In this document: in pieces, positions 1 through 64,000 of the stretch
Layout: every line of letters starts with the position of its first letter
How positions within the stretch are numbered: position 1 is the first letter of the stretch
Notes under the pieces: model-generated
Told to the model about the DNA's origin: nothing
What the model saw: only the letters and a program-made list of their open reading frames with translations
Databases searched by the model: none
Source of the DNA: Hemiscyllium ocellatum
Lineage: Eukaryota
DNA length: 64,000 nucleotides
Direction of reading: 5' to 3'
Assembly: GCF_020745735.1 (NCBI RefSeq)
Contig: NC_083409.1
Span: 13,515,259 to 13,579,258, forward strand
Program-made: the position numbers and the translations under genes

Positions 1-2085
1 CTGTGTATAATGCAGAAGTTGCAGGATCAGTTCATTCCTAAAAGGAAGAAAGATCCCAGGAGGAGGCATGTGCGGCCGTGGCTAACGAGGGAAGTTAAGA
101 ACCATATAAAGTTAAAAGAGAAAAAGTATAACAGAGCAAAGATAAGTGGGAAAACAGAGGACTGGGAAGCTTTTAAAGAACAACAGAGGATTACTAAGAA
201 GGAAATACGCAGAGGCAAAATGAGGTACGAAGGTAAACTGGCCAATAATATAAAGGAAGATAGTAAAAGCTTTTTCAAGTATGTGCAATGCAAAAAAATG
301 GTTATGACTAAAATTGGGCCCTTGAAGACAGAAACAGTGGAATATATTACAGGGAACAAAGAAATGGCAGAAGAATTAAATGGGTACTTCAGATCTGTGT
401 TCACTGGGGAAGACACAAGCAATCTCCCTGAGGTAACAGTGACTGAAGGACCTGAACTTAAGGGAATCTGTATTTGCCAGGATTTGGTGTTGGAGAGACT
501 GTTAGGTCTGAAGGTTGATAAGTCCCCGGGGCCTGATGGTCTACATCCCAGGGTACTGAAGGAGGTGGCTCGGGAAATCGTGGATACGTTGGTGATGATT
601 TTCCAGAATTCGATAGATTCGGGATCGGTACCTGAGGATTGGAGAGTGGCTAAAGTTATACCACTTTTTAAGAAAGATGGGAGAGAGAAAGCAGGAAATT
701 ATAGACCAGTTAGTCTGACCTCAGTGGTGGGAAAGATGCTGGAGTCTATTATAAAGGATGAGATTACAGCACATCTGGATGGTAGTATCAGGATAAGACA
801 GAGTCAGCATGGATTTATAAAGAGGAAATCGTGCTTGACTAATCTTCTGGAGTTTTTTGAGGATGTAACTCTGAGGATGGATGAGGGAGATCCAGTAGAT
901 GTAGTGTACCTGGACTTTCAGAAAGCTTTTGATAAAGTTCCACATAGGAGGTTAGTGAGTAAACTTAGGGCGCATGGTATTGGGGACAAAGTACTAGATT
1001 GGATTTAAAATTGGTTGGCTGATAGGAAACATTGGGTAGTGATAAACGGCTCCATTTCAGAATGGCAGGCAGTGACCAGTGGGGACCGCAAGGATCCGTG
1101 CTGGGACCACAGCTTTTTACAATATATGTTAATTATATAGAAGATGGTATCAGCAATAACATTAGCAAATTTGCTGATGATACAAAGCTGGGTGGCAGGG
1201 TGAAATGTGATGAGGATGTTAGGAGATTACAGGGTGACCTGGACAAGTTAGATGAGTGGGCAGATGCATGGCAGATGCAGTTTAATGTGGATAAATGTAT
1301 GGTTATCCACTTTGGTGGCAAGAACAGGAAGGCAGATTACTACCTCAATGGAATTAATTTAGGTAAAGGGGCAGTACAGAGAGATCTGGGTGTTCTTGTA
1401 CACCAGTCAATAAAGGCAAGCATGCAGTTACAGCAGGTAGTGAAGAAGGCTAATAGCATGCTGGCCTTCATAACAAGAGGGATTGAGTATAGGAGCAAAG
1501 AGGTGCTTCTGCAGCTGTACAGGGCCCTGGTGAGACCACACCGGGAGTACGGTGTGTAGTTCTGGTCGCCAAATTTGAGGAAGGACATTTTGGCTATTGA
1601 GGGGGTGCAGCGTAGGTTCACGAGGTCAATTCTGGAATGGCGGGATTACCTTACACTGAAAGACTGAAGCGACTGGGCTTGTATACCCTTGAGTTTAGAA
1701 GACTGAGAGGGGATCTGATTGAGACATATACGACTATAAAAGGATTGGACACTCTGGCAGCAGGAAACATGTTTCCGCTGATGGGTGAGTGCCAAACCAG
1801 AGGACACAGCTTAAAAATTTAGGACAGAGATGAGGAGAAACTTCTTCACCCAGAGAGTGATGGCTGTATGAAATGCTCTGCCCCAGAGGACAGTGGAGGC
1901 CCAGTCTCTGGATTCATTTAAGAAAGAGTTGGATAGAGCTCTCAAAGATAGTGGAATCAAGGGTTATGGAGATAAGGCAGGGAGTGGATACTGATTAGGA
2001 ATGATCAGCCATGATCATATTGAATGGCGGTGCAGGCTCGAAGGGCCCAATGGCCTACTCCTGCACCTATTGTCTATTGTCTATT
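1..2085 (+). mobile_element. CR1-type LINE, 3' part of ORF2 (reverse transcriptase) plus 3' UTR; decayed
   Basis: ORFs 10-1008 and 1032-1559 contain CR1 RT motifs (KSPGPDGLHPRVLKE, NYRPVSLTS, YLDFQKAFDKVPH, SKFADDTK). There is a TAA at 1006-1008 and there are frameshifts. It ends in a (TCTATTG)n tail at about 2067-2085. Confidence 0.93.
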
Positions 2086-2649
2086 GTTGTTAGTCTCAAT
2101 GTTGCCACAGATTAAGTTCTCCCAGAGATTCATAATTCATTCCAGATTTTAAACAAGGGAGGGATGTTGTGCGGAGACAGATGGGAAGGCATGGAGAGGA
2201 AACAAAAAGGAGAGAGAATTGCATTGCTGTTACACCGTTCATGAGCTCAGGATGTTCAAAGATGTTTTACAGCTAATGGAATACTTCCAAAGTCTAGTCA
2301 TTGTTGTAATGTTGGGGGGTAGGGGGGAATGACAGGATCCCCAAACAGAAGGAATGCCAAAAATGCTATCACTATGAGAGTGGAAAGGTCGGGTGGGGAT
2401 AGTGACAGTGATGCCCTCCACAGAGAGAGGGGAAGGTACACTGACACATTTAAAACTGTATCAACACAAGTGAGAAATCAAAAACCACCCACTCCATCAT
2501 GAGTCTTCCCATATTGTTGGTTTGATCAGTGACGTAGCAAGGAAGCAGCAGCTGCCCCATGAACTCCAACAAAAGAATGAGAACAGGCTCTTCATACGGA
2601 GCTGGCTCCCGAGAATCCAATTCAACAGCAGGGACCAAAGAACAAGGAA

Positions 2650-3720
2650 CAATACAGCACAGGAACAGGCCCTTTGGCCCTCCCAGCCTGTGCTGACACA
2701 TTTTGCCCTTCCTGACTGAAACTGTATTCACCTACAGGATTCATATCCCTCTATTCCCTTCCTATCCATGTATTCATCCAGATGTTTCTTGAATGCTGCC
2801 ATTGTGTCTGCTTCCACCACGTCCACTGGCTGTGTGTTCCAGCCCCTCACCACCGCTTCTGTGAAATACTTACCTCACACATCTGTTTTAAATCCCCACC
2901 GCAACCCCCCCCCCCCCCCCCCCCCACACCTTGAACCTGTGTCCCCTAGTAACTGACCCCTCTACCCTGGGAAAAACCCTCATATTTCCCACTCTCTCCA
3001 TGCTATTCACAATTTCATCCATTTCTATTAGGTTGCCCTTCAACCTCCTGATTCCAATGAAAACAAATCCAGTCTATCCAACCTTCCTTCATCACCAAAA
3101 CCCTCCATATCAGACAGCATTCTTGGTATTTTTTTCTTCTGTACCCTCTCCAAAGCATCGACATCCTTCTGGTCATGGTGACCAGAACCATATGCAATAT
3201 TCCCAGTGTGGCCAAACTAAAGTTCAGTAAAGCTGCAGTGTAACTTGTCTATCCTAATCCTCAGTGCTCCTCCCAATGTAGCCAAAGCTGCCATTGGCCT
3301 TTTTTACTACCTTAGGTGCTGCCACCATCAGTGATCTGTGAACATGTACATCCAGATCCCTCTGCATTTCAATACTCCAATGGATTCTGCCATTCACTGT
3401 GCAGGTATTCTGCCACCTGTATTTCATCTTACAAAATGCATCATTTCACATATATCATGTGCCATTTAAATGTCATGTGCCGTTTTCTATCCATGCATCC
3501 AAATGATCTGTGTCCTGCTGTAGCCTCTGATAATCTGATCATTAACTGCAACTCCAGCAATCTTTGTGGCATCCACAAACTCATCAATGAGACTAGCCAT
3601 GTTTTCGTCCAAATCACTGGAGACCATGAACAGCAAAGGTCCCATCATTGATCCCTGCAAAACCCCACAAGACACAGCCTCCATTTTGAAATCCATCCTT
3701 CCATCACTACCCTCTGTCTC
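2650..3720 (-). mobile_element. Degenerate CR1 RT and 3'-end fragments
   Basis: Minus-strand CR1 3' tail (TGTTCT-like repeats at about 2635-2660) and RT remnants (GVLQGSMMGPLLF, FVDATKI in ORF 3487-3999). Confidence 0.75.
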
Positions 3721-6700
3721 CTCTGACTCAACCAGTTCTGTGCCCAGTGCTGGGAACATTTTAGACAAGACACCTTGTTGCCAGCTCGTTACTGCAACTT
3801 GATCCAGTTCAGTCAGAAAGAGACAAAGGACAATGTGCAGATTGTTGAACAGGCCCCTACACCTGGGCCTGAGGGAGGGGCCCAAGCTCCAACACACTAC
3901 ACACGAAATTTCAGACAGAGTGGGGTCATGAAATCTGTCCATATGTTCCTTTGGGACCGGAAAGGAATGAGGAAATAGAGGCAATTGTAGAAGAGTCAAT
4001 AAGGATTAAAGCAAGATTGAAGGAGAGTTTTGGAAAGGTTTTAGTGGAGAAAATATACTTTTTGCCACCCAATGCTGACGTAGTCTCCGTGTGTCACATC
4101 ATGAATAAAACAGCACACTACGAGGACAATCAAAAGTTACACAAAATTACTTCTTTTTGATATATCATAGCACGCAGACCATTTTCATTGTGGTGCAATT
4201 AGGTATCCTGGTTCAAAAGATGTTTTCTCTCTCTCTCTCTCTCTCTTTCTCTTTCCTCGTTTGTACAGATCGAGCTGGTTAGATCCTCACACAGCCCCAG
4301 TTTATTTGGACTGTTCAGTAATGTGGGGATGCCGATGTTGGACTGGGGTACACCTGATGAAGTAGCAGCGCTTCGGAAGCTTGTGATTTCAAATGAATCG
4401 GTTGGGCTAGAACCTGGTGTAGTGTGTCCTCTGACTTTGAAACAGCTGCTTTCTAGTTACTATGGAGGACTTCCACAGCTACTGAAGACTATGGGTAATG
4501 ACTCCTTCCATTAGCTGCAAACACACCAGTAGTCATTCCAGTGGATTCTAGTGGGAATGACCAATCAGTTGCTTTGACCTAGTTCCCCAGTTAATCAGGC
4601 CATGGCTGACCTGGAATACATTCTCCCTTTGTCCTGTAAACCGTACTGCCCTGAGTAAATGGCTACTGAAACCCAACCTCAACAGCTTTTTATTTTGGAT
4701 TGAGGGTTCCAGATTTCCATCACTCTATCCGAAGGAAATTTTCCTGAAATTGCCTGAATTACAATTTTGACATGCCTCTTGTACTGGACTCTGGGACTGG
4801 AGAAAGCAATTTACATCAACATTGTTCATCATCTCTGGGGAAAAGTAACGCTGATGTAGCCTGTTCTCTCTCATTAACAGTTTCTGATCTGAAGGTGACA
4901 TCACAGGCTGGATACTGAGAGGGTGGATCCTGTTATCGGGCAGACGAAAACTGGAGGGCCAGTTTAGCACAAAGTAGTCTCCCATTGAAAAGGAAGGAGG
5001 GGTTTTCTTGCTGAGGGTTGATAGCCTGTGGAATTCTGTTCTGTACATGGGAATGGAGGTTCACTCATGGAGTTGGCACAAGGTTAAAGTAGACAGATTT
5101 TTTGATGAACAAGGCAATTAAGGATAATGGGAGGGGGTGGGGAAGCAGAAAGTACAGGTGAGACAACACCCAGATAAGTAGTGATCTTCTTTATTGACAG
5201 AGCAGCTCCCAAAAGGCCTGCTCCTGCTCCTGGGCCCTATGTTCTGGCAGTGGCTGCAGCAATCCTGGACCCCCAGCTTTCCTTTGTCACTCACTGACAA
5301 AAATGACAAAAGTTAAAATTATTTTCTTTAACAAGACCAACTCAACTCTTGTTGCAGTCATTTTCTTTGCTGGATTTTAATTTCAGCAGGGTTTTAGAAA
5401 CACATCATTTGCCTTATGTTGCAGTGGAGACAGACACAGGGCAGTGAGGCCTCAGAGAGCACCGAGAGCTTTCACTCTGCACAACAAGGCTGTCAGCACA
5501 AGCATCTGGTGACAGGATTGTAGGGGGTTGAAAAGGAGAGAGTCACGGAGAAAAGAGACCTTATAGTTCAAAATAAAACCTCTTCATATATTCCCACACT
5601 CTAATGAATTAATGTTAGAGGATTAGAAACCCAGAACGGTGAGAGTGTGCTGGCTCAGAGGCTAAAAGGCAGAGAGCAAGGAGCTGCATTATTCCTTCTC
5701 ATTATTATTTCTGCTTCATCATTGGTGAGCTTCATAATTATTGCCCACCCCCAGTTGCTTGGACGAAGTTCTTTGCTGAGCCAGATCATGGGGTCATTAA
5801 AAATGGATCATGTCACAGTGGGGCAGGAGTCACAAACCGGGCTCCCTCACCGAAAGAACATTTGTGAACATCACATTGAATTTCATGTCTATTTTGTACA
5901 GATTCCAGCGCCTTCCTTTCCAGATATTACATGGCTCACCACCGCCCTCTCCAGGACAATTAGGGAAAGGCAACCAATAACCAACACGTCAACGCCTGCC
6001 CCATCCCGGGAGAAATCAGGAGAAATGATGTAAAATTAAAATAATCAAACTGGTGAGGCTTGAATTAATCTCTTTGAAAGACTGGACTCTCAGCCAGAAA
6101 CAGAGCCATGACATGGGTGACCCTGGTTTGTCAGACTGAAAGGTGAAGTGTCCTTTGGATTGACACTGGGATCAGCAAAAAATGAATTACTCTCAAAGAT
6201 CGAGCAAACAGCTATCAAAGTGGGTCACCAAACTGCAGAGTACAGCACCTGCAGCACCGCGTCCCCATCTCTATCCTTGCTGTTGCCCTTCCCTAACTGT
6301 CCTGGAGAGGGCGGTGGTGAGCCATGGGTTTCTTGAAGAGGGTCTGACAGAGGGACAAGGTCATGTCCTCGGCCTGAGCACAACTGTCTGACCTTCTGTG
6401 CTTTTCCAGCGCCACACTTTTTGACTCCGAGTAAACTATCCTTCAGGAGAATGAGCTGTGGCACAAGAGGAAACGTGGGAGTATTGGAAAGGCACCGGCA
6501 GCCTGGTCAGCCTGCAGAGGGGCAGAAACAGATTTGATGAATGAGATGATATCCTTCTAAGCTGAAATACAGACTTAGGCTTTCAGAGCTACACAGTTTA
6601 CATTGTTACTGACGGTGACTCCATGGGCAATGTTCCTGCTTCAGAGTCAAATGGTCACCTCAGAAATGAGAACACAGAATCCAGGTTGAGACTGCAGTGA

Positions 6701-7009
6701 ACTCTGGCACAATGTTATGTATGAGATGCTCATTTAAAGCCCCACCAGCACCACCCAGACCCCAATCCCTCCACCTCAGGGGGCTCGACAAGTCCCATTC
6801 TGAAGAGATTCCCTCAGGTATCCTGCTCAATATTCAACTAATGCCACCAAAAAGATTTGTCTCATCATTCGTTTGCTGATTTTGGGACGTCAGCATTTTG
6901 TCTTGTGAAGGTGATTGCACTGTGCAGGCAGCTTTAAATATCCTGGGATGATTACAAAAAAACACTGCACCAACAAGTGTTCTTTCTTCCTGTCACATAA
7001 CAGGGGAGC

Positions 7010-9300
7010 TAATCAGTAACTGAAAATCCACACTGAAGGCAAACACTGAAGCTTCAGCTGAAAGGCTTTTTGCACCATGTTAACCTGCGCCCTGGGCATT
7101 TCCTTCCAGTGTCCGAGATGGTTACCAGGCTGGGATGGAGGCTTACAGGAGGCTGGAAGAGCACAGCAAGCCAGGCAGAATCTGGAGGTGGAGCAGTCAA
7201 CATTTCGGGTATAACCCTTCTTCAGAACTGCAGGTGGGGGTAGGGGGAGCTGCAAATCAAGGTGGGATCAGTTGTTTGGGCGGGTGGGGGTAATGGTGGA
7301 GTGGTAGGCATTAATGGATGAACACAGGTAGAGGGTTTGAAGTGGTTGGTTGATGGGAGGAATGAATTCATTTGGTGGCTAAAAGGGAGGGTCTGTAAGT
7401 GGAATAGATGGAGGAGGGGGACTGGAAAGGGAGTCAAAAGTTGGGAAAGGGAGGCTTTTTGAAACTAGAGAATTCAATGTTGATTCCTCTGGGTTGTAAG
7501 CTTCCCAGGCAAAAGATGATTATTTGTTCCTCCAATTTGCAGTCTGATTGCTTGTTGCAATGGAGGAAGCAGAGGATGGTCATGTCTGAGAGGGAATAGG
7601 AAGGGGAATTGAAATAGGCAGTGACTGGGAGGCCAGGTCAGCCTTTGTGAGCATGGCTGAGATGCTCAGCAAAACATGCCCTTAGTTTATGTTTGGTCTC
7701 ACTGATGCAGAGAAGACCACAACGGGTGCACCGGATACAATAAACTAGGTTGGAGGAGAGGCAGGTGAACCTCTGTCTGACCTGGAAGGACTGGGGCCCT
7801 GGATGGAAATGACAGGGGTGGTGTGTCGGCAGGTTTTGCATCTTTTACGGTTGCAGGGGAAGGTACCAGGGTTTTGTTGGGGGAGGTGGGGGTAGGTGTG
7901 AAGTGTGGTGAAAACCAAGGATTGGCAAAGGGAACAGTCCTTGTGGAAGGCAGAGAGGGGTGGGGAGGGTAAGATGTTCATGGTGGTGGGGTCTAGCTGG
8001 AGTTGGCAGAATTGTTTGAGGATGATACGTTGGATGCGGAGATTGGTGGGGTGTAAGTTGAAGACAAGGGGAACCCTGTCTTTATTGAATTTTGGAGGGG
8101 GGTGTTTAGATTTGGAGAGCAGAGAATGGAGGAGGTGCGGTGGAGGGCTTTCTGGATGGCAGAGCTGGGAAAAGTACATGATTAAAAATAGGTGGACATC
8201 TGGACACTTAGGAGGGGAGCGTCTCCTCGTTCGAGCAGATGTGACGGAGATGGAAGAATTGGGAAAACGGGGTGGTGTTCTTGCAGGATACTGGTTGGGA
8301 GGAGGTGTTGTCCAGATACTTGTGTGAGTCTGTGGGTTAACAGTAAATGTCTGTTCCTAGACTGTCACCGGAGATGGAAATGGGGCGGTCAAGAAAGGAG
8401 AAAGATTTGTCCAAGATAGACTACGTGAATTTAAGAGTAAAAAGTGAGGTCTGCAGATGCTGGAGATCAGGGCTGAAAATGTGTTGCTGGTTAAAGCGCA
8501 GCAGGTCAGGCAGCATCCAAGGAACAGGAAATTCAACGTTTCGGGCACAAGCCCTTCATCAGGAATGAGGAAAGTGTGTCCAGCAGGCTAAGATAAAAGG
8601 TAGGGAGGAGGGACTTGGGGGAGGGGGCGATGGAGATGCGATAGGTGGAAGGAGGTCAAGGTGAGGGTGATAGGCCGGAGTGGGGGTGGGGGCGGAGAGG
8701 TCAGGAGAAGATTGCAGGTTAGGAAGGTGGTGCTGAGTTCGAGGGAATCGACTGAGACAAGGTGGGGGGAGGGGAAATGAGGAAACTGGAGAAATATGAG
8801 TTCATCCCTTGTGGTTGGAGGGTTCCCAGGCGGAAGATGAGACGCTCTTCCTCCAACCGTCATGTTGTTATGTTCTGCCGATGGAGGAGTCCAAGGACCT
8901 GCATGTCCTTGGTGGAGTGGGAGGGAGAGTTAAAGTGTTGAGTCACGGGGTGGTTGGGTTGGTTGGGCCGGGTGTGAATTTGAGGGCAGGTTAGAAGTTG
9001 TTAGCAAAGTAGATGAACAGCTCCAGTTCAGCCTGGGTGGTGGATGCAGCACTGATGCAGTCACTGATGTAATGGCGGAAGATTTGGGGAGCGGTGCCTG
9101 TGCATGTACTGGTGAGGTGTTGTTTGATGTAGCCAACAACAAGCAGACATAGCTGGGACCCATGGCCACCCACTGGATTTGGAGGAAATGGGAAGAGTTG
9201 AAGGAAGCTGACAGATCACATGGAAATGTTTGGAAAAGGTTCACAAGGGCACAGTCCAGGCTTCCTGCAAATATCAGCCTTCCTTCCATTGTAGTGCTTC
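7010..9300 (-). mobile_element. Penelope-like element (RT plus GIY-YIG endonuclease), decayed, with a second Penelope-type 3' fragment nested at about 8441-8985
   Basis: ORF 7638-7841 (FTCLSSNLVYCIRCTRCGLLCISETKHKLRACFAEHL) is a GIY-YIG-type domain. ORF 7745-8179 has the PLE linker (GTFPCNRKRCKTC). ORFs 8930-9289 and 8991-9173 carry PLE RT motifs (FLQIQWVAMGPSY, FRHYISDCI, FIYFANNF). Confidence 0.85.
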
Positions 9301-9654
9301 TTCATAGGAGCTTCTCTATGGTGGTTTCAAGTACACATTCTCCGTGGAAATATCACAGACTTTACTGAAATGGAATGAACTGAAAGAAGAGAAGGAAATG
9401 GGAAGAATTAACCAGACAAGGGTGAGCATCAAGAGAGATGGGAGTGTGTGGAAGACTCTGTGTCATTAAAAAGTCCCAAAGGAGTTTCACAAGAAAATCT
9501 CAAATCTTTACAAGGATTTAACAGGGAGATAACTTACTGACATCAAACAGGTTGGGTGTTAGGGACCCTGTGCCTCTGGTGCCTAACTCTATACGAGACA
9601 TTACAGTCAAGGATGGTTGATGTGTAAATAAAGGGTGACTTGATGATGTGGAGT

Positions 9655-9960
9655 TATTTCATGATCAATGACCGCGGGCATAGATTTAAGGGAAATGGCA
9701 GAAGATTAAGAGGGAATGTGAGGAAACACACTTTCATGCAGAAGGTGGTGGTAATTTGTAACTTGCTTTCTGTAAGGGTAGTTGAGGCAGAAGCTCTCCC
9801 ATAACATTGACGTACTTTGATGTGCAGCTGTGATGCCAAGACATACAGGGCTACGGGCCAACTGCTGGAACATGGAATTAGAATAGTGAGGTGGTTGTTC
9901 GGCTGGCTTTGGCTCATTGGGCCGAAGGGCCTTGTTCTTGTAGACCTGTTGTAGACATCT
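9655..9960 (+). mobile_element. CR1 3'-end fragment
   Basis: Typical CR1 terminal sequence (agggcatagatttaag...ttcatgcagaaggtggtg...gggccgaagggcc). Confidence 0.7.
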
Positions 9961-12900
9961 GACTCTGCCAGGACTCCAGCAATGTGGCTGACCCTGCCAT
10001 TTGAAAGGCCGAGCAAGCCACTCAGTTTCAGGGCAGGTAGGGATGGAGAACAAATGCTGGTCTTGTCAGTGACACCCACATCCCAGGAAAGAATAGACGG
10101 CCTCAGTGGTAACACCGTCACCTGAACCTGCAGGTTTCAAGCCCCACTCCAGACACTGGAGCACTATCCTGAGGCTGGCAAAGGCAAAGGCGCCATCTGC
10201 TGGATGATCGGTTAAACCACTGCCCTCTCAGGTCGATGTGAATATAAGGGCTTTGTGACCATCTCAGGGAAACTCTCCCCAGTGTGCTGACCAATGCTTC
10301 TCTTATAACCAATGGCATTAAAACAGATACAAGAGTAAAATACTGCAAATCTCAAATAAAACAAGATGCTGGAGAAAGGGAACAGGTGCAGCCGCTTTAG
10401 AGAGAGGAGGGAATAATGTTTTGGATTCAGTGATGTTTTATCAAAAAGAAGCCACAGTTTTTGATGATTTTATTTCATTTTAACCTGTTTTATGTTATTT
10501 TGTTTTATTTAAATCTTGTGTATCAAATTTCAGCCGGCTTGGTTGGCACCACATCGACATATATCCATTGCCTCCACACTGACCCTCAGTAACAGCTGTG
10601 AGCACTATCTACAAGATACATTGCAGATGTTCAGCAAAGATCCTGAGAGAGCACCTTCCAAACCCATGACCAAGTCCATCAAGAAGGACATGGTAGCAGA
10701 TACACAGGAACACCACTCTTTGCAAGTTCCCCTCATTGAAATATATCGCTGTTCCTACATTGTTATTGGGTCAGACTCATGGAATTCCCTTCCTCCGCAC
10801 ATTGTGGGTCTACCTACAGCACACAGACTGTAACAGTTCGAGAAAGCAGCTCCGCGCCACTGTGTACATGACAATGAGAGATGGACAGTAACAAGGCTGG
10901 TGCAAAGTAAGAGCAGGTGTGATTAGGGATCTGAAAGTGAGAATGTGATGGTTCAGTTCCTCCTGGACATCTCAAGGTTTGTATGAACTTTTGGTCTCCT
11001 AATTGCAGAAAGAATATAAATCCATTGGAAGTGTTTCAGAGGAGTTTTACCCGACTGATCCCTGGTATGAGGGGGCTGTGTGGTGAGGAAGGATTGGAAA
11101 GGCTGGCCTTGATCTCACTGGAGTTTCGAAGAGTGGGGGGTTTTCCTGTCCCACTGTATTCTCCAAACCCTTACCTGACCCCCTCTTGGGTCATACCCTC
11201 CTGCCCCTTACTAACATGGAATCGGACTGCCCAGTCCTGAGGCTTACACCTTCCATCTGGAACAAAGTCTCCAGGTATCGCTGCCCCTCCCTGATGTATC
11301 AGGATTCTTACAACTCAGCTTCCAATCCAAACCCCCTGAGTGGGAGTTGCTGTAGATTTATACAGTCACTACAGATGTATTTACCCTGAATCATTTCAGT
11401 TTAATGAACAAATGCTGATCCTACTTACAAATGAAAGAAATCAATTCTTTCATGAAATTGGTAATTGTCCTCAGTCTCTGGATCAATGTTTCAGTGCTTT
11501 TCATTTCTAGGATTTCCCTATTTGAGGTTTCCTAAGCATACTATTTATATGGTTCCTTACACAAAGCTCTTCCCAGCTGATCTGGTCAACAGACTCCTGT
11601 CCCCTTGTTTATTATTTTGCTATTTTCAAACCAAGTGCGTGTGCAGGCTCCCATCAGCTGAAGTGACAGTTCCAAACCAGTTTGGAAAAGCAAAGGTAGA
11701 CCTCCTTCCCACAGTTCACCGAACTCCCACATTGACCAAACCTCCCAGCATCCCCCTCTGTGCCAGCTGCACTGAGTGTCAACTGCAGGATATAGGCTGC
11801 CCTGTATTTATACTGGTGCTAATTGATATCACTTTGTTCTGTCGTGCTATTAGAGTCATAGAGACAGCACAGAGACAGAGCCTTCGGTTCAACTTGTCCA
11901 CGCTGACCAGATATCCCAACGCAATCTAGTTCCACTTGCCAATGCTCAGGATCTGGGTTAAGTTAGATCATTTCTCAGTCTGAAGCTTCCTTCTTTCAGC
12001 CTGAGAAATACGTTACTTTTATAACCAACAAATGTGACTTTAATGCTGGAATCTGTTTTGAAGATTAATGGGCTCAATGGTTTGATTCAATGTGGTAAGA
12101 TAAGAAATATCTGTGTCACTTGCTGTAATCCAGTCTTCTCTAACCAATCCCTTCAGGGGCCAGGATGAGTGTGAGGAGATTGGGTTTTGATGGAACTACC
12201 CACAGACTCAAGTCAAAAGAAGCAAAGCAAAAAAGACAGGTGGATCGAATACAAGAGAGCACATTATGAGGGAAAACCAAAGGAGAGAGTGACAACACTG
12301 AATTGCTTCTTGTGTCATCCTCTGCGCCCTTACGTTTCACAGTGTCAGCTCCACATCCTTCCATTGACTTTGTCATTGAGAGCCAACGGTTCCTTTCCCA
12401 CAGCCCTTTTTAAAATGCCCTGCCCGGGGAATCACTCAGACAGAGAATATTTCACCTTTTCTGGGAAGGTTGGAGAAATATTGGATGTTGATGAGCTGCT
12501 TTCTCAGACTTCAGTGTCTGACAGAAGGATGTGTGTAGGCTGTGGATTCTGGAGACAGATCACTGAGATATTCCTCACTCCCATCAACACCTGACTTTAT
12601 TCTGACATCAGTTTCTATTCTTCATTATAAAGTACCCCCACCAGTTTCAGACTAGACATTTCACACCCAGCCCCCATTTCCTCACATTGGAATCAAGAAC
12701 CAAACTTGCCCCATCTCAGGATTGCCCTCTGAATGTGGTGTCAGTGTGCTAATGCTGTGTTTGATGAAAGAGCCACAGTGGAATCTGGGACTGAATCCAA
12801 GGCGTTTCTGATCCACCAGCAGCCTCCTTGCTGTGTGAGATTCTGTTTGGATAAGATTTCAGCCCCATGGTTCCCACTGATACGAGAACCATGGAGTGAG

Positions 12901-13374
12901 ATTGCTGGAGCCACATGTGAACTGAGGAACACAACAGTCAGGACAATGAGATGCTCTGGAATCCACCCTGAGCCCTGGATGATTGTCACTGAGATGGCCC
13001 AGGGGCTACAGAATATGACAGCAGGAGGTGGAACCAGTTTATCATTGACTGTACCCCCCCCAGCCATGACTCCCAGACTCCCCCAGACTGAACATTCTCA
13101 ATCTGACCCCAGGGACACACGGGGCAATTCCATCTCATTTGAAGAGTAAAGAAAACCCAGCTCTAATTTATGGAATATTTATTACCCAAACCCTGTGGAA
13201 CTGTTATTCTGAGTTCCAAGATTCTGCTGATTATATTGATCAATAGAGTGTCCCCAGTGACCCTGATCTGAATTGCTTGGCTCAGGATCTTGCTGTCCCT
13301 GATGGATGGGTTGGTGTGGAGGGGGAATTGCCATCAGAATACTTTGTACCAAGGATGGATCAAGTTAGTATAGT

Positions 13375-13482
13375 GGGTGACAAAGTGGCTCAGTGGTTAG
13401 CACTGCTGCTTCATAGTGCCAGGGATCTGCGTTCGATCCCTGCCTCAGGAGAATATCTATGTGGATTTTGCACATTCTCTCC
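13375..13482 (+). mobile_element. HE1-like (V-SINE) 5'-half fragment
   Basis: tRNA-derived head (gtggctcagtggttagcactgctg...gttcgatccc) followed by the start of the V-domain (tgtggattttgcacattctctcc); 3' half absent. Confidence 0.7.
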
Positions 13483-13810
13483 AAATACAAATCAAATGCT
13501 GTATGGAATATTTACTTTGCAAACCCTGTGGTATTGTTGTTCTGGGTAGCAAGATCCTGCTGGTCAAATTGATCAATAAAATGCGAACTGAACTGCTTGG
13601 CTCGGGATCTTGCTGTGCTTAAAGGATGTGTTGGTGTTCAGGGGAATTCCCATCAGATTATTGTGTTCCCCATTGCCCCCTCTATTCTCCCCTTCCTGCT
13701 CCATACCTGGGGGTGGGATGGAGCTTTTCACTTCGTACACCTATCCCTGAGGACTCAGCTCTGGCCATTCCCAAAGCACACACAGAGACAGAGTCTGAAT
13801 CTTCTTCATC

Positions 13811-13816
13811 TTTATT
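13811..13816 (-). terminator. Polyadenylation signal AATAAA of C-kappa copy 1
   Basis: TTTATT on the plus strand, about 530 bp downstream of the C stop; conserved at the equivalent position of copy 2 (53429-53434). Confidence 0.7.
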
Positions 13817-14344
13817 CTCTTTTCCAGATTGACATTGACAGAAAACAGTCAGCAATTAACAGCCCAGACAGAGGAAGCTGCACAAATTCACAGCCACAAT
13901 GGAGCTTGAGGAAAACACTTGTGGAGATTTTCTCAATAACATGAGAATCCTGTCCCTTTAAACAGTGACAAAACCTTAAATTGGAACTGGCGGCTGAGCA
14001 GAAAGGAGGTCTGTTTTACTGAAACAGAGACGTTTGAGGTTCACATTGTTTTTGCACAGCTGACAGTCTTTAGCATCTTCGGAGAGGTTTTACTTGACAT
14101 CGCAAGTTAACACTGTCCCCATCAAACACATCCAGGTCAGGGAAAGCATGGGACTAGATAAAGAGTAAAGTTTTCTCTACACTATCCCAACAACCAGCCT
14201 TAACCCCTGAAGCTCAGAAATATCTCCAAGCCAGTCCTGAGAAGGAAGAGAGTTGAAATTCAGTGCTGACAATGACCTTTGACCTGCCAGCTCAGCCCTG
14301 TTCTATTTAAAGTTGTGTCTCCTCTGTGGACTGTCTCAAACACT

Positions 14345-14673
14345 CTACACACATTCTGATCTCCTGATGCTCTTGCTGAGGGGAGAGGGGAGGGTCACGT
14401 GGGTGAGGGCACAGGAGAAGCGAGCGTTGGACTCCCAGTCAGACCCAGAGAGGGTCAGCAGGCTGCTGACACTGTAAGTGCTGTCCGAAGCTCGCAGGTA
14501 GTTGCTGGTCTGAACCCCATCCGAAATGACTGCACCGTCCTTCTTCCACTGCACCTCCAGCTCATCGGGATAGAAGTGATTGGCAAGGCACACCAGGGTG
14601 GCAGTGCCCTTGGCATTGACCTGCTCCAGGGAGGGGAGCAGCAGGGTCAGCTTGGGCTGAGAGTTGTCACGGA
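14345..14673 (-). CDS. IGKC: Ig kappa-type (shark type III/NS4-like) light-chain constant exon, intact
   Basis: Acceptor ttctcttgtctttcAG at 14675-14674. Phase-1 exon of 329 nt reading (I)RDNSQPKLTLLLPSLEQVNAKGTATLVCLANHFYPDELEVQWKKDG...YSVSSLLTLSGSDWESNARFSCALTHVTLPSPLSKSIRRSECV-TAG. Both C1-set cysteines, the tryptophan and the terminal inter-chain cysteine are present. Confidence 0.96.
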
Positions 14674-15300
14674 CTGAAAGACAAGAGAAACAATTTTAAT
14701 CCCTGCCTTTTGAAGGTACATAAACTCTCTGAACATTAACTGCAAAAACGTTTGAACATTTGTACCCAGTACCTAGCAGACCTGACAAAGCACTGGCATT
14801 TTAAAAATTGCTTTTTGGGACGTGTACGGCACTGGCAGAGCCAGTCGCTGCCCATCCCTAATTGTCCTTGAGAAGGTGATGGTGACGCAGCAGAATGATA
14901 AGGTACAGTCCTGGACCACCATTTAAGGAATGAATGTGGGCAGCTGGAAGGGCTATCAATGTGGGAGCATTTTAGTGACAGTGATCGGAACTCAGTGAGA
15001 TTGAGATTAGGGATGGAAATGGAGAACCGTGGAGCAAGTGTAAAAGTTTTGATTTGGGAACAATCCATTTTACCAAACTGTGTGGTAATTTGATAAAAGA
15101 GTACTGGAACCATCGACTTGATGGGAGATCAGTGACAGGGCAGTGGGAGGTCTCCAAGGATGAGACAGGCACAGAGATCATTCAGAATCTTTTCCCAAAA
15201 GAGTAAGAGTGGCACTCCCAAAGAGAGAGTCTCAGCAAAGATGTGAAACTATTGATATGATGTGGAGGCTCTGGTGTCCGACTGGGGTGGACATGTTCAG

Positions 15301-15469
15301 GAGTCACATGACACCAGGTTACAGTTCAACAGGTTTATTTAAAATCACGAGCTTGTGAAACGCTGCTCCATCTTCAGGTGAAGCGACTTCAGTGCTGAAG
15401 GAACAGAGCTCTGAAAGCTTGTGATTTGAAGTAAGCCTGTTGGACTATAACCTGGTGTCATGTGACTTC
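15301..15469. repeat. Hairpin (inverted repeat with arms of about 54 bp) derived from Penelope-type terminal repeat
   Basis: gagtcacatgacaccaggttacagttcaacaggtttatttaaaatcacgagctt (15301-15354) pairs with aagcttgtgatttgaagtaagcctgttggactataacctggtgtcatgtgacttc (15415-15469). Single-arm relatives occur at about 4350-4440 and about 52680-52735. Confidence 0.75.
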
Positions 15470-16779
15470 TGACCTCAAATGAAGCCCCGTTAGCGCACAG
15501 TGAGAGAACTGTGTGCAGTTCTGGTCACCACATTGCAGGAAGGATGTGATCCCCCTAGAGATGGGGACAGTGGAAGATTTTGTCAGGAATGAGGAGTATT
15601 AGCTTTGAGGAATGATTGGTTTGGCTGGGACTAGTTTATTTGGAACACAGGAGGCTGAGGGGAGATTTGATCGATGGTGTGTAAAATGATGAGGGGTTTG
15701 GATAGAGTGGGTAGGAAGGACTGATTTCCATCAGCACAGAGGGCAATAACCATGGGGAGAGATTGAAATGAATTGGGGGCAGGGTTCGAGGCGAGTTGAG
15801 GAGTAATTGTTTCACCCAGTGGCTGGTGGGATCAGGACCTCACTAGCTGAAAGGGTGAGAGCGGCAGAAACCCTCATCACATTGAAAAAACACTTGGATA
15901 TTCACTTGAAACACCAAAGCCTCCAGAGCTATGGAGCAAGAGCTGGTATGTGGGGTGGAGTTCGACACCTCTTTAACAAACCTCTGATCACTCACAGCTC
16001 GGGAGAACTTTATCCAACAATATTGGAGCAGAGTTGGATCAGCACACTTCAGGAAGGAGTCACGTTGGGTGTCCATGTAGAACGTTCTAGATTTTGTTTC
16101 AAATCTTCCAGCTCAGCGCTGGGGTAAGGTCAAATGTGAGGGTGCAAAGAGTCTCAGTGTCCCGGGATCAGACAGTGTCACTGCTCTTAATGATCCCATG
16201 TTCCCTGGAAGATGGAAGCGTGTATCCAACGGGCAAGGGTCAGGTTCAGGAGACTCCAACCACAAAGAAAGACTTGCATTTATGTTGCACCTGCCTCCAC
16301 CTAAGGATGTCGCAGTGGCTCTTTCCATCAGACTGTGCTCAGCAAGATCCCAGAGAGCTGGGTGACAATGAGGCGAGGATCCGATTTTTAGTGATGCTCA
16401 TTAGGGAATCAATATTGACCAGGACACCAGGAGACACCGTCCTGCTGTCTGTCTAATAGAGCCATGGAATGGCATCTCTGATATCTGAAAGGCTCCCAGT
16501 GCATCAAAAGAGAGACTTGTATGTCAGGCTCTCCCAAAGCATTTACAGAGAGTGAGGGACTTGTCTGGACACTGGTCACTGTTGTAATGCAGAAAACACA
16601 ATTTGTACACAGCAATATCGCGCAATCGTAAATGAGATTATGAAGCATGTTCAGTGATGTTTCAGGGATAAATATTGACCTGAAGTCAACTCAAAGAGAA
16701 AGCAAATGGGTTCACTTGCACAGAACGTGAGAAAATGAAAGGCACAGGAGAAAGTGGGAGTCGTGGTTAGTGATGGGTT

Positions 16780-18270
16780 TGATTGTTACCAGAAAATAAA
16801 AGGAAGGATCAGAATTTGTGAATGTCATATTGTAACAAGGCAATACAGACAGTAGAAATAACCTAAAGTCTTTGTATGATAACGCATTCGGAATAAGGTA
16901 GACAGAGTGATGCCACAAGTTGAGGTTCCCAAAGACTTTAAAATCATTAAAGTGAGGCAGGGCTCAGGAGACGTTAGTAAAGTTTCCAGAATAATTAATA
17001 GGACATAGATTATGGAAAGGGTCAGAAAATTAATTTTAGGCACAGTGCATAAGGGGACAACTATGAAAAGGAGGGTAGTCAATGCAGGACTGAGGGTGTT
17101 GTACCTGAATGCAGGGAGTATCCGAAATGAGGTAAATGAGCTTGTAGCGCAGATTGGAATTGGCAGGTATGATGTTTTGAGTATCACATAGACCTGGCTG
17201 TAAGGGGTTGAGGGCTGGGAATGAAATACTCAAGGATGCACATCCGATTGACAGGACATGCTGATGGGCAGATGGGGGTGGGGTTACCTTCTTGGTAAGA
17301 AATGAAATGAGATCAATCACAAGAAGGGATTTAGAGTTGGAATGCATTCAATCTGTGTGGGTAGAGTTGAGGAGTTGCAAGGGAGAAAGAGCATGATGAG
17401 AACTTAGCACAGGACCCCCCAGCAGCAGTCAGGATATGAGGAAGAAAATAAATCAGGTGATAGAGAAGGCCCTGCTATAATAGTCATGAGGGACTTCAAT
17501 ATGCAGGGAGACTGGAAAATTAAGTTGTTTGGGGATCTCAAGGGTAGGAATTAATGGAATGCTTACGACATGGTTTTTGGAGCAGCTTGTGGTAGAGATC
17601 ACTATGGAACAGGCAATTCTGGATTGGGTGATGTGTATTGAAGCAGACCTGATTAGGGAACTTAGGGTAAAGGAGTCCCTTGGGGGCATTGACCGTAATA
17701 TGACAGAATTCACCCTGCAGTTTGTGACAGAGAATCTGGAGTCAGTTGTACCGGTAATGCAATTAACTTAAGGTAACTACAAAGACATGGGGGAGGAGCT
17801 GGCCAGAGCTGGTAAGAAAGGAAGCTGAGCATAAGAGAGAATGGAGCAGCAATGGTAGGAATTTCTGGGGGTAATTTGGGAGGCAGAGCAGGAATTTAAC
17901 CCAAGGAAGAAGAAAGGTACTGAGTGGAGGCCAAGGCAACCATGGCTGATGAGGGAAGTCAGGGTCAGCATAAAAGCAAAAGAAAAAACATGCAATGTGG
18001 TGAAGATTATTGGGAAGCCGGAGGATTGGGAAGCCTTTAAAAAACAGGAGAGAGTAACTAAAAAAAAGGTAAGGATGGGTGTGTAAATAAAATATAAGGG
18101 TCAGCGAGTTAGTAACATAAAAGAGTATTGCAAGAGGTTTTCTTTAGATATATGAAAGGCAAGAGGGAGTCAATAATAGAAATTGTACCACTGGAAAAGG
18201 CAGAAGTAGTAATGGGGAACAAAGAAATGGTGGAAAAAGTGCATCGGTGCCTTAAATCAGCTTTCACAGT
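16780..18270 (+). mobile_element. CR1 ORF2 N-terminal (APE endonuclease) fragment
   Basis: Remnants of LYLNAGSIRNEV...YDVLSIT*TWL and MTTWFLEQLVVEITMEQAILDWV (ORF 17529-17771). Confidence 0.8.
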
Positions 18271-18272
18271 AG

Positions 18273-18887
18273 TGTGGCAATGCTGCTCATTTCACAAGTT
18301 TGAGTTGTCCTTGGATTTTTTTTTCAAGAGGGGTTGTAAAGGCAGAGGTTCCAATTTGTCTGGGTTAGGGACTTTGCTCATGTCTAACAGATACTGCCTA
18401 AGGCAACAGTCAGGGAAAAGGCTTTTAGGTTTTATATTAAACACTTGTCCAATAAAAGGAGAGTGGCCAGTTCTTCCAGTTTGCTGTTTTTGACAAACAG
18501 TCGGTTGGAAGCTCCTGGATAAAGAAAGCTGCTGGTGAGAAAGGTTCCCCAATTCAACATTTTCCAGTGGACTCACTGTCTGAAATTCCTCTCCTGTAAG
18601 AACCCCTGTGTTTATCTTTACCTTTTTGCCAAGGCTATTACAGCAAATTGGAACAACTCTTTGTCAAGTTACATTTTTTCGTCAGTTAGGTTTTCAAATA
18701 GTTAAGTTATTCTAAATTCTGTTTTCTTTTGATTGTAAATAAATACTCTTCTCCTTCAAGCTGAGTGGTTTGGCCAGTTGTATCATTCCTGGAATATCCA
18801 GGTTACATTTGCTGAACACAATTCGAAAAGGTAAGGTCTGGGCTGCATTCTTAAAATGTTTTGAAGGGTCTGGCCTGGCCCATAACA
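18273..18887. mobile_element. Probable solo LTR (615 bp, TG...CA)
   Basis: Non-LINE block interrupting a CR1. It begins TGTGGC, ends ggcctggcccatAACA and contains AATAAA. No target-site duplication could be confirmed because a CR1 tail abuts the right end. Confidence 0.45.
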
Positions 18888-18889
18888 AT

Positions 18890-20340
18890 GTCACAGAGTC
18901 CTACAGCATGGAGACAGGCCATTTGGACCAAACTGGTCCATGCCAACCAAAATGTCCATTTACGCTAATCCTACACTTGGCCCATATCCTTCTGAATCCT
19001 TTCCTTTGCTGTATTTGTCCAAATGCCTTTTAAATGTTATTAATGTACCCACCTCAACCACTTCCACTGGCAGCTCATTCCATATGCGAACAATCCTATG
19101 TGTAAAAAGGTTGCCCCTCAGGTTCCCTTTTATTCTTTCCCCTCTAACCTTAAACTGATGCGCTCTAGCTCATATTCGCAAACCTTGGGGAAAAGACCGA
19201 GTGAATTCACCCTATCCATGCCTCTCATGATCTTATGAGGTCCTCCCTCAGTCTCCTACACTCTAAAGAAAAAAGTACTCTCCCTTTAACCCAAACGATT
19301 GAATCCTGGCAACATGCTTGCAAATTTCTTCTGCACTCTTTCCAGTTTAATAACATCCTTCCTGGAACAAGGTGACCAAAACTGAACACAATATTCCAAG
19401 TGTGGCTTCATCAGTGTCCTGCATAACTGCAACATAACTTCCCAACATCTGTAGTCAATGCTCTGACTGATGAAGGGCACTGCAGAAAAAGCTCTCTTCT
19501 CTGCTCTATTTACTGTGACTCCATTTTCAGAGAACTGCTTATCTGAATTCTAAGGACCCTCTGTTCCATTATATTCCTTAAGGTCCTATCATTCACCATG
19601 AAACTCCTACCTTGCTTTAAATTTCCAAAATACAAGACCTCACATTTGTCTGTATTAAACTCTATTTGTCATTTCTCGGCCCACTTCCCCAGCTGAGCAA
19701 GGTCCTGCTGCAATTTCTGATAACTGTCCGCACTGTCCACAATGCTGCTTATTTGAGTGTCATCAGCAAACTCACTAACCATGCCTTGTACATTCTCATC
19801 CAAAACATTGTTATAGATAACAAACAGCAATGGGCTCAGCACTGAACACTGAGGCACACCACTAGTCACAGGCCTCCAGTACAATAAGGATTCTTCCCCT
19901 ATTACCCTGTGCTTTCTACCATCAAGCCAATCGTGTATCCAATTTGCCAGGTCACCTTGGATTCCATGCGATCTAACCTTCCATAACAGCCTACCATGTG
20001 GAACCTTATCAAAGGCCTCACTGAAATCCATATAGACCACGTCTACCATCCTGCCCTCATCAACCTTCCTGGTAAATTCATCAAAGTACCTTAACAAATT
20101 TGTGAGGCATATTCTCCCACTCACAAAGTCATGCTGACAACTCCTAATCAAATTCACTCTTTCCAAATGCATGTGTACCTTATCTTATCAAACAACTTAC
20201 CCACCACAAATGTTAAGCTTATAATTCCCAGGCATTTGTTTCTCAGCCCTTTTTGAACAATGGCACAATCTTCGCTATCCTCCAGTCTTCTGGCACCTCA
20301 CCTGTGGCTAACCATGATGCTTAAATATCAGCCAGTACAC
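18890..20340 (-). mobile_element. CR1 RT to 3' end
   Basis: ORF 19669-20172 (VYMDFSEAFDKVPHGRL, SEFADDTQI), ORF 19286-19480 and a terminal tail at about 18890. Confidence 0.88.
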
Positions 20341-20349
20341 CTGACCTTC

Positions 20350-21990
20350 AAGAGAGTTGGGAGCAAAAGTGAGTGGAAAGGGCATCACTAAGGTGGAGGG
20401 GTTGAGGCAGCTGAAAGGTCTGAAGGTGGATAAATCATTCAGACCCGATGGACTACACTCCAGAGTTCTGATGGAGATAGCTAAGGTAATTGTAGGGCCA
20501 TTGGCTGTGATCTTTCAGAAATCACTGGAGTCAGGAGTGGTCCCAGAAGACTGGAAAATAGTGAATGTAACATCCCTGTTTAAGAAAGGAGGGAGGCAGA
20601 GATGGGACATTATAAGCTGGTTAGCCTGACCTCGGTCATTGGTAAGATTTTAGAGGTCTATCTAAGGGTGAGATTGCAGGTATTTGGAATCTCACCCTTA
20701 AGTCTGGTAAAATTGCAGCCTGGCAAAATTGGGCTGAGTCAGCACAGCTTCATCAAAGGGAGACATGCCTGATAAATCTGTTAGAAATCTTTGAGGAGGT
20801 AACAAGTGAGTTAGACAAAGGAGAGCCAGTGGATGTGATCCATTTGGATTTCCATCAGGCCTTTGACAGGGTACAATAAAGGAGACTGCTTAGTCAAATC
20901 AGAGCCCATGCTGTCAGGAGCAAGGCACTGCGAATTGTAGAGGATTGGCTGGCCGGCACAAAGGCGAGAGTAGGGACAAAGGGATTTTTTTCTGGATGGC
21001 TGGTGGTGCTTTGTGGTGATCCTCAGGGATCTGTGTTGGGACCACAACTATTCACATTATCCATTAACAATCTGGATAAGGAACTGAAGATATTGTTCAT
21101 ATGTTTGTAGATGACACAAAAATTGGTGAAAGGACAGGTGGAGTTGAGGAAGTGGGGGAGATTGCAGAAGGACTTGGTCAGGCTGGGAGAATGTACAAAG
21201 AAGTGGCAGGTGGAGTACAATGCGGGGACTTGTGAGGCTAGATACTTTGGTGGGAAGAATAGAGACACAGAATGTTTTCTAAGTGAGGAAAGATTTCAGA
21301 AATCTGAAGCACAAAGAGAATTGGGAGTCCTTGCTCAAGTTTCTCTGAAGGTTAACGTGCAGATTCACCATTGGCTGTTTGAAAGGCAGTTACAATGTTA
21401 GCATTAACTTTAACGTCAGAGGTGTACTGCTGCGTTTGTATAAGTCTGTAATCAGACCACATTTGGAATTTTGGTCTCCTTATTAAGGAAGGATGTGCTG
21501 TCATTGGAGAGGGTCCAGAGGAAAAAGAGAGAAAGAATAAGAATACTCCTGGGAATGAAGGGGGTGTCATATAAAGAGTGGTTGAGGATTCTGGATCTGT
21601 ATACAATTGTGTTTAGAAAGATGACGGAGGAATCTTATTGAAACTACAGAATATTGAGAGGCCTGGAGAACATGGAGAAGGTGTTTCCACGAATAGAAGA
21701 AACTCGGGCCCAAAGGCAAAGCCTCAGAGTGAAGAATGATCCGTCAGAACTGAGGTAAGGAGGCATTTCTTCAGCCACAGGGTGGTGAATCTGCGGAACT
21801 CATTGTCACAGAGGTCTATGGATGCCAAGATGTTGAGAGTATTTAAAACAGAGACAGATCGGTTCTTGATCAGTAAGGAGATCAAAAGTTAAAAGGAGAA
21901 TGGGGTTGAGAAACACATCACACAAGATCAAATGGCAGAGCAGACTCTCTTGTGACTGGCCCAATTCTGCTCCTATATCTTAAGTATTTT
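20350..21990 (+). mobile_element. CR1 RT to 3' end
   Basis: ORFs 20357-20629 (KVDKSFRPDGLHSRVL) and 21111-21401, with a CR1 3' UTR. Confidence 0.85.
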
Positions 21991-22035
21991 GGGTTTATGT
22001 AGAGGTTCCTTGAATCCCTGGAAAACTGGAAGTAC

Positions 22036-22350
22036 AGTCACTTAGTGGTTAGCCCTGCTGCCTCACAGCGCTATGGGCCCAGGTTTGATTGTAGCCTCGG
22101 GCGTCTGTCTGTGTGGAGTTTGCATGTTCTCCCTGTGCCTGTGTGGGTTTCCTCCGGGTGCTCTGGCTTCCTCCCACAGTCCAAAGCTGTGCAGGTTCGG
22201 TGAATTGGCCATGCTAAATTGCCCATAGTGCAGGTTAGGTACATTAGTCAGGAGTAAATGGACGTTAAAAAGGTAGGGGAATGGGTCTGGGTGGGTTACT
22301 GTTCGGAGGGTCAGCGTGGACTTGTTGGACCAAATGGCCTGTTTCCATAC
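22036..22350 (+). mobile_element. HE1-like V-SINE, near full length
   Basis: tRNA-like head, V-domain (gtgtggagtttgcatgttctccc...gggtttcctccgggtgctc...ttcctcccacagtccaaag) and a CR1-like 3' tail. Confidence 0.88.
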
Positions 22351-22379
22351 TGTAGGAATTCTGTGATTGTATGGACATT

Positions 22380-23520
22380 GGAAGTACTGGTTTGTGGGCC
22401 CTGCTGTTGCTGTTTCTCAAAAGAACTTTGACAAAAGATAATCAGGGATTGGTGAGAGTGAGCATCAGGTTGCATGAGGGAACTGCTTGTCCTGCTTCCT
22501 GGAATACCATGAGTACAGGAAGTGTGGTCAGTGACAGCAGTTGGAACTCCGGGTTTCGGAGCTTGAGCAGCAGCTGGTGTCAGTGAGGAACGTCCGTGAG
22601 GCTGAGAGCTCCGTAGAGAGCACGTTTCTAGATGTGGTCACTCTGCAGTTTCAGAGTATGCAGGGAGAGAGGGAATGGGGGAGCAGCAGACAGTCCAAAA
22701 GGACCAGGCAGCTAGTACAGGAATCCCATGAGTGCATCCCACTCTCCAACCAGGATTCAGTTTGGAATCCTGATCAGAATGATGGTTCATCTGGGCAGTG
22801 CAGCCAGAGCCAAGTCCCTGCCACCATGGGGGGCTCAGCTGTACACGGGGGGCACAAGGAAGACTGGAAGAGCAATAGTGAGAGGAGATTCGAGAGTGAG
22901 GGCATCAATAGGTGTTTCTGCAGCTGCAGATGAGAATCCAGGATGGTGTGTTGTCTCCCTGGTGCCAGGGTGAAGGATGTCACTGAGCGACTGCAGAGCA
23001 CCCTGAGGGGAGAGGGGGAACAGGCAGCAGTCGTGGTCCACATCGGTCCCAGTGACAGTGGGAGAAAAGGGATGTGGTCCTCCAGTCAGAATTTAGGGAG
23101 TTCCAGAGGGAATTAGCAGCAGGAGCTCAAAAGTAGGAATCTCCAAGATTACCCCCAGTGCCCCACACAACTGAGAATAGAAAGAGGAGGATAGCACAGG
23201 TGACGGTGGAACTGAAAAGACAGTCCAGGAGGAAGGTCTTTCGATTATTTTAACATTGGGACTGGCTTTGGGGGGAGATGGACATGTACAGACCAGACGG
23301 GTTGCTCCTGAACAGACCTGGGACTGAGTTCCTTTGGGGTGATTTACTCGTGCTGTTGGAGAGGGTTTAAACTATCTTGGCCTGTGGGATCCAGGAGCTA
23401 ATACCAGAGAGGAACACAGAGGTGCACAGAATCCTGGGAGAGATAGATAGCACCAGAATAAGGAATAGAACTTCTGACCCAGTTTCAGAGTGAGGGAGAG
23501 AGAGTAATAAATTCTAAATC
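22380..23520 (+). mobile_element. CR1 ORF1 (coiled coil plus SGNH esterase-like domain), decayed
   Basis: ELRVSELEQQL (ORF 22541), GRAIVRGDSRVR and VCCLPGARVKDVTERL...VVVHIG, and HWDWLWGRWDMYRPDGLLLNR in mixed frames. Confidence 0.8.
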
Positions 23521-23659
23521 AGGGTCACTGTGTAAGGATGGGTCTGCACGGAGTGTTGGGAATAAGACTGGGAAGGTACAGCCACAGAGTGTTAAGTGGA
23601 AATCTGATGTGTGTCTCTCACATCGGAAGATAAGGTAATAAGAACATTAGAAATAGGAG

Positions 23660-24150
23660 CAGGAGTGGGCTATCTGACCCATTGAGGATGAGGGATGTTA
23701 GTTATGAAGATAGACCGAAGACGTTGGGACTGTTTTCCTCAGAGAAGAGAAGGCAGAGGGGAGATTTGATTGAGAAATTCAAAATCAGGAGGGGTCTGAA
23801 CAGAGTAAACTAGGAGAAAATGTTCCCACCTGAGAAAGAATTGAGAGGGAGAGGCCATGGATTGAAAATAATTAGTAAAAGAGGCAAAAGTGAGATGAGT
23901 GCGAAACATTTTCAGCCAGTGGGTGGTTAAGGTGTGGAATGCACTGCCTGAGAGTGTGGTGGAGGCAGCTTCAATTGAAACATTCTGAAGGGAATGAGAC
24001 TGTTATTTGAAAAGGAACAATGTGCAGGATGACAGGGAGAAGGCAGGAGAATGACACTCAGTGAATTGCTCATTCGGAGAGCCGGTCCAGACAGGATGGG
24101 TGGAACGGCCTCCGTGTACACTGTAACAATTCTGTGATTGTGTGATTGAG
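23660..24150 (+). mobile_element. CR1 3'-end fragment
   Basis: CR1 terminal coding remnant (gagaagagaaggcagaggggagatttgattgag) and a (TGTGAT)n-like tail. Confidence 0.7.
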
Positions 24151-24192
24151 CAGAGTTAAAGCTGGGGGAGGTGGGAGCTCGGTGTCTCACTG

Positions 24193-24194
<2 letters not shown>

Positions 24195-24227
<33 letters not shown>
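24195..24227. repeat. (CTG)11 microsatellite
   Basis: Read directly from the sequence. Confidence 0.95.
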
Positions 24228-24588
24228 AGGTCAGTGAGATCAGGGACTGGGACAGGGAGCCAGAGCTCACATCAAACTCTGCCCCGTGTCCGTCACACTG
24301 AGACTGGCAGGAGGCTACTCACTGATTTCACTCCATGCTGCAGGAATGGGACCACAGGCTGCAAATGGACAGAGCTCCTCCACATGGTGAGTAAAGCTGA
24401 CTGACTTATATCTTGCTGCTTAAGCAGGGCAATAGGACGACAGAAATACAGCTGGACACCCTGTTAGACACAGTGCTCCTCAATCATTCACTGCAGCTCC
24501 CCACTAACACCTGCATCAATTCAGCATTTGTGATTTAGAAAGTTTCAGTATTGAAAGGGTTAATAACGGAGGATTGAGGTTTACTTAC

Positions 24589-24917
24589 TCAGTCTGAGCT
24601 TGGTTCCTTTACCGAACGTTAAGGCCAGCTGTAATCCTGCATACAGTAATAGTCAGCGACATCCTCATTCTGAATGTTGCTGATTGTCAGGGTGAAACTG
24701 GTCCCTGATCCACTGCCGGTGAATCGATCGGAGACTCCTGTGAATCGATTTGTTGCAGCATAGATCAGGAGAGAGGGTTTCTGACCTTCTCGCTGCTGGT
24801 ACCAGGAAAGCTCATTGTTAACTGATTGACTGGCCGTACAGGTGATGGTTGCGGTCTGGCTCAGTCCCACTGACCGCACCGGGGGAGACTGAGTCATGAT
24901 GATGTCCCTACTGATAC
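24589..24917 (-). pseudogene. IGKV-J: Pre-joined Ig kappa V-J exon, out of frame, with a stop codon at the junction
   Basis: Acceptor ccctcAG at 24919-24918. Reads (G)[101 protein letters not shown], then in a shifted frame ACG TTC GGT AAA GGA ACC AAG CTC AGA CTG A (TFGKGTKLRL) and GTAAGT. No heptamer or nonamer lies between V and J. The 329-nt length is incompatible with phase 1/1 (it needs 327 or 330). Confidence 0.94.
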
Positions 24918-25103
24918 CTGAGGGATCAGAGAGAAACACAGTGAAGTCAGAACTGTCACAGAAAGAGCCGGTCAAATGAGAGATTGTTGGAGACACTGAG
25001 CATTCCTCTGGTTTCAGCATTTTCCCATCAATCACAAGTCAGTGGAATTGGAGTGAAATGGAGAGCAGCTAAAGATTCAAGGTGGAAGGAGAGAGATTTG
25101 TAC

Positions 25104-25152
25104 CTGCGACACAGAATGCCAGGGGCCAGATCAGCTGGATGTGTGAAATCAT
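25104..25152 (-). CDS. IGKV: Ig kappa leader exon (L1)
   Basis: cacaccATG ATT TCA CAC ATC CAG CTG ATC TGG CCC CTG GCA TTC TGT GTC GCA G then GTACAA; encodes MISHIQLIWPLAFCVA(G). A 186-bp intron separates it from the V exon. Confidence 0.92.
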
Positions 25153-25212
25153 GGTGTGTGCTCCTGTCCCTGTGCCTGGTTCCTGATAAACTCTCCCTTC
25201 ACTGGGCTCTGC

Positions 25213-25309
25213 TTTATAAAGCTCCAGCCTGTGAGAGTCTGACTGGGTGTTCCTCAGTATGTAAATAGCATCAGGCAGAGAGAGCCACGTCAGCCCCTCA
25301 CACTTCCTC
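25213..25309 (-). promoter_or_regulatory. V-kappa promoter: TATA (25213-25220), variant octamer ATTTACAT (25259-25266), CRE-like TGACGT, PU-box GAGGAAGT (25302-25309)
   Basis: The order and spacing match the established Ig light-chain promoter layout (octamer about 107 bp upstream of the ATG, then TATA). The octamer differs from ATTTGCAT at one base. Confidence 0.72.
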
Positions 25310-25339
25310 TTCTCTCTCTCTATCTCACTCTCTCTGTCT

Positions 25340-26290
25340 CAGAGTCATTGATGTGAACAGCACTGAATGAGGCCATTTGGCCCATTGTGTCTGTGCTGGT
25401 AAACAAAGATGTGATGACACTAATCTCATCCTCCAGCTCTTGGCCCATGACCCTGGAGGCAACAGCAACACAAGGGAATATCTAAACACTGCTCCAATGT
25501 CATGAGAGTTTGTGACTCAACCAGCCTTTCAGGCAGTGAGTTCCAGACTCCCACCACCCTCTGGGTGAAAACATTTCTCCTCAATTCTTCTCTCACTCTG
25601 CAACTCAACTGGGCCTGGATTCACTCAAGTTTATAAGGATGAGACGGAATCTATTTGAAACATATAAAAGTCTAACAGGCCCGGGCAGTAAGGAGGTTCC
25701 CCTGGTTGGGGAGTCTGGAACCAGGGGACACAGTCTCAGGGAGATACGGGGTAGAACATTTAGGACTGAGATGAGGAAACATTTCTTCACTCAGAGGATG
25801 GTCAGCCTGATGAATTCTCTACCACAAACGGCTGTGGGGGACAAGGAACTGAATATATTCAAGAAAAAAAGAGAGATAGTTGTTTTGCATTTTAACAGCA
25901 TGAAGGAAATAAGGAGAAAGCAGAAATATAGCAGTGAGAGAGAGGATCAGCCATGTCATACTGAATGACACACAAGATTCAAAGGGCTGAATGGCCTACT
26001 CCTGCTCCAAGTCTCTATGAGACCATGTCTGTGTTACCTTCAATCTCTGTCCCTGGTTATTGAGTCCTTTACTCTTGTATAAAGTGCCTTCCTATGCAAC
26101 GTATCACTGCCAACAATGATCTTATACCTCTCTATCAGGTCCCTCTCAACCTTCAATGCTCCAAGGAAAACAGCCCCAATCTTTCCAATCTTTCCTCATA
26201 GCTAACCCTCCATCCCAGGCAGCAGCCTGGGAAATCTCCTCTGCCCCCTCTCAAGTATAATCACATCCTTCCCAGAATGTTGTGACTAGG
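25340..26290. mobile_element. Three short CR1 3'-end fragments in alternating orientation
   Basis: ORFs 25426-25608 (-) and 25639-25968 (+) are CR1 C-terminal remnants (FFTQRVV), with a third minus fragment at about 26020-26290. Confidence 0.7.
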
Positions 26291-26620
26291 ACCTTTCTCT
26301 CCCTCTCTCTCTTTTCCCCTATCTGTCTCACATCTGCTACTTTGATCTCTCTACATCTATCTCTCTCTCCCACTGTTAATCTCTCTCATATTCCCTCTCT
26401 CTCACTCTGTCTCATAGCCACTCTCTCCAACTCACTCACGCTTCCTCACTCCGTCTCATAATCTTTCTCCATCTCTCACTGTCTCTGTCACTCGCTCCAT
26501 CTCTCACTTCAATTGAAAACCTCCAAATGTTATCTGCCCCTCTCTATTTCTCCCTCTGTCTCTCCCTCCTTCTCCACATCCCACTCGACCTCTACTTCTC
26601 TTTCTCTGTCTCACTTCTCT
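26290..26620. repeat. CT-rich low-complexity tract
   Basis: Degenerate (CT)n/(CTCA)n read directly. Confidence 0.8.
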
Positions 26621-26974
26621 CTCTTTCTCACAGTGTCCCAGGTGGAGACAGTTGAATTCAGGATAAATCTCTCTCTGCTCTGCCCCACTAATGGATGTTA
26701 ACCCTTGACCCCAGAAGCATGTCTTCTCCTGGAGTAAAGGCCCATTTCTACATCGACCAGGTTTTGGTATCTCTTAGAAAGATGGACAGATTGTTGGTAA
26801 ATGAAGGGCAGTTTTGTGCTGTTGGCCTATTCTCACTGGGGATTGGTTTGGACACAAACCTCATTCCATGAAGGCCCAGCAGAGAGAGGAGATCCTCAGG
26901 CCGTCAGTGTGAGCTGGAGGGACAGGACAGGCTCTGACCCACTGATCCATCCTGTCTTTGCACAACATGGAGGA

Positions 26975-27755
26975 GAAAGTGAGGACTGCAGATGCTGGAG
27001 ATCAGAGTTGAAAATGTGTTGCTGGAAAAGTGCAGCAGGTCAGGCAGCATCTAAAGAGCAGGAGAATCAATGTTTCGGGCATGAGCCCTTCTTCAGGAAT
27101 GAGGAGAGTGTGCCAGGCAGGCTAAGATAAAAGGTAGGGAGGAGTGACTTGGGGGAGGGGCTTTGGAAATGCGATAGGTGGAAGGAGGTCAAGGTGAGGG
27201 TGATAGGCCGGAGTGGGGGTGGGGGCGGAGAGGTCAGGAAGAAGATTGCAGGTTAGGAAGGTGGTGCTGAGTTCGAGGGATTTAACTGAGACAAGTGGGG
27301 GGAGGGGAAATGAGGAAACTGGAGAAATCTAGATTCATCCCTTGTGGTTGGAGGGTTCCTAGGCGGAAGATGAGGCGCTCTTCCTCCAGCCATCGTGTTG
27401 CTATGGTCTGGCGATGGAGGAGTCCAAGGACCTGCATGTCCTTGGCAGATTGGGAGGGGGAGTTGAAGTGTCGAGCCACGGGGTGGTTGGGTTGGTTGGT
27501 CAACCACCCCGTGGGCCAACAGACCATAGCAACACGACGCCTCATCTTCCGCCTAGGAACCCTCCAACCACAAGGGATGAACCTAGATTTATCCAGTTTC
27601 CTAATTTCCCCTCCCACCACCTTGTCTCAGTCAAATCCCTCAAACTCAGCACCGCCTTCCTAACCTGCAATCTTCTTCCTGACCTTTCCGTCCCCACCCC
27701 CACTCCGGCCTATCACCCTCACTATGACCTCCTTCCACCTATCGCATTTCCAACG
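26975..27755. mobile_element. Penelope-type 3'/terminal-repeat fragment with fold-back inverted copy
   Basis: Same family as 8441-8985. 27163-27410 is the reverse complement of 27520-27753. Confidence 0.85.
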
Positions 27756-27759
27756 CCAA

Positions 27760-28015
27760 CAGTAAACATGGACGTCAGTTCACGAGAGTGCTCCATGGAG
27801 AAACATGGGCCTCCTTCCCACTGAAGCCCCCAATGGAGACCAGTAAACATGGACATCATTCCTCCTTGAGCCTCCAATAAAGACCAGGAAATGTTGGCCT
27901 CCTTCCTAATGGACTCTCCAAAGGAGACCAGTAAACATGGACGTCCTTCTGACTGGATACTCCAAGAAGACCAGGAAATGTGGGCCTCCTATTCACTTGT
28001 CCTTCTAATAGAGAC
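27760..28015. repeat. Diverged minisatellite (unit about 44 bp, core cagtaaacatggac/caggaaatgtgggcc); resumes at about 29260-29320
   Basis: The motif ggagaccagtaaacatgg recurs at roughly 44-bp spacing, and two more units appear after the intervening CR1. Confidence 0.65.
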
Positions 28016-28019
28016 AAGT

Positions 28020-29255
28020 GGATAGTTGAGTTTTTGAAGAAATAGATAAAAATAGATCAGTACACATTGTCGACATGGACTTTAGCAAGGCCTTAGACAA
28101 GATTTCCTATGGTAAACTGCTTAGTAAGATTATATCACAGAGGATCTAGGGAGAGCTAACCAATTGGATATAAAATGGGCCTGAAGGTAGGAGGCAGAGG
28201 TTGGTGAGAGAGGGTTGTTCTTCAGACTGGAGGCCACTGACCAGCCGTCTGCCACAAGAATCGATCCTGGATCCACTGTTGTTCATCATTTACATGAACA
28301 ATTTGGATGAGAAAATAGCAGGAATGGTCAGTAAGTTTGTGGCTGACATTAAAATTGTTGGCATCGTGGACAGGGAAGAAGGTTATCTAAGAATGCAATG
28401 TCATCTTCATCAACTGGGCCAGTGGGTCAACAAATCCAGATGGAGTTTAATTTCGATAAATGCAAGGAGTTGCATTTTGGTAAGACAAACCAGGGCAGGA
28501 ATTACACAATTAATGGTAGAGCCATGGGGAGTGTTGTTGAACAGAGAGACTGAGGTGTACAGGTACATAGTTCCTTTAAAGTGGTGACACAGGTAGACAG
28601 GATGGTGAAGAAGGTATTTGGCACGCTCGCCTTCACTGGTCAAAGCAGGAAGTACAGGAGCTGGGACATCATGTTACAGCTGTACAAGGCATTGGGAAGG
28701 CCACATTTGGACACTGTGTACATTCCTATTTACCCTGCTATAGGAAGGAAGTTACTGCACTGGTTTGGATAAAAGAAAGATTAACAGGGATGTTACCAAG
28801 GTTGGTGAGTTTGAATTACAAGGCGAGGATGGATAAGCTCAGAGATTTTTCCAGTGAATGCAGGAGATTGAGGGGTGACCTTAGAGAGGTTTATAGAATC
28901 ATGAGGGCCATACATAAGGAGAATAGCCAAAGTTTTTTTCCCCAGAGTAGGGGAGTCCAGTACGAGAAGGAATATGTTTAAGTTGAGAGGGGAAAGAATT
29001 AGAAGGGGCCTGAGAGGCAACCTTTTCACACAGAGGTTGGTGTGTATGTGTAATAAGCTGCCAGAGGAAGTGGTGGAGGGGAGTACAATTACTAGATTTC
29101 AAGGACATTTTTACAGGAACATGGATAGGAAGGATTTAGAGAGGATTGGGCCAAATGCATGCAGATGGGACTAGTTCAGTTTTGGAAACTTGGTCGGCAT
29201 GGATGAGTTGAGCAGAAGGGCCTGATCCCACGCTGTAAACCTCTATGACTCTATG
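28020..29255 (+). mobile_element. CR1 RT to 3' end, inserted into the minisatellite
   Basis: ORFs 28201-28587, 28581-28772, 28790-28981 and 28974-29174 are successive CR1 RT and C-terminal pieces; (CTATGA)n tail at about 29243-29256. Confidence 0.85.
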
Positions 29256-30224
29256 ATGATGTAAACATGGGGCACCTTCCCATAGGACCAACAAACAGTA
29301 AACATGGGCCTCCTTCCTGAGCTGCAAACCCCACATCCTGTCCATCACATAGGTCCCTTATTTCAATCTGCACAACATTGTTTGTCTCTGCACTACCTCA
29401 GCCTCTTGACCACAGAATCCCCAATTCCTACTCATCCCACCTCCTGACTCTATGATTTCAATGTCTTCTCCCAGCTTCCTGAAGCCACATTCCATCAACC
29501 CCAACTTGTCTGATATGGAGGGTCCCTTCCCTGTCTCACAACTACAGTTGTTCCAGAATCTGACCTCACTGCCAGCCAATTGCCTCCATGGCCTCCCTCC
29601 TCCCTCACTCTGTGTCCTGCTGTAGACTCACATTCCCTCCCTCCCCCTTCCATCTTCTGTCTCTGGTCTCCTGCCCATTACTGCTTCCTCCATCCCATCA
29701 TTGACGGCAGAGCCTTCAGACCCCGAGAGTATCCTCTCTGCCCTCTTCATCCCTCCCTCTCTCGTTGTTTGTGCTATTGAATATACTGTTTAGTTCCATC
29801 ACTTTTGGTTCGCTGTTCCCTTGCCATTGATTTGCTGATTTATTCTAGTAAATCTAGACTGGTGTGTTCTCTGAGTTGGTTCAAGAGTGTTTTGCTTGAG
29901 AAAACACTTCTGTGAACTGGTTTGTCTGTTTCTCCCAGTCTTTGTGTAAAGGTGAGACTAAGTGTGTAAATGCTGTCATTTCATGGAGCAATCCAGTCAG
30001 TCCCACCCCCTCCCCTACTCGACCCCCAGAGCCTTGCAGGTTTATTTTCATCAAGAGCCCATCCAATCTGCCATTGCAATCACTGAGTGTCTTCACCTGC
30101 CTCACCTGAATGGGCACTAATTTCCAAGTCATTACCAATTGCTGCTAAAAAACATTCTTCCTGAGATTCCGTATCTCTTGCCCAACAAAATGTAAGGTAA
30201 TCTCAATGTGAAGATGGGATTTTG

Positions 30225-30710
30225 TCTCCACACGGACTGTGCGATGGTCACCCTTACTGATTACTGTCATGGACAGATACACCAGCAGCAGGCAGGTTGG
30301 TGAGGGTGATAGTGAGTATGTTGTTCCCTCTTGTTGGTTCCCTCACCACCTGCCCCAGGTCCAGTCTCGCAGCTGAATCAGGTGGAACCTGACCAGCTTG
30401 CTCAGTAGTGATGATTCTGAGCAGCTCTGGATGGTGGACTTTGAAGTCCCTTACTCAGGGTATATCCTGCATCATTCCCTCCTTCAGTGCTCCCTCCAAG
30501 TGTTGTTCAACATGGAGGAGGACTGACTGCTCAGTTGAGGTTGGAGGGGAGGGCGGTGCTATGTGATAATCAGCAGGAGGTTTGCTTCCCCATGTTTGAC
30601 CTGCTGTCATGAGGCTTCATGGGTTCCATAGTTAATGGTGAGGACTCCCAGGGTAACTCCCTTCTGACTGTACACACCACTGTGTTGCTTCCCCTGCTTG
30701 GTCTATCCTG
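30225..30710 (-). mobile_element. L2/CR1-group endonuclease fragment
   Basis: Minus-strand remnant resembling PTRGNNILTITLTNLPAA...HDSNQ*G*PSHSP, an APE C-terminal motif pattern. Confidence 0.5.
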
Positions 30711-30779
30711 CCAATTAAAAACTGAATGAGGGATCAATTCCGTTCAGGTTTTACAGCTTGGAGACAGAGCTGCTGCTGG

Positions 30780-31065
30780 GTTCTGTTTCTGATCTCCGTG
30801 TGCAGGTGTATGTGTTTGTGAGAGAGTGACTGTCCTTTTTCCCATCACTGTGCTGTTTCTGAAAAGAAAAATCCCAGAACCAGCCTCCTGTGCTGTCAGG
30901 TTCTTGGGGGTGCAGACAGTTCACAGTTTTCTCCCATCTCAGTAACAAACGTCCAGCTGCTCCGAGCTCTTTATTTCACTTCCTCTTTTGGTGAAGTTTC
31001 AACCTTGTGCTCTGACAGTCTTTGCAGTTATTTTTTACACTGGGGCTTTCTGCTGTGGTCAGAAT
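30780..31065 (-). promoter_or_regulatory. Candidate B-cell enhancer: EICE GAGGAAGTGAAA (30985-30974), E-boxes CAGGTG (30803-30808) and CAGCTG (30954-30959), RUNX TGTGGT (31054-31059)
   Basis: The motifs were read directly in a non-repeat island. The EICE matches the PU.1/Spi-B-IRF4/8 consensus GGAAnnGAAA. Function is not shown. Confidence 0.45.
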
Positions 31066-31589
31066 CTCTACTAATAAGTGTCTGATCAGTGACAATCACA
31101 GCAACTAAGAGCAGTCAGGACTGAGGAGCCAGGCTCACTGGGAAACACATTGGGAAGATCAAAGCCATTCCTCTTCAGCTCCCGGTACAAACTCCATCCC
31201 TCTCCCTGAGCACTATCTGCTGCTCAACCAGACTCTTTACAAACTTGGCCTCATCTTTGGGGCTGATCTGAGCCCCATATCCTCCATCTCACAAAGATCA
31301 GCCACTGAAAATCTCTGTCATGTGCATGGGACTCCAAACATGACCATACCAATGTTGTGCTTGCACACATCACAGCCACTGCCCTCCGTAACCTTCAGCT
31401 CATCCCAAATTCTGCTGCCCCATATCTAAACTCGCATCAAATCCCATTCCTCCAACCCCCTGCGCCCTGTGCCTACATTGGCTCCTGGTCCAGCAACACC
31501 TTGATTTTCAAATTCTCATCCTTGTTCTCAAGTCCCTCCCTGTCCTCCACTCTCCCTATCTCTGTAACTTCCTCCAAACTGCCTCACTC

Positions 31590-34500
31590 AGTGTGATCAA
31601 CAAAATTGGATATATGGCTGTCTATTCCTTCATCCAAGTAATTTAGAAATATCGTGAAATGCTGAGGTTCTAGCCCAATTCCCTGGGGACACCACTATCC
31701 AGATTTTGCTCATTGGAGAGCACACACATTATCCCTCCTCTCTGTCTCCTACCTCCAAACTAATTCCTGACCAAAGATAAATACTTTTCTCTAACTGGCG
31801 AGAATGGGAGAAAGCAGAGGGACACAGTGGAAGGATACTTGTCAGACTGGAGGCCTGAGTCTAGTGGAGTGCCTCAGGATTGATGCTGGGTCCATTACTG
31901 TTTGTTATCAATATCAATGATTTAGAAGACATTACAATAGCCGGTATTGTGGACAATGAGGAAGGTTATCAGATATTGTAACAGGACCTTGATCAGCTGT
32001 GGAAGTGGGAAAAGAAATGATAAATTGAGTTTAAGTATGAGTTCTTGCATTTTGGAAAGTTAAATCAAGGTAGGAGTTTCATGGTGAATGGTAAGGCCTT
32101 CAGGACTGTAGTGGAACAGTGGGATCTCGGAGTTCAGGTGCACAGTTCTCTGAAAGTTGAGTCACAGTTAGACAGGGCAGTGAAGAAGGCTTTTGGCACA
32201 CTGGCCGTCATCAGTCAGGGCACTGGGTGTAGAAGTTGGGAAGTTATGTTTCAATTGTACATGACATTGGTGAGGCTGCACTTGGAGTATTGTGCTCAGT
32301 TTTGGTCACCTTGTTATATGAAGGATATTATTAAACTGGAAAGAGTGCAGAATAAATTTACAAGGATGTTGCCAGGTTTCAACATCTATGTTTTTGGGAA
32401 AGGTTGGACAAGCTAGGACATTTTTCTGAAGAGTGTCGGAGACTAAAGGGGAATCTTTTAGAAGTGTATAAGATCTTGAGAGACATGGATAGGGTGACTG
32501 CACTCAGTCTTTGTCCCAGAGTTGGGGAATCAAGGACTAGAGGGCATCAGTTGAAGGTTAGAATAAACGGGAACCTGAGGGGCAACATTTTTACACAGAG
32601 GGTGGTACTCGTATGGAATGAGCTGCCAGCTGAAGTGATTGAGGCGGGTACATTAACAACATTTAAAAGGCATTTGGACAAATACATAGATAGTATGTAA
32701 TTTGAAGGATATGGGCCAAATGGAGGGAAATGGGGTTAGTGTGGATGGATATTTTGGTCAGCACGGTCCAGTTTGGGCCAAAGGGCCTGTCCCTGTGCTG
32801 TAGGACTCGATGACTCTGTGACTCTATAATTCCATATGTTTCCATGTTTATGAACAGTCTCTCAAACATAGAAACAGAGGAACTAGGAGCAGGAGGAGGC
32901 CATTCAGCCCTTCGAGTCAGCTCTGCCAGTCAATATGACCATGGCTGATCATCCAACTTAGTCCCCTGTTCCCACTTTTTCTCCATAACCTTTAATCCCT
33001 TTCGCCTTCTTGTAAACATTTAATATTTGGGCTCAACTGCTTTCTGTGACAAAATATTCCACAAGCTTCCCACTCTCTGGCTAAAGAAATGTCTCCTCAT
33101 CTCAGTCCGAAATGGCCTTTCCCTTTTCTTTAAACTGTAATTCCCGGTTCTGGACTCTCCAGTCATCAGGAACACAATTCCCGTGTTTACCGGTCTTATC
33201 CTGTTAGGATTTTACAGGTTTCAATGTGATTCCTCTCAAATTTCTAAACCCCAGTGAATATAATCCTAACTGATCCAGTTTCTCATCAGATCTAAGTGCT
33301 GTCCTCCCAGGAATCAGTCTGGTAAACCTTCGCTGCCCTCCTTCCACAGCCAGAACATTCTTCCTCAGATAAGGAGCCCGAAACTACCCACGACAGAATC
33401 ATAAAATCACACAGTATAGAAGAGGCCCTTCAGCCCATTAACTGTGTACCAGCCAAACTACACTAAACCTATACCAGTCCCACTTTCCAACATGAAGCCC
33501 ATAGCTTGAATGTTAGGATATTTCAACTGCTCATCCAAGTACTTTTTAAAGTTTGTGAGGTTTCCCACCTCAACTACTTTCCCAGATTGTGTATTCCAGA
33601 CCCCCCACCATCCTCTGGGTCAAAAACACTTTCCTCAAAACATCTTGAAACCTCCTATCTTTGACATTGAATGTGAACCAACTTGTTATTGACCCTCCCA
33701 AGAAGGAGAACAGCTGCTTTCTCTCCTCCCTGTCCATTCCCCTCATCACCTTATACACTTCGATCAGGTGCCCCTCCACCTTCTCTGCTCTGAAGAAAAC
33801 AACCCGAGATGATCCAATTTCTCTTCATCACTGAGAGGTTCCATCCCACACAACATCCTGGTGATTTCCCTCTGCACCCCATCCAGTGCAATCACCTCCT
33901 TCCTACAATGTGGTGACCTGAACTGCACACAGTACTCCAGCTGTGGCCTCACCAATGTTCTGCTTAACTGCAGCATATCCACCTGCTTTTATAGCCAACA
34001 CCTGACATGACAAAGGCAAGTGTCCCCTGTGCCTTCTTAACTGCTCTATTAACCTGTCTTGCCACATTCAGTGATCAGTGGAGAAGCACCCACGATCACT
34101 CTGTTCCTTTGAGCTTCCTCAGTTCAAAGAACAAAGAGCAATGAAAATTATAGCACAAGAACTGGCCCTATGGCCCTACTAGCCTGCACTGGTCCATATC
34201 ATCCACTGAAACCTATCATCAATTTTCCAATGGTCTGTCTCCCTTTGCTCTGTGCCCATCCATGTTTGTATCTAGATATATCTTAAATGATGTTATTGTG
34301 CCTGCCTCTGGCAACATGCTCCAGGATCAATCACCCTCTGTGTGACGAACTTTCCATACATATCTCCTTTAAATGTTTCCACTCTCACTTTGAACTCATG
34401 ACCCAGAGTAATTGAGTCCCCCACTCTGGGAAAAAGCTTCTTGCTATCCACCCTGTCTATATCTCTCATGATTTTGTAGACCCCAATCAGGTCCCCCCTC

Positions 34501-37500
34501 AACGTTCGACTTTGTAATGAGAATAATCCTAATCTACTAAGCATCTCTCCATAGCTAGCAACCTCCATCCCAGGCAATCCTGGTGAACCTCCTCTACACC
34601 CTCTCCAAAGCATCCGCATCTTTCTGGTAATGTGGCAAACAGAACTGTACACAGTATTCCAAATGTGGCCAAGCCAAAGTCTGATATAATGCTAATATGA
34701 CCTTCCAACTCTTGTACTGAATACCACGTCTGGTGAAGGAAGGTATGCCATATGCCTTCTTGAACACTCTGTCGACCTGTGTTGCCACCTCCAGGGTACA
34801 ATGGACCTGAACACCCAGGTCTCTCTGGGCATCAATTTTCCCAGGGTGTTCCATTCACCGTACAGTTTACTCCAGATTTGGATCTTCCAAAATTCATCAG
34901 ATCGCATTTGCCTGGTTTGAACTCCATCCATCCGTTTCTCTGCCCAACTCTCCAATCTGTCTATATTCTGCTACATTCTCTGACAGTCCACTTCACTATC
35001 TGCTACTCCACCAATATTAGTGTCATCTGCAAACTTGTTAATCAGACCACCTATACCTTCCTCCAGATCATTTATGTATATCAAAAACAAGAGCGGTACC
35101 AGCACGGATTCCTGTTCTCCATTCTGAGAAACACCTTCCATTACTACTGTCTGTCTCCTGTTGCCCAGCATGTTCTCTATCCAGCTAGTGACTACACTCT
35201 GGACCCCATGCGACTTTAATTTCTTTATGAGGCTGCCATGGGGAACTTTATCAAACGCATTCCTGAAATCCATGTGTATGACATCCACAGCCCTTCCCTC
35301 ATCAATCAACTTCATCACTTTTTCAAAAGATTCTATAAAGTTGGTAAGACATGACATTCCCTGCACAACTTCATGCACCCTATAACTGATAAATCAATTT
35401 TCGTCCAAATGTAAATAGATCTTATCCCTCAGTATCTTCTCCAGCAACTTCCCTACCACTACATCAGGCTCACTGGTTCATACCTGGATTATCCTGGCTA
35501 CCCTTCTTAAACATCAGTAATTCTCCAGTCCTCTGGGACCTCATCCATGTTCAAGGTTGCTACAAAGATATCGATTAAGGCCCCAGTTATTTCCTCTCTT
35601 GCTTCCCTCAGTAAGCTGGGATCGATCCCATCCTGACCTGGGGACTTGTGCACCTTGATGCCTTTTAAAATACCCTCCTTCCTTAAACCGACTTGAACCT
35701 GAGTAATCAAACATCTATCCCCAATTTCAACATCTGTCATTTCCCTCTCCTTGGTGAATACCGACGTAAATCACTCATTAAGAATTTCATCCATTTTCTC
35801 TGACTCCACACATAACTTTCCTCCTTTGTCCTTGAGTGGGCCAACTCTTTCTTTAGTCACTCTCTTGCTCCTTATATATGAATAAAAGGATTTGGGATTT
35901 TCCTTAATCCTGTTTGTGAATGATATTTTGTGACCCCTTTTAGCCCTTTTAATTCCTCACTTCAGATTGGTCCTACTTTCACGATATTCTTCCAAAGCTT
36001 TGTCTGTTTTCAGCTACCTAGACCTTATGTATGCATCCCTTCTCCTCTTAGCTAGTCTCACAATTTCATCTGTCATCCAGCGTTTCCTAATCCTGCCATT
36101 TCAATCCCTTATTGACATGTCTGTCCTGACTCTAGTCAACCTCTCTTTAAAAGCCTCCCACATATCAAATTTCAGAACAGAAATGCAGAGACTTTTCTTC
36201 AGCCAGAGAGTGGTGGGCCTGTGAAATTCATTGCCGCAGAGTGCAGTGGAGGCCAGGACACTAAATGTCTTCAAGGCAGATATTGATAAATTCTTGATGT
36301 CACAAGGAATTAAGGGCTATGGGAAGAATGTGGGTCAGTGGAGTTGAAATGCCCATCAGCCACGATTGAATGGCGGAATGGACTCAATGGGCTGAATGGC
36401 CTTACTTCCACTCCTATGTCTTATGGTTTATGGTCTAAATGTGGATTTCCCTTTAACAGCTGCTCCCAATCCACATTCCCCAGCTCCTGCCAAATTTTTC
36501 TATAGTTGGCCTTCCCCCAGTTTATCCGCCTTCCTTTCAGATCACTCTCGTCTTTGTCCATGAGCATTCTAAAACTTATGGAACTGTGGTCACTGTTACC
36601 AAAATAATCCCCTACTGAAATTTCAACCACCTGGCCGGGCTCATTCCCCAATACCAGGTCCGGTATGGCCCCTTCCTGAGTTAGATTATTTCCACATTAC
36701 TCTGTAAAATCCTCCTGGATGCTCCTTACAAATTCTGCTCCATCTTAACTTCTAACATTAAGTGAATCCCAGTCAATGTTGGGAAAATTAAAATCTTCCA
36801 TCACCACCACCTTGTTACTCCTACATCTTTCCATAAGCTTTTACATATTTGTACCTCTATCTCACGTTCACTGTTAGGTGGCTTGTAGGATAGCACCAAC
36901 ATTGTTATTGCACCCTTCCTGTTTCTGAGCTCTGCCCATATTGCCCCACTGCTCGAGTCCTCCATAGTGCCCTCCTTCACCACACCTGTGATATCCTCTC
37001 TGACCTCTAATGCAACTCCTCCATCCCTTTTACCTCCCTCTCGAACCCATCTGATACATCTGTATCCTGGGATATTTAGTTGCCAATCTTGCCATTCCCT
37101 CAACCACGTCTCAGTAATAGCAATAACATCATACTCCCAGATACTAATCCAAGCCCTAAATTCCTCTGCCTTACCTACTACGCTTCTCACATTAAAACAG
37201 ATGTGCCTAAGACCATTTGTTCCTTTGCGTTCATCATCTGCTCCCTACCTACTCTTAACCTTAGTAACGCTGACTTCAATATCTGGTTTCTGACGGCTTT
37301 AGTTACTCCCTCATTATTGCCCACTAACCTCCTCATTTGGTTCCCATCCCTCTGCTACACTATTTTGAACCCTCCCAAGAGCGTGATCAAACACATCCCT
37401 CAGGACACTGGTTCCAGTCCTGCCCAGGTGTAGACCGCTCGATTTGTAATTGTCCCACCTCCCCAGGAACCAGTCCCAATGTCCCAAAAATCTGAACCCC

Positions 37501-39500
37501 TCCCTCCTGCACCATCTCTCAAGCCACACATTCATCCTGCCTATATTTTCATTTCGACTCTGACTAGCACATGGCACTGGGAGCAATCCTGAGATTACTA
37601 CCTCTGAGATCCTACCATAAGACCAAAAGACCATAAGACATAGGAGTGGAAGTAAGGCCATTCAGCCCATCGAGTCCACTCCGCCATTCAATCATGGCTG
37701 ATGGGCATTTCAACTCCACTTACCCACATTCTCCCCTAGCCCTTAATTCCTCGAGACAACAAGAATCGATTGATCTCTGCCTTGAAGACATTTAGTGTCC
37801 CGGCCTCCACCGCACTCTGCGGCAATGAATTCCACAGGCCCACCACTCTCTGGCTGAAGAAATGTCTCCGCATTTCTGTTCTGAATTTACCCCCTCTAAT
37901 TTTAAGGCTGTGTCCACGGGTCCTAATCTCCTCTCCTAACAAAACAATTTCCTTGCCTCCACCCTTTCCAAGCCATGTATTATCTTGTATGTCTCTATTA
38001 AATCTCCCCTGAATACAATCCCAGGATCCTCAGCCGTTCCTCATATGTTAGATCTACCATTCAAGGGATCATCCGTGTGAATCTCCGCTGGACACGTTCC
38101 AGTGCCAGTATGTTCTTCCTGAAGTGTGGGGACCAAAACTGGACACAGTCCTCCAAATGGGGCTAACCAGAGCTTTATAAAGTCTCAGTAGCACAATGGT
38201 GTTTTTATATTCCAACCCTCTTGAGGTAAGTGACAACATTGCATTCACTTTCTTAATCACGGACTCAACCTGCATATTTACCTTTAGAGAATCCTCGACT
38301 AGCAATCCCAGAACCCTTTGTACTTTGGCTTTACGAATTTTCTCACCGTTTAGAAAGTAGTCTATGCTTTTTTTTGCCAACCTGCAAGACCTCGCATTTG
38401 CTCATGTTGAATTCCATCAGCCATTTCCTGGACCACTCTCCCAAACTGTCTAGATCCTTCTGTAGCCTCCCCACTTCCTCAGTACTACCTGCCTTCACCT
38501 AACTTCGTATCATCTGCAAACTTCGTTATAATGCCCCCAGTCCCTTCATCCAGATCATTAATATATATAATGCGAACAGCTGTGGCCCCAACACCGAACC
38601 CTATGGGACACCGCTCGTCCATTCCGAAAAAGAACCTTCATTCCAACTTCTGCCTTCTGTCAGACAGACAATCCTCAATCCATCCCAGTAGCTCACCTCG
38701 AACACAATGGGCCTCACCTTGCTCAGCAGCCTCTCGTGTGGCACCTTATCAAAGGCCTTTTGGAAGTCTAGATAGACCACATCCACTGGGTTTCCCTGGT
38801 CTAACCTACTTGTCTCCTCTTCAAAGAATTCCAACAGTTTGTCAGGCATGACCTCCGCTTACTGAATCCTCGTTGACTTGTTCTAATCAGACTCTGCTCT
38901 TCTAAGAATTTATAAACCTCATCCTTAATGATGGATTCTAGAATTTTACCAACCACCGAGGTTAGGCTAATTGGCCTATAATTTTCCATCTTTTGTCTTG
39001 ATCCTTTCTTGAACAAGTGGGTTACTACAGCAATCTTCCAATCATCCGGGACTTTCCCTGACTCCAGTGACTCTTAAAAGATCTCAACCAATGCCTCTGC
39101 TATTTCCTCAGCCACCTCTCTCAGAGCTCTAGGATGTATCCCATCGGGGGCAGGAGATTTATCAATTTTAAGACTTTTTAGCTTTTCTAGCACTATCGCT
39201 TTTGTAATGGCAACCATACTCAACTCAGACCCCTGACTTCCTTTATTCAGGAATTTTAATATGGTTCCTAACTCCCTAAATTCTGCTTGTAGGACCTCAT
39301 TCCATTTATTACCAATATCATTCCTACATGAACCATCACAGCTAGCTGTTCACCTCTGCCTTCAGAATATCCTGCAGCCGATCTGAGACATCCTGAGCCG
39401 TATAACTGGGAGGCAACATGCTATTCGTGAGTCTCGTTTTGACCACAGAAACCGCCGACCTACCCCTTACAAAGTCCAAACAAACCATATCCATGGGCCC
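31590..39500. mobile_element. Nested cluster of CR1 fragments (mainly minus strand: RT, EN and ORF1 esterase), with short plus-strand 3' ends
   Basis: RT ORFs 32045-32416 (+), 34594-34854, 34971-35378, 38069-38380 and 38601-39016 (-); EN ORF 36801-37190 (-); esterase ORF 37314-37661 (-). Confidence 0.85.
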
Positions 39501-40324
39501 CCCTTATCAAATCCACTTGCTACATCCTCACACAATTCCAGTCGATTTCCCTTTCGACAATCCATGCTGACTTGTCCAGTTCTGTCACTGTTTCAAAGTG
39601 CTAAGCTATAAAAATATTTTATAATGAACTTGGGCATTTTCTCCACTGCTGATTTCTGGCTAATTGGTCTAAAAATTCTATTTTCCCCTCTCTCTCTCTC
39701 TCTCTCTCTCTTCTCTTTCAATAATTTTGTTAAATTAACTCCCTCCACTCTGTAGGATCTATTTCACAGTTGCCAAACAGATAACCATCAATGTTTCTAA
39801 TATTTTACAACACTTCCTGAAGCACTCCTGAAAATAGATTATTTGGCCCTGCTGATTTAACATACTTTAGTTTTCCCAGAAACATTTTACTCCAACAACT
39901 GACTTCCTTCAGCTCCTTCCTCTGATAAAACTCCAAGTTCACCAAAATGTCTGAGATTTATTTGAGAATTCATTTGAGCAAAAGATCCAGAATATGTTTA
40001 TCTGTCATCTCTTTGTTCCAACTATAACATTATAACACTTGTGTGGAACTTCCTTGAATGTCATGGACGTCCATATAAAAACAACACATTCCCTTATGTC
40101 ACACATTAGTGACCTCGTTAAAACATGTAACCAGGTTAATTAAAGATATCTGACCCTTTTTAAATCCATGCTGACTTACTCTGATCTGCTCATATTTGTC
40201 AGACATTCTGTCTCTAAAACCAGATTCAACTACTTCCCAACAATAGACATTCAATAGAGATGTTCATTGTGAATGAGGTGAGTAAACAGTGAGCACTGAC
40301 ATGATGGGCTGAACAGCCTCTCCT

Positions 40325-43300
40325 AGAGTCACAGAGTCAAAGAGATGTACAGCATGGAAACAGACCCTTCGGTCCAACTTGTCCATGCTGACCAGACATC
40401 CCAACCCAATCTAGTCCCACCTGCCAACTCCTGCCCAGATTCCTCCAAACCTTTCTATTCATATACCCATCCATGAGCCTCTTTTAAAATGTTGCAATTG
40501 TACCAGCCTCCCCACTTCCTCTGGCAGCCCATTTCACACTCGCACCACCCTGTGTGTGAAAACGTTGCTCTTCAAGTCCCTTTTATATCTTTCCCTCTTA
40601 CCCTAAACCCATGCCCTCTATTACTGGACTCCACCAGCCCAGGGAAAAGACTTGGTCTCTTTGCCCTATCCATGCCCCTCATAATTTTATAAACCTCTGT
40701 AAGGTCACTCCTCAGCCTCTGACACTCCAGGGAAAACAGCCCCAGCCTATTTACCCTCTCCTTATAGCTTAAATCCTTCAACCCTGGTAACATCCTTGTC
40801 AATCTTTTCTGAACCTTTTCAAGTTTCACAATATCTTTCTGATAGGAAGGAGACCAGAATTGAATGCAATACTCCAAAAGTGTCCTCGGTGACCTCCCAA
40901 TTCCTGTACACAATACTCTGACCATTAAAGGAAAGCATACCGAATGTCTTCTTCATTATCCTATCTACCTACAACTCTACTTTCAAGGAGCTTGAACCTG
41001 CACTCCAAAGTCTCTTTGTTCAGCAACACTCCCGAAAACCTTACCATTAAGTGTATTAGTCCTGCTAAGATTTGCTTTCCCAAATGCAGCACCTTGCACT
41101 TTCTAAATTAAACTCCATCTGCCATTCCTCAGCCCAATGGCCCATCGGATCAAGATCCTGTTGTAATCTGAGGCAACCTTCTTCGCTGTCCATTACACCT
41201 CCAATTTTGGTTTATTTGCAAACTTACTAACTCTACTGCCTATGTTCATATCCAAATCATTTATGTAAAAGACAAAAAGTAGTTGACCCAGGACCAATCC
41301 TTATGACACTCCTTATGGTTACAGGCCTCCAGTCTAAAAAACATCCCTCCACCACCACCCTCTGTCTCCTACCTTTGAGCCAGTTCTGTATCCAAATGGC
41401 TAGTTCTCCTGTATTCCATGAGATCTAACCTTGCTAACCTGCCTCCCATGGGGAACCTTGTCGAATGCCTTACTGAAGTCCATTCAGATCCTGTCTAACG
41501 TTCTGCCTTCATCAATTCTTCTGTTACTTCAAAAAACTCAATCATGTTTGTGAGACATGATTTCCCATGCACAAAACCATGTGACTATCCCTAATCAGTC
41601 TTTGCCTTTCCAAATATATGGACATTCTGTCCCTCAGGATTCCTTCCAACAACTTCCTCACAACCAAACGTCTGGCTCACTGGTCTACAGTTCCTGGCTT
41701 GTCCTCACCAACTTTCTTAAATAGTGGCACCAATTAGTGAACCTCCAGTCTTCTGGCACATCATCTGTGACTATTGAGGATACAAGTATCACAGTAAGAG
41801 GCCCAGCAATCACTTCCCTAGGTTCCCACAGAGTTCTAGGGTACACCTAATTAGTCCTGGGATTTATCCACTTTTATGCATTTCAAGACATCGAGCACCT
41901 CCTCGTCTGTAATATGAACGTTTTTCAAGATATCACCATCTATTTCCTGCATTCTATATCTTCAATATCCTTCTCCACAATTAAACTGAAGCAAAATACT
42001 CATTTGGTATCTGCCCCATCTCCTGCGGCTCCACACAAAGGTCGCCTTGCTGATCTTTGAGGGATCCTATTCTCTCCTTAGTTACCCTCTTGTCCTTAAT
42101 GTATTCATAAAACCCCCTCTGTATTCTCCTTAGCCCTATTTGCCAAAGCTATCTCATGTTGTTGCCCTCCTGATTTCCTCTTAAGTATACTCCTACTGCC
42201 TTTGTATCCATCTAAGGATTCACTAAATCTATCCTGTCTATACCTGACATATGCTCATTCTTTTTCTCAACCAAACCCTCAACTTCTCTCATCCATCCAA
42301 TAGTCCCTACACCTACCAGCCTTTCCTTTCACTGTAACTAGAATATACTATCTTGGACTCAAATTATCTCATTTCTGAAGGCTTCCCATTTTCCAGATGT
42401 CCCTTTACCTGCGAGCAACTGCCCCCAATCAGCTTTTCAGAGTTCTTGCCTCATATTGGCAAAATTAGCCTTCCTCCAATTTAGAACTTCAACTTCTGGA
42501 TCTGGTCTATACAGAAACCCACACAGACACAGGGAGAATGTGCAAACCCCACACAGACAGTTGCCTGAGGTGGGAATTGAACCGGGTCTCTGGCACTGTG
42601 AGGCAGCAGTGCTAAACACTGTGCCACCGTGCCTGATACTGGCAAAATTAGCCTTCCTCCATTTAGAACTTCAACTTCAGGATCTGGTCTATCCTTTTCC
42701 TTCACTATTTTAAAATGAATAGAATTATGGTCGCTGACCAAAAGTACTCCTCCACTGACACCTCAGTCACCTGCCCTGCCTTATTTCCAAGAGTAGGTCG
42801 AGCTTTGCACCTTCTCTAGTAGGTACAACCACACACTGAATCAGAAAATTGTCTTGTACACACTTAACAAATTCCTCTCCATCTAAACCCTAAACACTAT
42901 GGCAGTCCCAGTCTATGTTCGGAAAGTTAAAATCCCCTACTATAACCACCCCATTATTTTACTGATAACTGAAATCTCCTTACAAATTTGATTCTCAATT
43001 TCCGCTGACTACTGGAGGGGGGCTATAATACAATCCCAACAAGGTGATCATCCCCTTCTTTTTTCTCAGTTCCATACAAATAACTTCCCTGGATGTATTT
43101 CTGGGAATATCCTCCCGAAGCACAGCTGTAATGCTATCCCTCATCAAAAATGCCACTCTCCCTCCTCTTGTGCCTCCCTTTCTGTCCTCCTGTAGCATTG
43201 TATCCTAGAACATTAAACAGCCAGTCCTGTCCATCCCTGAGCCATGTTTCTGTAATTGCTATGATATCCCAGTCCCATGTTCCTAACCACGGCCTATGTT

Positions 43301-44170
43301 CATCTTCCTTCCTTGTTAGGCCTCTTGCACTGAAATAAATGCAGTTTATTTTTCAGTCCTACCTTGTTCTCTGCTTTGTCCCGCCTGCCCTGACTGTTTT
43401 GACCTGCCTTTGTTCTCAACTTTACCAATCTCAGGTTGAAATCTTTCCTCACTATCTCCCTGGGTCCCACCCGCCCACCTTACTAGTTTTAATCCTCCCA
43501 AGCAGCTCTAGCAAATCTCCCTGCCAGTATATTGTCCCCTTCCAATTCAGGTGCAATCTGTCCTTCTTGTACAGGTCACTTCTACCTCAAAACAGCTTCC
43601 AAAGATCCAAAAATGTGAATCCTTCTCCCATACACCAGCTCCTCAGCCATACATTCATTGCTCTATCCCCTCCATTCCTGCCTCACTAGCTCATAGCACC
43701 CGGTGAGTAATTCAGATATTACTACTCATGAGGACCTCCTTTTTAAATTCCTGCTAACTCTCTGCAATCTCCCTTCAGAATCTCAACATTTTCCCTTCTA
43801 TGTCGTTGGTTCCAAGTGTACAATGAGCTCCTGCTGGTCCCTCTCCACCTTAAGAACATTCTGCACCCTCCCTGAGACATACTTGATCCTGGCACCAGGG
43901 AAGCAACACACCATTCTAGTTTTTCACTACTGGCCACAGAAACGTCTGTCTGAACCTCGGGCTAGAGAGTCCCTGAACACAGTCGATCATTTGGAACCAA
44001 CGACCTCCCATTACATTAGAGCCAGTGCCAATACCAGAAACTTGGCTGCTCATGCTAAGGCTAAGTACCCCTGAGTTTCCATCATCCCCTACATTTTCCA
44101 AACAGCATACTTGTTTGAAATGGGAATAGCCACAGAAGACTCCTGCACTACTTGCCTACCTTCTTGCCTT
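40325..44170 (-). mobile_element. Near full-length CR1 (ORF1 esterase part, ORF2 EN and RT, 3' tail), decayed
   Basis: 3' tail at about 40325, RT remnants 40572-41600, EN ORF 42995-43198, and ORF1 esterase remnants 43500-44100. Confidence 0.85.
42511..42632 (-). mobile_element. HE1-like SINE 5'-half fragment inserted in the CR1
   Basis: Minus strand reads acggtggcacagtgtttagcactgctgcctcacagtgccagagacccggttcaattccc...tgtgtggggtttgcacattctccctgtgtctgtgtgggtttc. Confidence 0.85.
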
Positions 44171-44409
44171 TCTGGAGTAATGGTCAGAGCCCATGGGATC
44201 CAAGGCATTTGGCAAATTGGATCCAAATATGAGGCAAAGAGTGATGGTGGAGGGTTGTCTTTGTGATTGGAAGCCTGTGACCAGTGGTGTAAGACAGGGA
44301 CTGGGGCTGGGACCCTTGCTGTTTGTAATGTACATTAACAAATTAGACTGTGATTGTATTATTAGAAAGTTTTCAGAGGCACATAAATTGGTGGTGTTAT
44401 TGATATTGA

Positions 44410-45165
44410 TTTGATTTTTATTTTAGTTTATTGTCACATGTACTCGAGTGCAAAAGTATTGGAGTACAGTGAAAAGTATGTAACGTCACCTCACAAGGTG
44501 CCATCTTAGGTACAAGGACCTCAGTACAGAATCGTTAAGAACAAGGTAGAAAGAAAGAATAAAGTTCAAAGTTACATGTTGCAGATCTTTTTAGTTTTAA
44601 GTAGAAAATGAAGAAATAAAGCTGAAAGTTCAAGTATTAGAGCCTTTCTTAAGAACTCAGCAACCATGGGATCATACTTTAAGTAATCACCTCGAGACCA
44701 GAAGTCACGCTGAGACCCTTCCCGGGTGGAGAGACAACCATATACAGAAAGGACCACTATGTGGGATGAGAGACACCCACTCTGGGCCACTCAGAGATCG
44801 CTACACTAAGCCGAGTGACCATCACGCTGGGCGACAGTCGAGCATGCTGGGCTGAGAGGCCTCCACATCGAACTGAGAGGCCATCATGTTGGACCAAGAG
44901 TCTGCCTCATCGGGCTGGAAGGTCTCCCTGCCAGGCCAGAACACTGCCACACCAAGCCAAGAAGCCACTCATGAGGTCTGAACTAGGTCAGAGGGCCTGG
45001 CGACTGAGGCTGGGAGTCCGTGCCCGCGAGAAGAAATAATAAGGAGAAGGACAAAAGAAAAACACAAAAGAAAAGGATAAGAGAAGTGGAATAGAAAGAA
45101 GAAAAGGATACAGACAGAGCAGATGAACTCGGTCTGAAGTGTCCTACTCTGCTGCCATCTTGGAT
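44410..45165 (-). mobile_element. Internally deleted non-autonomous non-LTR element (5' ccaagatggc... end joined to an AT-rich 3' tail)
   Basis: Minus strand starts ccaagatggcagcagag at about 45165 and ends ...gtgacaataaactaaaataaaaatcaaatcaa at about 44410; no coding remnant recognised. Confidence 0.4.
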
Positions 45166-47420
45166 TACTGGGTCTCAGGCTACAGTCTGATATTGGTCAG
45201 TTGTAAATTGGGCAGAGCAATGGCAGATGTAATTTAATCCTGATCTCTGAGGTGATCCAACTTGGGAGATCTAATAAGGGAAGGATATACACAATGAAAG
45301 GCATGTGCCTTGAGTGTCCTTATGCATGAATCACAGAGGTTGGTCTACAGGTACAACAAGCAATTAGGAAGGCAAATGGAATTTTGTCCTTCATTGCTAA
45401 ACGGATTGAGTTTAAAAAGCGGGAAGGTTATGTTGCAGCTGTACAGGGTGTTGGTGAGACCACACCTTGGGTACTGCGTGCAGTAATGGTGTCCTCACTT
45501 GGAAAAGGCAATACTGGCACTAGAGGGTGCAGAGAAAGTTCACTAGGCTGATACTGGGGTGGAGGGGGTTGGCTTATGAAGGGAGACTGCGGTAGACTGG
45601 GATATATTCATTGGAACTTAGGAGAATGAGGGGAACCTTATAGAAAAAATATAAAATTATAAAGAGAATAGACAAGACAGAAGTAGGAGGATGTTCCCAC
45701 TGGCAAGTGAAACTAAAACAAGAGGGTTCAGCCTCAAAATTAGGGGGAGCAGATTTAGGACTGAATAAGAAGGAACTTCTTCACCCAGAGGGTCATAAAT
45801 CTATGAAATTCCTTGCTCAATGAAGAAAATGATGCTACTTCAGTAAATGTTTTAAAGCTAAGACAGACCATCCGTGGAATGGTAAGCCTAATATATGATG
45901 AACGGCTGAGGATCGTGGGATTGTATTCATTCGACTTTCGAAGGGGAGATTTAATAGAAACTTACAAGATAATGCATGGCTTAGAACTGGTGGGATGCTG
46001 GGAAATTGTTTCCATTAGGTGGGGGTACTAGGACCCGTGGGCACAGCCTTAGAGTTAGAGGGGGTCAGTTTAAAACAGAACTGAGGAGACATTTCTTCAG
46101 CTAGAGAGTGATGGGCCTTTGGAATCATTGCCACAGAGTGCAGTGGCGGCTGAAATATTAAATGTCTTCAAGGCGAGATTGATAAATTCTTAATCTTGCA
46201 ATGAATCAAGGGCTACAGGGAGAGTGTGGGTAACTGTCGTTAAATGCCCATCACCCATGATTGAATGGCGGAGTGGACTCGATGGACAAATGGCCTTACT
46301 TCCACTCCTTTGTCTTATGGTCTTATGTGGGCTGAGTCCATGAAAAGATCAGCCATGATCTTATTGAATGGCAGAGCAGGGTTGAAGGGACAGATGGCCT
46401 ACTCCTGCTCCTAGTTCTTATGTTCTTATGTTCCTTGGGAGTACTGAGGAACAAAGGGACCTTAGTGTACAAGTCCATCGATCCCGGAAGGTATCAGCAC
46501 AGCTAGACAGGGTGGTGAAGAAGGCATATGGGATGCGTGCCATCATTAGAAAAAATTATACAGCATGGACAATTTTCTAAAACGGTGAGAAAATTCATAA
46601 AGTCAAAGTACAAAGTGATCAAGGAATGCTAGTTCCCGGATTCTCTAAAGGTTAACTTGCAGGTTGAATCCATGGTTAAGAAAGCAAATGTAGTGTTGTC
46701 ATTTATCTCAAGAGCTGAAAAAGAGCCATTCCTGAAGAAGGGCTTATGCCCGAAATGTCGAATTTCCTGTTCCTTGGATGCTGCCTGACTGCTGCGCTTT
46801 TCCAGCAACACATTTTCAACTGCTTGCCATCATTAGCCAGGGTGTAGAATATAGGAAGTAAAATTCTTGTTGTTACCTGACAGAGCACTGGTTAGGTCAT
46901 GTCTGGAATATTGTGCACAGTTCTGGTCGTGACACTGTTGGAAGAACGTGATTGAACTGGAGAGGATGCAGAGGAGATTACCAGAATATTCCCTGGGATG
47001 GAAAGTATTCGTTATGAGGAGAGACTGTGTTTCTCTCAGATAGACTGTATATGTTTTCTCTGGGGAAATCTGATTGAGGTATACAAAAATATAAAAGGCA
47101 TAGACAAAGTCAATTGTGAGAATCTTTTCCCCATGTCAGACATGTCTATGACCAGAGGGAATAAGCTTACCATGTGAAAAAATGGTTTAGAGGGGTTTTG
47201 AGGACTTTTTTCCCCAGAGGGTGGTAGAATATGGAATGTGCAGCTTGAGAAGGTAGGGAGGCAGCTCCTCTCACAACATTTAAGAAACATCCAGACGAGC
47301 ACATAAAATGCCAGGGCTTGGAAGGCAATGGACCAAGTGCAGGTCAATGGAGTTTGGTGATGACTGGTTGGCATCGACATGTCGACAAACAGAAGGGCCT
47401 GTTTGTTTGCTGTATGACTC
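45165..47420 (+). mobile_element. Stacked CR1 RT/3'-end fragments, with a short Penelope terminal piece at about 46700-46820
   Basis: CR1 C-terminal coding remnants and repeated (CTTATG/GTTCTTAT) tails at about 46320, 46430 and 47420. Confidence 0.75.
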
Positions 47421-47449
47421 TATGACAATGAAGAGAAGGATGTGGAAGC

Positions 47450-50400
47450 ATTTTTATGTTGTTAGTGAAGATAGCAACACAAGCGAGATGGGAAAAACAA
47501 ATTGGACCTTGTCCATGCAAAAATGAACTTGGGAAGCACAAGAGGTTTCTACATCCCTGTCAGAGGGAATGTTCTCGGGATCATGAGGAGGTGAAAACGG
47601 CTATTCTAAGCACATATGAGTTGGCCCCAGAAACATACAGACAGATGTTTCAGAACTTACACAAACAGCCTGGACAAACCTCGTGAGTTTAAGAGAGTTT
47701 AACAAAATAATGTTGACAGGTGGATAAGAACATTAACAGCTGAGAATACTTACAATGCTCACAGAGAAGTTATCCTTTGAGAAGAATTTAAAACTTCCTT
47801 CACTTCTAGAATCAGAATTCATGTAGATGACCAAAGGGAACGACAGTAAGACAAGAAGCTAGAATGGGTAATTCATAGACTTTGTTAAACCAAAAACCCT
47901 GCAGATGCTGGAATCCAAAGTAGACAAACAGGAGGCTGGAAGAGCACAACAAGCCAAGCAGCATCAGGAGGTGGAGAAGTCACCTGATGGAGACTGATCA
48001 AAAATCAGGCCCAAAATGGAGAAAAATAAAAATTGGGAGAGTCTAAGGAAGGTAGATAGCCAGGGGAGAGAATGGGCAGGAGGGAACAGCCCGAAAACTC
48101 CTCCTCAGATTAAGAAGGAAATTGCTGAGAGTGGAAGTGATGATCAGAAGCTGAAATGTTTCTCTTGGAATAAGGTGGGCTATGTATGTTTGGAATGTTG
48201 GAAGTTGAGGCAAACCCATGGGATTTATGGGAGTTAGTAAAATGAGTCAGAGAAGGGAACACAGACAGATAATCCCACGGAGCAGGTTGTAGCTGTAACA
48301 ATAACAAAAAGCCGGAGGTGAATTCTGTCATTAGTAAAGGAAGTTGTCAGGTAGATGAGAGGTGGACAGGACTTTTATCAAAAGGAATGGTGACTCCTTT
48401 TCTTCAGCTAAACCCAGAACCAAACTGAGAGATACAGGAGCAACACAGTCACTTTTACTGGAGAAAGAATTGATTTTCCCTCCAGAGAGCTCGATGGGAG
48501 CTAATGTATTAATCAATGGGATTAGTGGAGAATATGTTCCACTTCCATTGTATACAGTACAACTGGAATGTGATTGTTATCAGGAGAAGTAATTGTCGGA
48601 ATGGGAAAACATTCCCTGTTGAGGGAGTCGATTTCCTTCTGGGGAATGGTTTGTCAGGACTAAAGGCAGCAGCTTCCCCGATAATTACAGAATGTCCAAA
48701 GGAGAGCCAAGAAACAGAACAATGACAGGAACAGGTTCCTGGTCTCTCTCCTTCGTGTGAGGTAACCAGGGCAATGGGTAAAACAAAATCCATCAATAAG
48801 GGTTGATGTAACACCACAGCAAGTGAAAGGATCGCTGAAACGTTCTTCAAGGGTGAAGATAATCCAGGTGGAGTGGTTGGTATGATGTCACTAATTACAG
48901 CAGATCCAAAAAGCAGATCCTGAATGAAATAAATGAGCACGTCAGCTCATACTGAGGTCGAGGCTGAAGGAGTTTCAGAGTGTTAATTATGTTCAGAATG
49001 GAGCGCTGATGAGGAAGTGGAGACCCCCTCAAAGACCCCCAGAAGAATGGTTGGTTAGACATTGCCAGTGTGGTCCCACCCAGCTATCATAGGGAGATAG
49101 TACAAGGGCACATGAGACTCCCATGGCAGGTCACATGGGGATTTAGGAAACACAGGCATCCAGAAACAGGTATTTTTACTGAGCCACATTGGATAAAGAT
49201 GTGGTGCAGTTTTATAAAACATGTCTTCCTTGTCAAGTTATAGGTAAACCTCAATACAAAACCAGCATCCTTAATTCCTCTCCCAGTTTTTTGAGGAACC
49301 ATCCGTCATGTACAGGCTTGTCAAGTAGTGAGTATAATGGAGGAGGGGATCAGAAAAAGCTTGAGATCAAAAAAGACCTGGGCACTTCCCAAAGGAATCT
49401 TCCTGTTATTAGATGAACAAATTCAGAGATATTTGAGACTTCAGACACTGTATTTTTGTGTCTGGAGAAAGATCAACAGGTGGATTTAGTGAAGCTGCTC
49501 AGACAATACAAAGATGTTTGTATGAGGAGTCGTTGAGGACTTTGGTTCTGTACTTGATGGAGTTTAGAAAGATGAGAGGGAATGTCACTGAAACTTACAG
49601 AATACAGGGTGGCCTGGATAGAGTGGACATGGAGGAGATGTTTCTAATAATAGGAGAGCTGGAGACCCGAGGGCACAGCCTCAGAGTGAAGAGACGATCT
49701 TTCGAACTGAGTTGAGAAGGAATTTCTTCAGCAAGAGTGTCATTAATCTGTGGAACTGCAGAGGGCCTAGGAGGCCAATTCATTGAGTGTATTTAAGAAA
49801 GAGATTGTTTGGCTCTTGATTAGTCAAGGGATCAAGATTTACAGGGAAAAGGGAAGAGATTGGGGCTGAGAAACATTATTAACTGTAAATGACCAGACAT
49901 GATGGGCCAAATGGCCCAATTCTGCTCCTTTATCTTGTGGACTTGTATAGATACACTTAGATCTATCACATGAAACAAATATAACATGAATTTGGTAATT
50001 CAGACAAAATAAACAAAAACCAACCGAAACCGGCAATGGAACAGAGGGCTTCCATGTTGGAGAATCAGCTGATTGAACCATATCAGAGTAATTGGAGTTC
50101 TCCTGTCGTATTGGCTCCTGAACCAACTGTTCAATTTAATTCTGTGTAGACTCGAGGATGTGAGTCTCGTCACAAAACCAGATTCATTCCCTATTCCCAG
50201 CTGAGAAGGTTGTATAGAGAGGGTTTGTTGTATATCATTCTTGTATAAAATTGATTTGTTAAAAGGATGTTGACAAGAACTCACTGATAACTAGAACTAA
50301 GCGAGTTTCTGTATTTATCACACCTAATGGATTATACCCAATGGCAAGTTTTGCTCTGTGGACTTAACAACTCTCCAGTCACATTTGAATGATTATTGTG
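47450..50400 (+). mobile_element. Gmr1-like Ty3/Gypsy LTR retrotransposon internal remnant (SCAN-type gag, protease, integrase Zn finger, RT)
   Basis: DHEEVKTAILSTYELAPETYRQMFQNLHKQPGQT (SCAN-like gag); CFSWNKVGYVCLEC (Zn-knuckle remnant); LRDTGATQSLL (protease); HETPMAGH...KDVVQFYKTCLPCQVIGKP (integrase HHCC); then IEPYQSNWSSPVVL...DSFPIP...KIDLLKG (RT). Interrupted by a CR1 3' end at about 49510-49940. Confidence 0.85.
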
Positions 50401-50779
50401 AAAGTGAACAAGGTCACACTCCCACATTTAACTCCATCTGCCCAATATTTCTTCAAAGCCCTGTGTATCTAATATTCAGCGGGATGGAGAAATACCATTT
50501 GTAACTAGAATAAAGATATCTCTGAGAATCACATTAATAATTGTTTTTATGAAGCTTTCATAAGTTCTGTGTTGATTGACACAATGCTCTGGTTTGGCTT
50601 TGCTGTCTGTACAAACCATCTGTAATGTCTTTGCTGCAATGGTTCACATTTACATCATCAAACTCACACTCCAAATATCCCGTCATTATTCTCCATGGGA
50701 TTCACTGGCATTGGCTCAAATCGAACTCCCAGCAGCTGCAAGGAGGGTGGATAAGGATTAGAGAGAAGAGATGGAGCAC

Positions 50780-50780
50780 A

Positions 50781-50832
<52 letters not shown>
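50780..50832. repeat. (GA)n microsatellite
   Basis: Read directly from the sequence. Confidence 0.95.
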
Positions 50833-50837
<5 letters not shown>

Positions 50838-51239
50838 CTAAAAGAGGGGGATAGAGCTTGGACAGAGAAAGAGGGATGGAACTCAGAGTGAGATCGAGGC
50901 AGCTGAGTGAGAGAGGGGTGGGGAGAGTGAGTGAGTGAGTGAGATGGAGTCAAGGAGTTCTATGTCAAAGATAAATTATACTTGTTTAAAGATTGCACTG
51001 GATGAATCTGACTCTCTTACTCTGTGAACTCTACCCACAAAGCTGTCTAACTTTGTGTCATTAGCAAACTAGAGTATCTGACTTTCTATGCATTATCCAA
51101 TGCATTAATAAATAATGTAAATAATTGAGGTGTGCGCACACATTCCTATTGGACACCACTGGTCACATCCTGCCAATTTCAGCACTTAGCCATGATCCCT
51201 ATTTTCTGTCACCTGTCACTCAACCAATTTCGGTATGGC

Positions 51240-51252
51240 NNNNNNNNNNNNN
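51240..51252. other. Assembly gap (13 N)
   Basis: Run of N; the true gap size and the join are unknown. Confidence 0.99.
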
Positions 51253-51910
51253 GGGATCCCCAGTGGAAGGCTCTCTATGCAGGAGTCCTCTCCCTTTCTC
51301 TCGGGGATCTGGGGTGTTGCGCACAGCGGTCCCCTGCAACCGCAGATTGTGGTGGTTCATGGACTCCCAGCACAACTGCTTGTTCTGTGGGGCTGTGGAG
51401 TCCGTGGAACATACATATATTGGGTGTGGCGTTTGCACTCCCTTTTTTGATTTTCTTAAAAACCTCCTCCTCTGCTTTGGTTGCACTTCAGTCCCACGCT
51501 CCTGATCTTTGGGCACCTGGTTAGGAGGAGGGAGAGCAAGTCCTGAAGACCTCCTCGTGGTCTGCTCCTGGGCCTGGCCAAACTGGCCATAAACAGGTCC
51601 AGGCAGCAAGCCATGGAGCAGGTCGCTAAGGCCGCCTGCCTGCCCCTCTTCCGTGGTTATGTTAGCCCGGGTGTCCTTGGAGAAGGAGCATATGCGGTCT
51701 CCACCAACACCCTGGAGTTGTTCAGGGAGAGACGGGCGCGCCGCAAGGAGTGGAGTGCATTATCTCCTTCTCCAACTCTATTTTGATTTAATCCCTGCCC
51801 TCCCCTGCACTGTTTGATCACACAGCATTGCCCTTTGATGCGAAGGGCACTGCTTGTCACAGGCCACTCGGGTGTTTCCTTTCTTCCTGGTGGTGGAAAC
51901 TGAATAAAGA
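51253..51910 (+). mobile_element. Tx1-like (L1 clade) non-LTR element, 3' end of ORF2 plus 3' UTR
   Basis: GDPQWKALYAGVLSLSLGDLG and AVPCNRRLWWFMDSQHNCLFCGAVESVEHTYIGC (CX2C...H...C C-terminal Zn motif); AATAAA at about 51902. Confidence 0.8.
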
Positions 51911-52867
51911 TTCAGACACCTTGTTCTCTCACTGTTCTCTCAAACCTGCACACACACAACATGGGTGCTGGGAAAAAATAAGCACTACAGCAGTTAGGCG
52001 TAGTGTGGGGTAAATAGAGAAATAAAATAAACAGGAGTGTCAGAGGTTCTAAAAACAAGAAAATGGGACTGTCAGAAGGACTGATACTCTAGGACCTGAT
52101 TCTGAATAACAACCTGCAACCAACCCCCTCCTTCTGTCATCCTCAATCTCCCCATGCTTACGCTTGATGCCCCTTCGATCCAGCTTGTGCTGCCTTTGGG
52201 AGAGCCTGACCTTCCCTCCCTACCTCACCCAGAACATGGTCATCATCCTAAAGGAGCACAGTCACGTTTTTAAAACCTGAGGGGCATCACAGCTGGGACA
52301 GGAGGAGAGAACTTGGCACCTTCATGTGGTCATACCTGTCATTAATCCACTGCAACCTCTCTTGGCTGCAAGAATTCAACCTCCCTCCCACCCCTGGAAT
52401 GTAATATTGCTGCTTCTAATTTTGGGCTAATAACAACTGAAATACAACTATGGTGAGCCAGCATTGGCTGGGCAGGCAGCCACTACTGCTCTGAGCCTGT
52501 ATCCAGAAAATCCCCTTGTAATTGGGCAACTCATTAGGGAGCACAGTGCCCACTGCCTCTGAAATCACTCCTTACCGAGAATACACTCTCAGCTGCCATC
52601 TGAATATACTATAAACTCTGTCCTGTGATCCTGCCCCTCCATCTACATGAGGAAGGAACAGCGCACCGAGTCCTTCTACTTCCAAATAAACCTGTTTGAC
52701 TCAAACCTGGTATTGTGTGCTTTTTAACTTTGGCCATCTGAATGAACTGCCTCTCAGACTGAATTAGCTGAGCTGATTCCTGATTTGAGAAGATTAAAGT
52801 CTAATCTTCAATCCCCAGCACAAAAGCCCATTCTCAATCCATCGCTCGAGACACAGACCTCAAGACA

Positions 52868-53082
52868 CTACAGGCAGCACAGAGTAACACACTCGCACTG
52901 AGAGAAACACCTACAGGTTGCACTAAGTAACACACTCGCACTGAGAGAGACACCTACAGGCTGCACTAAGTAACACACTCGCACTGACAGAGACACCTAC
53001 AGGCAGCACTAAGTAACACACTCACACTGAGAGAGACACCTACAGGCTGCATAAAGTTAAACACTCACACTGTGAGAGACAC
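52868..53082. repeat. 43-bp minisatellite, 5 copies
   Basis: Unit ctacaggctgcactaagtaacacactcgcactgagagagacac at 52868, 52911, 52954, 52997 and 53040. Confidence 0.92.
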
Positions 53083-53428
53083 AGCCGACAAAGTCTGTGA
53101 ATGACTGAAGATTGTTTCAGGGGCTACCCAACATGCCACAGAGATTGCACAGTGCAATCCCATCAGCTGGGCCTGGAGGGAATGCGTCAGATTGTACTTA
53201 TTGAGTCCTAACAACTTTCAGTTTCTGTTCTTTTGGAATCTTGTAACCTGCATAAAGTCCTGACCAAAGGAATTATGTGAAAATGATTAATGAATGATGA
53301 TTGTAATTGATTGACAAGCCAAGCAACCAATTATGACAATGACCTGCTGAAATGCAGCCAATCAACTGAGCGGGCGGGAAAGGTCATCTATTTCCAAAGC
53401 ACACAGAGACAGAGACTGAATCTTCATC

Positions 53429-53434
53429 TTTATT
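53429..53434 (-). terminator. Polyadenylation signal AATAAA of C-kappa copy 2
   Basis: TTTATT on the plus strand at the position homologous to 13811-13816. Confidence 0.6.
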
Positions 53435-53955
53435 CCCTTTTTCAGATTCACATTGACAGAAAAAAAACTGCAATTAACAGCCCAGACAGAGAAAGCTGCT
53501 CAAAATCACAGCCACAATGGAGTTTAAGGAAAACACTGTGTGAGATTTGCTCAATAACATGAGAATTCTGTCCCTTTAAACAGTGACAAAACCTTAAATG
53601 GGAACTGACAGCTAAGCAGGAAGAAGATCTGGTTTAATGAAGCAGAGACTTCTGAGGTTCACATTGTTTTGTACAGCTGACAGTCTTCAGCAAAATTCAA
53701 GAGATTTACTTGGCATACAGTCAACACTTCCGCATCAAACACTCCCCGGACAAGGACAGCATGAACTTTGACATAGTGTAATGTCTCTCAAAACTGTCGC
53801 AGTGACCGACTTCAACATCCAAACCTCAGACGTATCTCTGAGCCAGTCCTGACAAGGAGGGAGTTGAAATTCAGTGCTAACAATGACCTTTGTCCTGCCA
53901 GCTCAGCTCTATTCTAAGTAAAGTTGTGTCTCCTCTGTGGACTGTCTCCAACACT

Positions 53956-54287
53956 TTACACACATTCTGATCTGCTGATGCTCTCTCTGAGGGAGACGGG
54001 AGGGTCACATGTGAGGGCACAGGACAAACGACGTCGGACTCCAGTCAACCCAGGAGGTCAGAGTGAGCCAAGTAGCAGCTGCTGACACTGTAGGTGCTGT
54101 TCAAAGTTCGCAGGTAGTTGCTGGTCTGAACCCCGTCCGAAATGACTGCACCATCCTTCTTCCACTGCACCTCCAGCTCATCGGGATAGAAGTGATTGGC
54201 AAGGCACACCAGGGTGGCAGTGCCCTTGGCATTGACCTGCTCCAGGGGGGGGCAGCAGGGTCAGCTTGGGCTGAGAGTTCTCACGGC
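53956..54287 (-). pseudogene. IGKC: Ig kappa constant exon, copy 2, frameshifted; no V or J in the window
   Basis: Intact acceptor, then (S)RENSQPKLTLL. A G8 run at 54245-54252 replaces the 10-nt gggaggggag of copy 1 (a 2-nt loss). The last third has a 13-nt insertion and several small deletions. It ends GAA TGT GTG TAA. Confidence 0.88.
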
Positions 54288-56234
54288 CTGAAAGACAAGA
54301 GAAACAATTTTAATCCCTGCCAAACAAATGGATTTTGACTCTCAGTATATTCACTGGCAATACAATCTTATTGACCATTTATAGTCAATACAGAATAAAC
54401 TCGACAAAAGAACAGGTATTGTTTAAATTGCTTCTTGGGATATGAGAGTCACTGCCAGGACCAGCATTTATTGCCCATCCCTAATTGCCCCGGAGAAGGT
54501 GATGGTGAAAGAGAAGGGACAGTTTTAGACCATTGTTTAGGGAATAAATATGGGCAGCTGGAAGGACTATCAATGGGAGAGCATTTCAGTGACAGTGATC
54601 AGAACTCAGTGAGACTGAGAGTAGGGATGGAAATGGAGAACAATGGAGCAAGTGTAAAAGATTTCATTTGGGAATGTACTATTTTACTAAACTGTGCAGT
54701 GATTTAGCAAAAGTGGACTGAAACTGTGGATGGAATATCAGTGTCAGGGCCTCGAATGATGAGACAGAGATTGTTCAGAATCTGTTCCCACAATGAGTAA
54801 GGGTGGGACTCCCAAATCTAGACTCTCAGCCTGGGATGTCAAAAGGCAGCAGAGTAGGGAAGACCAAACAGTGATGGTGATGTTGTTATCTGGAGATCAA
54901 ACCTGCAGAAAGCTGAGAGGAGGATAGAAAATGCAGGGTGACATTGAACAGGACCTGAGGAAAGCAAAGAGCTGACAGGATGAAGTATGTCCAACTGAAT
55001 CAGGGAAATCCCAATGAACAAGAGGATTGGGGTCATGTACTGACATGGATTGGGAACTGGTTGGCAGACAGGACAGAAACAACAAGTCTTTTCCTGAATG
55101 GCAGGTAGTTACCAATTGTCATACTACAGGGGTCAGTCCTTGGTAACCCAGTTATTCATAATATACAATCATAGAATCATAGAGACCCAAAAGGCCCATC
55201 AGCCCATTGTGTCCATACTGATCAAAAAATAACAACCCAATAATTCTCATCCATTCTTCCAGCATGAGGGAATTAGATGTGGTATGTGTTCAAGAAGGAA
55301 TTAGATATTGTTCTTAGGATTAAAGGGATCAAAGAATGTGGGAGAAAGCAGGAACAGGGGATTGTGTTGGATGATCAGCCATGATCATATTGAATGGTGG
55401 AGCATTCGAGGTGTGTAAAATGATGAGGGCCCTGGACAGAGTGGGTAGGAAGGACTGATTTCCATCAGCAGAAAAGCAATAGCCATGGAGAGAGATTGAA
55501 ATGAATTGGGGCAGGGTTTGAGGGGAGTTGAGGAGTAACTGTTTCCACCCAGAGGCTGGTGAGAACTGGGACTTACTGACTGAAAGGGTGGAGAGGCCAA
55601 AACCATCATCACATTGAAAAAACACTTGGTCATTCACTTGAAACAGCGAAGCCTCCAGAGCTATGGAGCAAAAGCTGGAAAGTGGGATGGAGCTCAATAC
55701 ATCTTTAACAAACCTGCTATCACCCACAGATCAGGAGAACTTTATCCGAGAACATTGGAGCAGACTTGGATCCACACACTTCATTGGGTGTCCATGTGGA
55801 AGGTTCCAGATTACATTTCAAACCTTGCTGCACACGAATGGGCTGAATCAAGGGTGAGGCTACAAAGAGTCTCACTGCCCCAGGGTCAGCCAAGGTCACT
55901 TCTCCTAATGACTCAATGACCCCTGGAAGGTGAGAGTACACGGACAATGGGTGATGGTCAGGATCAGGAAGCTCCAACCTTAAAGAAAGACTTGAATTTG
56001 TGTAGCACCTGTTCCCAACTCAGGATGCCCCAATGGCTCTTTCCAGCAGAGTGTGCACAGTAAGATCCCAAACACATTATGATAATTAGCAGGGAAATAG
56101 ATTTTTATTGATTTTGATTGGGTATAAGTATTGACCAGGGCACTGGGGAACTGCCTGCTCTTCCTCCAATGGTGTCATGGAATGGCATCTTTCACAACTG
56201 AAGGATTCCCAGTTCATCCAAAAAAAAGTATAGT

Positions 56235-56910
56235 TCCTTCAAAGTGGAGTTGCAGGTCGATAGTGTGGTGAAGATGTTGTTCGGTGTACTTTCCTTTATT
56301 GGGCAGTGCATTGAGTATTGGAGTTGGGAGCTGTTGCGGCTGTACAGGACATTCGTTCGGGCACTTTGGGAATACTGTGTGCAATTCTGGTCTCCCTGCT
56401 ACAGGAATAATGTTGTAAATCTTAAAATGCTTCAGAAAAGATTTACAAAGATGTTGCCAGGGTCGGAGGTTTGAGCTATCTGGAGAGGCTGAATAGGCTG
56501 AGGCTATTTTCCCTGCAACTTTGGAGGCTGAGGGGTGACAATATAATGGTTCATAAAATCTTGAGGGGCATAGATAGGGTGAATAGAGAAGATCTTTTCT
56601 CCAGAGTGGGGCAGTTGAAAACTAGAAGGCATAGGTTGAAGGTGACAGGGGAAAGATTTAAAAGGGACTTAAGGGCCAACCTTTTCATAAGGAGGGTGGT
56701 ACATGTATGGAATGAGCTGCCAGAGGAAGTGGTGGAGGCTGGTAGAATTACAGCATTTACAAGGCATCTGGATGGGTATATGAACAGGAAGAGTTCAGAG
56801 GGATATGGGCTAAATGCTGGCAAAGGGGACTAGATTAATTTCGGATATCTGGTCAGCATTGATGAGTTGGATTGAAGGGTTGGTTTCCGTGCTGTACAAA
56901 TCTCTGACTC
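56235..56910 (+). mobile_element. CR1 3' end, present only in intron copy 2
   Basis: ORFs 56244-56474 and 56471-56833 are CR1 C-terminal sequence; absent at the homologous position of intron 1 (about 16500). Confidence 0.82.
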
Positions 56911-57877
56911 CAACTGAAGTTCACTTGAACCCTTAACACCTCAGGCTCTCCCAAAGACATTTATTGACAGTTTTGTTTGAAAACCAGTCACTGTTACAAT
57001 GTCGGGAAAGTGGCAGCCAGTTTCTACTCAGCAAGATCCCATAAAAAGCAATGAGATCAAAGACCACTGTTAATGATGATGGTTCAAAGATAAATATTGT
57101 CCTGAACTCAACCCAAAGACCCAACAATTGGGTTCAGTTGGATGGAAATGAGGAAATGGAGTGGAAAGGAGCAGGTAGGTTGGTGGTTAGTGATGGGATT
57201 GATTGTTACCAGAAAATAAAAGGAAGGGGCAGAATTTTTGAATATCAAAGGAACCTTGAAAGTGCAGGGAAAATCAATAATAGAACAAACTCAAAGAGTT
57301 TTTATCTAAATGTGTGAACCATTCCGAATAAGGGAGACAAAGTGATGCCACAAATTGAGGTAAATTGAGTTCCCAAGGGATTTAAACTAGTTAAAGTGGA
57401 GGAGGGCTCATGAGAAGTTATTCAGGTTTCTAGAAGATGTAATAGGACCGAGAATATGGAAAGGATCAGGAGTTGAACATCGAACACAAGAGTTAAGAGG
57501 ACAATGATGAGAAGGAAGGCAATCAGTGCAGGACTGAGGGTGTTGGACTTAAATGCACACAGTATACACAATGGGCTTGTAGTACAGATTGAAACTGGCA
57601 GGTACGATGTTGTGGGTATCACAGGGACATGGCTGTAAGGGGATCCGGGCTGGGAACTAAATATCCAAGGTTACATGTCCTATCAAAAGGACAGGCAGAT
57701 GGGCAGAGGGGCAAGAGTTGCCTTGTTAGTAAGAAATGAAATTAAATCAATAGCAAGAAGTGATATAGAGTCAGAAGGTGTAGAATCTGGGTGAGTAGAG
57801 TTGAGGAACCTCAAGAGATAAAGAATCTGATTAAAGTTATGTCCAGGTCTCCAAGCAGTAATCAGGATCATGATCAG

Positions 57878-59385
57878 GAGGGGACAATGGGGAACACAAT
57901 AATCTGATGCAAATTCCCCATCAACGCTCATCCATCCCTTAGGCACAGCAAGATCACAAGCCAAGAAATTCAAATCAACTGTTTGGGAGCCAGAGCCACT
58001 GGGAACCCTATATTGATGAATATGACCAGCAGGACCTTGTTACTCAGAATAACAATTGCACAATAACAATTTGGGAAATAAATATTCCATAAATTAGACC
58101 TGGGTTTTCTTTACTCTTCAAATGAGATGGAATTGTCCCGTGTGTCCTTGGGGTCAGAATTGGCTGTGTTGGAGGAGACAGAGGATAGTGATGAGAGGAT
58201 GGTTTTCAGAATGGAGGGCTGTGACTCGTGGGGTTCCACAGGGAACTCTGCTGTATATGGTCTACATAAATGATTTGGAGGAAAGCGTAGCTGGTCTAAT
58301 TAGTAAGTTTACAATTGATACAAAGATTGGTAGAATTGGAGATAATGAGAAGGATTATCTAGGATATGGCAGGATAGAGATCAGTTGGATGCTTGGACAG
58401 AAAAATGGCAGGTGTAGTTTAATCCAGACAAATGTGAGGTGATGCATTTTGAAAGGTGATGTACAGGTGGGAATTATATAATGAATGGCAGAATCCTTTG
58501 AAGTTTTGATATACAGAGGGATCTGGGTGTGTATGTTCACAGATCACTGAAGGTGCCAGCACAGGGAGGTAAGGCAGTAAAAAAGGCTTAGGGCATGCTT
58601 GCCTTCATTGGAAGATGCATTGAGTGTAAGGATAGACAAGTTATGCTGCAGGTTTATAGAACTTTATTCCGGCCACGCTTGGAATATGGTATACTGTTCT
58701 GATTGCATATAACTGCATACAGTCCAAAAAGAAGGATGTGGATGTTTTGAAGATGGTGCAGAAAATGTTTACCAGAATATTGTCTGGTATGGGGGATTAT
58801 AGTTCTGAAGAAAGGTTGGAGAGACTGAGTTTGTTTTCACTGGAATGCAGGGAAATGAGGTGCATCCTGATAGAAGTTTACAGAGTTGTGAATGGGATAG
58901 GCAGAGTGGAAAATATGAGGCCTTTTCCCAGGGTGGAGGGGTCAAATACTAGGGGACGCAGGTTCAAGGTGCAGGGGTTTGGGGGGAATTAATTGTAAAG
59001 AGATGTACAAACCAAGTATTTCACACAAAGGGAGTTGAGTACCTGGAACACACTGCCAGAGGAGGGAGTGGAAGCAGACACAATAGAAGTATTCAAGAAA
59101 TACCTGCACTAATGTATGAATAGGAACGGAATAGAGGGATATGAATCCTGTTGATGAAGATAGTTTCAGTATAGAAGGGCAAAATGTATCAGCACAGGCT
59201 TGGAGGGCCGAAGGGCCTGTTCCTGTGCTGTATTGTTCCTTGTTCTTTGGTCCCTGCTGTTGAATTGGATTCTCGGGAGCCAGCTCCATATGAAGAGCCT
59301 GTTCTCATTCTTTTGTTGGAGTTCATGGGGCAGCTGCTGCTTCCTTGCTACGTCACTGATCAAACCAACAATGGGGAAAGCCTCT
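57878..59385 (+). repeat. Inverted, internally condensed copy of the C1 3'-flank
   Basis: 57878-57970 is the reverse complement of about 13590-13685; 57985-58155 of about 13095-13260; and 59130-59372 of about 2513-2760. The order is collinear in inverted sense. A CR1 RT-3' piece occupies about 58170-59240. Confidence 0.8.
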
Positions 59386-59599
59386 TGATATTTTAAGTAC
59401 ACTGTCTGCAGGAAAATGTTTGGCTGAGGTTTTAATATTGTTTAATAAGATAATGATATCAATACACCAGTGTTTTTTACAGCTAGGAACATTTAACATC
59501 ATAAGCCTTGTTTTAAATGGACTCTCACTCATGATAATTCTGTTTTCAATGTTTCTCTCCCTTTATGTGTTATGAAGAGATTTGCCAACATGTTTTGGT

Positions 59600-60760
59600 G
59601 AGGACAGTGCATCTTCATTGGAAGATTGGAAGATTATATCTTCAGGACACACGCACTAAACAACCCCACCACCCTGTGGCTGACCATTTCAACTCCCCTC
59701 TCACTTGCTAAGGATATGCAAGTCCTTAGGCCTCCTCCGCTGCCAAATTGAAGCCATCTAACAACTGGAGGAAGAGCACCACATCTTCCACCTTGAGACC
59801 CTCCAATGACATGGAATCAATGTTATAGAGTCATAGAGTCATGGAGATGTACAGCATGGAAACAGACCCTTCGATCCAACCCGTCCATGCCAACCAGATA
59901 TCCCAACCCAATCTAGTCCCACCTGCCAGCACCCGGCCCATATCCCTCCAAACCCTTCCTATTCATATACACATTCAAATGCCTCTTAAATGTTGCATTT
60001 GTACCAGCCTCCACCACATCCGCTGGTAGCTCATACACGTACCACACTCTGCGTGAAAAAAGTTGCCCCTTAGGTCTCTTTTATATCTTTCCCCTCTCAC
60101 CCTAAACCTATGCCCTCTAGTTCTGGACTCCCCAACCACAAGGAAAAGACGTTGTCTATTTATCCTATCTATGCCCTTCATAATTTTGTAAACCTCTATC
60201 AGGTCACCCCTCAGCCTCTGACGCTCCAGGGAAAACAGCCCCAACCTGTTCAGCCTCTCCCTGTAGCTCAGATCCTCCAACCCTGGCAACATCCTTGTAA
60301 ATCTTTTCTGAACCCTTTCAATTTTCACAACATCTTTCCGATAGGAAGGAGACCAGAATTGTATGCACTATTCCAACAGTAGCCTAACCAATGTCTGTAC
60401 AGCCGCAACATGACCTCCCAACTCCTGTACTCAATACTCTGAATGTTGATGTTACTTGTTTCCTCATCTCCACTCCCCAGCTTATCCCAGATCCAACCCT
60501 CCAACTTGGCACCACCCTCTTGAACCTGTCCATCTTCCTTCCCACCTATCCACTCCACCCTTCACTCTGACCTATCACTGTCACCCCCCACCTCCACGTA
60601 CCTATTGCAATCTTCATTACCTTTTCCCCAGCCCCAATTCCCTCCCATTTATCTCTCCGACTCCTCACTCCCTCCTCCCCATTCCCCTGATGAAGAGCTT
60701 ATGCTCAAAACATCGACTCTCCTGCTCCAGGGATACTGCCTGACCGGCCATGCTTTTCCA
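59600..60760. mobile_element. Penelope-type 3' fragment (+) split by a CR1 3' end (-, about 59825-60440)
   Basis: PLE endonuclease remnant (cctgtggctgaccatttcaactccc...gaggaagagcacc) resumes after the CR1 with terminal-repeat sequence (cctgatgaagagcttatgctcaaaac). Confidence 0.75.
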
Positions 60761-60999
60761 GCGCTACATGATTTCACTCTGTGCTGTGGTAACAGAGTGT
60801 TAAAGCCCAGCGCAGGTCATCCGTCATCTCAATCAGATCACAGGGTCTAAGGTTGGTCAGTAATGTCTGGCCCCAGGACAATAACACTGACTAACTGGAG
60901 ACAACCCAGATCAAGTCCCAGCGAGAGTGTTCTTGACATTCACACTCAAAGCCCACCAAGAAGGGGACAAACTGGATGTATAAAAAGGAAGTTGAAGGG

Positions 61000-63993
61000 A
61001 AAGTTAGAACAAGAGAAGTCAAGAAGGACAACTGTAGCAATGAGGCAGAAAATTTGAAAAGGGATCATGCTGTAAGGTTGAGTGAATAGGGGTTGATGGG
61101 AAGGGTGAGAGCAGTAACAAATTAAAAATACTGTATATGAATGCACGAAGCATTAGAAATAAGATGGATGAGCTTGAGGCTCCTTTGGAAATTGGCAGAT
61201 ACGATATTGTGGGGATAACTGAGACGTGGCTTCAAGTGGACAGGGCCTGGAAATGAATATTCAAGGCTACACGTGCTATCGTAAGGACAGACTGACAGGC
61301 AGAGGGGGTGGAGTGGCCTTGTTGGTAAGGGAGGATATTCAGTCCCTTGCGCGGGGGGACCTAGAGTCAGGGGATGTAGAGTCAGTGTGGATAGAGCTGC
61401 GAAATACTAAAGGTAAAAAGACCCTCTTGGGAGTCATCTACAGGCCCCCAAACAGTAGTCTGGATGTCGGATGAAAGTTAAATCAGGAGCTGAAATTGAC
61501 CTGTGGTAAAGATGTTACTACAGTTGTTATGGGGGATTTTAACATGCTGGTAGACTGGGAGAATCAGGATGGTATTGGACCTTATGAAAGAGACTTTGTG
61601 GAGTGCCTCAGAGATAGATTCTTAGAGCAGCTGGTGCTGGAGCCGACCAGGGAGAAGGCAATTCTGGATCTAATGTTGTGTAATGAACCAGAATTGGTCA
61701 GAGACCTCGAAGTGAAGGAGCCATTGGGAAGTAGTGACCATAATACAATAAGTTTCAATCTGCAATTTGAGAGGGAGAGGTACAGTCGGAAGTGACAGTA
61801 CTTCTGTTGAATAAAGGGAACTATGGAGCTATGAGGGAGGAGCTGGCCAAAGTTCAATGGTGCAATACCTTAGCAGGGATGACCGTGGTGGAACAATGGC
61901 GGGTATTTCTGTGTATAATGCAGAAGTTGCAGGATCAGTTCATTCCTAAAAGGAAGAAAGATCCCAGGAGGAGGCATGTGCGGCCGTGGCTAACGAGGGA
62001 AGTTAAGAACCATATAAAGTTAAAAGAGAAAAAGTATAACAGAGCAAAGATAAGTGGGAAAACAGAGGACTGGGAAGCTTTTAAAGAACAACAGAGGATT
62101 ACTAAGAAGGAAATACGCAGAGGCAAAATGAGGTACGAAGGTAAACTGGCCAATAATATAAAGGAAGATAGTAAAAGCTTTTTCAAGTATGTGCAAGGCA
62201 AAAAAATGGTTATGACTAAAATTGGGCCCTTGAAGACAGAAACAGTGGAATATATTACAGGGAACAAAGAAATGGCAGAAGAATTAAATGGGTACTTCAG
62301 ATCTGTGTTCACTGGGGAAGACACAAGCAATCTCCCTGAGGTAACAGTGACTGAAGGACCTGAACTTAAGGGAATCTGTATTTGCCAGGATTTGGTGTTG
62401 GAGAGACTGTTAGGTCTGAAGGTTGATAAGTCCCCGGGGCCTGATGGTCTACATCCCAGGGTACTGAAGGAGGTGGCTCGGGAAATCGTGGATACGTTGG
62501 TGATGATTTTCCAGAATTCGATAGATTCGGGATCGGTACCTGAGGATTGGAGAGTGGCTAAAGTTATACCACTTTTTAAGAAAGATGGGAGAGAGAAAGC
62601 AGGAAATTATAGACCAGTTAGTCTGACCTCAGTGGTGGGAAAGATGCTGGAGTCTATTATAAAGGATGAGATTACAGCACATCTGGATGGTAGTATCAGG
62701 ATAAGACAGAGTCAGCATGGATTTATAAAGAGGAAATCGTGCTTGACTAATCTTCTGGAGTTTTTTGAGGATGTAACTCTGAGGATGGATGAGGGAGATC
62801 CAGTAGATGTAGTGTACCTGGACTTTCAGAAAGCTTTTGATAAAGTTCCACATAGGAGGTTAGTGAGTAAACTTAGGGCGCATGGTATTGGGGACAAAGT
62901 ACTAGATTGGATTTAAAATTGGTTGGCTGATAGGAAACATTGGGTAGTGATAAACGGCTCCATTTCAGAATGGCAGGCAGTGACCAGTGGGGACCGCAAG
63001 GATCCGTGCTGGGACCACAGCTTTTTACAATATATGTTAATTATATAGAAGATGGTATCAGCAATAACATTAGCAAATTTGCTGATGATACAAAGCTGGG
63101 TGGCAGGGTGAAATGTGATGAGGATGTTAGGAGATTACAGGGTGACCTGGACAAGTTAGATGAGTGGGCAGATGCATGGCAGATGCAGTTTAATGTGGAT
63201 AAATGTATGGTTATCCACTTTGGTGGCAAGAACAGGAAGGCAGATTACTACCTCAATGGAATTAATTTAGGTAAAGGGGCAGTACAGAGAGATCTGGGTG
63301 TTCTTGTACACCAGTCAATAAAGGCAAGCATGCAGTTACAGCAGGTAGTGAAGAAGGCTAATAGCATGCTGGCCTTCATAACAAGAGGGATTGAGTATAG
63401 GAGCAAAGAGGTGCTTCTGCAGCTGTACAGGGCCCTGGTGAGACCACACCGGGAGTACGGTGTGTAGTTCTGGTCGCCAAATTTGAGGAAGGACATTTTG
63501 GCTATTGAGGGGGTGCAGCGTAGGTTCACGAGGTCAATTCTGGAATGGCGGGATTACCTTACACTGAAAGACTGAAGCGACTGGGCTTGTATACCCTTGA
63601 GTTTAGAAGACTGAGAGGGGATCTGATTGAGACATATACGACTATAAAAGGATTGGACACTCTGGCAGCAGGAAACATGTTTCCGCTGATGGGTGAGTGC
63701 CAAACCAGAGGACACAGCTTAAAAATTTAGGACAGAGATGAGGAGAAACTTCTTCACCCAGAGAGTGATGGCTGTATGAAATGCTCTGCCCCAGAGGACA
63801 GTGGAGGCCCAGTCTCTGGATTCATTTAAGAAAGAGTTGGATAGAGCTCTCAAAGATAGTGGAATCAAGGGTTATGGAGATAAGGCAGGGAGTGGATACT
63901 GATTAGGAATGATCAGCCATGATCATATTGAATGGCGGTGCAGGCTCGAAGGGCCCAATGGCCTACTCCTGCACCTATTGTCTATTGTCTATT
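61000..63993 (+). mobile_element. CR1 LINE with complete ORF2 span (APE endonuclease plus RT), inactivated
   Basis: LKILYMNARSIRNKMDEL...YDIVGITETWL at about 61122 onward; ORFs 61226-61474, 61496-61795, 61792-62916 and 62940-63467 are broken by frameshifts and stops; (TCTATTG)n tail. Confidence 0.93.
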
Positions 63994-64000
63994 GTTGTTA
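61909..64000 (+). repeat. Near-identical direct copy of positions 1-2092 (offset 61908)
   Basis: All ORF pairs are offset by exactly 61908. Their translations differ only at one site (T289 versus G62197). Inactivating stops and frameshifts are shared, and the match continues a few bases past the LINE tail (ttgtta). Confidence 0.95.

Follow-up and report, generated by a model that had tools for sequence, protein, structure and literature searches.

The main evidence that the V(D)J recombinase occasionally acts in germ cells, and thereby reshapes the genome, comes from antibody genes that are joined in the germline. The closest described system is found in the NS4 genes of the nurse shark. Six germline-joined NS4 genes were reported from nurse-shark erythrocyte DNA by Lee, Fitch, Flajnik and Hsu (J Exp Med 2000), and the joined genes were shown in seven wild animals (PMC2193156). 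Four of the six are in frame (R4, R7, R18 and RE18) and two are pseudogenes (R6 and R19); in R19, one base of the CDR3 must be omitted to restore the frame (PMC2193156). The germline joints were analysed as products of RAG: their ends are trimmed, P bases may be present and N addition is hardly evident. In shark NS4 cDNA, several N bases are often found at somatic joints (PMC2193156). The in-frame joined genes are expressed early in life, and the NS4 leader intron is 186 bp long (PMC2193156). Our search for literature on joined kappa genes in bamboo sharks found none.

We analysed a stretch of 64,000 nucleotides of Hemiscyllium ocellatum DNA, called the window below, which contains an NS4/type III kappa light-chain cluster on the minus strand. 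The cluster extends from 25152 to 14345, and all of its parts lie on the same strand: promoter motifs, a leader, a leader intron, a single V-J exon, a J-C intron and a C exon. We regard it as likely that this gene is a germline-joined kappa cluster of the NS4/type III kind, a pseudogene created by a RAG-type join that was out of frame from the start. For comparison, we used four clusters in which V and J are split (L001, L002, L003 and L005) and one joined gene (L004), all from an older, independent assembly of Chiloscyllium punctatum; the split relatives thus come from another assembly, and the true progenitor, one among about 200 clusters, may be absent from this set. The features of the window gene are as follows.

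25259-25266, minus strand: octamer-like motif ATTTACAT of the promoter, 114 nt upstream of the ATG and conserved in the split genes L001, L002 and L005 (alignment)
25212-25220, minus strand: TATA-like motif TTTATAAAG, conserved in all four aligned genes
25104-25152, minus strand: leader exon, MISHIQLIWPLAFCVA and the initial base of the codon that follows (direct reading; tblastn)
24918-25103, minus strand: leader intron of 186 nt, GT...AG (direct reading and alignment)
24589-24917, minus strand: continuous V-J exon of 329 nt (direct reading)
24621-24917, minus strand: V part of the V-J exon, kept through ...TGG CCT T (Pfam V-set, E 1e-15)
24620, minus strand: single A that matches, in no split relative, either the end of V or the start of J; second letter of the TAA stop
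24619-24621, minus strand: in-frame stop TAA at the seam (direct reading; open reading frame ends at 24619)
24589-24619, minus strand: J part ACG TTC GGT AAA GGA ACC AAG CTC AGA CTG A (TFGKGTKLRL), one base out of the V frame
14674-24588, minus strand: J-C intron of 9,915 nt with donor GTAAGT and acceptor TTTCAG (exon borders)
14345-14673, minus strand: C-kappa exon, an open frame of 108 codons plus TAG (tblastn; Pfam C1-set, E 3.7e-21)

The anatomy and the reading frame of the gene were read directly. The end of V reads GAC TAT TAC TGT ATG CAG GAT TAC AGC TGG CCT TAA CGT (5' to 3', minus strand), and CCTTAACG is the joined form across the seam. The ACG of J begins two bases after CCT, and the frame is therefore lost. 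The length of the exon leads to the same result: of its 329 nt, 2 nt belong to the leader codon and 1 nt to the C codon, and the other 326 nt cannot be divided by three, leaving the V-J exon one base short. The last base of J is 24589 and the donor GT lies at 24588-24587. The gene is unable to encode a light chain, because the V frame ends in a stop at the V-J seam. No other disabling lesion was found in the gene, and it may still be transcribed, as its promoter motifs, splice sites and C exon are intact. A first-pass annotation of this DNA had described V and J as already joined in the genome, one base short and with TAA at the joint; its letters, coordinates and frame for the seam are all correct on direct reading of the minus strand, which gives an exon of 329 nt and an open reading frame that ends at 24619. 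The same annotation had argued that the join took place in DNA, and this is borne out by the two introns. A processed retrocopy of a rearranged light-chain mRNA was considered and rejected, because both the 186-nt leader intron and the 9,915-nt J-C intron are kept, with GT...AG borders.

The length of the J-C intron is normal for this subfamily, since Hemiscyllium kappa gene models span 9.2-9.75 kb in total. The intron contains a reverse-transcriptase fragment at 19672-20172, and other such fragments are scattered through it. It also contains a (CTG)n microsatellite of about 10 units at 24198-24228, about 370 nt downstream of the J donor.

The relatives of the gene were sought at the DNA and protein levels. 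The leader is 100% identical to the leaders of Hemiscyllium and nurse-shark kappa chains (tblastn). The closest V proteins are those of C. punctatum P0001 (86% amino-acid identity), H. ocellatum (83%) and nurse-shark NS4 cDNA (82%). The C exon has 93.7% identity to Hemiscyllium and 91.6% to the nurse-shark NS4 C (tblastn), and differs from that of C. punctatum P0042 at 3 residues. At the nucleotide level, the 5' flank, leader, intron and V together are 96% identical to the C. punctatum split gene L001 over 695 columns, and J from ACG onward is identical to the J of L001 and L005. Because this nearest available relative is split, the joined state is derived. The 4% divergence from L001 bounds the age of the join only from above. 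Exact-product look-ups in other assemblies, made with the 133-aa and 138-aa open reading frames that end at the seam, returned no match on record. When proteins were searched with the C exon, the sole matches were shark-like fragments that are filed under bacterial names. Three records of this kind (P0030, P0045 and P0046) are shark kappa V-like or C-like fragments on contigs of 299-990 bp that are filed as Salmonella enterica and Aeromonas veronii, and they are most likely fish DNA that contaminates bacterial assemblies.

In the split genes, V ends in CCTTGA; next come CACAGTG, a 12-nt spacer and ACAAAAACC. On the J side, GGTTTTTGT, a 23-nt spacer and CACTGTG stand before J, which starts with GCTTACG, GCATACG, GTTCACG or GCTTCCG. 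The V-J spacer of the split genes is 450-600 nt long and bears both recombination signals. The window is collinear with L001, L002, L003 and L005 through the 5' flank, leader, intron and V, and the homology resumes in J and the 3' flank (blastn and MAFFT). Between these parts, the window is without the whole spacer and both signals, and the gap opens shortly before the end of V and closes shortly after the start of J. The exact extent of this deletion relative to the split relatives is a direct observation. No heptamer-spacer-nonamer signal was found anywhere in the 64-kb window. The sole heptamer-like word near the seam, CACTGTG at 24475, has no nonamer and belongs to J-downstream sequence that is common to the split relatives.

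The seam is parsed in the same way against every split relative: V ends in CCTT, with 2 nt (GA) trimmed; a single A follows; and J begins at ACG, with 4 nt trimmed. The A at 24620 could have been added as an N nucleotide, could come from a germline variant of J or could have arisen later by substitution. If it is a changed form of the base before ACG, which is T or C in known J segments, J would have been trimmed by 3 and nothing would have been added. Because the stop codon TAA includes A 24620, which fits neither the V nor the J of the relatives, it may itself have arisen by substitution after the join. No P nucleotides could be assigned at the seam, and none can be claimed since both ends are trimmed.

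By our own rough estimate, the chance that a random deletion in a unit of 1.1 kb would have both its ends no more than 4 nt away from the heptamer borders is about 2e-5. Endpoints at the heptamer borders therefore point to RAG-type cleavage followed by end joining, and the seam looks like the trace of a RAG-type deletional join in which no more than one base was added. From the sequence, we infer a germline event, RAG as its agent and an origin out of frame. In the proposed course of events, a split V-spacer-J cluster would have been cut at both recombination signals, in a RAG-like manner, in an ancestral germ-cell lineage. The spacer of about 0.5 kb and both signals would have been lost, and the coding ends would have been trimmed (V by 2 nt, J by 3-4 nt) and ligated, with no more than one base added. 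This would leave the V-J exon one base short, so that translation from the leader stops at TAA. The first-pass annotation had likewise stated that no recombination signal or intervening DNA remains and had proposed a RAG-type deletional join with apparently little or no N addition, and it had called for an alignment to paralogs to assign trimmed, P and N bases. Our tests support this reading: the signal search of the window was negative, the V and J homologies abut when aligned to the split genes with blastn and MAFFT, the deletion ends lie within 2 nt of the V signal border and within 4 nt of the J signal border, at most one base is non-templated, and the alignment resolved the joint into the parse given above.

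A kappa gene model of H. ocellatum bears on this reading. P0003 (GCA_020745735.1) reads ...SSWPLRSVKEP, that is, its J is in the same wrong register as that of the window gene. As far as the letters of its joint can be taken from the protein model, P0003 would have two bases between CCT and ACG, as the window gene has. It differs in that its V has 83% amino-acid identity to the window gene and its joint codon is Leu, not a stop. P0003 lies on a 116-Mb scaffold, with V fused to J out of frame. A further model, P0040, lies on a 72-kb contig and reads through a V-J spacer and J-signal sequence, and is therefore split. These two models have an identical leader plus V (115 residues) and an identical C (105 residues), and they span 9,235 and 9,753 bp, respectively; the difference of 518 bp is about the size of one V-J spacer. 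P0003 and P0040 are thus a candidate before-and-after pair, possibly allelic, and this join could still be polymorphic.

Whether the window gene has been inherited in its joined form was approached through its divergence. Changes specific to its lineage were counted in the 5' flank, intron and V only; J and the 3' flank were dropped because MAFFT had set the J of the window against the signal region of the split genes. In V, the private changes replace Gly by Arg at the leader cleavage site, Leu11 by Arg and Gly16 by Ser. These three replacements stand at columns that are invariant in 23-24 shark kappa sequences, and in a control over 26 sequences a count of three was tied for the highest and was not an outlier, while the count of 1 in C was unremarkable. 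The C exon, 10 kb away, carries P12L, and at the J/C codon Ser is replaced by Ile. Of the two Pro-to-Leu changes in C, one is common to a neighbouring decayed C exon and P0018 and was not counted as private. This mild drift would fit an inherited dead gene, and we give it modest weight. We infer the germline status of the join from the scaffold consensus together with this drift.

Several other explanations of the seam have to be weighed. One is a deletion unrelated to RAG, in which replication slippage or microhomology-mediated repair removed the spacer by chance. Nothing that would specifically favour it was found. The probability of this is almost negligible, because both ends of the deletion lie 2-4 nt from the heptamer borders of four split relatives and microhomology at the seam is neither needed nor seen. 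A somatic origin takes the RAG-type joint as given and moves it to a lymphocyte, whose non-productive allele would have been captured by the assembler. The seam does resemble any non-productive somatic V-J joint, and of the six V changes found only in the window lineage, four are G to A. However, with many clusters and a polyclonal population of B cells, any one somatic joint should make up a tiny share of the reads, and it would be too rare to set the consensus of a chromosome-scale main scaffold. Furthermore, private changes are also present in the C exon 10 kb downstream, which is beyond the reach of hypermutation, and a joint to which no more than one base was added is like the germline joins and unlike the N-rich joints of NS4 cDNA (PMC2193156). 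We therefore consider the capture of a somatic allele to be extremely improbable. An error of one base in the assembly consensus, hiding a joined gene that is in frame, is very unlikely. The seam does contain short runs (CC TT AA), and one missing base there would give a canonical CDR3. These runs are, however, just 2 nt long, which is an unusual context for indel errors, and such an error would have had to strike a target of just 3 nt. In addition, the private replacements, one at the leader cleavage site and two at invariant framework positions, are in keeping with a gene that is not functional.

A germline join that is real, RAG-made and faithfully assembled could still have begun in frame, for example as ...WP-x-TFGKG, and could have been broken later by loss of a base at the seam or gain of a stop after selection had ended. 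Insertion of one more base does give CMQDYSWP-Y/x-TFGKG, a canonical kappa CDR3 of 9 residues (compare ...YPYTFGPG in P0042). The stop codon contains A 24620, which matches neither the V nor the J of the split relatives; there is some drift elsewhere in the gene; and of the nurse shark's six joined genes, four are in frame (PMC2193156). On the other hand, the length of the seam is that of a plain join of V trimmed by 2 and J trimmed by 3, with no added base, and its register is the same as in Hemiscyllium P0003, so that no extra deletion is needed. The rest of the gene is intact, and a second hit exactly at the seam would be a coincidence. We thus regard a later loss of frame as unlikely, and a join that was out of frame from its origin is, by our rough estimate from the sequence, several times more probable.

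The window also contains a second kappa C exon, at 53950-54320 on the minus strand, in the same orientation as the first and about 39.6 kb from it. This exon is 90% identical to the first and is broken by several small insertions and deletions. The intron upstream of it matches the J-C intron of the first cluster at 65-81%, and this homology extends up to about 62700; the V-J of the second cluster is therefore expected just beyond the end of the window. On the basis of these alignments, the second C exon is interpreted as part of a decayed tandem duplicate cluster. A stretch of about 85 nt is repeated near both ends of the window, at 578-662 and 62486-62570, and probably represents two copies of one retroelement. 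The window also has a run of 13 N at 51240-51252.

The occurrence of more than one out-of-frame joined kappa gene in this genome raises a wider possibility, which we put forward tentatively and hold to be somewhat doubtful: these genes may not be independent accidents but either a duplicated family of one or a few dead clusters, or the outcome of frequent, ongoing and frame-blind RAG activity in the germline. The P0003/P0040 pair fits ongoing RAG activity, since one member is joined and the other split, with identical V and C and spans 518 bp apart. If such ongoing frame-blind activity is real, the ratio of in-frame to out-of-frame genes over the approximately 200 clusters would be a direct measure of selection on joined genes. 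An out-of-frame join is the clearest sign that germline joins are accidents and not selected products. This argument was already made for the nurse shark in 2000, and the present case is a further data point and does not add a new principle. Its value would be greater within a census of all joined clusters in the array of about 200, covering the frequency of joins, their independence and the selection on in-frame joins.

The known systems allow the gene to be placed. Compared with R19 and R6 of the nurse shark, the window gene is of the same NS4/type III kappa class, with the same cluster layout and a leader intron of the same 186 bp. In all three, V is fused to J, the spacer of about 500 bp and both signals are gone, trimming is small and N addition is little or none. 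In all three, the frame is broken in the CDR3, and the promoter and splice signals are kept. R19 carries one extra base and further stop codons, and R6 is disrupted in many places; the window gene lacks one base and is otherwise free of disabling lesions. Moreover, the closest DNA and protein matches of the window gene are from Chiloscyllium and not from Ginglymostoma. The germline origin of R19 and R6 was proven by erythrocyte DNA and seven individuals, whereas that of the window gene is probable.

The in-frame joined genes R4, R7, R18 and RE18, and also L004, represent the same kind of event and the same architecture, but they are readable and the window gene is not. L004 is in frame (…CMQDYSVPQTLSFGKGTKLQL|GTAAGT), so that a joined kappa gene is also present in the independent bamboo-shark assembly. 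It lies at 6499-6580 on the plus strand of its locus, on the 1.65-Mb C. punctatum scaffold BEZZ01000502.1, and reads TGT ATG CAG GAT TAT AGC GTG CCT CAA ACA CTT TCA TTT GGT AAA GGA…|GTAAGT. Its constant region has 10 private replacements at otherwise invariant columns. Non-productive somatic joints of V-kappa and J-kappa in B cells are similar to the window gene in the deletion from signal to signal, the trimmed ends and the out-of-frame outcome, but each of them is confined to a single clone and would not set the consensus of an assembled genome. The link to the nurse-shark NS4 family that the first-pass annotation had drawn is correct, although the novelty is lower than it had implied, because out-of-frame joined NS4 genes are already in the earlier work (PMC2193156). 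Broken germline-joined NS4 genes have been known in the nurse shark since 2000, and the present gene is a real but ordinary member of that kind. In its sequence, the window gene has every feature of the germline-joined NS4 class.
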